Notes: generated by a model not told the origin, from the letters alone. Positions 1-64,000 are shown, counted from the stretch's first letter. The stretch is 64,000 nucleotides of DNA from Myxococcota bacterium (GCA_965250285.1 OZ252299.1:448001-512000); one strand, 5' to 3'. Translations and numbers: made by a program.

Positions 1-537
1 CTTGTGACAGCTGATGCACGTCTTGCCGCGGGTCATCGACGTGGAGTGGAACTCCTGTGCCCTCGGTGACTGCTCGGCGAGGTCCCAGGTCGAGGTGTCG
101 TGGCAGTTCCGGCACTCTCGGCTGTCGTTCGACTCCATGTCCCGCCAGACGCGCGTCGCCATCGTCATGCGGTGCGCCTCGAACTTCTCGGGTGTGTCGA
201 TCGTTCCGGCGAGATGGTGGTAGACCTCCATCACGGCGCGCGCCTTGCGCATGTACTTCGGCACGACCTCGTTCGGGATGTGGCAGTCGGCACAGGTCGT
301 GCGGAAGCCGCGCGCGTTGAGCGCGTGCGAGCGCGTCTCGTAGTCGATGCCGATGTTGACCTCGAGCTCGTGACACGACAGGCAGAAGGCGTCGGTGCTG
401 GTGGCGTGCATCGAGTAGTCGAATGCGAGCAGGCTCATCACGCCGCCCACGATGCCGACACCCACGAGAACGCCGAGGGCGACGGTCGGGTGCGGCGTCG
501 CGATGCGTTCCCAGACGTTGCGCAGCCAGTCTCTCAT
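1..537 (-). CDS. NapC/NirT family membrane-anchored tetraheme cytochrome c (3' end runs off the window)
   Basis: Not in the ORF track. Manual translation from ATG 537 (GAGG upstream) gives MRDWLRNVWER..., an N-terminal TM helix and four CxxCH motifs (CLSCH, CADCH, CRNCH, CISCH), plus NapC-like 'TIDTPEKFEAHR'. Confidence 0.9.
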   Translation of the reverse strand, partial: MRDWLRNVWERIATPHPTVALGVLVGVGIVGGVMSLLAFDYSMHATSTDAFCLSCHELEVNIGIDYETRSHALNARGFRTTCADCHIPNEVVPKYMRKARAVMEVYHHLAGTIDTPEKFEAHRMTMATRVWRDMESNDSRECRNCHDTSTWDLAEQSPRAQEFHSTSMTRGKTCISCHK

Positions 538-638
538 CTCGCGCCTCGCACCCCTCGACGGATGACGAGAGCGTATCTCCGACCGATCCCGCCGCGCAAT
601 CGCGGGTCGTCGGACGCCCAGGAGGCGAGTGCCGGCCC

Positions 639-1481
639 CTAGGCGAAGCGCAGCGCGTCGCCGACGCGCACGGTGCCGGGCTCGGTGACCTTCGCGTAGA
701 GACCGAGGCAGGGCATCTGCATGCCCATGAACTCTCGCCGGTTCTCGCGGACGAGCGTCTTCAGCACGCGCGGATCCTTGGGCAGCCCGACCTGCGCGCG
801 TGTCGTCATGATGCAGCGGGGCGCGGCGCTGCCGAACTCGAGGGTCGCCTCACCGAGCTTTGCGGTGCGGCCCGTCCAGTCGTTCTCGACGAAGCCTTCG
901 GCGTCGCCGGTGTCGATCAACAGGCTCGGTCGAAAACGACCGACCTCGATCTGGCTGTCGGCCGCCAGCTCAGCCAGCTTGGCCATGCTCGCCGTCGTGA
1001 GCACATGGAGCGGTTCGAGGTCGGCGAATGAACCCGCCTCGGCGAGCGCCATGGGCAGGTCGATGTCGGCGCCGGCGAGCGGGAGGTCTTCGATCTCGGG
1101 CCAGTAGCTGTCGTAGACCTGGTCGGGCGAGCCCGCGGCCACCAACTCGACCGGGTGGTTCAGCGCCTCGGAGCAGGCGTCGGAGAATGCCGCGATGTCG
1201 TCGGCGCGGAGCGTCTTGCCGTCGATCGTCGCTTCGATGGGCGGGAGCGGCTCGCCCACGGCGGGTTCACTCACGTACTGCGCGCCAAACTCGAGGATCC
1301 GCTCGCCGAGCTTGCCGTGCTTGCCGCTGACGATCTTGCCCGATTCGCGGTTGCGCAGCGCGAGTACGCGATCGGCGTGGATGCCCGTTTCACCCAGGAT
1401 CGTTTGGTCGATGGACTCGCCCTGAAACGACTTGATCGGAAAGCGCCAGATCATCTTCAGCTCGCCCACGGCTTCGCTCAT
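639..1481 (-). CDS. MOSC domain-containing protein
   Basis: N-terminal 'IWRFPIKSFQGE', 'RFRPSLLI', conserved 'PRCIMTT' Cys and 'GLYAKVTEPGTVRVGD'. Start moved to ATG 1481 (AGAGGAG RBS). Confidence 0.9.
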   Translation of the reverse strand: MSEAVGELKMIWRFPIKSFQGESIDQTILGETGIHADRVLALRNRESGKIVSGKHGKLGERILEFGAQYVSEPAVGEPLPPIEATIDGKTLRADDIAAFSDACSEALNHPVELVAAGSPDQVYDSYWPEIEDLPLAGADIDLPMALAEAGSFADLEPLHVLTTASMAKLAELAADSQIEVGRFRPSLLIDTGDAEGFVENDWTGRTAKLGEATLEFGSAAPRCIMTTRAQVGLPKDPRVLKTLVRENRREFMGMQMPCLGLYAKVTEPGTVRVGDALRFA

Positions 1482-1544
1482 CGTTGCTCTCCTCTTGGAT
1501 CGGTCGTCTCGCACGTCGGCGCCGCGCGCCGCAAGCCACTCGAT

Positions 1545-2210
1545 TCAGGCGTCGCTCGAACACGTCGCGAATGCGTTGCGACGAGCCTCGGCCCGCGCCG
1601 GCCCGAAAGGCAGCTCGCCTACTTTCTGCCACGCGGCCCTGCAGGCGTCGGATGGGCCGTCGCTCGACGTCGTCCCGTCGTCCGTCGTCGATCCGGTACC
1701 CAGCGGTTCGTTCGCGCAGGCTTCGAGCTCCATGCGAAGGGCGCGCCGCCGTTCGGGGCCGGGCGGCCAACCGCGTACCTCTCGACGAGCTTCGGCGCAG
1801 CTGGGGCCGCCGTCGCCCGACGTTGACGCGGTGCCATCGCCCGTCGGCGCCTTCGATGCGGTCGGCGCCGCACAGACCGAGTGCTGCGCGCGCTCGAGCT
1901 TCGTCTTCTTGCCCGTGCCGGTGACCCAGACGCAGTCGCCCGGCAAGAGCGAGTTGTCGTCGCTCTCGATCCGCAGGTCACCGCCGCTCGGCATCAGGTT
2001 GACGATGTACGCGAAACCCGCCGACTTCCCCATCTTGAGGAAGCCGCTCGAGAGTTCGATCGGCGTGCGCGACTGGATCTCGCCGTGCAGCGCGGGTTCG
2101 TCCTGGGTCGACTCGGCGCGCGCGGGCAGGTGGGCCCACGTCGCGCAGAGCGCGATCGCGAGCGCCGCGTGGAACGCTCGGGATCGGCGATGCGTGCGCA
2201 TCGGTTTCAT
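1545..2210 (-). CDS. Hypothetical secreted protein with two C-terminal Cys-bracketed repeats
   Basis: AAGGAG RBS before ATG 2210; Sec-type signal (…AHLPARA); two C-x26-C repeats near the C-terminus. Confidence 0.65.
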   Translation of the reverse strand: MKPMRTHRRSRAFHAALAIALCATWAHLPARAESTQDEPALHGEIQSRTPIELSSGFLKMGKSAGFAYIVNLMPSGGDLRIESDDNSLLPGDCVWVTGTGKKTKLERAQHSVCAAPTASKAPTGDGTASTSGDGGPSCAEARREVRGWPPGPERRRALRMELEACANEPLGTGSTTDDGTTSSDGPSDACRAAWQKVGELPFGPARAEARRNAFATCSSDA

Positions 2211-2363
2211 CGGTTCTCCTTCGTTCGACAGCGCCGCGGCAAGCAGAAGGCGCAGGGCGCAAGGTTGCGCGATTTCGGCGCCGGCGTCGATCGACCGGCT
2301 CGGTCCGCGAAGGCCGGTGCCGGCGGATCGAGGTAGGCTCTGGGCGGATTTCGACCGAGATCG

Positions 2364-3167
2364 ATGCGAACGGCTTTTCTGCACCTCATCCACGCCCCGG
2401 GGCCCGGGCCGTCACGGCCGGAGCCGGGCGCGTCGTCGCCTGTCGGTGGCGCACGGCCGCGCTGGCTGCGCTCCCGCCGCGTGACCTGGTTGGGGGCGGC
2501 CTGCGTGATCGGGCTGCTCGCGTGGCAAGGTCATCATCTGGCGCACCTGATCCCTCGGATCGAAGCCTGGATCAGTTCGCTCGGCCCCTGGGCGCCTTTG
2601 GCGTACTTCGTGGGTGCGTTCTTGCTCGTCCCGCTGATGGTCCCCGACTCGCTGCTGGCCGTGGTGGCGGGCGTGGTGTTCGGCATGGTCGAGGGCTTCG
2701 CGATCTACTTTCCGGCCGTGTATCTCGCCAGCTTGCTCACGTTCTGGCTCGGGCGCCGCTGGCTGCGCGTTCGCGTCCTTGCGCTGCTGAAGACCCGCCC
2801 CGATCTCGATGCGATGGCGTCGGCTGCTCGCCGTGAGGGCGTACAGCTGACGTTCTGGATTCGACTCATCCCGCTGAACCCCGCCCTCGTGAGCTACGCG
2901 CTCGGCGCGGTCGGCGTGTCGCTTCGTGCGGTCGCGATCGGCAGCTTCGGCATGCTCCCTCACATGCTGCTCGGCGTGTACGTCGGCGCGGCGGCGGCAC
3001 ACGTCACGCAGATGGCCGGCGATCGCCACCAAAGCTGGACCGTGGAGGGAGCGGGCTTCGTGCTCGGCCTCGTCGCCTGCGCGGCGCTCGTCGCGCAGGT
3101 GTCACGTCTCGCGGGGCGACGCATCCAGCAGGCCGAGCGCGCCGCGTCCAGCGACGCAGACCGCTGA
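2364..3167 (+). CDS. TVP38/TMEM64 (VTT/DedA superfamily) membrane protein
   Basis: 'LLVPLMVPDSLLAVVAGVVFG', 'RLIPLNPALVSYALG' and 'GMLP' motifs; several TM helices. True start may be downstream. Confidence 0.85.
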   Translation: MRTAFLHLIHAPGPGPSRPEPGASSPVGGARPRWLRSRRVTWLGAACVIGLLAWQGHHLAHLIPRIEAWISSLGPWAPLAYFVGAFLLVPLMVPDSLLAVVAGVVFGMVEGFAIYFPAVYLASLLTFWLGRRWLRVRVLALLKTRPDLDAMASAARREGVQLTFWIRLIPLNPALVSYALGAVGVSLRAVAIGSFGMLPHMLLGVYVGAAAAHVTQMAGDRHQSWTVEGAGFVLGLVACAALVAQVSRLAGRRIQQAERAASSDADR

Positions 3168-3275
3168 TCGCATCGAGGCCACAGCGTCTTGGGGAATGGG
3201 GTCGAAGCCGAGGGACACCGCGATGACAAGACGTCCTCGACGGAGGTCGACGGGCCGTGGCGGGTGGGCGCTCGA

Positions 3276-6200
3276 TCAGAGCCAGCTGTTGATGATGATG
3301 AACGGTGCCCAGTAGTACGGATGCGTCGAAGATGCGTCCGAGATCGCTGCATGCTGGGCTCGCCGGAGCGCTTCGGCCCGGCTCACTCCGTCCTGGTTCA
3401 GCTCGCGGTAGAACCGCGCGATGAGGTCTGAAGTCGCCTTGTCGTCGACCGACCAGAGCGTGCCCAGAACGCTGCGCGCGCCCGCCCGGACGGCAATGCC
3501 CGAGAGCCCCAGGGCCGCCCGATCATCGCCCGCCGCGGTCTCGCAGGCCGACAAACCGAGCAGCTCGAGCGGCTCTTCTCGGTACTGAAAGCGCCCGATC
3601 AGCAGCTCGAGATCGTCCACCGCAAGACGTCCGTCCGATGTGAGCATGAAGCTCTCTGAGTCGGCGCCCTCGAAGACGGCATGCGTCGCGAAGTGCACGA
3701 TGCCGTAGTCGCCTTCCCGAATCCGGGTTTCGATGCCGGCCGTGCTGAAGGCCTCGTCGAGAAGAACGTCGCCACCGATCTCGTTCGAGATCGCATCGAC
3801 CTCGGCCTGAACGTTCTCGAGGGGGGCAAAGTCGAGTCGACTCTCCGTGAGCCCACCGATGAGTGCCCGCATGGTTCCCGTTGGAATCGCGCGTGGTGCG
3901 GTCATGGCCATTGAGGGAGCCACGCCGACGGACCAGCGCTCGACGAGGAAACGCTCGCCGTCGTGCAGCGCGGCCATGGGGATCGTACGCAGTGCGCCGT
4001 CTGGAACAAAGACGATCGTCTCGATCGAGGGATCGTCGAGGTAGGGCTCGAGCGGACGAACGAGGTCGTCGTAGAGCGATCGGGCAGGTTTGAGATACTG
4101 CCTCGTCGTGCGCTTGGTCAGGAGTCGCCGAAGCTGACGCACGTCGGCTTCGATCTCGGCCTGGGTGACCGGTACGGTCACGCGCTCGAGGTCGCCGTCC
4201 GGGAGCGTCACGAGCAGCTCGAGCCGGTCGGGCAGCACGATTGGGTAGACGATCAGGGCACCATGCGACACGTCATCGACGCTCTGCTCGCTCGCGACGA
4301 GCGCGTCGATGCAGGGGTCATCGAAGTAGTCGCGCAGCTCGGAGGCCTTCGAGGTCTCGATGACGTCGCGGACTCGTCGGTATCGGTGCTGCGAGTCGCT
4401 GCCTACTCCTCTTTGCTCCGACCGAAGGAGCTGATCGACGAGGCCATAGTGAACCGCTGCGATGTCGCGCCGAAAGGCGCGGTTCGGAGGCGGGGCCTCG
4501 AAACGCAGTCCCTCCAGCTGGTCGAGGGAGCGGTTGTAGGCCGCAATCGACTCGGTCGGCCGGTCCATCTGCCCCAGCGCCCGGGCCGACTGCCACTCGG
4601 CGACGTAGATCAGCTCGGGTGCATTGGCCTTTCGTGCGAGTCGCGCCGCCTCGCGCGCAAGCTGCAAGGATTCTTCGGCACGGTCTTCGTCTTCATAGAT
4701 GCGGGCCAGCCCCGACCACGCCGCCGCCGCCGAGCGAGGATCCCCGAGCGCTTCGGCCTCACTCTTGGCGGCCATCAGCTGCACATAGGCCCACTGGCGC
4801 GAGCCCGCGTGGTGCCTGGCGAGCATGCGGGCGGTCTCGGCGAGGTGCAGCCGCGTCTCGGCGAGCTCGGCTGAGGGAGGCGCGTCGGCGATGGCGGTTG
4901 CCGCCTCGTTCCACGATCTCATCGCGCTCGCCGGATCGTCCAGATCGCTCTGGATGCGCGCGGCCAGCGCCAGGGCGCGGGCCGCTGCGATCGGCAGGTC
5001 GGCATCCGATGCAGCGGACGCCGACTGCGCAAGAGCGTCGAGCGCTTCGGGTGTGCGGCCGAGCTGCTGGGCCGCCCATCCGCGCTGCAGGTGCACCCGC
5101 GCCTGGGCCTCGTGGGGCAGGGCGCTCTTCATGGCAAGCGCGTCGAGTTGCTCCAGCTGGCCTTCGGTGGCTCGCTTCTTCGATCGAGCCGCTTCGCGAT
5201 CCGCTTCGGTGAGAATCACGAGCGTAGGGTCATCGAGCGTGGCTGCCCAGGCCGCCGCCGTGTCGCGATGATCCGATGCCACGCGTTGCTGCCCCAGCGC
5301 CTCGCGGATGTCGGTGAGCGCGCGCAGCCACGTCAGGTGCTCGGCCGATGGGCCAACACCCGCGAGGCTGGCATCGAGCAGATCGGCGGCCCGTGCCCGG
5401 TGCCCTGCGCGAAGCGCTGCTTCGACTTCGGGCGGGAGCGCCCCCGGTCGAGCGCCCCCTTGTCGGGTGCCAGCGACCGTCGGCCCGAGCCAGCGATCCG
5501 GGGTCGGCGGCGTTGCGTCGCGGCGACCGACGACGAAGCTCGACTTCGCGTGGGGATCGCGAGCCGCGCACTGCGCCGCGAGCTGGCTCGAAGCGGTGAG
5601 CATCGTCTCGGGCAGAACCTGAACGCGCTCGATCAGATTGGTGTCGGCGGCGCTGATGAAGATGCGACCGTCGATGCCCAGCTCGGTCGAAGCGTCGAGG
5701 ATCGTATCGCTCGAGATCAGCACGCCACTGCCGCGGATGTCGATGTTGCCTCCGAAGCCGGTGATCGCGCCCGCTCGCACCTCAGCGCGGTTGAGGAGCA
5801 CCCGCTCACCCGAGAGCGCGACGTCCCCCCCGCTGCCATCGCCCTGGGTCGTGACGCGGGTTTCGATTCGACCCTGATCGACTTGGAGATCGGCGGTCGT
5901 CGAGATCGAGATCTGCCCACCCGCCGAGCGGGTCGCGTCGGTGACGACGGCCGCATCGGTCAGCCTGAACTCGCTCGACTCGATGTCGATCTTTCCCGAG
6001 TTGCCTGCGCCCGACGCGGCTGCACTCACGCGGGCGCCGCTTTCGATCTCGATCTGACCCGCCGAGCTGAGTTGGATGTCTCCCGACGGCTCGACCGACG
6101 CCCCATCGGTGCTGACGATGCCGCCATTGCGGATCGCGATCAGCCGGGTGCCCGTGAGCTCGATTCCGCCCCCACTCGCATCCGATCCGACCCCGCGGAG

Positions 6201-8534
6201 GTTCGTGTTGATCGAGCCCCCGTCGACGACCAGCGTCTCGGCCGCATTCATCGAGATGTTGCCGGCGTCGCCCGACAGCAGGGATGTGGCCGAGACGAGC
6301 GCGCCGTCCGTGACTCGAACGTCTCGAGCGTCGACGCGGATCTCGCCGGCCGGGCCGACGTTGCCTTCGGCGGTCATGAAGCTGTCGAGGCCGTCGACGG
6401 TGAACGTTTCGTCGACGTCGACGGTGATCGAGCCCGCCGCGCCCGCGCCGTTCGTCGTCACGCCGACGCCGGCGCCATCGAGGACGCTCATGCTTCTCGC
6501 CGAGACGATGATCTCACCCCCGTCGCCGGTCGCGGCCGACGACTCATCCGGGCCCGACTGCGAGAACACGCCCGAAGGGGTGGCGGCAGCCGCGCCTGAG
6601 AGAGTCAGTGTGTCGGCCAAAGCCAGTTCGACGTTGCCGGCGTCGCCCGCGCCGTCGGTCGTCGAGAAGATCTGCGAGCCGCCCGAAGCCGACACACTGC
6701 CGGTTTCGATTCGCACACCCAGCCGTCTTCCGTCGATCACTCGGCCGGCGTTGCCCTGACCGAGCGTCGTCGCAGCGAGGGTCGATGCGCCGTCGAGTCG
6801 GAGGCTGCCCGACGCGCCGCCCGTGACGAAGATCGTGCCCGCGTCGCCGGTTGCCGTGGTGCCCGACTCGGTTCGGATCTCCGCGCCGTCGGTGATCTCG
6901 ATCTGCCCGCCCGTCAGCATGATGTCGCCGCCGCGGCCCGTCCCGTTGGCAACCGAAGAGACGTCCGCGCCCTGGGTGACCGAAATGGATCCGTCAGGAC
7001 CGGCATCGAGTGTGATGCCGCCGATCGGTCCTGTTGACGCGCTAATCGAGTCGGTTCGGACCTGCGAGGCGTTGGAGATCGAAATCGTCGAGCCCGAGAG
7101 AGACACGCTTCCCGATCCACCGACACCCACAGTTGTCGACCCCACGAGCGAGCCATCGGACACGACGATCGCCCCCGCGTCGCCAGTCTCGATCGCAATC
7201 TCGCCGGCGTTACCCGATGCGACCCCCTCGGATGTGGTGAAAACGAGACTCGAATCGCCGATTGCGACCGAATGGGCCTCGATCTGGATCCCGGCTCCCT
7301 CCCCGTCCCCGGTCGCGAATGTCTGCGCCGCGGCCGATTCGATCACGACTTCGTGGGCTTCGAACAGGAGGGGTGCACTGCTGGCGCCCGACGAATGACG
7401 AATGCCCGAGAACAGGCCGTCGGGAAGGGTGTCGCTCACTTCGATTCGACCGCTCGACAGCCGAACGCCTCCGACTGCTTCGTCGCCGTCGCCCAACGAG
7501 CCGATCAAACTGCGGTTTCCCGACATCAGGATCTCGCCGTCGGTCTCCACGTCGACCGCCCAAGGCTCTTGCCCATCGCCCCCGGCCACTAGCTTCGACT
7601 GGTCCAGAGTGAGTCGACCGCCCCGGATCACGATGCGACCCCGGTCCGGGAACTCAGCGGCTCCACCAAAACAGAGGGTTTGATCGACACAGACGATCGA
7701 GTCATCGACGAACTCGATCTCGCCCGCGCCGATCGATGGCGTCCAACTGCTCACGTCGACGGGAACCTGGGCCCCGCCGCTCCCGACCGCCGCAACACGC
7801 ACGGTGCCGGCCCGCGAGACCAGGCCCGCCGCGTCGAACCGCACGTCGCTGGCGATGATGGTGACATCGGCCTCGGCGCCGAAGTCGAAGGGGGTGAACG
7901 ACCCGGGTAGAGAACCGGGGGCGCCCCGAAACTCGACGACGCCCGTCCCGCCCGCGTCGATCAAGAACGATGAAGGGGTGCCGCTGCTCAGCGGTGGGGA
8001 TGGGTCGTCGACGCGAAAGACCGAGGCGCCCGACGCGTCGTCGAACACCAGGCCGTCGGCGGTGGTGAGAAAGACGCTGCCCGATACGTCGACCTGCGCC
8101 CCCTCAGTGAAGAGCACGCCCATGGGGTTCAGCAGGTAGAGGCTCACGCCGGGTGAGGTCGTGAGCGGCCCCGAGATCGTCGAGCCCGTGTTCCCAGCCG
8201 CGGCATCGCCCGTCACTCGCGTGATGATGCGCTGAATCGTCGGGTCGCTGTTGAAGGTCGCGCTCTCGCCGACGTCGACGTCGAAGATGCGAAAGCTGTG
8301 GTAGAGGTTCGCTCCGCTCGCTTCGCCGTCGGCCTGATCGATCGTGAAGTCGCCCGACCGCACCGCCCCGTCGGGGTTGGGGCCAATGCTCCCGTCGAAG
8401 ACAGCCTCGCTCCGGGCCACCTGAGCGACCGCGAGCAGCGCCAGCAGCTCGAAGAGCAGTACGCCGAGCGGACCCATTCGATGGCGGCCAGGATGCGTTG
8501 CGGCCCATCGCGCCCCATACGCAGTGCTCGGCAT
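3276..8534 (-). CDS. Filamentous haemagglutinin (TPS-domain) beta-helix protein fused to TPR repeats and a C-terminal CHAT (caspase-like, clan CD) protease domain
   Basis: Signal peptide, then TPS domain ('NLYHSFRIFDV', 'IITRVTG', 'LYLLNPMGVLF'), Gly-rich beta-helix repeats (GNAGxIxI), TPR-like helices and CHAT motifs 'FVPDGALRTIPMAAL', 'IVHFATH', 'LSACETA', 'HPYYWAPF'. Start ATG 8534 (AGGA overlapping the upstream stop) or ATG 8477. Confidence 0.88.
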   Translation of the reverse strand: MPSTAYGARWAATHPGRHRMGPLGVLLFELLALLAVAQVARSEAVFDGSIGPNPDGAVRSGDFTIDQADGEASGANLYHSFRIFDVDVGESATFNSDPTIQRIITRVTGDAAAGNTGSTISGPLTTSPGVSLYLLNPMGVLFTEGAQVDVSGSVFLTTADGLVFDDASGASVFRVDDPSPPLSSGTPSSFLIDAGGTGVVEFRGAPGSLPGSFTPFDFGAEADVTIIASDVRFDAAGLVSRAGTVRVAAVGSGGAQVPVDVSSWTPSIGAGEIEFVDDSIVCVDQTLCFGGAAEFPDRGRIVIRGGRLTLDQSKLVAGGDGQEPWAVDVETDGEILMSGNRSLIGSLGDGDEAVGGVRLSSGRIEVSDTLPDGLFSGIRHSSGASSAPLLFEAHEVVIESAAAQTFATGDGEGAGIQIEAHSVAIGDSSLVFTTSEGVASGNAGEIAIETGDAGAIVVSDGSLVGSTTVGVGGSGSVSLSGSTISISNASQVRTDSISASTGPIGGITLDAGPDGSISVTQGADVSSVANGTGRGGDIMLTGGQIEITDGAEIRTESGTTATGDAGTIFVTGGASGSLRLDGASTLAATTLGQGNAGRVIDGRRLGVRIETGSVSASGGSQIFSTTDGAGDAGNVELALADTLTLSGAAAATPSGVFSQSGPDESSAATGDGGEIIVSARSMSVLDGAGVGVTTNGAGAAGSITVDVDETFTVDGLDSFMTAEGNVGPAGEIRVDARDVRVTDGALVSATSLLSGDAGNISMNAAETLVVDGGSINTNLRGVGSDASGGGIELTGTRLIAIRNGGIVSTDGASVEPSGDIQLSSAGQIEIESGARVSAAASGAGNSGKIDIESSEFRLTDAAVVTDATRSAGGQISISTTADLQVDQGRIETRVTTQGDGSGGDVALSGERVLLNRAEVRAGAITGFGGNIDIRGSGVLISSDTILDASTELGIDGRIFISAADTNLIERVQVLPETMLTASSQLAAQCAARDPHAKSSFVVGRRDATPPTPDRWLGPTVAGTRQGGARPGALPPEVEAALRAGHRARAADLLDASLAGVGPSAEHLTWLRALTDIREALGQQRVASDHRDTAAAWAATLDDPTLVILTEADREAARSKKRATEGQLEQLDALAMKSALPHEAQARVHLQRGWAAQQLGRTPEALDALAQSASAASDADLPIAAARALALAARIQSDLDDPASAMRSWNEAATAIADAPPSAELAETRLHLAETARMLARHHAGSRQWAYVQLMAAKSEAEALGDPRSAAAAWSGLARIYEDEDRAEESLQLAREAARLARKANAPELIYVAEWQSARALGQMDRPTESIAAYNRSLDQLEGLRFEAPPPNRAFRRDIAAVHYGLVDQLLRSEQRGVGSDSQHRYRRVRDVIETSKASELRDYFDDPCIDALVASEQSVDDVSHGALIVYPIVLPDRLELLVTLPDGDLERVTVPVTQAEIEADVRQLRRLLTKRTTRQYLKPARSLYDDLVRPLEPYLDDPSIETIVFVPDGALRTIPMAALHDGERFLVERWSVGVAPSMAMTAPRAIPTGTMRALIGGLTESRLDFAPLENVQAEVDAISNEIGGDVLLDEAFSTAGIETRIREGDYGIVHFATHAVFEGADSESFMLTSDGRLAVDDLELLIGRFQYREEPLELLGLSACETAAGDDRAALGLSGIAVRAGARSVLGTLWSVDDKATSDLIARFYRELNQDGVSRAEALRRAQHAAISDASSTHPYYWAPFIIINSWL

Positions 8535-8538
8535 CGTC

Positions 8539-11500
8539 CTATTCCGGCACGGCTTTGGCGCAGACTCCGCGGAGCGGTGTGCCGAGGCCGGCAACGGCGC
8601 GTTGCAGCACGGCGATGTCGCGAATGTCGATCTCGGGGCCACCGACGACGCTGCCGAGATCAGCCACCGCAGGGTCGAGATCGATGCCCAGGACGAAGTC
8701 CCAGAGTTTGTCGACATCGTCCTCGACGGGCGGACCGAAGACGGCCCCGGTCTCGTCGGTGTCGCCGCACTGGCACGCATCGCCGATGCCGTCGACGATC
8801 GGAGCGGTCCCGAGCAGGGCGCCGGTATCGGCATTCGTCGGGTCGGGTTCGAAGATGCATCGATCGCCATCGTTCTGAATGCCGTCCCCGTCCTGGTCTG
8901 GTGCCGCGTTGAAGAAGCTGGTCAGCTCGGCACGCTCGAGCGCCGACTGATCGACGGCGGCGAGCAGCGATACGCCCACACCATCGTGGTAGGGCAGCTC
9001 TTCGACTCGACCATCGGTGAGGCTCAGCGTACCCGAAACCGGGCTGCTGAGCGTGATTCGGCCCACGCAGTTGAGCGCGCTGTCGGTGCCGTAGCCCAGG
9101 GTCGTGCCGCCGAGTAGCCACGGCAGATTGCCCTCGAGCACGATGTAGAACACGTCGGGGAGGAGGCCCGCCGCGGTCGCCGAGGCGGGGTCGAGCGGGT
9201 CGACGGTGAACGAGATCGGATCTCCATTCACGTCGAGACCCGTCTGCACGCCCGGCAGGCTCCCCGCACCACAGCTGCGCTGGTCGACCCCACCGCCGTA
9301 GTCTTGCGGGGTCGCATCGCAGCCGCTCAGCGAGATCGTCTCGGCTGAAGTGGCATACCCATCGGGCAGGGCCACGCCGACCGCGATGCGATGGAGCGGC
9401 TCGGCGTAGCTGAAGCACACGTCGTACTCGGTCGCGGCGATCGGGTCCTGCCCGGGCGCGGGGCCGATGCGGATGTCGACCGGCGGCAGGTCTCCGGGCG
9501 GCGGCGGCGGGCAGGCGAGCCCACAGGACTGGCTCGCGATGTAGCTCACGATCGTGATCAGCCCGCCGTCGGTCGGCTCGGGCACCGGGAACACGTCGGC
9601 CACCCCCTGCTGCGTCAGATACGCATCGGGCAAGCTGCCACCGGGGTCCGGGTTCAGCGAGACCTCGCCGAGGTTGATCTCGGCAAGCGGGGGGCACGCG
9701 ACGAGATCGAGATCGAGATAGAGCGTATCGCCGCGTGCGCCCGGGTTGGGGGCGGGGGGGGGCACGACCGTCGCGAGCGAGACGTTGGTGGCGTCTTCGG
9801 TGAAGACGGGCGCACCCGGGTACTCGGGCGGAATCGCGATGCCCGTCTGAATCTCGGTGGGCGGCGAGCTGCCCGGGCAGGTCAGCGTGAGACGGAACGC
9901 GGGATCCGCCGCGTCGCCAATCTGTTCGAGGTTCAGGAACCCGTTCTCGCACACATCGCCGATGCCGTCGCCGTCCTCGTCGAGCTGGTCCGAGTTGCTG
10001 GCGAGCGGACAGTTGTCGCAGACGTCACCCACACCGTCGCTGTCGCCGTCGACCTGGGACGGGTTGTAGAGGAACGCGCAGTTGTCGAGTCCGTCGGGGA
10101 GCCCATCGAAGTCGCTGTCGCGCACCATGCTGCGCGTGGTCAATGCTTCGATGGCGTCGATTCTCGCCGGGAGCCCGCTGTGGTCGTTCCCGGTGAGGCG
10201 CACGAACCGGAAGGCGTCGGTCGCGTCGAAGCCATGACCGTCGCCGTCGACATCGACGGCGGCGGCGCAACCCGTGATCTCCTGCATCGTGCCGCTGAAC
10301 CAGTTCGAGCCGTCGGCGCTGTATTCGACCGAGAACGGCCGCAGGAAGTCGCTGCTGAGACCGTTCGTTCCGACGTACACACAGAAGTCGGGGTCGTTCG
10401 TGCCGCTGCCGCGGATCACGTTGTCGACGAACTGGAGGGTCAGCCTCGAGCCCTGGGGAAGCTCGGCCCAGGGGAACTGCCACGCCACTGCGCCGGCCAG
10501 CTCTTCGGGATCGTCCGTCGGGGCGCCGAGCGCGAAGGTCGGGTCGACGACGGCGCCCTCGACATCGACGACGGCGTCGGCAAAGATCGTCGAGTCGGCG
10601 CCCTGCATGAGCATGATGAAGCCGTTTCCGGAGCCTTGGGGCGGGCTACCACCCGACGGTCCACCCATCGCAGCGCCCACGAAGAGGTCGAGCACGTCGT
10701 CGCCATCGATGTCGCCCAGCGGCGCGACCGCCGAGCCGAGTCCGTTGCTCCGCCAATCGCCGAGATCGATCGGGTTGATGGTGCCGACGGCCGAACCCCG
10801 CGTGTTCTGCACGGTCGACGCACCGCGGATCGATCCGTCGTCGTCGAGCGGCACGAAAATGAGCCCCCCGGTGGCTTCGAAGGGCGGCGGCGCCGGACAG
10901 AGGAACGTCGGCTCGAAGGGTGCGCACGAGGGATTCGGGAACAGCTCACTGCCGATCGCCAGGGTGCCGCGGCTCGTGGCGTCGTCGGCATCGGGCAAGA
11001 ACGCGAGGGACGTGCCAATGCGGGCGTCCGGCGGGATCAGCACGCGGGATACGGGGAAGACGAGGCCCTGATTCGAGCTGATCTTGCGGTACGACGCCAC
11101 GGTCTCGTCGAGCGCCAGCGATACGATGTACACGGCTCCGGCGTTGCTCGCGTTGGTGGCATCGTCGCCGGGCGCGGCGATGGCGATGTCCGCGCCGCCG
11201 TCGCGATCGAGGTCGCCGAGGCTCGTGACCGAGAAGCCCAGCGCGTCGAAGGGCCCGACATCGCCGGGAAAATCCTGTCCGGTCAGCTTGGCGTGGCTCT
11301 TCACGGTGCCGCTGGCGTTCATGTAGAGGATCCAGACGGCTCCCTGGTCGGGGCCACCGTCGTCGTCCCCCGACGCCCCGACCAGAAGGTCGGGTACGTC
11401 GTCGCCATCGAGGTCGCCGGGCGTGGCGAGCGCGCCGCCGAAGCGATCCCCTACGTCGAGTGATCCCGCGAAGCTGCCGTCGGAGTCGTTGATGCGTTGG

Positions 11501-14500
11501 AAGCTTCGAACCGTTCGGTCGGGCTCCATGAAGAGAACGTATACGGCGCCCTTGCCCGCCACGTCGCGGGGGGCCCCCACGATCAGGTCGGAGAGACCGT
11601 CGCCGTCTAGATCGCCGGGCGATGCGACCGCGGTGCCGAAGCGATCGGTGGTCGAGAGCAGGCCGCCGGGATCGAACGCACCGGTCAGTCCACCCGACGA
11701 ATCCGAGATCTCGACGTCGAGCGCGCTCACGATCTGCCCGAACCCGTTCGGCGAGACGATGAAGACCGCGCCTCGGCCGTCGCGTGCGCCCGGTGCTCCG
11801 ACGGCGACCTCGACCAGGCCATCGCCGTTGAGGTCATCGAGTGCGACGGCACTTCGGCCGAAGCCGGCGTCGGCCTCGAGCGTAAGCGAGACGAACGTAC
11901 CGGACACTTGATTGACCTGCTTCGGTCGAGGGATCGGCACGCCCTCGGAGAGGGCCGACTGCAGGCCCGGGAACTGCGCCGCGACGCGAATCGCAGGGTC
12001 GTCGTCGACGTCGATCGAGAACGACTCCGCGGTGACGGTGATGACGTTGACGTTGGCACTGGCCGTGATGTCGCGCGCCTGAAGCTCGGGGTTGGCATTG
12101 ATCGCGGCGGCGATCTGCGCCGTCACGTCGAATGTCGAGTCGCCCGTCGACGTGTCGAGTTCGATGGTGACGTCGTCGACGATGATCTCGATGCGGCCGC
12201 CCACTGCATTGCCACCGAGCAAGACGATGGTCTGCTCCGGCTGCAGCGAGAAGCGTGCGGCCGTGACGCCGGGCTCGTTCGCCGCGTCGACGGCGAGCCG
12301 ACCGCCGACGACGAGGCGTCCGCCCGGACGTGCGTCCGCCCAGACACCGCGCGTCTGCAGGGTCGGATCCGCGAGGATCGCGTCGGCTGCGTCGCGCGCG
12401 AGCTGATCGGCGCCGAATCCGTTTCGTGCGAGCACGCTCACCGTGACGCCGTCGACGCGAACGTCGACGGAGCCGCCGGCCGGATAGCCCAGGAAGAGGG
12501 CTGATTCTTCGCCGCGGCAGGCGCTCGAGCAGCCGTCGCCATCGAGGAGATTGCCGTCGTCGCATGTTTCGGTGGGGTCGAGTGCGCCATCGCCGCAAAG
12601 CGCCTCACGGCCATCGACACTCATCACATAGACGGCGCCTGCATTCGTCTGGCCGTCATCATCCGCGAACGCGCCCACCACGATCTCGCGCCGCCCGTCT
12701 CCATCGAGATCGCCGATCGACGCAGGCCATCGGCCGAGCGAGTCGCCGTCGAGGAGGCTCGCATCGAAGCCGCCAAGCCCTTCCGTGATGCGCTCACTGC
12801 GCATGACGCGGCCAAGTTCATCGAGGAAGAGGAGCCAGAACGCGCCCCGGTTCGTGCCCGCGGTGTCGTCGTTGTACGCGCCCGCGATCAGGTCGGTCAC
12901 GCCATTGCCGTCGAGATCGCCGAGTCGGTCGAGGCCCAGCCCGAAGAACGTCGAGGATGTGAGCACGTCGGGGAAGCCGCCGAGACCGCTGCCGATTCGG
13001 AATTCATCGACGACCTGCTTCGTCTCGGGGTCGACCGAGAGCATCCAGATCGAACCCAGGTTCGAGCCCGCTGGCGCCGCGCCGTCGTCGTTGCGAGCGG
13101 CGACGGCGAGCTCGACCAGGCCATCGTGTCCGATGTCGCCCAGGTAGGCGATTGCATCGCCGAAGTGATCGGTCGTCGTGAGCGAGCCGCCGAAGCCCCC
13201 CTCGGTCGCGCTGTACTTGACGAGCGATTCGACCGAGCCCACTTCGGGGTGCCCGGGGCCGTGCAGCGAGAGCATGTAGACCGCGCCCGCTTCGGTGGCG
13301 CCGTCGGCATCGCCGTAGGCCCCGACGGCGATCTCGAGCCCGCCGTCCCGGTCGAGGTCGCCGACGGCTTCGATGCTCTCGCCGAATCGGTCGGAGACGT
13401 CGAGGGTGAGCCCTGCAGCCGCGATCGCTTCGCTCAGGCCGCCCTCATCGGCGTTGATCAAGACATGGTCTCGGACGCTGAGGTCGCCGGGGCCGCTCGA
13501 CTGCAGGAAGAGCACCCAGACCGCGCCCGTGCGCGTATTGGTGCCGCTCTCGCCGTCGTCGCCCACGGCGCCGACACCGAGGTCGACGATGCCGTCGCCG
13601 TCGACGTCGCCCAGGGCGGCGACCGCGCCGCCAAACGCGTCACCGATCTCGATGGGGCCGGTGAAGCCGCTCTCGACGCTCGGCAGAAGAAGCTGGCGAA
13701 CGATCTCGCCGTCGGTGGCGAGAGACAGGATCCGGAGCTGGCCCGAGCCACTGCCGCCAGCTGCGGGCAGACCCACTGCGACCTCGGTCGTACCGTCGCC
13801 GTCGATATCGCCCAGCCCGGCGGTGCTGCGTCCGAAGGATGCGAAGGCGGTGAGCAGCCCGCCGGGATCCCCCGGGCCCGACAGACCGCCCGAGGTGTCG
13901 CTGATCTTGCGGATGTCGGTCACTGTGCCGAGTTCGAGCCCCAGCAAGCCTGAATCGGTGGTCGAGCTCGAAGTGACGCTCACTCCGCTCAACACCAGCG
14001 TCTCGCCACTGGCGAAGGCCGTGAGCCGCTTCGTGCCGAGCACAGGATCGGATGCGATGGCCGATGCCAGCGCCGATGCGACGTCGGGGCCGGTGTCGCC
14101 CGGGCTGGTCACGATGCTGATCGGTTCGCCGAGGAGCGCGATGTTCACCGTACCGCCGGTCGCAAGGCCTGAGATCGCGAGATGGGTCTCGGGCTCACAG
14201 ATCGATGAACAGCCATCGCCTTCGACGTTCCCGCCGTCGTCGCAGGCTTCCACCGGGTCGATCCGTCCGTCGCCGCAGACGGCAGTGCCGCCGTCGAGCT
14301 CGATCAGATACACGGCGCCCGTGTTCGAGCCCGTCCCATCGTCGTCATAGAAGGCGCCCACGGCCAGCAGCGGGCCGCCCAGGCCGTCGAGTGAGGGGAG
14401 CGCGGTCAGCCCGTAGCCGAATCGATCGTCGGGATCGATCTCGCCCGCGAGCTCGGGGTTCTGCGGGCCGAGCTTGACGACCGAGGTCACCGGGTTCGCG

Positions 14501-17500
14501 GTCGACGCCGGGTTCAGGAACAGCACGTACGCTGCGCCGGCCTGACCGCCCCCGTCGTCGTCTCGGTTCGCGCCCGCGGCAATCTCGTTGTCTCCATCGC
14601 CGTCGAGGTCGGGCAGGAGCGTCAAGCCTGCGCAGAGGCGGTCGTCCGACTCGACGAATCCGAGCGGGAACCCGCCCTGGCCGGGCCGGATCGTCTCGAA
14701 GTACTTCGCGGCCGTGCCGTCGGGGTTCAGGCTGATGATCTTGATCGATCCGGTGTTGCTGAAGCCCGGTGGCTCGTCCGTGTACGCACAGCTCGCGATC
14801 TCGATGCGGCCATCCCCGTCGATGTCGCCCAGGGGCTCGACCACCGTTCCGAACTGATCTCCGCCATTCACGAACTGGGCGACGACGCGCTGCGGTGCGA
14901 GATCGAGCCTCGCGCGGCCCGTGCGATCGAGGAAGACCACCCAGACGGCTCCGCCGTCTGTGGGGTAGAAGTCGTCGAAGGGGGCACCGACGACGAGATC
15001 GCCGACTCCGTCGCCATCGATGTCGCCGGCCGCACCGACGTCGTGCCCAAAGAAGTCGCCGGCGCCGAGCGTGTTGGCCGGAATGCCGCCCTCGCCGTCG
15101 GCCAGCTTCATCGCCGACAGCACGGTGGATGAGTCCGCCGCCATGAAGAGGATGTAGACGGCGCCTTCGGCATCGCCGCTCGCGCCTACGGCGATGGCGT
15201 AGGCGGAGGGGCCCGGCCCATCGAGATCACCGAGATACGCGACGCCGAGCCCGAGGAAGTGACCCGCGCCGAGGCTGTATCCGCTCGCAGCGAACACGGC
15301 CCCGAGGTTGCCACTGGTCGCAGACAGCTTCGTTTCGCTCTTCACGGTTCCATCCGCGTTCATCAAGACGATGAAGATCGCGCCCGCGTCTGTGAAGCCG
15401 TCGTCGGTGGTGTACGCGCCGACGATCATGTCGGGGACACCGTCGCGGTCGAGGTCGGCGCCGTCGATCGAGACGCCGAGACGATCGTCGCTCGCGAGGA
15501 GGCCGCCCGGATTGCCCGGCCCGGAGAGTTCGCCCCGCGTGTCGCTCAGCTTCACGACGCTGCGGATCATTCCGACATCGAGACCGATGAGGCCGGGATC
15601 CGTCGTTCCATTCGATTCGAGTACGGCTCCGCCGACGACCAGCCGGTTGCCGTCGGCCAAGGCCTCGACGCCGCGAACGCCCAGCGTGCCGTCCGCGACG
15701 ATGGCCGCGGCCAGCCGCGCGGCGACGTCGTCGGGCGTATCGCCCGCGAAGGTCGACACCGAGATGTCGACGCCATCCACCAGCAGGCTGGCCGAACCGC
15801 CTGTCGGCGCGCCGTCGACAACCAGCCACTCCTCTTGTTGGCAGGTGGCTGAGCAGCGATCGCCCGACATCGTGTTGCCGTCGTCACACGCCTCGGCCGC
15901 ATCGAGAATCCCGTTGCCACAGGCGGGCCCGAGACCATCGATGTCGAGAAGCCACACGGCGCCGGATTCGTTCTGGCCCCCGTCGTCGGCGCGCGGCGCG
16001 CCCACCGCGAGCTCGGGCCACCCGTCGCCGTCGAGGTCCCCGACGCTTGCGACCGATGCGCCGAAGCCGTCGCCATCGGCGAGTGGCCCAGCGAAACGAC
16101 CGAAGAGCGTGCTGATGATGTTGCGCTCGCGGTTCGAGTCGGCGATCTCGATCGGGTCCGTCCCGCCGAAGGGCGTGAAGTTGTCTCGGCCGAGCGAATG
16201 AATGAGAAGCGCGCCGCGGCTCGTCCCACCTTGATCCTCGAAGGGGCCCCCGTCGGCCAGCTCCGGAACGCCGTCGCCATCGAGGTCGCCGAGCGAAGCC
16301 AACGCGTGCGCGTAGCCTCGGACGCTCGATCTCTCGACGCAGAGCCCCGTCGAGTCGAGCTCGAGGATCGCGATCAATCCGGGCAGCTCGCCGGTCGACA
16401 CGCCCGGCAGCGCTCCGGTCGAACCGACGGCGAGAAGGTTCCGACTGCCGCCATCGGGGTCGCCGATCACAGCAAGGCTCTCGCCGAAGCGCGTCCGCCT
16501 GAACGTCTGCGGGTAACAGTTGTTGGGATCATTCGCGTTGTTCGTCAGATTGCTGAGCTTGGATTCGCGCTCGACGTTGCCCGTCTGCGAGAGCGAGACG
16601 ATCCACAGTGCGCCGCGGTCGGGGCCGGTTTGCGGCGCACCCGCATCGTCGTCGTCGTCGCCGGGAGCGCCGATGGCCAGCTCGGGCCGATCATCGCCAT
16701 CGAGGTCGCCCAGGAAGGCGACGCTGCGGCCGAACTCATCGCCGACGTCGAGGTTGCCGCCGAACCCCGCGAGTCCTTCGCCGATCACCGCCGAGCCGGC
16801 AACCGTGCCGTCGGGGGCGAGGAAGTAGATCCAGACGCTGCCACCGAGGCCGGGGCCGTCGAACGGCGCGCCGACCGCGAGATCGGGGACGCCATCGCGA
16901 TTCAGATCGCCGATGCCGGTCAGCGATGCGCCCAGCGTCCCGTGATCGAAGGGCGCGGGGAAGCCGGGTGCACCCGTGACGAGCTCGATCTCGCTGCGAA
17001 CCGAGCCATCGGCGTTCATGAAGAGGACGAAGAGTCCGCCGTTGTTCGGCTGTCCGTCGTTGGCCTGACTCTGGCCGACCGCGAGGTCGTCCACGCCGTC
17101 GCCGTCGACGTCGCCGATCAGCGCAACGGCTGAGCCGAACTCGTGCGTCGCGTCGATGATGCCGCCTAATCCACCTGCGTTGCTGATCTTGCGCTCTTCG
17201 AGAACCCGCCCGAAAGCGGAGAGCGCCGTGACGCCCGGGTCCGTGCTGGCTGCGTCGGTCAAGGCGCCGCCGCTGACGTAGAGACGCTCTCGAAAGTGGG
17301 TGGCCCGAACGCCGCGCGAGGCCAATGTGATGTCTGCGTGCACCGCGTCGACGAGCGCCGCCGCGATCGACTCGCCGCTCTCGTCGAGGAGGGGCGCGAT
17401 CGAGATCACCTGGCCCGCGATGTCGAGCTGAACCAGGCCGCTTCCGGTGCCGATGCCGAGCAAGTCGACCGTCGCCTCCGTCTGACAGAACGCTGAGCAC

Positions 17501-20500
17501 CCGTCCCGATCGTCGGCGTCCCCGAAATCGCAGGTTTCGCCGGCATCGAGGATCGCGTTGCCGCACTCGGCGAAGCCGCTCGACAGGAACGCCGTCCAGA
17601 CGCTGCCGCGATCGTCGTCCCCGTCGAGTGGAGCACCGGCGACCAGCTCTGGAGCCCCGTCTCCGTCGAGGTCGGGCGAGATGGCGAGCCCGGCGCCAAG
17701 CCACTCCGAGCCGAGCGCGAGACGTCCGTTGGCTGCGTCGAAGAGCGGGAGCGGTGTCAGGCTCACGACGGGGTAGGTGATCACGAGCGTGTTGTTCACG
17801 ATCTCGACGTTCACGTCCGATTCGAGTACCCAGACCTGCCCAGTGCCCGAGCCGTTCGTCGAATCGGTCCGAGCGCCGACCGCGAGGTCGACGCGCCCGT
17901 TGCCGGTGAAGTCTCCAAGCGGCGTGATCGACGAGCCGAAGCCCGCTCCACTCGGGCTGGACAGGTCGAAGGTGATGTCGGTCGGGTCCTCTCGCCCCCC
18001 GTCCGCCTTCAGGAACATCACCTCGACTTGATTCGAGCCAGGCCGTCCCAGGGCGAGGTCAACCGTCGACTCATTGCTCCGGTTGAAGTCGCCCACGTTG
18101 GCGAGGGACTCGATCCCCCCGTCTTCGATGTGCTCGACGTACTCTCGAATCGAGCCGTCCCGATCGAGGAAGAGGATGTGGATCGCAGTGCTGACAGTGC
18201 CCGACAGACCGACGGCGAGATCGGGTACGCCATCCCCGTCGATGTCACCCAGGCCGGCTGCCGACGATCCGAAGCCAAAGAAGGGTGGGACGACCGCTGT
18301 GAATCGACCCAGGCCCGGGCCGATGGGCGTCGCGTCTCGCACCGTGCCGTCGGCGTTGAGAAACAGGATATGAACGCGGCCGTCCTGGTCCACGATGGTC
18401 GAGTGATCTGGCGAGCCCACTGCGACGTCGGGGATGCCGTCGCCGTCGACGTCGCCGACGGCCACGACGGAGGTGCCGAAGCGGCTCGCGGCGTCGAGGT
18501 CGGCGAGCGCCGGCTCGATCGAGGCGACGATCTTGTGCGAAGAGATGGGCGAGCCATCTGGCCCGCGGCGCACGACCCAGATGGCTCCGTCGTCAGCGCC
18601 GTCCTGGGGCGCACCGATCGCGACATCCGTCGTCCCGTTCGCATCGAGGTCGCCGAGATCGGCGACTGAGCCGCCGAAGAGATCTCCGTTGGCCGAGACG
18701 CCGAGATCGAGATTCTCGAGCTCGAGCAATAGGGGGATCGAAGCGTCGCCGCTCGGCCGGGCGAGGATCAAGCCAGGATCGGTGTCTGCGAAGTCGGTGA
18801 GGATGCCACCCACGACGAGTGTGCCGCCGAGGTTGGCGGCGGAAACACCCTTGGCGGAGAGGGTCGGATCGGCCGAGATGGCAGCCGCGAGCGCAGCTGC
18901 GATCTGGTCGCCCGAGTCTCCGGCCGTGGTCGGAATGCTGATCTGCACCCCCTCGACGACGACGTCGACGACGCCTCCGCCGAGGGCCTGGCCGAACACG
19001 TCCAGTTGCTGCTCGAGCCGGCAGGTCGAGCTGCATCCATCGAGCGCTGCGGGGTTGCCATCATCGCAGGCTTCGATCGGCTCCAGCACGCCATTGCCAC
19101 ACGCCCCATCCGCGCCCGCGACCTCGACGATCCACAGCGCACCGCGATCGACGTCCAGACCATCATCGCCGGGTGCGCCGATGGCCAAAGAAGGGAGCGT
19201 GTCACCGTCGAGGTCGCCCAAACCGGCGAGTGCACGGCCGAAATGATCGAAATCGGCGAGGCTGCCTACGAAGCCACCGTTCGCTTCGGTGATCTTGCGC
19301 GTCTCGGTCGCCTGTCCGTCGGCTGAGAGCGAGATCAGATAGACGGCTCCGGCTTCCGCCCCCGCCTCACTGTCGCGCTCGGCCCCGACCGCGAGCTCGA
19401 GTTGCCCGTCTCCGTCGATGTCGCCGAGTCGACCGAGTCCCGAGCCGAACCCGCCCTCGTTCGAGACCACTCCATTGAAGCCACCCTGGCCGGCGCCGAT
19501 GCGCTGTTCAGCGGACACGTTTCCCGAGCTGTCGAGAAACAGGATCCACACCGTCCCCGATGCCGATGCGAACTGTCGCCCCGGGCCCCCGATGGCAACG
19601 TCGTTCACGCCGTCGCCATTGAGATCGCCGACGCCGACGACGGACGAGCCGAACGCGGTGTCGCCCGGAATGACCTGAGGCAGCGCGAACCCGCCGATGT
19701 CGACGCTCGTGCGCACCATGCCGCTCGGCTCGAGGAAGAGCAGCCACGCACCGCCCGAGAGAAAGCCCGTCGTCGACGAGCTGGGCGCACCCACGACCAG
19801 CTCGGGTACACCGTCGCCGTCGATGTCGCCCGGCGAGCCGACAGCGGCCCCGAACTCGACGCCGGGGCTGAGCAGCCCCGTGAACCCGCCCTCGCCACCG
19901 CCGCGGGCGCTGATCTCGAGATGATCGAGGACGCTCCCGTCGGCGGCGAGATAGACCAGCCAGACGGCGCCTTCTTCGTTGAAGCCGTCCGCAGTCGCGG
20001 GCGCGCCAACCGCGATGTCGGGGACGCCGTTGCCGTCGAGATCGCCCATCCCCGCGACGCCGGCTCCGAATCGGCGGATGTCGACGCCGGTGGCGAAGCC
20101 GCCGATTCCTTCGGCGATCGACGTCTCAGAGGCGACGGTGCCGTCCGCGTTCATGAACAGGATGCGGACGAGCCCGCGATCGACTCCCGCGTCGTCGTCG
20201 AGCGGGCTGCCCACGGCGAGATCGTCGACGCCGTCGCCATCCACGTCTCCGATCCATGCGACCGACGATGCAAAAGCTTCGCCCGCCTCGAGGACGGCAC
20301 CCAACCCGCCGGCGTTGTCGGCGATTCGAACCTCGTCCACCACATCACCGAGCGCGAACACGATCTCGGCGCCCGAGTCGCTGCTTTCGGGCGCGAGGAT
20401 GACTCCATCGGTATAGAGGCGGTCCCCGAACGTCGTTGCTGCGACGCCTTGGTTCTGGAGAGTCGGATCGTTGTTGATCGCACTCGCGAGGGCGGATGCA

Positions 20501-22692
20501 ATCGCACTGGGCCCCGCTCCAAGACCGGGCGTGATCGCGATGAGGACAGCGTCGACCGTGACCTCGATCAGACCATCGCCCGCACCTTGCCCGAGGAGCA
20601 GCGCTGATGTCTGATCTCGACACGACGCGCTGCAGGCGTCGCCTTCGAAGAGCCCCCCGTCGTCACACTCTTCGCTCGGGTCGAGTACCCCATCGCCGCA
20701 GACCTCAACCGAGCCAATGAGCGACGCCGTATAGGCCGCGCCTGCGTTTGCACCGTTCGCATCGAACGCTGGATCCGTCCATGCGAGCTCGCTCACCCCG
20801 TCGCCATCGAGATCGCCGAGTGCTGCGAGGCCCAATCCACGATCGCCACTGCCCGGTGTATCGAACACCTCGGTCGCGATGACGGTGCCGCCGGGCCCGG
20901 TGGACACGAGCATGAAGCCGTCCCGGGGTGCGAGCGAGCCCACGAAGTCGGAGAACCCATTGCCGTCGAGATCGCCGATCGACGCCAGAGAAGCGCCGAA
21001 TGCGTCGTTGGAAAGGAGCGGGATGCCGGGACCGGAGCAGGTGGGGCCGGTGCAATCGGTGCTGTACTTATAGGCAGCGTTGACGCCACCGCCCGTGTCG
21101 AGGAGCACGATGTACGATGCACCGCGGCTGGTGTCGGTCGGCGCACCGATCATCAGATCGGGTGTGCCATCGCCGTCGTAATCGCCGAGCTCGGCGGGTC
21201 GTGAGAAGCCGTCGTCGACCCCGGGTGTTTGACTGAATCCGAGGGTGAGAAACGCGGGCTCCGTGCCGTCGATGACGGTTGAAGAGCGGACCGTGCCGTC
21301 GCGACGCATGAAGAGGATGTGCACGACGCTGGGGTTCAGGAAGCCCAAGACCCCGTCGGCTCCCTGGCCCACCGCGATTTCGGTGACGCCGTCGCCGTCG
21401 ACGTCTCCGACGCGCGCGATCGCCTTGCCGAATCGGTCGTTCATTCCGAACGCTGCGGCGGGCAGGCCGCCCGAGCCGTTGGCGATCTTGATGTGCTCGC
21501 GGACCGTTCCGTTCGCATTCATGAAGAGGATGTAGACCGCGCCTGAATCGGAGAAGTCCGTATCGTCGCTGGGCGCACCGACGGCGAGATCGACCACGCC
21601 ATCTCCGTCGAGATCGCCGATGCCCGCCACTGCGCGGCCAAACTCGTCGTCATCGTCGAGTACGCTCGCGAGCCCGCCGATCCCGTTCGAGATCTTCGTC
21701 GTCGCGAGTACTTCGCCGACCGCATCCAGGTTGATGACGTAGATCGCGCCGCGATCGTTCTGGCCAGGAGCCGGGTCGTCGCCGGCCGCACCGATCACCA
21801 CATCGTCGAAGCCGTCACCGTCGAGGTCGCCGATCCCCGTCGCATCCGAGCCGAACTCGTCGCCGGCATCGAGGGGATTGCCGAAGTTGGCGACGTTGTT
21901 GATGATCTCGAACTCGGCACCGACGAAGACAGCGTCGGCAGGCTGTGAAAGTGCGAGGGCGCCGATGAAGACGAGGAGTCCGTTTGCAACTCTTGATCGG
22001 TGATGGCAGCGCGAAGAGCGGCGCACACGTGCGATGACCAAGAGCCCGAGCAGACCCGCTGTGAGCAGCGTGCCGAGCGTCGGTTCGGGTACCGCGACCG
22101 CGGGCTGGCTGCTCACCAGGACGGTTGGTTCTAGGCGGGCATCGACGCCGAGACTGTCACCGGCGATCACCCACAGCGCCCCGTCGGTGCCGGTGACATC
22201 GACCTGGAGCTCGCCGAGGTAGAGACTGCCCGGCGCCGGCGCGAAGTCGCCGCCGTCCAGGACATTGATTCGTGCGATCCGAATCGAGGTCGCACTCTCG
22301 CGATGTGAGCGCGTTTCGCCCGTAAGCTGGGTGTTGGGGACGAACTGCACGATCGAGAGGCCGCCGGTCGCCTCGATCCGCAGCTGAAAGCCGCAGACTT
22401 CATCTCCCAGCGCATCTTCGCAGACGATCTGATTTCCCGTCGTGAAAGTCGCTTCTGGACCGGTGTGCATTCGGAGCTGAAGTGGAACGAGGCCGGCCTC
22501 TGAAGACACGGTCGTCGGTGCGCCGGTATATGCGGCCCCGCCCAGATTGAGGTAGACGGTTGGGGGCGCGCCGGCCGACGCGTCGCCTTGGAGGAGCATG
22601 AGCCCCGTGAGCACCAGGAGCCCGAGCGATCGGAGCGGCCGACTCAGAGCGGTGCATCGGCACGATCTGAGGCTCGGTCGGCGATGGCCCAC
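8539..22692 (-). CDS. Giant (4717 aa) surface protein: FG-GAP/integrin-alpha propeller modules, Myxococcus Cys-rich repeats, TSP3 repeats, dockerin-like C-terminus, internal PEP-CTERM-like motif
   Basis: Uninterrupted ORF with dozens of '[20 protein letters not shown]' repeats, six 'CG(D/N)x…E.CD.G…D.CS..C' repeats, 'DGDGIGDVC'-type TSP3 repeats and an N-terminal signal peptide. Confidence 0.92.
12517..20700 (-). repeat. Six 27-aa Myxococcus cysteine-rich repeats at ~1.5-1.7 kb period marking tandem modules of the giant protein
   Basis: Repeats at 20620-20700, 19021-19101, 17485-17565, 15841-15921, 14197-14277 and 12517-12597; spacings 1599, 1536, 1644, 1644 and 1680 nt. Confidence 0.9.
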
Positions 22693-22739
22693 TCGGCTAA
22701 GTCTCGGCGATTCGATCGGCGGCGCTCCCGTGCAGTGTC

Positions 22740-24548
22740 ATGTCAGGCATCGCGGCCCGCAGCGCGACACCGCTCACTGTACCCGGATTGGCGCCCCACT
22801 TGTCTGAACTTGTCGTGATCAGTCTCTGCCGCTGGGCGCTCTCGTGCACACGACGGTGTGGGGTGGCGTCCGGGCTGGTGGCGACTCTCATGAGTTGCGC
22901 ATTTGCAAGCGGCGCCGACGCCCAGCCCCTGCCCAATCCGCGGGTTCTGCCGGGCAATGAGCAGCCCCCGGAACTCGAGCCCGCGCCCACGCCTCGGGCC
23001 CCTTCGCTGTTACCCCCGGCTCCATCTCCCGAGGGGGGCGCTGATCCGTTCTCCGATGTCCAGATTTTCGTCTGGGTCGATGCCATCGAGATTCGAGGGA
23101 ACACGGTTCTGCCGCCGCGCGTGCTCGTGCAAGAGACCCGGCCCTTCGTGGGAAGACGGGTTTCGAACGCCGATCTGCTCGATCTCCAGCGTCGGCTGAC
23201 ACGGCTCTATGTCTCGGCCGGCTATGTCACGTCGTTCGTGCGGATCCCAGATCAGGATCTCGGTGAAGGTGTCATTCGATTCGACGTCGTCGAGGGAAGG
23301 CTCGCCGAGACCCGAATCACCGGCCTGAAGACGCTCGCAGCTCGGTATGTCCAGGTGCGACTGGTCCCCGATCCCGATGCTCCGCTCGATGTTGCGAGCC
23401 TCGAGCGGAGGCTCGATGCGTTGCAGCTCGATCCCCGGATCGATTCGGTCCAGGCGCGGATCTCGGCCACGGCTCATCCAGGGTTTTCAGCACTCGAAGT
23501 TCACGTCGTCGAGTCTGATCGTTGGCGAGCGCAGCTCGTCGTGGCCAATGACCGCCCGCCCGCGATCGGCCAGACGAACGGGCGGATCGGCTTGGGCTAC
23601 TCGAACGTGAGCGGCTATGGCGACGACACTGTGGCCACGGGCGTGTTCAGCCAGGGGTTGAACGAGATCGCGGTGACGACCACGGTGCCGGTCAATCGAT
23701 TCGATACGTCGGTCGGCGCGCAAGGGCGATTCGTCGACAGCGAGATCGTGACATCGGTCTTCGCCGATGACGACATCGCGGCGCGCTTCTGGAGCGTCAG
23801 CTTGCTGTTGAAACAACCGATCGTCCAGACGACGAAACTGCAGTGGGATGTCGGGCTCGTCGGGGAGCTGCGGCAGACCACGAGTACGCTGGGCGGCGAG
23901 CCCTTCAACACGAGCCAGGCTTCGGTCGATGGCCGGCTGCGCGTTTCGGTGCTTCGATTCACGACAGACCTCGTCTATCGCGATCTCAGTCAAGTATTGG
24001 CTGTGCGCACCGTCCTCAGCGTGGGGCTACCGATTCTCGGCGCGTCCACGTCGGCGAACGGTGTCGACGATACGCGGTTCACGAGCTGGCTCGGTCAGAT
24101 GCAATGGGCTCGTCGGTTGCCATGGTGGCACGTGGAGGTGCTCTCGCGCTTCGATTGGCAGTTGGCTTGGGATCCGCTGCCGCCGATCGAGCGGTTCGCT
24201 GTCGGAGGCGTGCGCTCGGTGCGGGGCTACACCGAGAACCGCCTCGTTCGCGACAACGGCTTCAGCGCCACGTTCGAGACTCGGCTACCGGTGATTCGAA
24301 GCCCCGAGTTTGGGTCGAAGCTCTCGTTGGCGGCCTTCGTCGATGGCGGGCGGTCGTGGTCGCGGGATCGCGGGCCGACGGTTGGGCCGCAGAATCTCGC
24401 GGGCGCAGGTCTGGGGCTGCTCGCGTCTCCGACTTCATGGTTCGACGCGCGCTTGTACTGGGGCGCTCAGCTGATCTCAGTCGAGCAGAATCAGGCGGGG
24501 CTGCAGGGGCAGGGCGTGTACTTCTCGCTCACCATGCGGCGGGAGTGA
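22740..24548 (+). CDS. ShlB/FhaC/HecB family two-partner secretion outer-membrane translocator (TpsB, POTRA + Omp85 barrel)
   Basis: POTRA 'IEIRGNTVLP', 'LYVSAGYVTS', 'VVEGRL'; barrel loop motif 'GGVRSVRGY'; C-terminal 'GVYFSLT'. Start uncertain (could be ~22800-22889). Confidence 0.9.
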   Translation: MSGIAARSATPLTVPGLAPHLSELVVISLCRWALSCTRRCGVASGLVATLMSCAFASGADAQPLPNPRVLPGNEQPPELEPAPTPRAPSLLPPAPSPEGGADPFSDVQIFVWVDAIEIRGNTVLPPRVLVQETRPFVGRRVSNADLLDLQRRLTRLYVSAGYVTSFVRIPDQDLGEGVIRFDVVEGRLAETRITGLKTLAARYVQVRLVPDPDAPLDVASLERRLDALQLDPRIDSVQARISATAHPGFSALEVHVVESDRWRAQLVVANDRPPAIGQTNGRIGLGYSNVSGYGDDTVATGVFSQGLNEIAVTTTVPVNRFDTSVGAQGRFVDSEIVTSVFADDDIAARFWSVSLLLKQPIVQTTKLQWDVGLVGELRQTTSTLGGEPFNTSQASVDGRLRVSVLRFTTDLVYRDLSQVLAVRTVLSVGLPILGASTSANGVDDTRFTSWLGQMQWARRLPWWHVEVLSRFDWQLAWDPLPPIERFAVGGVRSVRGYTENRLVRDNGFSATFETRLPVIRSPEFGSKLSLAAFVDGGRSWSRDRGPTVGPQNLAGAGLGLLASPTSWFDARLYWGAQLISVEQNQAGLQGQGVYFSLTMRRE

Positions 24549-24607
24549 GCCTTTCATCGGGTGGCCTCTTGGCTCGGGGGGCAATGCCACGCTGATCAGT
24601 GCGGTGC

Positions 24608-28294
<3,687 letters not shown>

Positions 28295-28441
28295 GGTCGG
28301 GCTCCGTGGCGATGGGGTGCCGTGACGTCGGGGTCGATGCGCGTCGCGGCTGTCTGGGCGGCCGATGGCCACCGAGGGTAGGGGGCCGAGCGAGCGGACG
28401 CGGGCCACGCGCAACCCCCCGGATCGGCTCGCGAAGCGCGG

Positions 28442-28472
28442 AGCCTAACAGATTCATCAGGATATCTCAATG
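28442..28472 (-). promoter_or_regulatory. sigma70-type metH promoter with overlapping palindromic operator
   Basis: Minus strand TTGAGA (28470-28465), 17 nt ending in TGt, TAGGCT (28447-28442). Imperfect palindrome CATCAGGATATCTCAATG at 28455-28472. AT-rich patch in GC-rich DNA. Confidence 0.65.
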
Positions 28473-28803
28473 CAAGGATGTACAGATTGCCCCGAGGGGC
28501 CAATCGCCCGAGCCTCTGCGCCGCCGTCGCTGCGCTGCGTGTCCGCGTCGGTCCCGGGTCGCGTCGCCGGGTCGGCTCAATGAGCGGGGCCGATGGGAAC
28601 CATTCGGATCGCGACCCGCCCTCTGTGTTCGGTGCAGCGGTCTGCGATCGCCCCTCATCCGCGATGCGCATCCGCCCGGATGGGCCCCGTATCGGGTGGT
28701 TTGCGGCCATTCGGGAACCATCCGGATACCGCGCCGAGACGTCGATGGGATAAGGTGGGGCGATCGCCGCGCCCGTTCGACCCAGGCGATCCGGAGCCCG
28801 TCC

Positions 28804-31800
28804 CTGCGCGCCCAAGTCTCCTTCTTCCTTCTATTACTCTGTTTCTTCCTCTCCGGTCTCGCCGCGCTCATGTACGAGACGGCCTGGACCCGTGAGTTCG
28901 CGTTCGTCTTCGGGACGTCGGAGCTCGCGGTGTCGGCCGTGCTCGCCGCCTACATGACGGGGCTTGCGTCGGGGGCCGCGTTGGCGGCCCGCCTGGCGCC
29001 GCGGCTGACCCGGCCGGTCCTGGCCTACGGGCTGCTCGAGCTGGGGATCGCCCTCGGCGCGCTCGCCGTCCCCTTCGGCATTCGCGCGCTCACCGGCCTC
29101 TACACCGGCTGGCTCGGCGGCCTCGATGCGCCGCCCGAGACGATCGGTCTCGCCACCGCGCTCTTCCATCTCTTCGGTGCGTTCGTGGTGATGGTGCCGT
29201 GCACGGCGATGATGGGCGCGACGCTGCCGCTCCTCGCGCGGCATGCCGTCCGCAATGACGACGAGATCGGACCGCGGATCGGCATTCTCTACGGTGTGAA
29301 CACGGCCGGCGCCATCGGCGGCGCGCTGCTCGCGGCGTTCGTGCTGCTGCCGGCGCTCGGGCTGCGCCAGACGATCTACGTCGCCGCCGGCGTCAACTTT
29401 CTCGTCTTCGTCGCCGCGGCGCTCCTCGCGCGCACGGTTCCGGCCGTCGAGCCCGAGGTCGGATCGGTGGCACCCGAGTCGAGCGGCGCAGGGCGTTGGA
29501 TCCTGCCGCTCATGGCGGCGAGCGGGGCGATCTCGTTCGTCTACGAAGTGATGTGGGTGCGGCTGCTCGGCTTCTTGATGGGCGGGAGCACGGCGGCGTT
29601 CGCGACGATGCTCGCATCGTTCCTGGTCGGCATCGCCGGGGGCAGCGCAGTTGCGTCGCGGCTCGCCCGCACGCCACGTGCGGCGGCGGTCGGTTTCGTC
29701 GTAGTGCAGATGGGCGCGGCGATCTCGGCCCGGCTGGCGTTCGCGCTCGCAGATCGGCTCCCTCAGATCGCCACCACCTTCGGCGTATCGCCCGAACGCA
29801 TGGCTCCGGGTGCGCTCATGGCGATCTTCGTGCTCTTGCCCTTCACGCTGTGCATCGGCGCCACGTTCCCATTCGCCGTGCGCGTGCACGCCCAGCACGC
29901 CGACGATGCGGCGCCCGCGAGCGCGCGGGTCTACGCCTGGAACACGGTCGGCTCGGTGGTCGGGTCTGTGGCTGCGGGCTTCTGGCTCTTGCCGAGCTTC
30001 GGTTACGAAGGGACGGCTGCGCTGGGCGTGCTCGGCAACCTGACGCTGGCCGTCCTCTCTGTCTTCGCTTTCCTTGCGGCGCGAACGCGAGTCGTCGCGC
30101 TCGCCACGGCGGCGGTCGTCGCGCTCGTCGCGGTCGTCGTCTGGCCGCCGGCGACCCCCGCGCGCCTGATGCGCAGCTCACCTCTCTCGCTGCAGCCGCA
30201 CCCCGGCGAGCTGACGTTCCTCGGCGTCGGCCGATCGGCCACCGTCGCGCTGATCGATGCGGGACACAGCTGGCGGCTCACGACCAATGGCCTGCCCGAT
30301 GCCGTGATCAGCAGCTCGGCCGTGCCCTTCGACCGGCAGCGTCCCGCGCGATGGCTCACGCTCTTGCCGGCGATCATGCGACCGCACGCTCGCGATCTGC
30401 TGCTGATCGGTCTCGGCGGCGGCGGCTCGCTCGCGGCGATCACGCCCGGGCTCGAGCGCGTCGACGTGATCGAGCTCGAGCCCGAGGTCGTCGCCGCGAA
30501 CGCTTCGGTCGCCGACATTCGACGTGAAGCCGACCCCCTGGCCGATCCACGGGTGTCGCTCTACCTCGGTGATGCGCGCGGTGCGCTGATGCTGTCGAAT
30601 CGCACGTACGACGCCGTCGTGTCGCAGCCTTCACATCCGTGGACGTCGGGCGCATCGCACCTCTATACGCGCGACTTCTTCGAGCTCGTGCGCGAGCGGC
30701 TCGGCCCCGACGGCGTCTTCGTGCAGTGGATCGGTCTCGCGTTCGTCGACGACGAGCTCGTGCGCAGCCTGTTGGCGACGCTGCAGTCGGTCTTTCCATA
30801 CGTCGAGGCGTACCAGCCCGAGTCGACCGCGCTGCTCTTCGTGGCCTCGAAGGCGCCCCTCGATCCGCTGGCAACGGCGCAGGCGGCCATCGACGCGGGG
30901 CCCGAACCGTTCGCCGTCGTCGGTCTGCACGCGCCGCTCGATGTGGCCCTCGCCCGCGTGCTCGACGACGAAGGCACGCGCGCCGTCTCGTCGGGCGCTG
31001 AGTTGATCACCGACGATCACAATCGGCTCGCGTCTTCGGTGGGGCGGCTGCGCGAGTTCAGGCGCGGCCGGCGGCGGATCGATGCCATGCTCGAGCCGTA
31101 CGACCCGCTGCCGGCCGTCGCCGACACGTTCGACCTCGCGCTGCTCATGCGCGAGGTCGGCGCGCGGCGCCAGATCGCCCGGGGTGAGAAGCTGCTCGCC
31201 GGGTTAGACGAAGCCGATCGCGATCTCGGTCGCGGCTGGGCTCAACTCGAGAACCGACGCCGCTTCGAAGCGGCGCGGAGTTTTCGTCGTTCGCTGGCCC
31301 ATGATCCGAGCTCGAAGAACGCCATGCTCGGGCTCGCCATGCTGGGCGAGTCGGTGGAGTTCACCGAGGGATCTCTCACACCGCGCGAAGAGGCCGTGGT
31401 GGATGCCGTTCGCCTCGAAGCGGCCGGCGACGTCGCCGCGATCGCCCCCCTCGACGACGCGCTCGCCCGCTGGCAACCGGGAGAGCTGCTGTATCCCGAG
31501 GCCGCGCTCGCACGCGCGCATTGGCGTCTCGCCACGGGGGACACCGAGGATGCAGCGGCTGCGCTCGCCATCGTGGACGCGCTCCTGCATCGCCAGCGCA
31601 GCGGGGCAGCCTACCTGGCTCGAACCGAGGCGGCTCGGCGTACCGGCCAGTACGACGTCGCGTGGGTTTCGCTCGAGCGCCTGAGTGAGCTCGGATCGCG
31701 CAAAGCCGAGCGGTCGGACATGGCGAAAGGGATCGCGCTCGGTCGTGCGATGCCCAAGACCGAGCAGTCACCCAAGATCCTTCAGGCCCTTCATAAGAAG

Positions 31801-31824
31801 GCGGCGCAGTTCACGAGCGGTTGA
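28804..31824 (+). CDS. Fused multi-TM/spermidine-synthase-like (class I SAM-dependent transferase) protein with C-terminal TPR-like region
   Basis: 'FFLSGLAALMYETAWTR', 'MMGATLP', 'YGVNTAGA' membrane repeats; SAM-binding 'LLIGLGGGGS', 'VIELEPEV', 'GDAR', 'SQPSHPW'. Start uncertain (CTG 28804 after GGAG, or ATG 28870). Confidence 0.85.
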   Translation: MRAQVSFFLLLLCFFLSGLAALMYETAWTREFAFVFGTSELAVSAVLAAYMTGLASGAALAARLAPRLTRPVLAYGLLELGIALGALAVPFGIRALTGLYTGWLGGLDAPPETIGLATALFHLFGAFVVMVPCTAMMGATLPLLARHAVRNDDEIGPRIGILYGVNTAGAIGGALLAAFVLLPALGLRQTIYVAAGVNFLVFVAAALLARTVPAVEPEVGSVAPESSGAGRWILPLMAASGAISFVYEVMWVRLLGFLMGGSTAAFATMLASFLVGIAGGSAVASRLARTPRAAAVGFVVVQMGAAISARLAFALADRLPQIATTFGVSPERMAPGALMAIFVLLPFTLCIGATFPFAVRVHAQHADDAAPASARVYAWNTVGSVVGSVAAGFWLLPSFGYEGTAALGVLGNLTLAVLSVFAFLAARTRVVALATAAVVALVAVVVWPPATPARLMRSSPLSLQPHPGELTFLGVGRSATVALIDAGHSWRLTTNGLPDAVISSSAVPFDRQRPARWLTLLPAIMRPHARDLLLIGLGGGGSLAAITPGLERVDVIELEPEVVAANASVADIRREADPLADPRVSLYLGDARGALMLSNRTYDAVVSQPSHPWTSGASHLYTRDFFELVRERLGPDGVFVQWIGLAFVDDELVRSLLATLQSVFPYVEAYQPESTALLFVASKAPLDPLATAQAAIDAGPEPFAVVGLHAPLDVALARVLDDEGTRAVSSGAELITDDHNRLASSVGRLREFRRGRRRIDAMLEPYDPLPAVADTFDLALLMREVGARRQIARGEKLLAGLDEADRDLGRGWAQLENRRRFEAARSFRRSLAHDPSSKNAMLGLAMLGESVEFTEGSLTPREEAVVDAVRLEAAGDVAAIAPLDDALARWQPGELLYPEAALARAHWRLATGDTEDAAAALAIVDALLHRQRSGAAYLARTEAARRTGQYDVAWVSLERLSELGSRKAERSDMAKGIALGRAMPKTEQSPKILQALHKKAAQFTSG

Positions 31825-31861
31825 GCTCTTGGGCTGTGGCGAGGTCGAAGCTCGATCGGTC

Positions 31862-31954
31862 GCGACTCGGGCGCAGCGCGTCGTGGGTCAACCCGTCGCG
31901 ACGCGAGCGCAGCGCGTCGGTGGTTGAACCCCCTGCGACTCGGGCTCAGCGCGT
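31862..31954. repeat. Three ~20-nt direct repeats (GCGACTCGGGCGCAGCGCGT-like), REP-like
   Basis: Copies at 31862-31881, 31898-31917 and 31935-31954 (36-37 nt period) between convergent genes. Confidence 0.65.
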
Positions 31955-32070
31955 GGGGGCCCGATTCGCCGACGCCCGTCGCCGAGCGGTGAGTGCTCGA
32001 CTGCGCCGCCTTGGTTCGGCGCGATCTGCCTTGGCCCCGCAGACCGCGATCATGAGATTCGCACTGCCCC

Positions 32071-32110
32071 AAAAAAGAGACCGGGCGAACCCGCTTGGGT
32101 TCGCCCGGTC
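32071..32110 (-). terminator. Rho-independent terminator of the 32179-33507 gene
   Basis: Perfect 14-bp stem GACCGGGCGAACCC/GGGTTCGCCCGGTC with a 4-nt loop, followed on the minus strand by TCTTTTTT. Confidence 0.9.
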
Positions 32111-32178
32111 GGTGGAACATCGGCTGACGACGGTGGCGCCGTGCGGCGCTCAGCCATCGTCTCGTGCGACGGGGCCGA

Positions 32179-33507
32179 TCAGGCCTCCTCGCTGCCGAAG
32201 CGGTGGCGAGCCATGTAGCCACCCGCGAGGGTCAGCAGCGCGACCATGGCGGCCAGCGTCGGCCACGACGCCAGCGGCACGGCGGTCGTCGAGCCGAACT
32301 TCAGGTTGAGCACCTCGAAGGCTGCGAAGTGGTTGCCCGACGGGCCACGCTCCGTGGTGCCGCCTGCGACCATGGTGATGCGACCGGCACCGAGCGCGGT
32401 GCGGTTGTCGTAGCCCATGGCCGAGAGCCGCGTGGCCGGATCCAGCGAGGGGATCGGGCCGGGCGCGTTGTCGACGATCACCGTGCCGGTCGTCCAGGGC
32501 ATGCCCCAGTCGTAGTTCATCGAGCCGGGCAGGGTCATCGTCTGAGCGCCGAGCGACGTGATGATGCCGCAGCCGGGCGGGCTCGGCGGTGCACCGAGGC
32601 CCGAGGTGCACGGCGTGTTCAGCATGTAGTTCGAGAACACCGGGCCATCGGCGAGGGTGAGCTGGCGGAAGTTGGCGTAGCCACCGCCGGCGACCTGCTT
32701 GCCGAAGTCAGGGTTGCTCGTGCCGCCGACGAGCTGGTCGAGCACGCCGTTGGCGCCGAACTTGATCGAGACCACACCGGTGTTGCGCAGCATGGCGTTC
32801 ATCGTGCCGCCGAACTTGTTCGCGCCCGAGGTGTAGGCGAGGCGCGCACCGAGCGGTCCGACCGGGAACGTGCGGGTCGTCGTGATCGGTCCGAGCATCG
32901 TCACGAACATCGTCGTCGTCGTGCATGCGCCGGTGGGCGGGCACCAGGTGAAGTCCGACGCCATTCGTACGCCGCCGCCGCCACCGCCCATCAGCGTCGC
33001 TGCACCGCCCATCGTCTGGATCGGATCCTGCGAGAACGCGTTGGCCTGGAAGCTGGCGAGGCCGGCCGGCACGATGCCCATCGTCGCGCCGTTGTTCGTC
33101 GAGCTGGCCACGGGCGCCGCGATGCTGAACTGCGAGGCGAGCTGGATGACCGTCGGGACGCCGTTGACGGGCACCGTCTGTCGGTTGGCCGGACCGCCGG
33201 GCAGCGAGAACGCGCCCACCGGCACCGTGAACGAAGCCGGGGCCGAGCCCATGGCGCTCACCGTGGTGATGCCGGCCGGGACGCCGCCGTTCAGCGGGCG
33301 CAGGCCGCTGACGCAGCCGTCGACCAGGCCCTGGCCCGGAAGGCAGAACACGGGACCGCCGTTGGCCGGAATGTCGACGAGCGGACCGCGATTCAGGAAC
33401 CACTCGCCCACCATCGAGAGCGGCGCCGCTGCCGCGCTCTGTGCGAAGAGCAGGCCGATAGCGAGGATGCTGCCGGCGCTCCACTTCCTCAAATTACGGG
33501 TGATCAT
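32179..33507 (-). CDS. Secreted Gly/Thr-rich surface protein with a PEP-CTERM/IPTL-CTERM-like C-terminal sorting tail
   Basis: AAGGAG RBS; signal peptide (…QSAAA); C-terminus 'TTAVPLASWPTLAAMVALLTLAGGYMARHR' (VP motif, TM helix, basic residues). Confidence 0.8.
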   Translation of the reverse strand: MITRNLRKWSAGSILAIGLLFAQSAAAAPLSMVGEWFLNRGPLVDIPANGGPVFCLPGQGLVDGCVSGLRPLNGGVPAGITTVSAMGSAPASFTVPVGAFSLPGGPANRQTVPVNGVPTVIQLASQFSIAAPVASSTNNGATMGIVPAGLASFQANAFSQDPIQTMGGAATLMGGGGGGVRMASDFTWCPPTGACTTTTMFVTMLGPITTTRTFPVGPLGARLAYTSGANKFGGTMNAMLRNTGVVSIKFGANGVLDQLVGGTSNPDFGKQVAGGGYANFRQLTLADGPVFSNYMLNTPCTSGLGAPPSPPGCGIITSLGAQTMTLPGSMNYDWGMPWTTGTVIVDNAPGPIPSLDPATRLSAMGYDNRTALGAGRITMVAGGTTERGPSGNHFAAFEVLNLKFGSTTAVPLASWPTLAAMVALLTLAGGYMARHRFGSEEA

Positions 33508-33583
33508 GACTTCTCCTTGTTCGACCGATGATGCGCCACAACGTCTCTCACGGCGCCCGATCCGAATCTCTGGGCGACTTCAG

Positions 33584-33599
33584 TGCAACCACAATGCCA
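33584..33599 (-). promoter_or_regulatory. sigma54 (-24/-12) promoter
   Basis: Minus strand TGGCATTGTGGTTGCA: GG-N10-GC spacing matching the sigma54 consensus, 76 nt upstream of ATG 33507, with an AT-rich tract just upstream. Confidence 0.8.
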
Positions 33600-33954
33600 C
33601 TTATTTCTCTCTCTGACTGCAAGAACTTCCCCTTATTCGACAAAGACTTACGCCGGGTCCGACGATGCGAATAGTGCGTCCCGGTCCGCCAAAACGGGGT
33701 GTTCTGCGCCGCTGGCTTGCCGTGGCGGCGAAGCCGCACAGAATGCTCAACGAGTTCGGGTGGTTCGGGCCCGATCTGCCGGTGTGCGGAGGTGGTGCAG
33801 AACGCACCGCTTGGGGCGATGCGCTCCACCCGACCTTGGTCTCTTTTTCCTAAGGAAGTCAACCAGATACGTCGGTCCCGACGCTGATCGGAGCGAGCTC
33901 GGACCCATCTCCTGTGGCACGGCCGCACGAGGCCCGGTGCTAAGCTGCGCCGCC

Positions 33955-35217
33955 ATGTCGAAGCGAGCCTCGAACAGTCTATGGAGCGTCGTCGTCCTGG
34001 TGGCCGGTGTGTTCATCGGTGTGGGCATCGCTCATCAGGTCTGGGGCCCGGGCAGCGAGTGGTCGTCCGGGATGGATCTGCCGACCCCGCGCAGCAAGGC
34101 GGTGCCCGAGCCCTTCGTGCTGCCCGGCCTGGCCGGCGACGTGCGCGAGGTGCTGCTCGAACCCGACACCTTCCTTCGCACCGAACAGCTGGCCCGCCTC
34201 TTCAGCGAACTCGGCCCAGATGCGCTCGAAGACGTGCGGTCTGCGTACGACAGCGTGTTGCTCGACACCGGTGATACCGAGCTCGTGCTCTTCGGCGAGT
34301 GGTGGGCCGGCTTCGCGCCGCGCGATGCACTCGACTGGACCGAGGCCAACTGGAATGCCCGCCAGTCGATCCCAGTCATCCGCGGGATCATGCGCGCGTG
34401 GGGGCGCACCGACCCGCGCTTCGCGATCCAGGCGGCGACGATGGCGGCGCCGAACGATGCCCAGCGGCGGCTCTGGGTCGACTACGTGCTGCGCGGCTGG
34501 GACGAGTCGGTCATCGATGGCGCTCTGTCGTACGCCAAAGCACTGGGACATGGCCCTGAACGCCAGTGGGCTCTGACCGTGCTGATCCGCCGCCGCGTGA
34601 TGCGCGACGGGCCCGCCGACGTCATCGCCTGGGCCGAATCGCTTCCCGACCGCGACGATGACCAAACGTTCAAGCTGAACGTCTATCGGCGCGTCGCGGG
34701 GGCCGTCGCCGAGGTCGACACCGACCTGGCTCGGGCGTTCGTCGACCGGCACATGGAGGGTCGGTACGGTCATCGACTGCCCGAACGCCTGGGCTCGAGG
34801 TGGGTGCTGCGAGAACCCGAAGCCGCGATGGCGTGGGCCGTATCCCTGCCGCCCGGGGAGGCCCGCGATGAGACCGTGCTCGAGACCTATCGCGCCTGGC
34901 TCGCCTGGGATCGTCCGGCCGCGCAGGCCTGGGTGCAGGCGCAGCCTGCTGATCGCCCGATCGAAGGCGCGGTCGCGCTCTATGCGCGCAGCATCAGCCT
35001 GGTCGATCCGCCCGCCGCGCTCGATCTCGCGATGGGGCTCACCAGCGAGAAGCTGAGGATGCAGACGGTGGGCAAGATCGCGCGACAGTGGTACCTGCGC
35101 GAGCCCGAGGCCGCTGATGCGTGGCTCGCCAGCTCTGGGCTGCCGGAAGATTTCGTGCGCAAGGTTCGGATCGTGCCCGACAATCCGCGCGTGCGAAAAG
35201 CACTCGGCAAGACCTGA
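33955..35217 (+). CDS. Hypothetical membrane-anchored protein with Trp-rich helical repeats
   Basis: N-terminal TM helix; repeated 'W…(D/E)P.AA..W…LP' units. Start ATG 33955. Confidence 0.75.
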   Translation: MSKRASNSLWSVVVLVAGVFIGVGIAHQVWGPGSEWSSGMDLPTPRSKAVPEPFVLPGLAGDVREVLLEPDTFLRTEQLARLFSELGPDALEDVRSAYDSVLLDTGDTELVLFGEWWAGFAPRDALDWTEANWNARQSIPVIRGIMRAWGRTDPRFAIQAATMAAPNDAQRRLWVDYVLRGWDESVIDGALSYAKALGHGPERQWALTVLIRRRVMRDGPADVIAWAESLPDRDDDQTFKLNVYRRVAGAVAEVDTDLARAFVDRHMEGRYGHRLPERLGSRWVLREPEAAMAWAVSLPPGEARDETVLETYRAWLAWDRPAAQAWVQAQPADRPIEGAVALYARSISLVDPPAALDLAMGLTSEKLRMQTVGKIARQWYLREPEAADAWLASSGLPEDFVRKVRIVPDNPRVRKALGKT

Positions 35218-35263
35218 TTTCGATCTCTGCGTCGACGATGCTCGCGTCGAGGGGCGCTGCTTC

Positions 35264-37477
35264 TCAGGGTCGGGCCTTCGCCTGGCGCTCTGCGTCGAAG
35301 TAGCTCGCGGTTCGCAACAGCGTCTGTACGCGCATCGAATCGCGCGCATCGGGATCGGCTTCGATGAGCTTCTGCGCGAGCGCTCCAGCTTCGGCCGCCG
35401 CATAGGGGTCTCGCTCGAGCGACGCCTCGAGCAGCCTGAGCTCGGCTTCGCCCCGATCCCCAGCCTGCGCCAGCTCGATCGCTTCGTGGAGCGCCGTCTG
35501 GTCGGTCGAGTCGGCGGCTGCAGCGCGCCCATAGAGCGCGAGGGCCTCGTCGATCTTGCCGGCCTGCCCCTCGAGGCGCGCGAGGCCGATCAGCGCGACG
35601 AAGCTCTCGGGATCGAGCGCGATGGCGCGTTCGAACTCGGGCCGCGCCTGTTCGGGCTCGACCGCGGTCTCGGCGATCACGTACCCGCGCAATGCGTGCA
35701 GATGCGCAGCACTGCCCGCGACCTTTGCGGCGCGGTCGACCTGGGCCAACGCGTCGCTCGCGCGCCCGAGCGCGACGAGGTCGCGAATGACGCTCTCGAG
35801 CGCCGGGGCATTGTTCGGGGCCGTGAGGTCGAGGTTCTGCGCGCCGGTCACCTCGCGCAGCCCCGCCTCGGCGCCCGCGCGCGTTCGCGCCCCGCGCGCG
35901 CGCGCCGCAACCGCCTGGGGAAGGTGTTCGGGCTGCTGGATCAAGCTTCGAGACGCTTCTCCGATCATCACGGGCTGGCCGAGCATGGCGAGCAGCTCGA
36001 TCTCGAGCAGCGTGCGATCGAGTGAGTCCGAGCCCGCTTCGGCGGCCTGGTGCCGAACCACCTCGAGCGCCACCGAGGGCTGGCCCGTTGCGAGGTAAAG
36101 GCGCGCGAGCCGCAAGCGTGCATCGGTGGCGCTCGGTTCGGCGCGAATCGAGTATCGATACTCCTCGATCGCCCGATCGAAGTCGCCGAGCTGTTCGGCC
36201 GCGAGCCCCGCGTAGTAGCGCGCCACGGCGTTCGCGGGCCAGAGCTTGAAGCCCTCCTCGAAGTGGGCCAGCGCTTCGGCCGGCTCGCCGCGTTCGAGAG
36301 CGACTCGGCCACGGATCAGCTCGCGGTGACTCGGGAGATTCATCCGTTCGGTCAGCGCGAGCGCGTCGTCGTAGCGCTCTGCGGTCACGAGGGTGTCGGC
36401 GTACGCAAAGAGGAACGTCGGCCCCGGCTCGGAGATCAGAGCGAGCGTGCTCTCGAAGTGGGTGATCGCCTCGTCGAGTCGATCTCGTTCGAAGTAGTAC
36501 CCAGCGAGATCGGAGTGGGCGATGGCCGCGAGGGCCGGACTCGCTGCGTTGGTCGCCTGGACGAGGATCTCCTCGGCTTGGTTGTCTTCGCCCGCGAGTC
36601 CGAGCCGGTACACGAGCGACATGCGATACGTGCGGACGTTCGGCATCGCCTCGTAGGCGCCGCGCAGAATCTCGAGCGACCGCTCGGGCTCGCCCGCTGC
36701 GTCGAAGAAGCGAACGGCGCCGTCGAGAATCGTGAAGTTCGTAGGGAATCGTTCGAGGCACTCCTCGAACACCTCGCGTGCCTTGTCGGCCTCGCCCTGC
36801 TCCTCGGCGAAGCCCGCGCGCACCGCGCAGAAGTCGGGTGAGCCCGCCAGCCCGAGGCCGGCTTCGTCGAAGTGCTCGGACGTCGAGGCGATCGCCTCCC
36901 TGGCTTCCTCGATCCGGTCGAGACCCAGCAGCGCCACACCGCGCAGAATCAGGCCATCGCTGTTTTCGGGATCGATCTCGAGGATGCGATCGGCGTCGGC
37001 GAGCGCGCCCTCGTAGTCGCGTCGGCTCTGGGCGCGCGCAAAGGCCCGAATGCCCAGGGCCTGCACATCGTCGGGTTGCTCGTCGATCAACGGGTCGAGC
37101 AGACCCGTCGCCATGTCCCAGTCGGCCGTTCCGACGGCCATCCGCGCGAGCTGAAGTGTGGCGGGGGTCTTCCATTCGGGGTCTTCGGCCGCACGACGCA
37201 AGGGCCAGATGGCTTCGGTGAGCCGCGAGGTCGACGAAAGCGCCATGCCGTAGAGGAACTGGGCCTCGCTGTCCTCTGGGTGCTGATCGAGGTAGGTGCG
37301 AAGCGGTTCGAGCGAAGCTGCGAACGCACCGCGCGCCTGATGCTGCTTGGCTTCGGCAAGCGGGTCGGGGCCGCATGCGGTCGACAAGACCGCGAGAATG
37401 CAGAACGCGACGAAGAGGATCCCCTGCCGATGCGTTGCGCACCGAGGGGGAGACGGCCGGGCGTGGGTCTTGGGCAT
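35264..37477 (-). CDS. Tetratricopeptide repeat lipoprotein
   Basis: Lipobox 'LSTAC' after a hydrophobic stretch; many TPR units ('DPENSDGLILRGVAL', 'ARYYAGLAAEQLGDFDRAIEEY'). Confidence 0.85.
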   Translation of the reverse strand: MPKTHARPSPPRCATHRQGILFVAFCILAVLSTACGPDPLAEAKQHQARGAFAASLEPLRTYLDQHPEDSEAQFLYGMALSSTSRLTEAIWPLRRAAEDPEWKTPATLQLARMAVGTADWDMATGLLDPLIDEQPDDVQALGIRAFARAQSRRDYEGALADADRILEIDPENSDGLILRGVALLGLDRIEEAREAIASTSEHFDEAGLGLAGSPDFCAVRAGFAEEQGEADKAREVFEECLERFPTNFTILDGAVRFFDAAGEPERSLEILRGAYEAMPNVRTYRMSLVYRLGLAGEDNQAEEILVQATNAASPALAAIAHSDLAGYYFERDRLDEAITHFESTLALISEPGPTFLFAYADTLVTAERYDDALALTERMNLPSHRELIRGRVALERGEPAEALAHFEEGFKLWPANAVARYYAGLAAEQLGDFDRAIEEYRYSIRAEPSATDARLRLARLYLATGQPSVALEVVRHQAAEAGSDSLDRTLLEIELLAMLGQPVMIGEASRSLIQQPEHLPQAVAARARGARTRAGAEAGLREVTGAQNLDLTAPNNAPALESVIRDLVALGRASDALAQVDRAAKVAGSAAHLHALRGYVIAETAVEPEQARPEFERAIALDPESFVALIGLARLEGQAGKIDEALALYGRAAAADSTDQTALHEAIELAQAGDRGEAELRLLEASLERDPYAAAEAGALAQKLIEADPDARDSMRVQTLLRTASYFDAERQAKARP

Positions 37478-37560
37478 GACGCCGGAGGCTAGCACCGGGC
37501 GACGCGAGCGGTCGGCACGCACGTCGGGCGGGCGCGACGCTGCGCTAGTCTCGCCGCCCT

Positions 37561-38988
37561 ATGGCCGATTCGAACTCGATCCTCAACAAGAGATGGCCGT
37601 GGCTCACGATGGCCGCACTGGTCGTCGTAGCGTACGCGGCATTCGTCATCGACGTCGAGGTGATCCCGACCGACGACCGCCCGGTCGGTACGGTCGCCGA
37701 CATCGAGGCGCTGGCCGAGCGCGATGATCTGAACGTGCTGTTCATCTTGATCGACACCCTTCGGGCGGATCGACTGAGCAGCTGGGGCTATGAGCGGCCC
37801 ACGAGCCCGACGCTCGACCGCATCGCGAACAACGGCGTGCGCTTCTCGCGCCACGTCGCTCAGTCATCTTGGACGAAGTGCTCGATGGCGAGCCTGTGGA
37901 CGGGTCTGTTCCCGTCTCGAACCGGCGTCACGCGCTTCGATCACGTGTTGTCGGACGAAGCGCAGCTGCCGGCCGAGATTCTACGCGAAGCGGGCTTTCG
38001 AACCGCTGGGCTCTTTCGCAACGGCTGGGTCGAGAACTACTTCGGCTTCGGTCAGGGCTTCGAGGTCTACACGAAGCCCGTGGCCGAGCCGCGAGCCGAG
38101 AAGGTGAAGCGCGAGAATCCGACGCTGTCGAATGCCGGCACCGACATGTCGGCCGTCTACGGCGCTGAAGAGTTTCTTCGCACGTACGGCGACGAGCGCT
38201 GGTTTCTCTATCTGCACCTGATGGATCTTCACGAGTATCTCTACGACGAAGACTCGGCGCTCTTCGGCACGTCGTACTCAGACGTGTACGACAACTCGAT
38301 TCGTCGTACCGATACGATCATCGAACGCATCTATGAGCTGCTGATGCGGGGCGGGTACCTCGAGAACACGATCGTCATCATCGCTTCGGATCACGGCGAG
38401 GCGTTCAGCGAGCGTGGTTACGAGGGGCACGCGCGTTTCGTCTACAAAGAGACGACCCACGTTCCGATGATCGTCAGCCTTCCGTTCAAGCTCGATCCCG
38501 GCGTCGTCGTCGAGAACGTGACTCGAAACGTCGACATCTGGCCGACGGTGCTCGATCTGATCGGGCTGTCGGGCATGGAAGACGTCGATGGGGCATCGCG
38601 CCGCGGCGCGATCCTCGCCGCGGCGCGCGGCGAAGCGGCAGCACCCGAAGCCGACGTCGAAGGGGAGGGGTGGGCCCACCTCGATCGCACCTGGGGGCGC
38701 AAGGGGGTCGAAGAAGCGCCGACCGTGTCGGTGGTCGATGGTGGCTACCGATACGTGCGCTTGCCCGAGAAGGATGGAACGTATACCGAGGAGCTCTTCG
38801 ACCTCGGTGGAGACGTGGCCGAGCTGACGAGCATCGACGCAGAGAACCCCGAAGTGACGAAGCGGATGCGCGAGATGGCCGACGGATACCTCGGTCAGGA
38901 GCCGCCCTGGAGCTCGGAAGCGCCGAGCCTCGAGATGGACGAGATGCAGCTTCGCCAGCTGCGCGCGCTCGGCTACAAGGTGCCCTGA
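37561..38988 (+). CDS. Membrane-anchored sulfatase-like hydrolase/transferase (alkaline phosphatase superfamily)
   Basis: 'NVLFILIDTLRAD', 'SDHGE', 'HVPMIV', 'DIWPTVLDL', C-terminal 'QLRALGY'; nucleophile segment reads WTKCSMASLWTG. Confidence 0.88.
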   Translation: MADSNSILNKRWPWLTMAALVVVAYAAFVIDVEVIPTDDRPVGTVADIEALAERDDLNVLFILIDTLRADRLSSWGYERPTSPTLDRIANNGVRFSRHVAQSSWTKCSMASLWTGLFPSRTGVTRFDHVLSDEAQLPAEILREAGFRTAGLFRNGWVENYFGFGQGFEVYTKPVAEPRAEKVKRENPTLSNAGTDMSAVYGAEEFLRTYGDERWFLYLHLMDLHEYLYDEDSALFGTSYSDVYDNSIRRTDTIIERIYELLMRGGYLENTIVIIASDHGEAFSERGYEGHARFVYKETTHVPMIVSLPFKLDPGVVVENVTRNVDIWPTVLDLIGLSGMEDVDGASRRGAILAAARGEAAAPEADVEGEGWAHLDRTWGRKGVEEAPTVSVVDGGYRYVRLPEKDGTYTEELFDLGGDVAELTSIDAENPEVTKRMREMADGYLGQEPPWSSEAPSLEMDEMQLRQLRALGYKVP

Positions 38989-38998
38989 GAGAAGCGCA

Positions 38999-41668
38999 TC
39001 AGAAGCGGATCGTGATGTCCGCGCCGCCGGTTCGCGGTTCGCCCACGAAGTTGATGACGGTGGCCGCGAAGATTCTCGCGTCGAACGCGAACGTCTTGTA
39101 TCGCGTGTCGGTGAGGTTCCGCACCCAGCCCGCGACTTCCAGCATGCCGTCGGGCGTCGTGTACGCGAAGCGCAGGTTGTGAACCGTATAGGCCGCCTGC
39201 CCGATCGTGAAGTCGGGCAGCGTTTCCGACAGCGAGTTCTCGATCCCGCGACCTTCATTCGGGCCGAAGGACACATCGTCGCTCCAGGCGACGTCGTAGC
39301 GCGGTGTGAACGTGCCTCGACCGCCCAGGTCGAAGGGCCACTGGACGACGGCGCTGACCTTGAACTTGGGTGAGTTCGGGAGTCGGTTCCCCGCGTAGTT
39401 CACTTCCTGCTGGAACGGAGTGAACGTGCTTTGGTCGATCCGCTCGATCAGGTTCGTGAAGTCGAGGAACTGGCTCTCGAGCCAGCCGAATCGAAAGGTC
39501 AGGTCGAGCCCCCACAGCTCCTCGGGGACGATCGCTACGTCTTGAAGCGGGACGACGTTGAGGTCGAGTTCGACGCCGTACTGCTCTGCGTCGTTCGCAT
39601 TGACGATCTCGAGGATCGGGGCGTCGGCCACCGCAGGCTCGAACAAGAAGAGCTGGTAGTCCTTGTACTTGTAGTAGAAGAACGCCGCACTCGCGGAGAC
39701 CCGGGACTCGAACCACGAGCCGCGGGCCCCGACCTCGATCGAGTCGATGGTCTCGGGCCGCGCCGGCAGTTCGGGCTCGCCGGGCAGATTCGGGCGATTG
39801 GCGTTGAAGTGCCCGCCCTTCCAACCGCGCGTGTACTTGGCGTAGGTCGCCACGTCGGGAGTCAGTCGATACGTCAGGCTGACGAGGCCGGTCGGAGCCG
39901 TCCACGTCTCGGTCTGCGGGATCGCGGTCTCGACGATGCCGTTGTCCCGATTGACCTGCGTGAGGTCGAAGCTCTTCCGCTCCCAGTTGTACCGGACGCC
40001 CGCATCCAGCGTGAGATCTTCGAAGAAGTCGTACCCGAACCCGCCGTAGAACGCGAAGCTCCACAGATCCTGGGCGAAGGACCGGTCGAAGTCGGCCGCT
40101 GGGACGTACGTGAATAGAGAGATGTCGGAGCGGAGCTGCTCCATCAGGTAGTAGCCGCCGAGCTCCCACCGGAAGGTGCCGACATCGCTCTCGCCGGTCG
40201 CCTTGAGCTCCTGGTAGTACTGCCAGGCGTTGTCCGACTGCACCTGCTCGAAGAGCACGTCCGACGTGAAGTCGTTGTCGATGTCGCGGAACCGGTCGTA
40301 CTCGTCGTACGCCGACACGTTCTCGAGGTTCACGGTGCCCACCAGCGGGACCCCGTCGAACACCATGAAACCCCGCAGCGAAGAGCCGAACGAGGTGCGG
40401 CGGGTCTGACCGACGCGGTTGTAGTCGCCGCGATACGGCCGGATGTCGAGGGGGCGACCGCTGGCCAGATTGTTGGCGAGCGTCTCGCGTGCCAGCGCCG
40501 GGTCTTGGAGCTGCTGGAGCAGCGCATCGAACTCGTCCTGCTGATCGGGCTCGACATAGCCTCGGACGGTCGATCCGCCGAGGGACGGCGACGTACCCAT
40601 CGCCTGGCCCAGCGTGCTCAGCTGATCGAGGACGCCGCCGCGGAAGCCGAGCGTCCAATCCATGTCGAGCAGGTCGGGCTGGAACCGGAGCAGGGCGCGC
40701 GCGGCCCAGTCGCCCTGATCGCCGACCTCGGCCGGCAGGCCCTCGGCGATGGGCGAGACCTCGCCTCGGGGCCATGTGTTGAGGTCGCGCTCGCCGCAGA
40801 TGGCCGCTTCGTCCTCGTTGGGATTGAAGATGCCACCGCGCGGAATGCGGTCTTCAAAGGGGATCGCGTTGCCGCAGCCGTTGACCTGAAAGGGGTCGGC
40901 GTAGCGCGCGCGAAACGAGAATCGTGCCGAGAGGAGGTCTTCCAGGAGCGGGATCTCGAGGGCTCCGGTGTAGTCCTGGATCAGCTTGCCGCTCAGGGTG
41001 TCGCCGCTTGCGTACGTTCCGAAGCTCGACTTGAAGTTGGCGGTGAGCTCGCCGGTCGGCAGCCGCGAGTCGATGCGGATCGCGCCGGCGGTCGCATTGC
41101 GTGCGCTGCCGGCGCCCTGCGGACCACGCTCCACCGAGACGCCCTGGGCGTCGAAGAGGCCGACGAGCTGAATCGCGGTCGAGTTGAGCGGGACACCATC
41201 TTGGAAGATGGCGACTGCGCTCGACGAGTTCGCGCTGAAGTCAGCGAGGCCGACGCCGCGAATGAAGAAGTTCGCCTGGGTCGCGTCGCCCTGACGAATC
41301 TCGAGGTTGGGCGTGATCTTCGAAAGGTCGGTGACGTCGACGGCGCCCATCGCATCGAGCTCGGCGTTGTCGAACTGCACGGTCGACTCCGCCGCGTCGA
41401 CCTCGAGCGTCTGACCCGCCGAACCCGTCACCGTCAGCTCTTCGAGCTCGCCCCAGCGCTCTTCGAAGTCGATGTCGTCTTCGGCCAGGTCGTCTTCTTC
41501 GAAGTCGTCTGCTTCGGGGTCGTCTTCGTCGTCGCCCTCGCGCTCATAGGCGTCGAAGTCGAAGTCGAGGTCGTCGCTCTCGGCCTCTGCTTCGGCCGTC
41601 TGGCTGGCGGCGGGCAGCGCGATCGCGCACGCGGCGACCGCAAACAGCGCGATGGTGAGCCAGCGCAT
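38999..41668 (-). CDS. TonB-dependent receptor
   Basis: Signal peptide, TonB box 'LEELTVTGS', plug 'FFIRGVG', 'VERGPQG', C-terminal 'GEPRTGGADITIRF'. Start ATG 41668. Confidence 0.93.
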   Translation of the reverse strand: MRWLTIALFAVAACAIALPAASQTAEAEAESDDLDFDFDAYEREGDDEDDPEADDFEEDDLAEDDIDFEERWGELEELTVTGSAGQTLEVDAAESTVQFDNAELDAMGAVDVTDLSKITPNLEIRQGDATQANFFIRGVGLADFSANSSSAVAIFQDGVPLNSTAIQLVGLFDAQGVSVERGPQGAGSARNATAGAIRIDSRLPTGELTANFKSSFGTYASGDTLSGKLIQDYTGALEIPLLEDLLSARFSFRARYADPFQVNGCGNAIPFEDRIPRGGIFNPNEDEAAICGERDLNTWPRGEVSPIAEGLPAEVGDQGDWAARALLRFQPDLLDMDWTLGFRGGVLDQLSTLGQAMGTSPSLGGSTVRGYVEPDQQDEFDALLQQLQDPALARETLANNLASGRPLDIRPYRGDYNRVGQTRRTSFGSSLRGFMVFDGVPLVGTVNLENVSAYDEYDRFRDIDNDFTSDVLFEQVQSDNAWQYYQELKATGESDVGTFRWELGGYYLMEQLRSDISLFTYVPAADFDRSFAQDLWSFAFYGGFGYDFFEDLTLDAGVRYNWERKSFDLTQVNRDNGIVETAIPQTETWTAPTGLVSLTYRLTPDVATYAKYTRGWKGGHFNANRPNLPGEPELPARPETIDSIEVGARGSWFESRVSASAAFFYYKYKDYQLFLFEPAVADAPILEIVNANDAEQYGVELDLNVVPLQDVAIVPEELWGLDLTFRFGWLESQFLDFTNLIERIDQSTFTPFQQEVNYAGNRLPNSPKFKVSAVVQWPFDLGGRGTFTPRYDVAWSDDVSFGPNEGRGIENSLSETLPDFTIGQAAYTVHNLRFAYTTPDGMLEVAGWVRNLTDTRYKTFAFDARIFAATVINFVGEPRTGGADITIRF

Positions 41669-42229
41669 GATTCGTCTGCCGTGAACTTCGGTGCGTGCTG
41701 CTGTCGAAAGATTGCGGGAGTGGCACTGCAAGTTGATCGAAGGGCGGGAACTCGAGGCCTCCCGCATGGAGGAGCTGCGCGCCGGATCGTCGTGGCTCTC
41801 GCTGACGTGCAATCTGGGCCTCGGCTGTCTTCGTCGATCTTCGATCTCGGTACTCGCTGGCGCGATTCGAGCGGAAGGCGTCGTTCGAAACGCGATGGTC
41901 GTGTTCATACTTCAGTCTGAGCTCGGATCCGCGTGGTGCGTCCTTGCCTCAGTCGGCGCCGTTCGGTGACCTTCCAGCTTCGTCGAAATGCGTATCGCTG
42001 CCTCTATCTATCCGCAATCCGTGTTCTAGCTCTGTCTCTCGGAAGGGTCGCGGTATCTCTGAGCTGCTTCTTGCGTCGTCTTCAACTTCAACGGCGTCGC
42101 ATGTCGGCGATGACGAGTCCACTCGAGTGAGTGCTTTCTTCCATCAGGAACCCGCGCACCGCTCTTGATGTCGTCTGCGGATGCGGGCTCGGTCTTGCGC
42201 GCACGCGCGGGTGCGCGATCCTCACCCAC

Positions 42230-43162
42230 ATGCTGAAGGTCGTCAAGGACGCTTGCACGGCGGTTCTCGCCGTCTCGTCGGCGTGTGTGATCGCGCAGGC
42301 CTCTCTCGCTCAGGACCGAGCGGATGATGATGGAGAGCTGTCACGCTGGGTGCCCGCCGCCGGCTTCGTCGTCGGTGTGGCGACCAATGGCGTCGATGGC
42401 AATCTGTGGACGACCGACGTGCTCGGGCCCGTGGTCACGCCGCCTCCTCCCACCGAGCCTGTTCTCATCGCCGGTGCACCTGCCGAAGCGGACACGGTGC
42501 TCGTGCTTCCGACGTTCGGCGGTTCCTTCGAGTTGATGACGCCGGGATGGCAGAGGTTGCCTGGAAGCCCGCGGGGCTTCGCGCGCGTCGATCTCTCTTA
42601 TGGCTTTGGTCCGGAGTACGACATCCCGAGTCTGGGAGATCCCGGCGAGTTCAGAATCTCCGGCATTCCCCAGGCGCTCACAGAGGGTCGTGTACTGGGT
42701 CAGGGGGCCACCACGACCGTCCAGAGTGAGTCCCTCGTTCTGGCGGCCGGCGGTGGCATCGCGTTCACCTTCCAGGTCGATGATCGCGCGCTTCGGATCA
42801 AGCCTTCGGTCGAGTACCTGAGACACGACATGCGTGTCACAGGCACGCTGCGACGCGCCGTGCAGGTGTCGGCGCCGTCCCTCGGCCTCGAAGGGTTTCG
42901 CGAGGTCAAGCTCGATGCCACAAACACCAAGATCTATCACTGGATCGGTCCCGGGATCGAGTTCGACTACGACGCGACGCGCGCGGGCGACTTCATCTTC
43001 GCACCCTATCTGGGTCTCAAGGCGTGGGTCGTCACGAACAACGAATCGCTCATCGTCGAAGACTCGAACGAGTTCGGCGAGACGGCGGTCTGGTACGCGC
43101 GCCCGAATCGCTGGGCCTTTGGCGGCACCGTGGGCGTACGCGTGCGCTGGGCGCCCGAGTAA
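42230..43162 (+). CDS. Hypothetical outer-membrane beta-barrel protein
   Basis: Signal peptide (…ASLA), alternating amphipathic beta-strands, terminal strand 'WAFGGTVGVRVRW'. Confidence 0.65.
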   Translation: MLKVVKDACTAVLAVSSACVIAQASLAQDRADDDGELSRWVPAAGFVVGVATNGVDGNLWTTDVLGPVVTPPPPTEPVLIAGAPAEADTVLVLPTFGGSFELMTPGWQRLPGSPRGFARVDLSYGFGPEYDIPSLGDPGEFRISGIPQALTEGRVLGQGATTTVQSESLVLAAGGGIAFTFQVDDRALRIKPSVEYLRHDMRVTGTLRRAVQVSAPSLGLEGFREVKLDATNTKIYHWIGPGIEFDYDATRAGDFIFAPYLGLKAWVVTNNESLIVEDSNEFGETAVWYARPNRWAFGGTVGVRVRWAPE

Positions 43163-43169
43163 GTGACGC

Positions 43170-45317
43170 ATGCCTTTGCCCGTCCTGCTGTCGGGTCTGG
43201 CGCTCGCGATTCTGATCGGTCTGACGCTGCTCGTTTCGGGGCAGCCCCTCTTTACGGACGACGCGTGGTTTCATCTCGCCCTCGGTGAGGTGTACGCGAG
43301 CGAAGGGCCCTGGCTCGATCGCGATCCGCTGCTCGCCGTATCGCCCGGCCCGCCGACACCGGCTGCGTGGCTCTTCGATGTGCTGCTTCATGTCGTCCAG
43401 GCTGCGACCGGCTACACCGGGCTGCGCGTTCTTCACGTCTGTACGGTCGGGGCCATCATCGTCGTCGTGTGGCGCGCGTTCCGACGCGCCGCCGAGGATC
43501 GGCTCTATGCGCACGTGGCGACGGCCGCTTTCATCGTCCTCGCTGCGTATCGGTTGATTCAGCTTCGACCGCACCTGTTCACGATGCTCGCGGTACCGAT
43601 CGTCTGTGGGTTCGCGCTGCTGCGCGACCGGCCCCTCACGCGGCGTGAGATCACTGGCCTCGCCGTGCTCTTCGCGGTGTGGGCGAACATGCACGCGGCC
43701 TTCCTCCTGGGGCCGATCCTGCTGGGTGCGGGGGCAGCTGGGCTCTTTCTCACCGCGATCGGGCGCCATGGGCCGACCCGCTCTGCCGACCTGGCCCGAG
43801 CGCGTTCGCTGGCCGTCGCGACGATCGTCGGCGGCCTTGCCACGCTGCTGAATCCCGGTGGCGTGCGACCTCACCTGGCGTTCTTCGTCGCCGGCGAAGA
43901 CACGCCGTCGCTCGGGCGTGTCGCCGACGAGTGGTCGCGGGTCGACTTGCTCGCGTGGCCACCGGTCGATCTGCCGCCGAGCTGGTTGTCGTGGTGCCTC
44001 GTCTGGGTGCTGCTCTTGTCGACGGTCGCCCTCGTTGTGAAGACGGGGCTCGAAGTTCGAAGGCGAATGTCGGGCGATGAAACGACCGATTCGGCTTGTG
44101 ATGCGGCGCTCGTCGCCTTGGCCATCGTGGGCTGCGCATTGCCCTTCGTGGCCGTTCGATTTCTCTGGCTCGGGTTCTTGCCGCTGCTCGCTCTGGGCGA
44201 TGCCCTGCGACGGTCGGGTTGGTTTCTCGAACGATCGGGGTGGAGTGGTCGTTGGGTCGCCGCGCTCGTCGTCGTGGCGAGCGTGCCTGGCTTCGTGACC
44301 GCGGGGCCGTGGCCCATGATCAGCTCGGCCCTTCCGACGAGCTGGGCGGGCTACCGCTTGCCGTACTACCCCGGCAAGTATCACGCGGCGCTCGTGTGGA
44401 CGATGCAGGACGCGCGACTCGAGGGGACGCTCTTTACCGTCTACAACATCGCCGGCTTTGCGGGACGCCAGCTCGCGCCGCGCGTCAAGAACCTGGTCAA
44501 CGGCTCGCTCAACGTTCCGCCCGACGTGATCGAGGCCAACCTGCCGCTGCGCAGGCGGCGAGGGGAGCGTCCGGGCGAGCGCTTCGTCGACCTGCTCGAT
44601 CGGCACGAGATCGATCTGTATATGGGGATCCGCCTGCCGCGCTTCTCGCGTACGGATCGCCCTTGGTTTCACACCACCGCGCATCTCGAGCAGACCGAAG
44701 GGTGGGTCCCCATCTTTCGCAACCTCAACGGCGCTCTCTATCTCCGATCGAACGAACGCAATCGCGAGAATCTGGCCCGCGTCGCGGGGTACTACGCTGC
44801 GCGCTCGATTCCATTCGACCCGGCGACGGGTTTCTCTGTCGAGCGCGTGATCGAAGCCGCCCCTCGGTGGGCCATTGCACATGGCATCGTGCCTCGCGAT
44901 TTCGAAGCGCTGCGCGCGGCGACCGTCGGCTCTGAATCACAGCGGCGATCATTCGCCCGGCATCGCCTGGCGTCGATCTATGCGGCGCTCGGTGCATACG
45001 AACGCGCGCTCGACATCGATCTGCCGGATCTGTCGAAGGCACCCGACCGCGTGCTCGCTCGGCGGCGAGTGGTCTGGTCGTTGCTGCGTCTCGGCCGCTT
45101 CGACGAAGCGGCCGATCAGGCCGAGCTGCTGTTGGCGAGCGCGCAGCCTCAGGATGGCGCGTCGCACATCATCGCTGAGGCCGCGTTGCGTGCGGCCTCG
45201 ATGACCGACGACGAAGAGCGCTCGAGCCTCGTCCGGACGCTCTCGCTCTTGACCGATGCGGAGGTGCCCATGGTGATGCGGGGGGTGCAGGGCCCGTCGC
45301 CCAGGTCGGGCATCTGA
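43170..45317 (+). CDS. Multi-pass membrane protein, possible GT-C-fold glycosyltransferase with C-terminal periplasmic/TPR-like region
   Basis: Acidic motif 'DDAWFHLALGE' after TM1, 'LRPHLFT', 'WANMHAAFLLG'; many TM helices. Confidence 0.6.
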   Translation: MPLPVLLSGLALAILIGLTLLVSGQPLFTDDAWFHLALGEVYASEGPWLDRDPLLAVSPGPPTPAAWLFDVLLHVVQAATGYTGLRVLHVCTVGAIIVVVWRAFRRAAEDRLYAHVATAAFIVLAAYRLIQLRPHLFTMLAVPIVCGFALLRDRPLTRREITGLAVLFAVWANMHAAFLLGPILLGAGAAGLFLTAIGRHGPTRSADLARARSLAVATIVGGLATLLNPGGVRPHLAFFVAGEDTPSLGRVADEWSRVDLLAWPPVDLPPSWLSWCLVWVLLLSTVALVVKTGLEVRRRMSGDETTDSACDAALVALAIVGCALPFVAVRFLWLGFLPLLALGDALRRSGWFLERSGWSGRWVAALVVVASVPGFVTAGPWPMISSALPTSWAGYRLPYYPGKYHAALVWTMQDARLEGTLFTVYNIAGFAGRQLAPRVKNLVNGSLNVPPDVIEANLPLRRRRGERPGERFVDLLDRHEIDLYMGIRLPRFSRTDRPWFHTTAHLEQTEGWVPIFRNLNGALYLRSNERNRENLARVAGYYAARSIPFDPATGFSVERVIEAAPRWAIAHGIVPRDFEALRAATVGSESQRRSFARHRLASIYAALGAYERALDIDLPDLSKAPDRVLARRRVVWSLLRLGRFDEAADQAELLLASAQPQDGASHIIAEAALRAASMTDDEERSSLVRTLSLLTDAEVPMVMRGVQGPSPRSGI

Positions 45318-45345
45318 GCGTCGAGCCGCGCGTGAAGGCCGCGCG

Positions 45346-45870
45346 TCAGATGTCGCCGAGCTGGGGCTCGGTGAGGTCCTGCATCGGGATGGTGAAGAAG
45401 ACGTCGACGACCTCTTCGCGCACGTCCATCCCGGCCGGAGCGGCGAGCACCGACGCGGGAAAGACGAACCCGGTGCCGGCGATCAGCTTGCCGAGCTTCA
45501 GCGGTCGGACGACCAGCACGTCGCCCGCGACCTCGGCGCTGCGCAGCCACACCGACTCGCCGTCGTCGGGCTCATCGAGATCGTCGAAGACGTCCGTTTC
45601 GTCCTCCGCTTCGGCCATCGCCGAGTCGACGCCGTCGTCGAGCGTGTCTTCGAGCTCGGCCGCTTCTTCATCGGCGAGGGCGGCACGCTCTTCGGCGATC
45701 GCCTCGGCCTCGTCGGCTGCGTCCGCGGCATCGACCGCGACCGGCTCGGGCGCGCCCAGCAGGTCGTCGGCTTCGTCGGTCTGCGCCCAGGCGGCGGTCG
45801 AGACGAGGAGGGCGACGGCGAATGCGATGAGATACGAGGCGCGGCGCTTGCCGGGGATTCGATCGAGCAT
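45346..45870 (-). CDS. Hypothetical exported acidic protein with hydrophobic C-terminal hairpin
   Basis: Signal peptide (…AAWA), Asp/Glu-rich centre, C-terminal 'DVLVVRPL…FFTIP…LGDI'. Confidence 0.7.
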   Translation of the reverse strand: MLDRIPGKRRASYLIAFAVALLVSTAAWAQTDEADDLLGAPEPVAVDAADAADEAEAIAEERAALADEEAAELEDTLDDGVDSAMAEAEDETDVFDDLDEPDDGESVWLRSAEVAGDVLVVRPLKLGKLIAGTGFVFPASVLAAPAGMDVREEVVDVFFTIPMQDLTEPQLGDI

Positions 45871-45982
45871 GCCGCCAACCTAGCCCATCGCCGGCTTCTC
45901 ATGCACCCTGGAGGGGGCGCGCTCGGTCGACCGCAGCGTGCCACACTGCGTGGGCTCCACACCGAGCAGATCGGGAGGTCAT

Positions 45983-46744
45983 ATGTCGCGACTGCAGGAT
46001 CGCGTGGCGATCGTCACGGGGGCGGCCCAGGGGATCGGGCGCGGGATCGCGCTCGCGTTCGCACGCGAAGGCGCAACGCTCGCGATCTCGGATGTGAAGC
46101 GCGAGGCGCTGGCCGAGGTCGAGAAAGAGCTCGTCGAGCTCGGCGCGCGCGTGCAGACCACGGCCTGCGACGTGTCGACGCGGAGCGATTGTGAGCGCGC
46201 CATCGCCGAGACCGTCGAGGCGTTTGGCGCGCTGCACGTCGTCGTGAACAACGCGGGGTGGTCAAAGTCGACCGTGCCCCTGCTCGAGGTCGACGACGAG
46301 CAGTTCGAGTACACGCTCAAGGTCAATACGCTGGGCACGTTCTGGATGATGCAGGCAGCGCATCCGCACCTCGTTGCCGCGGGGGGCGGCTCGATCATCA
46401 ACTTCGCGAGCGGTTCGGGGACGTCGGGGCTGCCCGGGGAAGGGCCCTACGCCGCTGCCAAGGAGGCGATTCGCGGGCTGTCGCGCGTCGCGGCGAACGA
46501 GTGGGGCCCTCAGGGTGTGCGGGTGAACGTGATTTGTCCGTTCGCCAACTCGCCGGGCATGGTGGGTTGGTCGCAGATCGACCCGAAATCGTACGAGGCG
46601 ATGGTTCGACGCATTCCGCTGCGCCGCGTCGGGGACTGCGAAGACGACATCGGCCGCACGGCGGTCTACCTCGCGAGCGACGACGCGGCGTACGTCACGG
46701 GCCAGACGCTGATGGTCGATGGAGGCATGGGGTCTTTCCGATGA
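45983..46744 (+). CDS. Short-chain dehydrogenase/reductase
   Basis: TGAAQGIG, NNAG, YAAAK; GGAGG RBS before ATG 45983. Confidence 0.95.
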   Translation: MSRLQDRVAIVTGAAQGIGRGIALAFAREGATLAISDVKREALAEVEKELVELGARVQTTACDVSTRSDCERAIAETVEAFGALHVVVNNAGWSKSTVPLLEVDDEQFEYTLKVNTLGTFWMMQAAHPHLVAAGGGSIINFASGSGTSGLPGEGPYAAAKEAIRGLSRVAANEWGPQGVRVNVICPFANSPGMVGWSQIDPKSYEAMVRRIPLRRVGDCEDDIGRTAVYLASDDAAYVTGQTLMVDGGMGSFR

Positions 46745-47760
46745 AGGTCTACACGACGGCACCGATGGAGGATGCCCGCGACGCGCGGACGACGTTCCCC
46801 CATCTCGAGGAGATCGGGTACGACGGCGCGTTCAGCTTCGAAGCGAAGCTCGACCCCTTCCTGCCGCTGGCGCTCGCCTCCGAGCACACGAAGACGCTGC
46901 GCCTCGGGACGGCGATTGCGATCGCGTTCGCGCGCAACCCGATGAACCTGGCCAACCTGGCGCACGGGCTGCAGGCGATCTCGGGCGGTCGCTTCATCCT
47001 GGGGCTCGGCTCGCAGGTGCAGCCACACATCGAGAAGCGCTTCAGCATGCCCTGGGGCAAGCCCGCCACGCGCATGCGCGAGATCGTCGTCGCGGTGAAG
47101 TCGATCTTCGACGCGTGGGAAGGCAAGTCGAAGCTCAACCATCGCGGGGAGTACTACCGCCACACGATCATGATCCCGGCCTTCGATCCCGGGCCGAACC
47201 CGTTCGGGCCCCCGCCGATCTTCACGGGGGGCTTCGGGCCGGTCATGACCGCGGTGGCGGGCGAGGTCGCCGACGGCTTCTTCGCGCATCCTTTCAACAG
47301 CCGGAAGTCGCTGCTCGAGAACACGATGCCCGCGCTCGACAAGGGCCTCGCGAAGAGCGGTCGCACGCGCGACGACCTCGAGATCATCTGCGCGACGCTC
47401 ACCGTGACGGCCGATACCGAAGAGGCCTTCGAAGCCTCGAAGCTCGCGGCCCGCAAGCAGCTCGCGTTCTACGGTTCGACGCCGGCGTATCGTCCGACCC
47501 TCGTCTGCCACGGCTGGGAGCAGATCCACGAAGAGCTGAACCAGCTCTCGAAGCAGGGTCGCTGGGACGACATGACCGGGCTCATCGACGACGAAGTGCT
47601 CGAGACGCTGGCGGTCGTCGGGCCTCGAAACGAGATCGCGGCCAAGCTCGAAGCCAGGCTCGAGGGCATCGCCGATGGCGTGTCGATCACGCACAACCGG
47701 GCGCCCGATCCGCAGCAGTGGGCCGACGTCGTGGCCGATCTGCGCGCGCGTCGCCGCTGA
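46741..47760 (+). CDS. LLM class oxidoreductase, probably F420-dependent (TIGR03617-like)
   Basis: 'DPFLPLALA', 'AIAFARNPM', 'GLGSQV…HIEKRFSMPW', 'FYGSTPAYR'; ATGA overlap with the upstream SDR. Confidence 0.88.
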   Translation: MKVYTTAPMEDARDARTTFPHLEEIGYDGAFSFEAKLDPFLPLALASEHTKTLRLGTAIAIAFARNPMNLANLAHGLQAISGGRFILGLGSQVQPHIEKRFSMPWGKPATRMREIVVAVKSIFDAWEGKSKLNHRGEYYRHTIMIPAFDPGPNPFGPPPIFTGGFGPVMTAVAGEVADGFFAHPFNSRKSLLENTMPALDKGLAKSGRTRDDLEIICATLTVTADTEEAFEASKLAARKQLAFYGSTPAYRPTLVCHGWEQIHEELNQLSKQGRWDDMTGLIDDEVLETLAVVGPRNEIAAKLEARLEGIADGVSITHNRAPDPQQWADVVADLRARRR

Positions 47761-47850
47761 GCCGAGGGCGCCGCGGCGTCGGCCTGCGCTTGCGTCGCTG
47801 CTGAGCCGAGGGCGCCGCGAGGCCGATTTGCGCGCGCGTCGCGGCTGAGC
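47733..47850 (+). repeat. ~44-nt degenerate tandem repeat (about 2.7 copies) starting inside the LLM gene 3' end
   Basis: GCGTCGCnGCTGAGCCGAGGGCGCCGCG core; units begin at ~47733, ~47777 and 47821. Confidence 0.75.
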
Positions 47851-47870
47851 TCAGCGCGCCTCGACGTCGA

Positions 47871-48551
47871 TCAGCGCGACGATGCGCCGCGCACCAGAAG
47901 CTCGATCAGTTGATGCGCGCGTTGCCGTCTGTCTTCGACGGGCTCGGCGTCGATCGCGAGAAAGCCGAAGAGCGCCGTCATGACGATGCGCGTGAGCTCG
48001 GCGGCATCGACCCCGTCGCCGAGGTCTCCGCGCGCGCGGGCATCGTCGAGTCGGGTGCGCACGAATTCGAACAGCTCGTTGTCGGGCCACTGCGCATCGT
48101 TGGGCTCGCGCACCATGAGGCCGAAGGCCTCTCGCCGCAGCACCGCGTCGGCGCTCTCGAGCAGATCGAAGACGGCATCGACGAGCTGATGCACCGGGTT
48201 GCCGCCGTCCTCTGCGCCGAGCCGTGCGCGCAGGGCGTCGAGCGTCGACTGCTCGGTGCGCGCCTGCAGCTCGAGCAGCACGTCCTCCTTGGTGGGGAAG
48301 TGCGCGTAGAAGGTCGGCCGGGTGACGCCGGCGCGCCGCGCGATCTGCTCGATGCGGGCTCGGACCAGTCCGGCCTCGGAGATCTCGCGCACCGCGGCCT
48401 CAAAGATCAGATCGCGGGTCGCGCGGCGCTGGCGCTCGCGGGTGGGCAGGGGGCGGCCCGGGCCTGCAGACCGCTCGCGCGCCGAACTGGGCGTCTCGTT
48501 GGGTTCCTGCCCCATCTCAGGCCGTCCTTGGCTTTTCGATCGTTTTTTCAC
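47871..48551 (-). CDS. TetR/AcrR family transcriptional regulator
   Basis: HTH 'IEQIARRAGVTRPTFYAHFPTKEDVL'. Start GTG 48551 or ATG 48515. Confidence 0.93.
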   Translation of the reverse strand: MKKRSKSQGRPEMGQEPNETPSSARERSAGPGRPLPTRERQRRATRDLIFEAAVREISEAGLVRARIEQIARRAGVTRPTFYAHFPTKEDVLLELQARTEQSTLDALRARLGAEDGGNPVHQLVDAVFDLLESADAVLRREAFGLMVREPNDAQWPDNELFEFVRTRLDDARARGDLGDGVDAAELTRIVMTALFGFLAIDAEPVEDRRQRAHQLIELLVRGASSR

Positions 48552-48565
48552 TTTACGATCGTAAA
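48552..48565. promoter_or_regulatory. Perfect 14-bp palindrome TTTACGATCGTAAA, probable TetR operator
   Basis: Lies between divergent tetR and SDR, abutting the tetR GTG and just downstream of a minus-strand TATGAT -10 (48571-48566). Confidence 0.75.
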
Positions 48566-48640
48566 ATCATACTCCAGACTGATGCGGGTGCACAAGCCCG
48601 TCGCCTGAAGCCGGCATCGGGTCGCAGCGGGAGCCGCAGC

Positions 48641-49441
48641 ATGAGTCGCCTGAGTGAACGCGTCGCCATCGTGACCGGTGCGGGCCAGGGGGTCGGGGAG
48701 GGCGTGGCGCGCGCGCTGGCCGCCGAGGGTGCGGCCGTGGTCGTCGCGAATCGCACGGTCGATCTCGGCGAAGCCGTCGTGGCCGGCATCGAGCGCGACT
48801 TCGGCGGCGTCGGTGCGAAGGCGCTGTACGTCCAGACCGATGTGGCCGACGAAGCGAGCGCGCGGCAGATGGTCGAAGAGACCGTGTCGACCTTCGGCGG
48901 GGTGGACGTGCTCGTGAACAACGCGACGCCCGGCGGTGGTACGGCCCGCATCGAGCGCTTCGATGATGCCGACATCGAACGGCACTTCGATGTCAACTTT
49001 CGGGGCGTGCTCTGGGCGATGCAGGCGGCCTTTCCGCACATGAAGGCGCAGGGGCGGGGGCGGGTGATCACGATGTGCTCGCTCAACGGCATCAACGCCC
49101 ATCAGTACACCGTGGCCTACAACAGCTCGAAGGAGGCGGCGCGCGCGTTGACCCGCACCGCCGCGGTCGAGTGGGGCCGCTATGGCATTACGTGCAACGT
49201 CGTCTGTCCATTCGCGACGGCGCCGTCGTGGGAGATGTTCGTGAAGTTCGATCCGGCTGGGGCCGAGCGCATCGTGCAGGGCAACCCGATCCGCCGCGTC
49301 GGCGACCCCGAGACCGACGTCGGCCCGGTGGTCGTATTTCTCGCGTCCGACGAGTCGAGCTTCGTCACCGGCAACACGATCCACGTCGACGGCGGCGGAC
49401 ACATCAACGGCGTGCCCTGGAAGATGGAGCTGCCCGAGTAG
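48641..49441 (+). CDS. Short-chain dehydrogenase/reductase
   Basis: TGAGQGVG, VNNA, YNSSK. Confidence 0.95.
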   Translation: MSRLSERVAIVTGAGQGVGEGVARALAAEGAAVVVANRTVDLGEAVVAGIERDFGGVGAKALYVQTDVADEASARQMVEETVSTFGGVDVLVNNATPGGGTARIERFDDADIERHFDVNFRGVLWAMQAAFPHMKAQGRGRVITMCSLNGINAHQYTVAYNSSKEAARALTRTAAVEWGRYGITCNVVCPFATAPSWEMFVKFDPAGAERIVQGNPIRRVGDPETDVGPVVVFLASDESSFVTGNTIHVDGGGHINGVPWKMELPE

Positions 49442-49470
49442 GGCACCCGCCCCGGTCAGAGGAGCCCCCC

Positions 49471-50586
49471 ATGGCCTCGATTGCCCAGTTCCTTCCGTAT
49501 CCCGAGCTGCGGCGTCTGCTGCGCGATCACGCGCCCGACGATCAGCCTCGCTACCAGGCGCGGCTGCGCAGCCGGCTGATCTTCAGCGCGATGCTCGAAC
49601 CGCTGAGGTGGTGGGAGAACGTGCGATACGCCGGCGCGATGCGTCGCGTGCGTTTCGACGAGCAGCCGCCGGTGTTTCTGCTGGGCTTCGGGCGCAGCGG
49701 CACGACGCACCTGCACAACCTGATGTGGCAGGACGACCGCTTCGGTGTCGTCACGAACTATCAGGCGAACATGCAGCCGATCGCGTTGATGGGGCGCGGC
49801 TGGATCCCGGGCCTGCTCGAGAAGCGCATCCCGAAGACGCGGCCCATGGACAACGTCGCGGTCACGCTCGACAGCCCGCAGGAAGAAGAGATGGCCGTCG
49901 TCAACGCGACCGCCGACTCGCCCTTCCACTTCATGAGCTTTCCCCGCGCGCTGCCCGAGATCTACGACCGCTACGTCTGCGACCTCGGCGCGAGGCCCGA
50001 GGCCGGTGAAGGCTGGACGCGCGCGTACATGGACGTCCTCAGGAAGGCATCGATCCTCTCGGGTGGCAAGCGATTGTTGCTCAAGACGCCGCCCAACACG
50101 GGCCGCATCTCGAAGCTGCTCGAGCTCTTTCCCGATGCCCGCTTCGTGCACATCGTGCGCAACCCGTACCGCGTGTTTCCCTCGATGCAGAACATGTACC
50201 GAAAGATCCTGCCCTCCCAGGTGCTGCAGGATTTCGAGTGGGACGACATCGACGCGTGGATCCTGCAGGCCTACGAGCGACTGATGAAGCGATACATCGA
50301 TGAGCGCAAGCTGATCCCCGAAGGCCGGCTCGTCGAGTTCAAGTACGAAGAGCTGGATGAGAAGCCCTTCGACGTCCTCGAGACGGTCTACGGCACGCTC
50401 GGGCTCGGCGACTTCGAGACCGTGCGGCCGCGCATCCAGACGTATCTCGAATCCCTCGGCCAGTACCAGAAGAACGCCTTCGATTACCCGGCCGAGCTCG
50501 TCGAGACCGTGAATGCGCACTGGGGCTTTGCCTTCGACGCGTTCGGGTACGAAAGGCTCGAGCCGGGCGGCGCACCGACCCCCTGA
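49471..50586 (+). CDS. PAPS-dependent sulfotransferase family protein
   Basis: 5'-PSB 'GFGRSGTTHLHNL', 'LLLKTP', 3'-PB 'HIVRNPYRVFPS'; GAGGAG RBS before ATG 49471. Confidence 0.9.
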   Translation: MASIAQFLPYPELRRLLRDHAPDDQPRYQARLRSRLIFSAMLEPLRWWENVRYAGAMRRVRFDEQPPVFLLGFGRSGTTHLHNLMWQDDRFGVVTNYQANMQPIALMGRGWIPGLLEKRIPKTRPMDNVAVTLDSPQEEEMAVVNATADSPFHFMSFPRALPEIYDRYVCDLGARPEAGEGWTRAYMDVLRKASILSGGKRLLLKTPPNTGRISKLLELFPDARFVHIVRNPYRVFPSMQNMYRKILPSQVLQDFEWDDIDAWILQAYERLMKRYIDERKLIPEGRLVEFKYEELDEKPFDVLETVYGTLGLGDFETVRPRIQTYLESLGQYQKNAFDYPAELVETVNAHWGFAFDAFGYERLEPGGAPTP

Positions 50587-50635
50587 CCCCGGCGCCTATG
50601 CCCCACCCAACCTTCCTTCGAAGCGGAGAAAGACG

Positions 50636-52147
50636 ATGTCCGAGCACGAGCGATTCGCGCAGACGCTGCAAGAGCTGATCGACGGCGAGCGGCCGGTCAA
50701 GAACGACTTCAACGACTTCGTCGGGCACTGTGACGTGCTGCGTCAGCTGCTCGAGGTCGCGCCCGACGAGGTGCGAGCGCCGCTGCAGCAGCTGCACGAC
50801 CTGATGGCCGAGGCGCGCGATGCGACCGGGGCCGCCGTGCTCGGGATCTTCCCGAAGCTGATCGATCCCGAGCTCGCGAACGTCTACGGGCAGATCTCCG
50901 ACTACATCCGCACCCACTGCGGCATCGCGCTCGGCGACCCGACCTACGTGAAAGGCGAGCTGGTGCGTGAGAGCAACTGCGGTGGCTGGCCGGGGGCGGG
51001 CAGCCCGCTCACGAGCAACCGCTTCCCCTATCTGCTCGATACGTCGGCGTCGAACTACTTCAGCAATCGGTTCTGGCACGGCGAGAACGCGCCGCCCGGC
51101 TTCATCGCGGTGCCGAAGTGTGGCCGAGTGGTGTTCCGCGGCGAGTTCCCGTACTCGCGCTACTTCGCGTTCCACCCCTCCGACTTCGACACGAACAATC
51201 TGCGCACGATCATCGACGTCGACATCGAGCCCGATGAGGGCAGCGCCAACCCCTTTCGCGGGCCGGTGGCCGAAGGGCAGGGCCGCCGTTTCACCACCCA
51301 GCTCATTTTTACGCCCGCGCCCGATGATCCCGAGCCGAACACGACCTACGTCGGGCTGACGAAGAAGGGCGAGCCGAATCAGGCGGTGTTCAACATCTAC
51401 CGAACGACGGGCTCGGTGCTGGGCGCGCTGCCGCCCAACAACACCGGCGTGCTGCTGCCGTCGGTCACCGTCTACAACGCGGCCGGCGAGGAGGTGCGGC
51501 ACTTCGGCGAGTGCGAGCCGTATCCGCCCGGCACCGAGCCGCCGGTCGATCGGACCCACTTTGCGCCGCTCGCGATTCCGGATGCACGCGGGCTCAACTG
51601 GCCCGAGCAGTACGAGGTGAAGGCCAACTGGGGCCTGCCGTACGACATCCTCGCGAGCGACGACATTCTGTATCTGGTGACGCCCTACACGCGTCGGCTC
51701 GGGGAGGTGCACGTGACGCGAGGCAAGAAGCCGGCCGTGCCGCGCACGCCGGAAGAGCCCGTGTATGCGCCGGACATGCAGCTTCGGGGATTCACCGTCA
51801 CCACCTACAACTTCTGGGCCGGCATCTGCGAAGGTGCGGTGATCGACAAGGACATCGCGGTCGACGACGACGGCCACTACACGTTGGTCGTGAGCCACGA
51901 ACGCGATCGGCCGGCGAATGCCACGCCCGAGAACGGGGTCACGTGGATCGACTGGGGCGACTATCTCGACGGTCAGCTGACGTTCCGGATCCTCCTGAAG
52001 CGCGATCCGCTCGTGCAGGCGATCGGCGCGGCCATCGAGTCGGGCGAGGCGTCGCCCGACGTCGAGCCCTACGTGCCGCGCTCGCGCCACTGCTCGAAGG
52101 CGGCGTTCGAAGCCCAGGGCTGGCGCGCGGCCTTCGGCGAGGCCTAG
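50636..52147 (+). CDS. Hypothetical protein, DUF1214-like C-terminal segment
   Basis: GGAG RBS before ATG 50636; 'DDDGHYTLVVS…RPANA…W' segment resembles the DUF1214 C-terminus; in operon with the sulfotransferase. Confidence 0.65.
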   Translation: MSEHERFAQTLQELIDGERPVKNDFNDFVGHCDVLRQLLEVAPDEVRAPLQQLHDLMAEARDATGAAVLGIFPKLIDPELANVYGQISDYIRTHCGIALGDPTYVKGELVRESNCGGWPGAGSPLTSNRFPYLLDTSASNYFSNRFWHGENAPPGFIAVPKCGRVVFRGEFPYSRYFAFHPSDFDTNNLRTIIDVDIEPDEGSANPFRGPVAEGQGRRFTTQLIFTPAPDDPEPNTTYVGLTKKGEPNQAVFNIYRTTGSVLGALPPNNTGVLLPSVTVYNAAGEEVRHFGECEPYPPGTEPPVDRTHFAPLAIPDARGLNWPEQYEVKANWGLPYDILASDDILYLVTPYTRRLGEVHVTRGKKPAVPRTPEEPVYAPDMQLRGFTVTTYNFWAGICEGAVIDKDIAVDDDGHYTLVVSHERDRPANATPENGVTWIDWGDYLDGQLTFRILLKRDPLVQAIGAAIESGEASPDVEPYVPRSRHCSKAAFEAQGWRAAFGEA

Positions 52148-52360
52148 CCCCCGCGCGGACCGGCGGGGGGCGGGCGGCCGACCGGGCACGCCGACCTTCA
52201 GCGCGTCGCCCGATCGCGTCGCATGGGCTTGACTTCCAGGCTGTGTGACCATGCTTCGTCGTCATCCGACGTCGGGCGGTCGCCGCACCCGTGCGCGCGC
52301 CGTCCGGCCATCCACCTTGAACCCCTTCGTCGACAGCCCCGCGCTGCCCCCGAGGAGCCC

Positions 52361-54286
52361 ATGAGCGCCGAGACCCACGAGTTCCAGGCCGAGGTCCAGA
52401 AGCTGCTGGATCTCATGATCCACTCCCTCTACTCGAACAAGGAGGTCTTTCTTCGCGAGCTGATCTCGAACGCCTCCGATGCGATCGACCGGCGGCGATT
52501 TCTGGGCGTGACCGACGCGTCGATCCTGCCCGAGGGCGAACTCGGCATTCGTCTCGAGGCCGACGCCGAGGCCCGCACGCTGACGATCGCCGACAACGGC
52601 ATCGGCATGAGCCGCGACGACCTGCTCGAGAACCTCGGCACCATCGCGCGGTCGGGCACGCTCGAGTTCTTGAAGGGGCTCGGCGACACGCAGGAGGCCA
52701 GTCCTGAGCTGATCGGTCAGTTCGGCGTCGGCTTCTACGCGAGCTTCATGGTGGCCGACGAGGTCGAGGTCGTGACCCGCAAGGCCGGCGAAGCAGCCGC
52801 CTGGCGCTGGGTCTCGAAGGGGGCCGGGCAGTACACGATCGAAGACGGCGAGCGCGAAGACGCCGGCACGACCATCACCCTGCACCTCAAGCCCGTCGAC
52901 GCCGACGCCGGGCTCGAAGACTTCGCGAACGAATGGGTGCTGCGCGGCATCGTCAAGCGCTACTCCGACTTCGTCGCCTACCCGATCCGCCTCGAGCAGA
53001 AGGGCGTCGAATCGCCCGAGGACGCGCCGCCGCCCGACGACGCGCCGCTCAACTCGATGAAGGCGATCTGGACCCGCCCCGAAGGCGAGGTGAGCGACGA
53101 CGACTACGCCGAGTTCTACGGTCACATCACGCACGATCACGAACCGCCGCTGCTGCACGTGCGGACGAAGATCGAAGGCACGTTCGAGGCCCAGGCGCTG
53201 CTCTACGTACCGGCCAAGGCGCCGTTCGACCTCTACCACCGCGAGATGGCCCACCGTGGGATCCAGCTCTACGTCAAGCGCGTCTTCATCATGGACGAGT
53301 GCCGCGAGCTGATGCCCGAGTACCTGCGCTTCGTGAAGGGCGTGGTCGATGCCGAGGATCTGTCGCTCAACGTCTCGCGCGAGATGCTCCAGCAGGACCG
53401 CCAGATTCAGGCGATTCGCAAGCACCTCGTCAAGAAGGTCGTCGATGCGCTGCGCGACCTGAAGAAGCAAGACGCCGAAAAGTACCTCCGGTTCTGGGCC
53501 CAGTTCGGCCCGGTGCTCAAGGAGGGCCTGCTCGGTTTCGACGAGAAGAAGGATCGGATCCTCGACCTGGTCTACGTCTCGACGGCGAGCGAGCCCGACA
53601 AGCTCGTGCCGCTGGCCGACGTCGTCGAACGCATGCCCGACGAACAGAACAAGATCTACTTCATGACCGGGGCGTCGAAGGACGTGCTCGCGCGCTCGCC
53701 CCACGTCGAGGCCTTCAAGGCCAAGGGGATCGAGGTCTGCCTCTTCACCGATCCGGTCGATGAGGTGTGGCTCGAGCAGATGCCGCCTCAGTACATGGAG
53801 AAGAGCTTCCAGTCGGTCGGCCGAGGCGAGGTCGATCTCGACGAGGCCGGTGAGGACGAGAGCGAGAAGACGGCCCAGCGCGAAGAGCAGGAGGCGTCTT
53901 TCAAGGATCTGCTCGACGCGGTGCGCAGCGCACTCGACGGCGACGTGAAGGAGGTTCGGCTGAGCGGACGACTCACCGACTCTCCGTCGTGTCTCGTCCT
54001 CGAAGAGGGCGATCTCTCGCCGCAGCTCGAAGCGATGCTGAAGCAAGCGGGGCAGGACGTGCCCGAGCGCAAGCCGATCCTCGAGCTGAACCCCGGGCAT
54101 CCGATCCTCGCCGGGCTGCAGCAGACGTTCGAGGCGAAGGCCGACGACCCGCGCATCGCCGACTACGCGGGGCTGCTCTACTCGCTCGCGGTGCTGGCGG
54201 AGGGCGGTCAGCTCGCCGACCCGGCCGCGTTCGCCCGCGTCGTGCAGGATCTGATGGTCGGGGGTCTCGACTCAGCCCAGGCCTGA
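52361..54286 (+). CDS. htpG: Molecular chaperone HtpG (Hsp90)
   Basis: 'HEFQAEV…SLYSNKEVFLRELISNASDA', 'NLGTIARSGT', 'IGQFGVGFY', 'LNVSREMLQ'; GAGGAG RBS. Confidence 0.98.
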   Translation: MSAETHEFQAEVQKLLDLMIHSLYSNKEVFLRELISNASDAIDRRRFLGVTDASILPEGELGIRLEADAEARTLTIADNGIGMSRDDLLENLGTIARSGTLEFLKGLGDTQEASPELIGQFGVGFYASFMVADEVEVVTRKAGEAAAWRWVSKGAGQYTIEDGEREDAGTTITLHLKPVDADAGLEDFANEWVLRGIVKRYSDFVAYPIRLEQKGVESPEDAPPPDDAPLNSMKAIWTRPEGEVSDDDYAEFYGHITHDHEPPLLHVRTKIEGTFEAQALLYVPAKAPFDLYHREMAHRGIQLYVKRVFIMDECRELMPEYLRFVKGVVDAEDLSLNVSREMLQQDRQIQAIRKHLVKKVVDALRDLKKQDAEKYLRFWAQFGPVLKEGLLGFDEKKDRILDLVYVSTASEPDKLVPLADVVERMPDEQNKIYFMTGASKDVLARSPHVEAFKAKGIEVCLFTDPVDEVWLEQMPPQYMEKSFQSVGRGEVDLDEAGEDESEKTAQREEQEASFKDLLDAVRSALDGDVKEVRLSGRLTDSPSCLVLEEGDLSPQLEAMLKQAGQDVPERKPILELNPGHPILAGLQQTFEAKADDPRIADYAGLLYSLAVLAEGGQLADPAAFARVVQDLMVGGLDSAQA

Positions 54287-54312
54287 AACGGCGCTCGAGG
54301 CGCGCGCGAAGC

Positions 54313-55416
54313 TCAGTCGACGAGGTCGAACGCGATCACGCCGCCGGGTCGGTCGACTCCGCCGATCGACGCGGGCGCGAGCGCCGTCAGGCGGCCGTCG
54401 TCGGCGATGACGAATTGAGCCACGTCGTTCGCGCCCTGGTTCGTCACGTAGACGAGCCCGCCGCTCGCGTCGACCGAGACCGCCGCCGGCATGCTGCCCG
54501 TCGGCACGGCGGCCGGGCTCTGCGGCGTCAGCTGGCCGTCCGAGCCGATCGTGTACTGCGACACGGTGCCATCGCTCGCGTTGGCGACGTAGGCGAGCCC
54601 ACCAGCGGGATCGATCGCCACCCAGACCGGTGCGCTGCCCGCTGGCACGCTGGCCGGGCTGAGCGGCGAGAGCTCGCCGCTCGCAGCGATCGCGTACTGC
54701 GACACACTGTTCGAGAACGTGTTGGCGACGTACGCGAAGGCCGCCGTCGGGTGCGTCGCCACTAAGCGCGGCTCAGACTCCGTGTCGACGGTCGGCGTGG
54801 CGAGCGGCGTGAGCTGCCCGGCGAGACTGATGGCGTACTGAGAGATCGTGTCGTCGTTCGAGTCGGCGACGTACGCATAGGCGCCGCTGGCGTCGATCGC
54901 GATCGAGCGGGGCTCTTCGCCGGCCGTGACGACGGCCGGGCTGAGCGCCGAGAGGTGCCCGTTCGGCCCGATCGCGTACTGCGAAACGTCGCCGCCACTG
55001 AAGTTCACGACGTAGGCGAACGCCCCGTTCGGTTCGATCGCGATCGCGAAGGGCCCGTCGCCCGCGGCGACCGTGGGGGGTACGAGGGGAGAGAGCGTGC
55101 CGTCGGCGCTGATCGCGTACTGGGACACGTCGCCGTCGCCGAGGTTGGGCACGTAGGCCACGGTCGTCGCGGCGTCGGTCGCGATCGACTGCGGTGCGGC
55201 GCCGGTCGAGACCGTCGCCGGGGTCTGCGGCCGCAGCGTGCCGTCGGCTTCGATGGCGAACTGCGAGATCTCGTCCGATCCGATGCTCGCCACGAACGCG
55301 TAGCCCGAGAACGGTCCGCCGTTCGTGCCGCCGCCGTCCTTGCAGCTCGCGAGTCCGAGCGTCGCGGCCAGAACGATGCATGCGATCCGCCGCGGTCGTC
55401 GTCTCGAGAGCGTCAC
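54313..55416 (-). CDS. Lactonase-like (6-phosphogluconolactonase family fold) beta-propeller lipoprotein
   Basis: Lipobox 'LASC'; about seven ~45-aa repeats 'AYVAN…VSQYAI…G.L.PL.P..V..G..P'. GTG start 55416. Confidence 0.85.
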   Translation of the reverse strand: MTLSRRRPRRIACIVLAATLGLASCKDGGGTNGGPFSGYAFVASIGSDEISQFAIEADGTLRPQTPATVSTGAAPQSIATDAATTVAYVPNLGDGDVSQYAISADGTLSPLVPPTVAAGDGPFAIAIEPNGAFAYVVNFSGGDVSQYAIGPNGHLSALSPAVVTAGEEPRSIAIDASGAYAYVADSNDDTISQYAISLAGQLTPLATPTVDTESEPRLVATHPTAAFAYVANTFSNSVSQYAIAASGELSPLSPASVPAGSAPVWVAIDPAGGLAYVANASDGTVSQYTIGSDGQLTPQSPAAVPTGSMPAAVSVDASGGLVYVTNQGANDVAQFVIADDGRLTALAPASIGGVDRPGGVIAFDLVD

Positions 55417-55484
55417 GTTTCGATTCCCGCCTGCGAAGGGTGAGCTGCGAGGGATGATCGACCCCGCGCGGGCGGCGAGGGGCC

Positions 55485-56303
55485 TCAAGCGTCGCGCGCG
55501 GCGACCACCGCGTCGAGGGTCTTGCGAAACCCGTCGACGTCGTCGTAACGACCGCCGCCTGCGACGAGGCCGGTGACGCCGAGCTCGGCGAGCTCGTCGA
55601 GCTGCGCCCGACCGGCCTGCGGATCGTCGGCTGGGACGGCCCCGAACGTCACGACCTCGGGCGCGCCGCGGCCCGCTTCGGCGAAGAGCTCGCGCAGGCG
55701 CCCGATGCCCTGCACCAGATCATCGCGCGAGCGCGGCATCGGGAACCAGCCATCGCCGGACCGTGCAGCCCGGGCCAACGCGTGCTCACCGTGCCCGCCG
55801 ACGTAGATCGGCGGCCGCGGAGGGTTCGGCCGGAACAGGAAGGGTTGGTCGTGTTCGACCACGACGTCGTCCTCGGCACCGAAGCCCCGCGCGAGCAGGT
55901 CGAGCACCGCGTCGCTGCGCTGGCCGCGCTCGGCGCGAGGCACGCCCAGCGCGTCGAACTCGGGCTGCATCCAGCCGATGCCGACGCCGAGCCGAAGGCG
56001 CTCGCCCGAGAGCTCCTGCAGCGTCGCGATCGCCTTGGCCGTCGGGAGAGGGGGGCGGTACGGGAGGATCAGCACGCCTGTCCCGAGGCCGATGCGATCG
56101 GTCGCGCCGGCGAGCCAGGCGAGCGCGGTGAGCGGGTCGAGATAGCGGCCCTCGCTGCCTTCGGCATCGTCGGGCGGGATCGCGATGTGATCCTGAACCC
56201 AGACGTCGTCGAGCCCGGCGGCTTCGGCTGCCCGGGCGCACGCGAGCAGCACGTCGGGCCTCGACGATGTGCCCATCGATCGAAGAGCGATACCGATGCG
56301 CAT
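55485..56303 (-). CDS. LLM class oxidoreductase, probably F420-dependent (TIGR03619-like)
   Basis: 'WVQDHIAIP', 'DPLTALAWLAGATDRIGLGTGVLILPYR', 'GVGIGW'; AGGAG RBS before ATG 56303. Confidence 0.88.
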   Translation of the reverse strand: MRIGIALRSMGTSSRPDVLLACARAAEAAGLDDVWVQDHIAIPPDDAEGSEGRYLDPLTALAWLAGATDRIGLGTGVLILPYRPPLPTAKAIATLQELSGERLRLGVGIGWMQPEFDALGVPRAERGQRSDAVLDLLARGFGAEDDVVVEHDQPFLFRPNPPRPPIYVGGHGEHALARAARSGDGWFPMPRSRDDLVQGIGRLRELFAEAGRGAPEVVTFGAVPADDPQAGRAQLDELAELGVTGLVAGGGRYDDVDGFRKTLDAVVAARDA

Positions 56304-56514
56304 GGGGCGAGTCTCCTGCGGTCGATGCGGTTCGGGTGGACGCCCGGCGTCGCCCGATCCCGATCGAAGGTCTGGCTTCGATGCCTCGACGGGGGCGGCG
56401 TCGCGAACGCCCCTGAACACGGTGACGGCGCTGGGGTACCCTCGCTACGGCCCCCCGCCCCATTCGCGATTCGTTCCCCTTGCGACGCTCCCGCGCAGTC
56501 GGAGTCCCGGCCCC

Positions 56515-57312
56515 TTGAGCAACCCCGAAGCACAGGCTGCCCACGTCGAGCTCTCGGGGGTCGGCCTCGCCTTCGATGCACGCCCGGTGTTCGACGGGCT
56601 CGACCTGACGTTCGAGCGCGGTCGTGTTTCGGTGATCATGGGCGCGAGCGGGGGCGGCAAGAGCACGCTGCTTCGCATGATCGGCGGGCTGCAGCGTCCC
56701 GACGTCGGTTCGGTGCGCGTTGCGGGTGAAGAGGTGACGCGCCTCGGCGACCTCGAGCTCGCGCGCATGCGGCGTCGGCTCGGCATGCAGTTTCAGAATG
56801 GCGCGCTGCTCGACTCGATGAACGTCTTCGACAACATCGCGCTGCCGCTGCGAGAGCGCGGCAGCGGTCGCGAGGCCGACGTGCGCGCGCGCGTTCGCGA
56901 GACCCTCGATGCCGTCGGCCTCGACGACGTCGAGGGCCTGCTGCCGCGCGAGCTGTCGGGGGGCATGCTGCGCCGGGTCGCGTTCGCCCGAGCCATCGTG
57001 ATGGAGCCCGAGATCCTGCTCGCCGACGAGCCCTTCTCGGGCCTCGATCCGCCGAACGTCGCGCGCATCGAGAAGCTGCTCCTCGACCTCAACCGCCGCC
57101 TCGGCTTGACCGTGCTGGTCACGTCGCATCATCTCGCGTCGAGCCTGCGCCTCGCCGATCGCATCGTGCTGCTGCGCGACCGCCAGGCTCTCGTCGGCAC
57201 GCCGCACGAGCTGGCCCAGAGTGCCGACTCGGCCATTCGCGCCTTCATGGGCGAGGACGGGGCCGCGTTCATCGCGAGCGCGACGGCTGCGCGCGACGGC
57301 GGATCGCACTGA
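56515..57312 (+). CDS. mlaF: Mla/Ttg2 ABC transporter ATPase
   Basis: Walker A 'GASGGGKS', 'FQNGALLDSMNVFDNIALPL', 'ELSGGM', 'DEPFSGLDP'. TTG start after GGAG (uncertain). Confidence 0.9.
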   Translation: MSNPEAQAAHVELSGVGLAFDARPVFDGLDLTFERGRVSVIMGASGGGKSTLLRMIGGLQRPDVGSVRVAGEEVTRLGDLELARMRRRLGMQFQNGALLDSMNVFDNIALPLRERGSGREADVRARVRETLDAVGLDDVEGLLPRELSGGMLRRVAFARAIVMEPEILLADEPFSGLDPPNVARIEKLLLDLNRRLGLTVLVTSHHLASSLRLADRIVLLRDRQALVGTPHELAQSADSAIRAFMGEDGAAFIASATAARDGGSH

Positions 57313-58088
57313 TGGGTATGGGGGTCGCGAGCCTGGGGGCACGCGCGTCGTCGCTGATCGAAGCAACGGGCCGAGCCGCCGTGTTCGGCGGGAGCTTGCT
57401 CCGCGCCATTGCGCTGCCTCCCTTGCGCGGACGCGCCATCTCAGCCGGCGTCTTCGACTCGGGGGTGCTCTCGCTCGCGCTGATCTGCGGATCGGGTCTC
57501 ACGGTCGGGCTCGTGCTGGGTCTGCAGCTCTACAACACGCTCGTGCAGTTCGGTGCCGAGTCGTCGCTCGGCACCGCTGTCGGCCTGTCGTTGATTCGTG
57601 AGCTCGGGCCGGTGCTCACTGCGCTGCTCGTCACCGGTCGCGCGGGATCGGCGGTGACAGCCGAGATCGGTGCAATGAAGGCCACGGAGCAGCTCGATGG
57701 TCTGCGCATGATGGCGATCGACCCCGTTCACTTCGTCGCGGCGCCCCGGGCCCTGGCGCTCGCGCTCTCGATGCCGTTGCTCTCGGCGCTCTTCATCGCC
57801 TTCGGTGTCGGCGGGGCCTACCTCGTCGGCGTCGAGCTGCTCGGCCTCGATGGCGGTAGCTATTTGTCGAGCCTCGAGCGCAGCGTCGACTTCCACGACT
57901 CGGTGGCGCAGAGCCTGGTGAAGTCGGCCGTCTTCGGTGCGCTGGTCGGCTGGATCGCGACCTGGCGGGGCATGTCGTGCGAACCGAACGCGGCGGGCGT
58001 GAGCCGCGCGACGACTTCGACCGTCGTAACGGCGTCGGTCTGGATCCTGCTCACCGACTACGCGATCACGGCGATCTGGGAGATCTGA
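57312..58088 (+). CDS. mlaE: Mla ABC transporter permease
   Basis: 'RELGPVLTALLVTGRAGSAVTAEIGAMKATEQLD', 'GVSRATTSTVV'. Confidence 0.95.
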   Translation: MGMGVASLGARASSLIEATGRAAVFGGSLLRAIALPPLRGRAISAGVFDSGVLSLALICGSGLTVGLVLGLQLYNTLVQFGAESSLGTAVGLSLIRELGPVLTALLVTGRAGSAVTAEIGAMKATEQLDGLRMMAIDPVHFVAAPRALALALSMPLLSALFIAFGVGGAYLVGVELLGLDGGSYLSSLERSVDFHDSVAQSLVKSAVFGALVGWIATWRGMSCEPNAAGVSRATTSTVVTASVWILLTDYAITAIWEI

Positions 58089-58203
58089 CGCAGAGGGAAG
58101 ATCGAACGCGGCCTTCGGATCGAAGGCGATCCGGCCGATACGAGAGAAGCGAGGCCGTCGCGCGAAGCGCGAACGGAGAAGGGAAGAAAAGAAGGGAGCC
58201 AGC

Positions 58204-58650
58204 GTGTCCGAGAACTCGAAGCGTGACTTCTGGGTGGGGCTCTTCGTGTGCCTGGGCCTCGCGGCCGTGGGCTGGCTGTCGCTGCAGATCGGGGGGCTCT
58301 CGATCGTGCGCCCGGCGTCGCGCACGCTGTACGCGCACTTCGACGACATCGGGGGGCTGACCGATCGCTCGCCCGTTCGCCTCGGGGGCGTGACCGTCGG
58401 TCGCGTGACCTCGATCGATCTCGATGACGACCTGCGCGCGCGGGTGACGCTCGAAGTGGACGAGAGCGTTCCGCTCTCGATCGATACGGCCGCGGCCATT
58501 CGCACCTCGGGGCTGCTGGGCGACCAGTTCATCGCTTTGGAACCCGGAGCCGAAGAAGAGACCCTCACCGAGGGTGAGACGTTCTCCTTCACCGAGAGCG
58601 CCATCAATCTCGACAAGCTCGTCGGCACCATGGTGCACGGCGACGAGTGA
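58204..58650 (+). CDS. mlaD: MCE-domain lipid asymmetry protein
   Basis: 'FDDIGGL…SPVRLGGVTVGRV', 'IRTSGLLGDQFIALEPG'. Confidence 0.93.
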   Translation: MSENSKRDFWVGLFVCLGLAAVGWLSLQIGGLSIVRPASRTLYAHFDDIGGLTDRSPVRLGGVTVGRVTSIDLDDDLRARVTLEVDESVPLSIDTAAAIRTSGLLGDQFIALEPGAEEETLTEGETFSFTESAINLDKLVGTMVHGDE

Positions 58651-58654
58651 GGTC

Positions 58655-59716
58655 ATGGTGCGGGTGCGTGAATCGGTGACCGGAACGGCGGCCGCGTTCA
58701 GGCGCAGGCCGGGCAGACCGGTTTCGGTCGCGACGCATGCATCGCGCTGGGCCGCGTGGCTCGTGCTGGTGGCGGGGGGCCTGCTCGCGCCGGTCGCGGG
58801 CCTGGCCGACACGTCCGACGAGATCGAGCCCGAGACGCAGTCGGAGGTCGAGGCCGAGGTGGAGAGTGAGGCCCAGCCGAATCCGCCGGCGCTGCCGCCG
58901 AACCCCGACCCGTGGGAGAGCTTCAACCGCGCCGTGTTCCAAGCCAACGAGTGGGGCGACATCTACGCGGTGCGGCCCCTCTCGCAGGGCTGGACCTTTC
59001 TGACGCCAACGCCGTTTCGGAGCGCGGTCACCAACTTCAACGCCAACCTGCAGATGCCGGTGATCCTCGGAAACAACCTGCTGCAGCTGAAGCCGCGCAA
59101 TGTCGGCGATGACTTTCTGCGCATCGTCTTCAACCTGAGCTTCGGGATCGGGGGGCTGATCGACGTCGCGAGCGCGGTTGACATCCCGCAGAACGACGAA
59201 GACTTCGGCCAGACGCTCGGCTACTGGGGGGTGCCGGCGGGGCCCTACCTCGTGCTGCCGCTGTACGGGCCTTCGACCGTGCGCGACGGCGTCGGCCGCC
59301 TCGCCGACTCGGCCGCCACGCTCTACTTCTCGTTTCTGCCCTTCTACTCGACGCTGCTCGTGCGGGGTGTCGAAGTGATCAACCTGCGGGCCGAGTTCGG
59401 CGACGAGCTCGATGCGAACCGCGCCGAGAGCTTCGACTACTACGTCTTTCTGCGAAACGCCTACCTGCAGAACCGGCGGGCCAAGGTCGCCCCGCGGCGG
59501 GCGCGCAACCGTGAGGCCGAGCGCGACGACCTCTATCACTTCGAGGACGATCTCTACGACGTCGACGACGACTTCGATGACGACGAAGACTTCGACGACG
59601 AGGATTTCGACGACGACTTCGATGACGGCGACGCGGCGACGGGCGATCTCGAGCCGGCGCACGATCCCGCAGACGACGCGGCCCTGCGCATCGACGCGCA
59701 GCCGAGGGCGGCGTAG
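58655..59716 (+). CDS. mlaA: VacJ/MlaA family protein with acidic C-terminal tail
   Basis: 'DPWESFNRAVF', 'EDFGQTLGYWGVPAGPYLVLPLYGPSTVRD', 'DYYVFLRNAYLQNR'. Confidence 0.92.
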   Translation: MVRVRESVTGTAAAFRRRPGRPVSVATHASRWAAWLVLVAGGLLAPVAGLADTSDEIEPETQSEVEAEVESEAQPNPPALPPNPDPWESFNRAVFQANEWGDIYAVRPLSQGWTFLTPTPFRSAVTNFNANLQMPVILGNNLLQLKPRNVGDDFLRIVFNLSFGIGGLIDVASAVDIPQNDEDFGQTLGYWGVPAGPYLVLPLYGPSTVRDGVGRLADSAATLYFSFLPFYSTLLVRGVEVINLRAEFGDELDANRAESFDYYVFLRNAYLQNRRAKVAPRRARNREAERDDLYHFEDDLYDVDDDFDDDEDFDDEDFDDDFDDGDAATGDLEPAHDPADDAALRIDAQPRAA

Positions 59717-59728
59717 GCTACCGCGACC

Positions 59729-60415
59729 ATGACCTCGACCCTGCACGCAGCGTGGGCCCGCCCGGTGCGGACCCTTCTCGCGGTCTTCGTGATCGGCGCG
59801 CTCCATGCGCCAATCGCCGTCGCCGCCGAAGAGACCGACGCCGGCACGATTGGCCCGCGCGAAGTCGTCGAGGTCACGGTCGGGCAGGTGCTCGCGATCC
59901 TCGCCGATCCGAACCTCGACAGTCCGACGCGCCGCGCCCGCATCGAGGCGATCGCCTTCGACGTGTTCGACTTCACGACGATGTCGAAGCTCGTGCTCGC
60001 GCGAAACTGGAAGAAGTTCGATACCGAGCAGAAGCGGGCCTTCGTGCGCGAGTTCAAGGCGCATCTCTCTCGCAGCTACGGCAGTCGCCTCGACCGCTAT
60101 CGCCAGGAGAACGTCGAGATCATCTCGACCCGAGAAGAGCCCCGCGGCGATGTCACGGTGATCACCAAGGTCGTCGGTGGCCAGTTCGACGACATCGAGA
60201 TGGATTACCGAATGCGCTACCGCAAGGAGCGCTGGCGCGCGATCGACGTGGTGATCGAGGGCGTCTCGCTCGTTGCGAACTTCCGCAGCCAGTTCGCCGA
60301 GGTGCTCAGCAAGGGCGGCCCCGACCGGCTGCTCGAAGAGCTGCGCACGAAGAACTTCGACACGCCCGGCGTCGACGACAGCAGCGGCGAAACGCAGCAG
60401 GGCGAGGGCGCATGA
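59729..60415 (+). CDS. mlaC: MlaC/Ttg2D periplasmic phospholipid-binding protein
   Basis: 'FDFTTMSKLVLARNW', 'DVVIEGVSLVANFRSQF'. Confidence 0.93.
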   Translation: MTSTLHAAWARPVRTLLAVFVIGALHAPIAVAAEETDAGTIGPREVVEVTVGQVLAILADPNLDSPTRRARIEAIAFDVFDFTTMSKLVLARNWKKFDTEQKRAFVREFKAHLSRSYGSRLDRYRQENVEIISTREEPRGDVTVITKVVGGQFDDIEMDYRMRYRKERWRAIDVVIEGVSLVANFRSQFAEVLSKGGPDRLLEELRTKNFDTPGVDDSSGETQQGEGA

Positions 60416-60452
60416 TGCGCCGAGCCGCCCAGCGGCGGGGGGCTGCCCCGGC

Positions 60453-61328
60453 ATGCTGAGCGAGCTCGCGGCGGTCGTCCTGCCCGTCTACATCTGCGCG
60501 GGGATCGGCTTTCTGTGGGTTCGTTCGGGCCGCCCGTACGACACCGCGCTGCTGACCGAGCTGATCCTCTGGATCGGTACGCCGAGCCTCGTCTTCTCGA
60601 AGCTCACCACCGTCGGGCTCCAGGTCGATCGGCTCTTCGAGATGATGGGCGCCGTCGTGCTCGCGACGGCGTGTCTCGCCGTGCTGGCCTTCGCGGTCTT
60701 GAAGGTGACCGGGCTGCCCTGGCGCACGTATCTCGCGCCGTCGGTGTTCGGTAACACGGGCAACATGGGCATCCCGGTCTGCTACTTCGCGTTTGGCGAC
60801 GAGGGGCTCGTGCTCGCGGTCTGCTTCTTCGCGGCCACGGCATTTCTGCAGTTCGCGACCGGCCCGTGGATCTGGCACGGCGAGTTCCGACCGCTCGACC
60901 CGCTTCGCTCGCCCGTCGTCCTCTCGACCTGTGTCTCGATCGCCGTGGTCGCGGCTGAGGTGCCCGTGCCGATCGTGATCGAGCGCGTGACGACGCTGCT
61001 CGGCGGCTTCACGATCCCGATCATGCAGCTGACACTGGGCGTGTCGCTTGCTCGGCTCAAGGTGGCCCGCGTCGGGCTCCCGCTGCTGATCAGCGCCGTG
61101 AAGCTCGGCGGCGGTGCCCTGATCGGTTTCGGCGTCGCGACCTTGCTTGGCTTCGAGGGCATCGAGCGCGGCGTGCTGGTGCTCGACTGCGCCATGCCCG
61201 TCGCGGTCTTCAACTATATGTTCGCCGCGAAATATGAGCGCGAATCGGGACAGGTCGCGAGTACGGTCGTGCTCTCGACGCTGCTCTCGTTTGCGACCCT
61301 TCCGCTGGTCTTGGCGCTCCTGCTCTGA
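60453..61328 (+). CDS. AEC (auxin efflux carrier) family transporter
   Basis: 'NTGNMGIP', 'AMPVAVFNY', 'VVLSTLLS'; ~10 TM helices. Confidence 0.9.
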   Translation: MLSELAAVVLPVYICAGIGFLWVRSGRPYDTALLTELILWIGTPSLVFSKLTTVGLQVDRLFEMMGAVVLATACLAVLAFAVLKVTGLPWRTYLAPSVFGNTGNMGIPVCYFAFGDEGLVLAVCFFAATAFLQFATGPWIWHGEFRPLDPLRSPVVLSTCVSIAVVAAEVPVPIVIERVTTLLGGFTIPIMQLTLGVSLARLKVARVGLPLLISAVKLGGGALIGFGVATLLGFEGIERGVLVLDCAMPVAVFNYMFAAKYERESGQVASTVVLSTLLSFATLPLVLALLL

Positions 61329-61404
61329 AGCGGGCGACATCGATTGCGCCTTGATTTCACCCGCGGCGCTCCTCATCTTCATGGCTCGATGCCGGGAGGG
61401 TGAG

Positions 61405-63390
61405 ATGGAGTGCGGATCATCGCGTCAGCAACGCGCGCGGGCGGAGCGTCGCCGTGCCGCGATCATCGGCTTGCTTACGGTTTTTCTGCTTCTGTGGCCC
61501 GCGCTCGCGAGCGCGCGTTCGATCGAAGAAGACGCCGAGGCGTTCGGGACGATGCCGGCGGCGTGGGGCGTCGAGCTGTCGCCTTCGGGTCGGTATCTCT
61601 CCTACCTCTCGATGCACGCCAGCGATATCCCGTTCGCCGTGGTGCTCGATCTCGAGAACGGCGGGGCGAGCAGTCCGATCGCGAGTCAGCCGGGCGTGCA
61701 CGATTTGAACTGGTGCGGGTGGGCGACGGACGATCGACTCGTCTGCGGCTACTTCGGTGTCACAGAGCAGATGAACATTCGCATGGCGCTCACGCGCCTC
61801 GTCGCCGTCGACCGAGACGGTGAAAACATGCGCAACCTCGTTCGTCAGAGTCGTCAATTTCTAGGCAAGGTGACCGACTGGATGCCCGACGATCCGAAGC
61901 GGATCATGGTGCCGTACGAGGACGAGGAGACGTATCACCCGGACGCCAACATCCTCGGCGTCGCGGCGCTCGACATCCATACGACCCGCAGCGACTGGGT
62001 GAAGCGCCCGCGCAAGGGCTTCTCGGGCTGGGGGACGGATGGCCGGGGCGAGCTTCGGCTACGGACTCGCCACGAACCTGATGAGTGGGTGTGGGAGGCG
62101 AAGGCGGTCGGCTCCTCGGAGTGGCAGCGCGTCGGCTCTCGAGAGAAGGACGTCTATCGGGGTGTGATCGACGAGCCGGAGGGTTTTCTCGACGATCCGA
62201 ATCACCTTGTCGTGCGGCGCTTGAAAGGCGGACGTGAGGCCCTCTACGTGCGCGATCTGTCTGGCGAGACCGAAGACAAGCTGCTCTTCGCACACGATGA
62301 CGTCGATGTCGGCGAGCTCGTCACGATGGGTCCGGAGCGGCGCGCTGTCGGCGTCCGCTACGTCACCGACCGGCCACGGGTGCACTACTTCGACGACCGC
62401 ATTCTCGAGATCATCGCCCGGGCCGAGAAGACGTTCCCCGACATGCAGATCGACATCTGGAGCGAGAGCTCGGATCGTCGCTACTACGTGGTCTTGGCGC
62501 AGAGCGATGACGATCCCGGCTCGTTCTACCGGCTCGATGCCGAGCAGGGCAACCTGATTCGCATTCGACCCAGGCACCCGAAGCTCGAAGGGGTCGATCT
62601 CGCGCGCATGCGCGCCTTCGAGTACCCCGCTCGCGACGGGACGACCGTTCCCGCCTACGTGACCTTGCCGCCGGGCAAGCGCGCGAAGCCGCTGCCGACG
62701 ATCGTGCTTCCGCATGGAGGGCCCGAGTCACGCGACCGGTGGGGCTTCGACTGGCTCGCCCAGTTCCTCGCGGCCCGCGGCTATCTCGTGCTGCAGGCGA
62801 ACTATCGGGGTTCGGGTGGCTACGGCGTCGACTGGGCTGGTGAAGGCGGATTTCGCAACTGGGCGCTTGCGATGTCCGACATCGAAGACGGCATCGCGAA
62901 CCTGGTCGAGCGAGGCGTCGCTGATCCAGACCGAGTCTGCATCGTGGGGTGGAGCTACGGGGGCTACGCCGCCCTCATGAGCGTCATCGAGCACCCTGAT
63001 CGATACCGCTGCGCCGTCAGCATCGCCGGGGTCGGCGATCTGGGGCAGCTGGTCGACGACTCCCGCAACTTCACGAACAAGCGCATCGCCCGCGATCAGA
63101 TCGGCGACGACGAAGAGGAGCGACGGAAGGGCTCACCCCGCCGCCGCGTGAAGGAGATCCCGGTGCCCGTTCTGCTCTTTCACGGGGAGAACGACTTCAT
63201 CGTCTACGTCGAGCACAGCAAGAAGCTCGCCAAGGCGATGAAGAAGGCCGGCAAGCCCGTCGAGCTGGTGATCTATGACGACACCGAGCACTCGCTCGAC
63301 CGAAACGGCGCGCGGGTCGACATGCTGACGCGCATCGGCCACTTCCTCGAAGACCATCTCGAGAAGCCGAAGGCGGCCGCGGGCAACTAG
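61405..63390 (+). CDS. S9 family (prolyl oligopeptidase-like) exported peptidase
   Basis: 'LPHGGP', 'NYRGSGGYG', nucleophile 'GWSYGG', 'HGEND', catalytic His in 'TEHSL'; signal peptide; GGAGG before ATG 61405. Confidence 0.92.
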   Translation: MECGSSRQQRARAERRRAAIIGLLTVFLLLWPALASARSIEEDAEAFGTMPAAWGVELSPSGRYLSYLSMHASDIPFAVVLDLENGGASSPIASQPGVHDLNWCGWATDDRLVCGYFGVTEQMNIRMALTRLVAVDRDGENMRNLVRQSRQFLGKVTDWMPDDPKRIMVPYEDEETYHPDANILGVAALDIHTTRSDWVKRPRKGFSGWGTDGRGELRLRTRHEPDEWVWEAKAVGSSEWQRVGSREKDVYRGVIDEPEGFLDDPNHLVVRRLKGGREALYVRDLSGETEDKLLFAHDDVDVGELVTMGPERRAVGVRYVTDRPRVHYFDDRILEIIARAEKTFPDMQIDIWSESSDRRYYVVLAQSDDDPGSFYRLDAEQGNLIRIRPRHPKLEGVDLARMRAFEYPARDGTTVPAYVTLPPGKRAKPLPTIVLPHGGPESRDRWGFDWLAQFLAARGYLVLQANYRGSGGYGVDWAGEGGFRNWALAMSDIEDGIANLVERGVADPDRVCIVGWSYGGYAALMSVIEHPDRYRCAVSIAGVGDLGQLVDDSRNFTNKRIARDQIGDDEEERRKGSPRRRVKEIPVPVLLFHGENDFIVYVEHSKKLAKAMKKAGKPVELVIYDDTEHSLDRNGARVDMLTRIGHFLEDHLEKPKAAAGN

Positions 63391-63397
63391 CCGAGCG

Positions 63398-64000
63398 TCA
63401 CCCGCCCGAGTCGGCGCTCTCGGCCTCGGGCACGGGCGGCGTCGCATCTTCGAAGCGGTTCTCGAGGTAGCCCTCGGGCAGGGCGACCCGCTGGGTGCCC
63501 GACCGCTTGCCCCGCCGCATGCGCATCGCTTCGAGGGGGAAGGGCGTCGCCGGCTCGAACTCGCCGAACGCCTGGTCGAAGTCGGCGAGGCTGTTCACGC
63601 GCACGAGCCCTTGGCGAATGTGCGCGCCGCCGTGGAAGCCCTTCGTGTACCAGCCCGCGTGGCGTCGAAACGACAGAATGCCCCGGCGGTCGCCGAACCA
63701 GTCGACGAGCAGCTTCGCGTGCTCGCGCATGATCTCGACCACCTCGCCGAGGTTCGGCGGCGCCTGCACGGCTTTGCCGGCGAAGACGTCGGCGAGGTCG
63801 CGAAAGAGCCAGGGCCGGCCGAGGCAGCCGCGACCGACGACGACGCCATCGCAGCCGGTTTCGCGCATCATGCGCAGCGCGTCGGCGGCCTCCCAGATGT
63901 CGCCGTTGCCGAACACCGGGATCTGCGTGACCGCCTGCTTGAGCCGGGCGATCGTCTCCCACGCGGCCTCGCCGTCGTAGAGCTGGGCCGCGGTGCGCGC
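63398..64000 (-). CDS. dusB: tRNA dihydrouridine synthase (5' part outside the window)
   Basis: 'ARTAAQLYDGEAAW', 'PVFGNGDIW', 'GCDGVVVGRGCLGRPWLF'. Confidence 0.9.
   Translation of the reverse strand, partial: ARTAAQLYDGEAAWETIARLKQAVTQIPVFGNGDIWEAADALRMMRETGCDGVVVGRGCLGRPWLFRDLADVFAGKAVQAPPNLGEVVEIMREHAKLLVDWFGDRRGILSFRRHAGWYTKGFHGGAHIRQGLVRVNSLADFDQAFGEFEPATPFPLEAMRMRRGKRSGTQRVALPEGYLENRFEDATPPVPEAESADSGG

Follow-up and report, generated by a model that had tools for sequence, protein, structure and literature searches.

How can a sorting tag that normally closes a protein stand in the middle of a chain and run directly into a second signal peptide, and how many proteins does such a chain make? 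This question is raised by a giant gene in a window of 64,000 nucleotides (the whole stretch analysed here) from a Myxococcota bacterium (GCA_965250285.1 OZ252299.1:448001-512000), whose genome of 6.25 Mb forms one contig with a GC content of 68.6%. The prevailing view is that bacteria coordinate proteins by operons and that PEP-CTERM is a terminal tag, whose internal copies are dismissed as probably dead; the available part of Haft et al. (2006, PMC1569441) places the tag near the C-terminus almost without exception and regards long-tailed copies as possibly non-functional. In the window gene, a signal peptide, a cohesin-fold unit, the tag, a loop, a second signal, a passenger and a dockerin-like end follow each other in a single open frame (Table 1), and this order is kept across a family of homologues. 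The original prediction, made from this DNA, had read the gene as a polyprotein giving two exported products, and our analysis supports it: the junction recurs in 5 further ORFs of the genome and in 46 of 78 homologues, and both an exosortase and signal peptidase I are encoded. We consider it very probable that two exported proteins are cut from the chain. These two products resemble a cohesin anchor and a dockerin-tagged cargo, an identity absent from the original prediction, and it is probable, with rather less confidence, that the cut yields a cohesin anchor and a giant dockerin-ended passenger that re-docks onto it.

Table 1. Features of the giant gene and of its two neighbours, in window coordinates
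Feature	Position	Strand	Remarks
Giant ORF	22692-8539	-	GTG start, TAG stop, 4717 aa, zero internal stops
N-terminal Sec-type signal peptide, aa 1-40, ending A-S-A	22573..22692	-	By eye from sequence
Unit 1, predicted cohesin-fold beta-sandwich, aa 41-200, two invariant Cys	22093..22572	-	Model and fold searches
Internal PEP-CTERM-like tag (VPEP, hydrophobic helix, Arg cluster), aa 201-228	22009..22092	-	Sequence, TIGR02595
Basic loop plus second signal-like segment (aa 229-254), closing with A-D-A	21931..22008	-	Sequence and signal rule
Unit 2, 4463-aa passenger without hydrophobic anchor	8539..21930	-	Pfam, TIGR02232, hydropathy
C-terminal dockerin-like domain, Cys-rich variant, aa 4633-4717	8542..8796	-	Family profile
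TPS secretion domain, TPR and CHAT gene	3276..8534	-	Pfam; probable ATG 4 bases past the giant gene's stop
ShlB/FhaC-type (TpsB) outer-membrane transporter gene, divergent	22740..24548	+	POTRA_2, ShlB

The predicted frame and coordinates proved exact: the ORF is open, VPEP (aa 201-204) occupies bases 22092-22081, the A-x-A site ends at aa 254 and a GTG lies in frame at 22026 within the loop of this copy. GTG 22692 is the sole in-frame start codon preceding the h-region of the first signal. The hydrophobic helix of the tag spans about aa 203-221, six Arg fall within aa 222-234, and another hydrophobic stretch, at aa 238-248, leads to Q-P-A-D-A|V, with A254 at base 21931. In the whole 4717-aa protein, the helix and the second-signal stretch are the sole 19-residue hydrophobic runs above a threshold that the first signal peptide itself failed to reach.

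The tag had been called a textbook PEP-CTERM. This holds for the order of its elements, PEP motif, transmembrane helix and basic cluster (aa 201-228), but not for its score, since TIGR02595 gave the 60-aa junction 13.6 bits, below the cut-off of 16. All 10 families listed for this segment are PEP-CTERM/exosortase-target models, and the identical tag type terminates stand-alone homologues of unit 1. In the same genome, two further junction ORFs have tags above the TIGR02595 cut-off (30.9 and 25.8 bits). PF07589 was absent from the Pfam results on the full-length window protein, and a profile built from 52 terminal tails of the same genome did not list the window tag at 6 bits or more. As far as the available sources describe them, PEP-CTERM/exosortase substrates (TIGR02595, PF07589) share with the window protein the signal peptide, the PEP motif, the helix and the basic cluster, whereas the window tag sits mid-chain, with about 4,490 residues still to follow, and leads into a second signal. 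In the genome as a whole, the profile built from 52 terminal tails retrieved 78 tags; 72 lie no more than 60 aa from a stop, and reversed ORFs gave none.

The second signal was assessed with a heuristic rule of our own (basic loop or n-region, uncharged h-region, small-x-Ala), which the window ORF satisfies. So do 32 of the 35 PEP-CTERM-like sites found inside proteins of the retrieved loci, part of which came from a query containing the junction; of the three failures, one is a false motif and the other two are long linkers. Read beyond their stop, 4 of the 72 terminal PEP-CTERM genes of the genome satisfied the same rule, which places the second signal above chance. The Ala at the predicted -1 column is invariant in the 23-row junction alignment. 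An exosortase had been expected in the genome, and six PF09721 matches above cut-off were indeed found, two of five candidates scanned also passing TIGR02602; one exosortase gene (locus L001) displays the Cys, Arg and His motifs described in the portion of PMC1569441 at hand. The genome also encodes signal peptidase I and a T2SS secretin (GspD). For another of its genes, the closest homologues in named records mostly carry the labels Myxococcota or Deltaproteobacteria.

General Sec behaviour and the positive-inside rule suggest how such a chain could be exported, halted, re-initiated and cut by signal peptidase I. The first signal peptide would route the cohesin via Sec, and the tag helix would halt transfer, its cytoplasmic Arg cluster doubling as the n-region of the second signal. 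The second signal would then resume export, and signal peptidase I would cleave after A254. By analogy with the archaeosortase acting on HVO_0405, exosortase would cut the PEP motif and anchor the cohesin, as proposed for terminal tags. The passenger, left anchorless, would be retained at the cell envelope, either in the periplasm or on the outer surface, through dockerin-cohesin binding, a docking step to which the pairing of the two domains points. The alternative that survives best, itself unlikely, keeps the release of the passenger by signal peptidase I and its docking, and has exosortase leave the tag uncut, so that the cohesin would stand on a two-helix hairpin stub in the inner membrane. 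The position of the tag under the TIGR02595 cut-off speaks for it, and exosortase cleavage of an internal PEP-CTERM is without a test in the accessible parts of PMC12188702 and PMC1569441; however, P-E-P is invariant in 23/23 aligned junctions (rows selected by that motif), and the part of PMC7157517 available shows a related archaeosortase cleaving mid-chain.

The identity of unit 1 comes from structure prediction, and the guess of a cohesin was recorded before that prediction was made. The AlphaFold2 model has a pLDDT of 86.6 and its best Foldseek matches are cohesins (E 1e-5, TM 0.58-0.63). In the VIA search the best match was 6kgc_A (Z 13.0, rmsd 2.7, 129 aligned); rows 1-17 (Z 13.0-10.0) all carry cohesin titles except two titled only as cellulosomal or clostridial modules, and the first unrelated fold appears at Z 9.4. 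Identity to true cohesins is 6-15%. Unit 1 had no Pfam match at E 1, and neither did its profile among PDB sequences at E 1. We conclude that unit 1 has a predicted cohesin fold.

Unit 2 is built of FG-GAP repeat blocks (PF01839, 29 stretches) alternating with six Cys-rich repeats (TIGR02232; DUF4215 in Pfam), followed first by TSP3-like repeats and then by two unnamed domains, with the dockerin-like end closing the chain. From these repeats, adhesion is our guess for its role. A hydropathy scan of the passenger detected no hydrophobic anchor. The two unnamed domains gave hhalign probabilities of 1.9 and 0.4 against the cohesin domain, and one of them is without homologues. A 21-member family profile covering the last 85 aa hits type I dockerins (best E 4.7e-7) and aligns across both repeats of solved dockerins. 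On its own, the window domain had no Pfam match, PF00404 included, its second calcium loop is degenerate and its model is of low confidence (pLDDT 62.8). This low-confidence dockerin-like end and the score of the window tag below the TIGR02595 cut-off count against our main reading, as do the remark of Haft et al. on long-tailed copies, the cohesin genes for which the fetched DNA showed no dockerin, the four cohesin matches without PEP and the in-frame GTG in the loop of this copy.

We also looked at how the two domains are distributed in the family, where the cohesin profile matches 40 of 68 genomes. Selection by the cohesin domain alone gave 77 loci after duplicate removal, with 78 cohesin matches. 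The original prediction had proposed a comparison of fused and split genes in relatives, and both states were found: 46 matches run into the junction and 23 into a terminal tag, while 2 carry an internal tag failing our rule, 3 are cut off and 4 are without PEP. Among the 46 junction cases, 36 carry the dockerin within the ORF itself and 5 have it in a neighbouring gene; 2 had none in the fetched DNA and in 3 the ORF runs off the contig. A dockerin gene stands beside 16 of the 23 stand-alone cohesin genes, and for the other 7 none was found within the fetched DNA. The 48 matches from loci outside our alignments behaved in the same way, with 27 junctions (21 with a same-ORF dockerin) and 14 terminal tags (10 with a dockerin neighbour). 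All these counts overstate independence, as the genomes of the family are kin. In the source genome, this dockerin type occurs in three ORFs, the same three that have the cohesin. In addition, none of the 36 complete cohesin-junction-dockerin ORFs ends in a PEP-CTERM tail of its own, and the same holds for all 21 ORFs that have a dockerin but no cohesin; in contrast, 126 of 150 general junction proteins (the best 150 of 2293) end in a terminal tag. At four loci (L038, L040, L051, L180) the junction ORF ends before the dockerin, which is carried by the following gene; this gene overlaps the junction ORF and encodes a separate signal peptide, giving three-part versions of the system.

Complex prediction of cohesin with dockerin scored 0.56 against 0.00 for the best control, with run agreement of at least 94% and partner pLDDT of at least 54; for comparison, 18 of 157 solved pairs scored 0.60 or below, and so did the only two mismatches, out of 215, that passed. 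As cohesin-dockerin complexes have already been solved, this pass may reflect likeness to them, and the prediction weakly favours binding. A second alternative, also unlikely, accepts two exported products and denies that they bind each other: the fusion would merely couple their expression, and cohesin and dockerin would be old folds serving other partners. The low identity of unit 1 to true cohesins, the degenerate dockerin and the weak complex score are all compatible with this, as is the finding that outside the family most junction proteins join units that each retain a tail. It leaves aside, however, the tight co-occurrence of both domains, fused and split, and the lack of a tail in the dockerin-bearing passengers.

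A third, quite unlikely possibility is that both inner sites stay uncut, so that the two helices would lodge permanently in the inner membrane as a hairpin and each domain would lie outside it. Against this, the A-x-A is conserved at the predicted cleavage position of the stand-alone homologues, and a covalently anchored passenger would make the dockerin redundant. The original prediction had also offered internal initiation at GTG 22026, by which the passenger would come mainly from a second ordinary gene whose upstream neighbour is stopless. In its favour, such a start would yield a complete 32-aa signal peptide, 15 of the 46 junction loops of the family contain a start-type codon, and the 26 linker codons have a third-position GC of 0.54 versus 0.75-0.83 in the flanks. 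The proposal is weakened by the other 31 of 46 loops, which are without ATG, GTG or TTG. Anti-Shine-Dalgarno pairing at 22026, computed with the 16S end, is -2.7 kcal/mol, a value equalled or bettered by 58% of 161 internal start-type codons, in a test that is weak because the true start itself reaches only -3.0. Ribosomes from upstream would moreover still read through. We consider internal initiation a very remote prospect.

The junction recurs elsewhere in the same genome. A motif scan detected five more ORFs with the tag, a basic loop, a second signal-like segment and a long continuation. One is a unit fused to a DUF4465 part that carries a terminal tag as well; of the other four, two are unit-1 paralogues, one is a beta-helix protein and one an Rhs protein. 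Their passengers differ. In P0009, which is 55% identical to the window copy, the layout recurs with a different linker, and linker sequences are unrelated among the recurring junctions. The Rhs case (L010:2876-9247 (+), G000 C1:1404376-1410747) consists of a short YD-repeat unit, an internal PEP-CTERM and a second signal continuing into a transglutaminase-like and Rhs-repeat protein. In another locus (L011:2377-4083 (+), G000 C1:960376-962082), two tandem paralogous PEP-CTERM genes share a single frame; its long linker retains a Met ahead of the second signal, so that it looks like a young fusion.

The DUF4465 pair allowed fused and separate states to be compared directly. Sorted by reading of the output, 52 loci in named records comprise 9 fused via the junction (to which the copy of our genome is added), 12 with separate neighbours, 6 directly joined without a junction and 25 with a single unit. 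In all 10 fused copies the A-x-A ends 4-6 residues ahead of the conserved Phe of unit 2, and stand-alone DUF4465 genes have an A-x-A at a like place in 5 of the 9 that could be placed, out of 11. As the fused A-x-A sits where stand-alone genes end their signal peptide, the inner segment is, judging from sequence, the former signal peptide of the second gene, which has kept its character while its sequence drifts. The copy of our genome (L006:2508-4524 (+), G000 C1:2850507-2852523) is a two-unit polyprotein with a tag per unit; a cobalamin riboswitch lies upstream and the next gene is TonB-dependent receptor-like by eye.

A wider search with the 23-junction profile against 1.84 billion representatives gave 2293 matches at E 0.001 and 48 at 1e-10. 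Among the best 150 of the 2293, at least one internal tag is present in 144 and at least two in 59, the signal rule is satisfied at 229 of 245 internal sites, and 126 also have a terminal tag; having been chosen via the junction profile, these 150 give proportions and not rates. The 2500-aa protein P0011 combines nine internal junctions with one terminal tag and shows ten PF07589 stretches, and together with P0012, P0013, P0028 and P0010 it illustrates chains of 3 to 10 units whose PEP-CTERM ends are joined through signal peptides. Atlas look-alikes were Pseudomonadota for P0012, and none lay above 0.9 for P0016. In a phylum survey that scored only 43 candidates per genome, the profile at E 1e-8 matched 7 of 151 genomes of the bacterium's own phylum, all of its own family and mostly training sequences, and 1 of 151 in the phylum of a Neorhodopirellula genome, with a match containing a stop; this survey says little about breadth. 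Taken as a whole, we lean slightly towards the reading that signal peptidase I and exosortase split the window precursor into a lipid-anchored cohesin and a dockerin-tipped passenger that re-dock 1:1. This would be a self-assembling surface display in diderm bacteria and one branch of a wider, so far unrecognised class of secretory polyproteins which use PEP-CTERM plus signal peptide as a modular cassette for cutting and renewed export and may hold up to ten proteins per frame.

How did the arrangement arise? A tree of the cohesin domains was built from 69 rows, 47 fused and 22 alone (short, cut-off and tagless rows, L039 and L205 being excluded). It needs 8 state changes, 4 of them forced by starred branches, versus a shuffled mean of 18.9; fusion or fission was thus repeated, in a direction that the tree cannot tell. 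The window copy belongs to a starred group of six fused rows, within eight rows that are all fused. Adjacent genes for anchor and cargo were likely fused in frame, on more than one occasion, to give the arrangement. In the genome, a terminal PEP-CTERM gene (G000 C1:5177423-5178649 (+)) sits a single stop from the in-frame signal peptide of the next gene, an arrangement that is the step preceding fusion. This gene makes accidental fusions possible, and a recent stop-codon loss had been named as an alternative for the window; an assembly error or a very recent strain-level loss is nonetheless practically negligible here, because the junction recurs in the five other ORFs and 46/78 homologues with unrelated linkers, P0009 repeats the layout around another linker, the fused state is shared over long branches up to the all-fused neighbours in the tree, and contigs are identical at the junction. 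These contigs, rather than reads, come from 3/3 public runs (X1 record 7, X2 record 9, X3 record 15), all of one study and X2 possibly the source of the assembly itself; they cover the junction with 0 differing letters and 0 gaps.

Each part of the layout has relatives among known systems. Bradyrhizobium FbcH (cytochrome b-c1) is a polyprotein split at an internal signal peptide, and flavivirus and bunyavirus polyproteins contain anchor-then-signal junctions, with a stop-transfer helix, a cytoplasmic loop and a signal peptidase cut; unlike the window protein, they are without a sortase-type tag and without cohesin-dockerin re-docking of their products. Internal sorting tags are known as single oddities, according to the portions available of the papers on HVO_0405 and MXAN_5598. 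In Haloferax volcanii HVO_0405, an internal PGF-CTERM is cleaved by ArtA; it resembles the window in having a fusion-derived mid-chain tag and an enzyme of the exosortase/archaeosortase family, but its fusion is strain-specific, with no second export signal mentioned in that part of the source, whereas the window layout is family-wide (PMC7157517). In Myxococcus xanthus MXAN_5598, an internal MYXO-CTERM, called atypical and with processing proposed, lies between two envelope modules and a two-gene fusion has been proposed; the tag and enzyme are different, and the available text describes neither a second signal peptide nor a cohesin-dockerin pair (PMC11980579). Ruminococcus flavefaciens ScaE, a single-cohesin anchoring scaffoldin with LPXTG, likewise retains a dockerin-bearing protein at the cell through one cohesin and a C-terminal sorting tag; from the part of PMC12484212 covered, it differs in being a Gram-positive sortase system of separate genes for plant-wall enzymes, while the window system has a diderm exosortase tag, one precursor and Cys-rich divergent modules.

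A database precedent is NCBIfam NF033207, the 'midcut-by-XrtH protein', which we know by its name line and which is named for an internal exosortase tag. One member above cut-off (L115:1486-2031 (-)) has an IPTL tag and a helix, followed by a basic loop and by another hydrophobic, signal-like stretch that closes with A-Q-A, and this tag-loop-signal layout matches the window ORF. It differs in belonging to the IPTL/XrtH system and in its size, with a first unit of about 14 residues in a 181-aa protein; NF033207 had no match on the window protein, whose tag is VPEP and not IPTL-type. In the open-access literature, a search for 'midcut' gave no relevant paper, and the available part of 10.1101/2023.06.07.544157 held nothing on internal, fusion or polyprotein. 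The layout is undescribed in that literature, which was the scope of the search (mostly, subscription papers, NCBIfam comments and supplements such as Table S1 of PMC11980579 fall outside it). We regard the layout as real, conserved and unexplained in the literature searched, made of known parts and with a database precedent for internal exosortase tags.

If the polyprotein reading is true, many giant surface proteins annotated as 'single' would be misread, and a mid-chain restart of Sec would be a routine design. The cohesin-dockerin part, if true, would add a way for diderm cells to retain secreted proteins of very large size and to deliver them together with their anchor. In the literature covered, the cleavage site and product of exosortase are still mostly inferred; since the cut and uncut forms of the window protein would differ hugely in size, the shift gives a direct assay, as a large size shift also made HVO_0405 useful for archaeosortase.

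We also looked at the genes around the locus. A TPS-domain gene was found in 16 of the 77 family loci, mostly directly after the cohesin-junction-dockerin ORF, and 2 of the 3 TPS/TpsB pairs of the genome flank such ORFs. Type V (TPS) export of the passenger, suggested by the flanking TpsB and TPS genes, was set aside because Pfam detected no TPS domain anywhere in the polyprotein. Elsewhere in the genome, a tiny secreted protein (G000 C1:5181814-5182263 (-)) consists of little beyond a canonical dockerin (PF00404) and adjoins a PEP-CTERM protein that is cohesin-like by eye (C1:5181095-5181973 (-)); the two are perhaps a second, unfused socket-plug pair.
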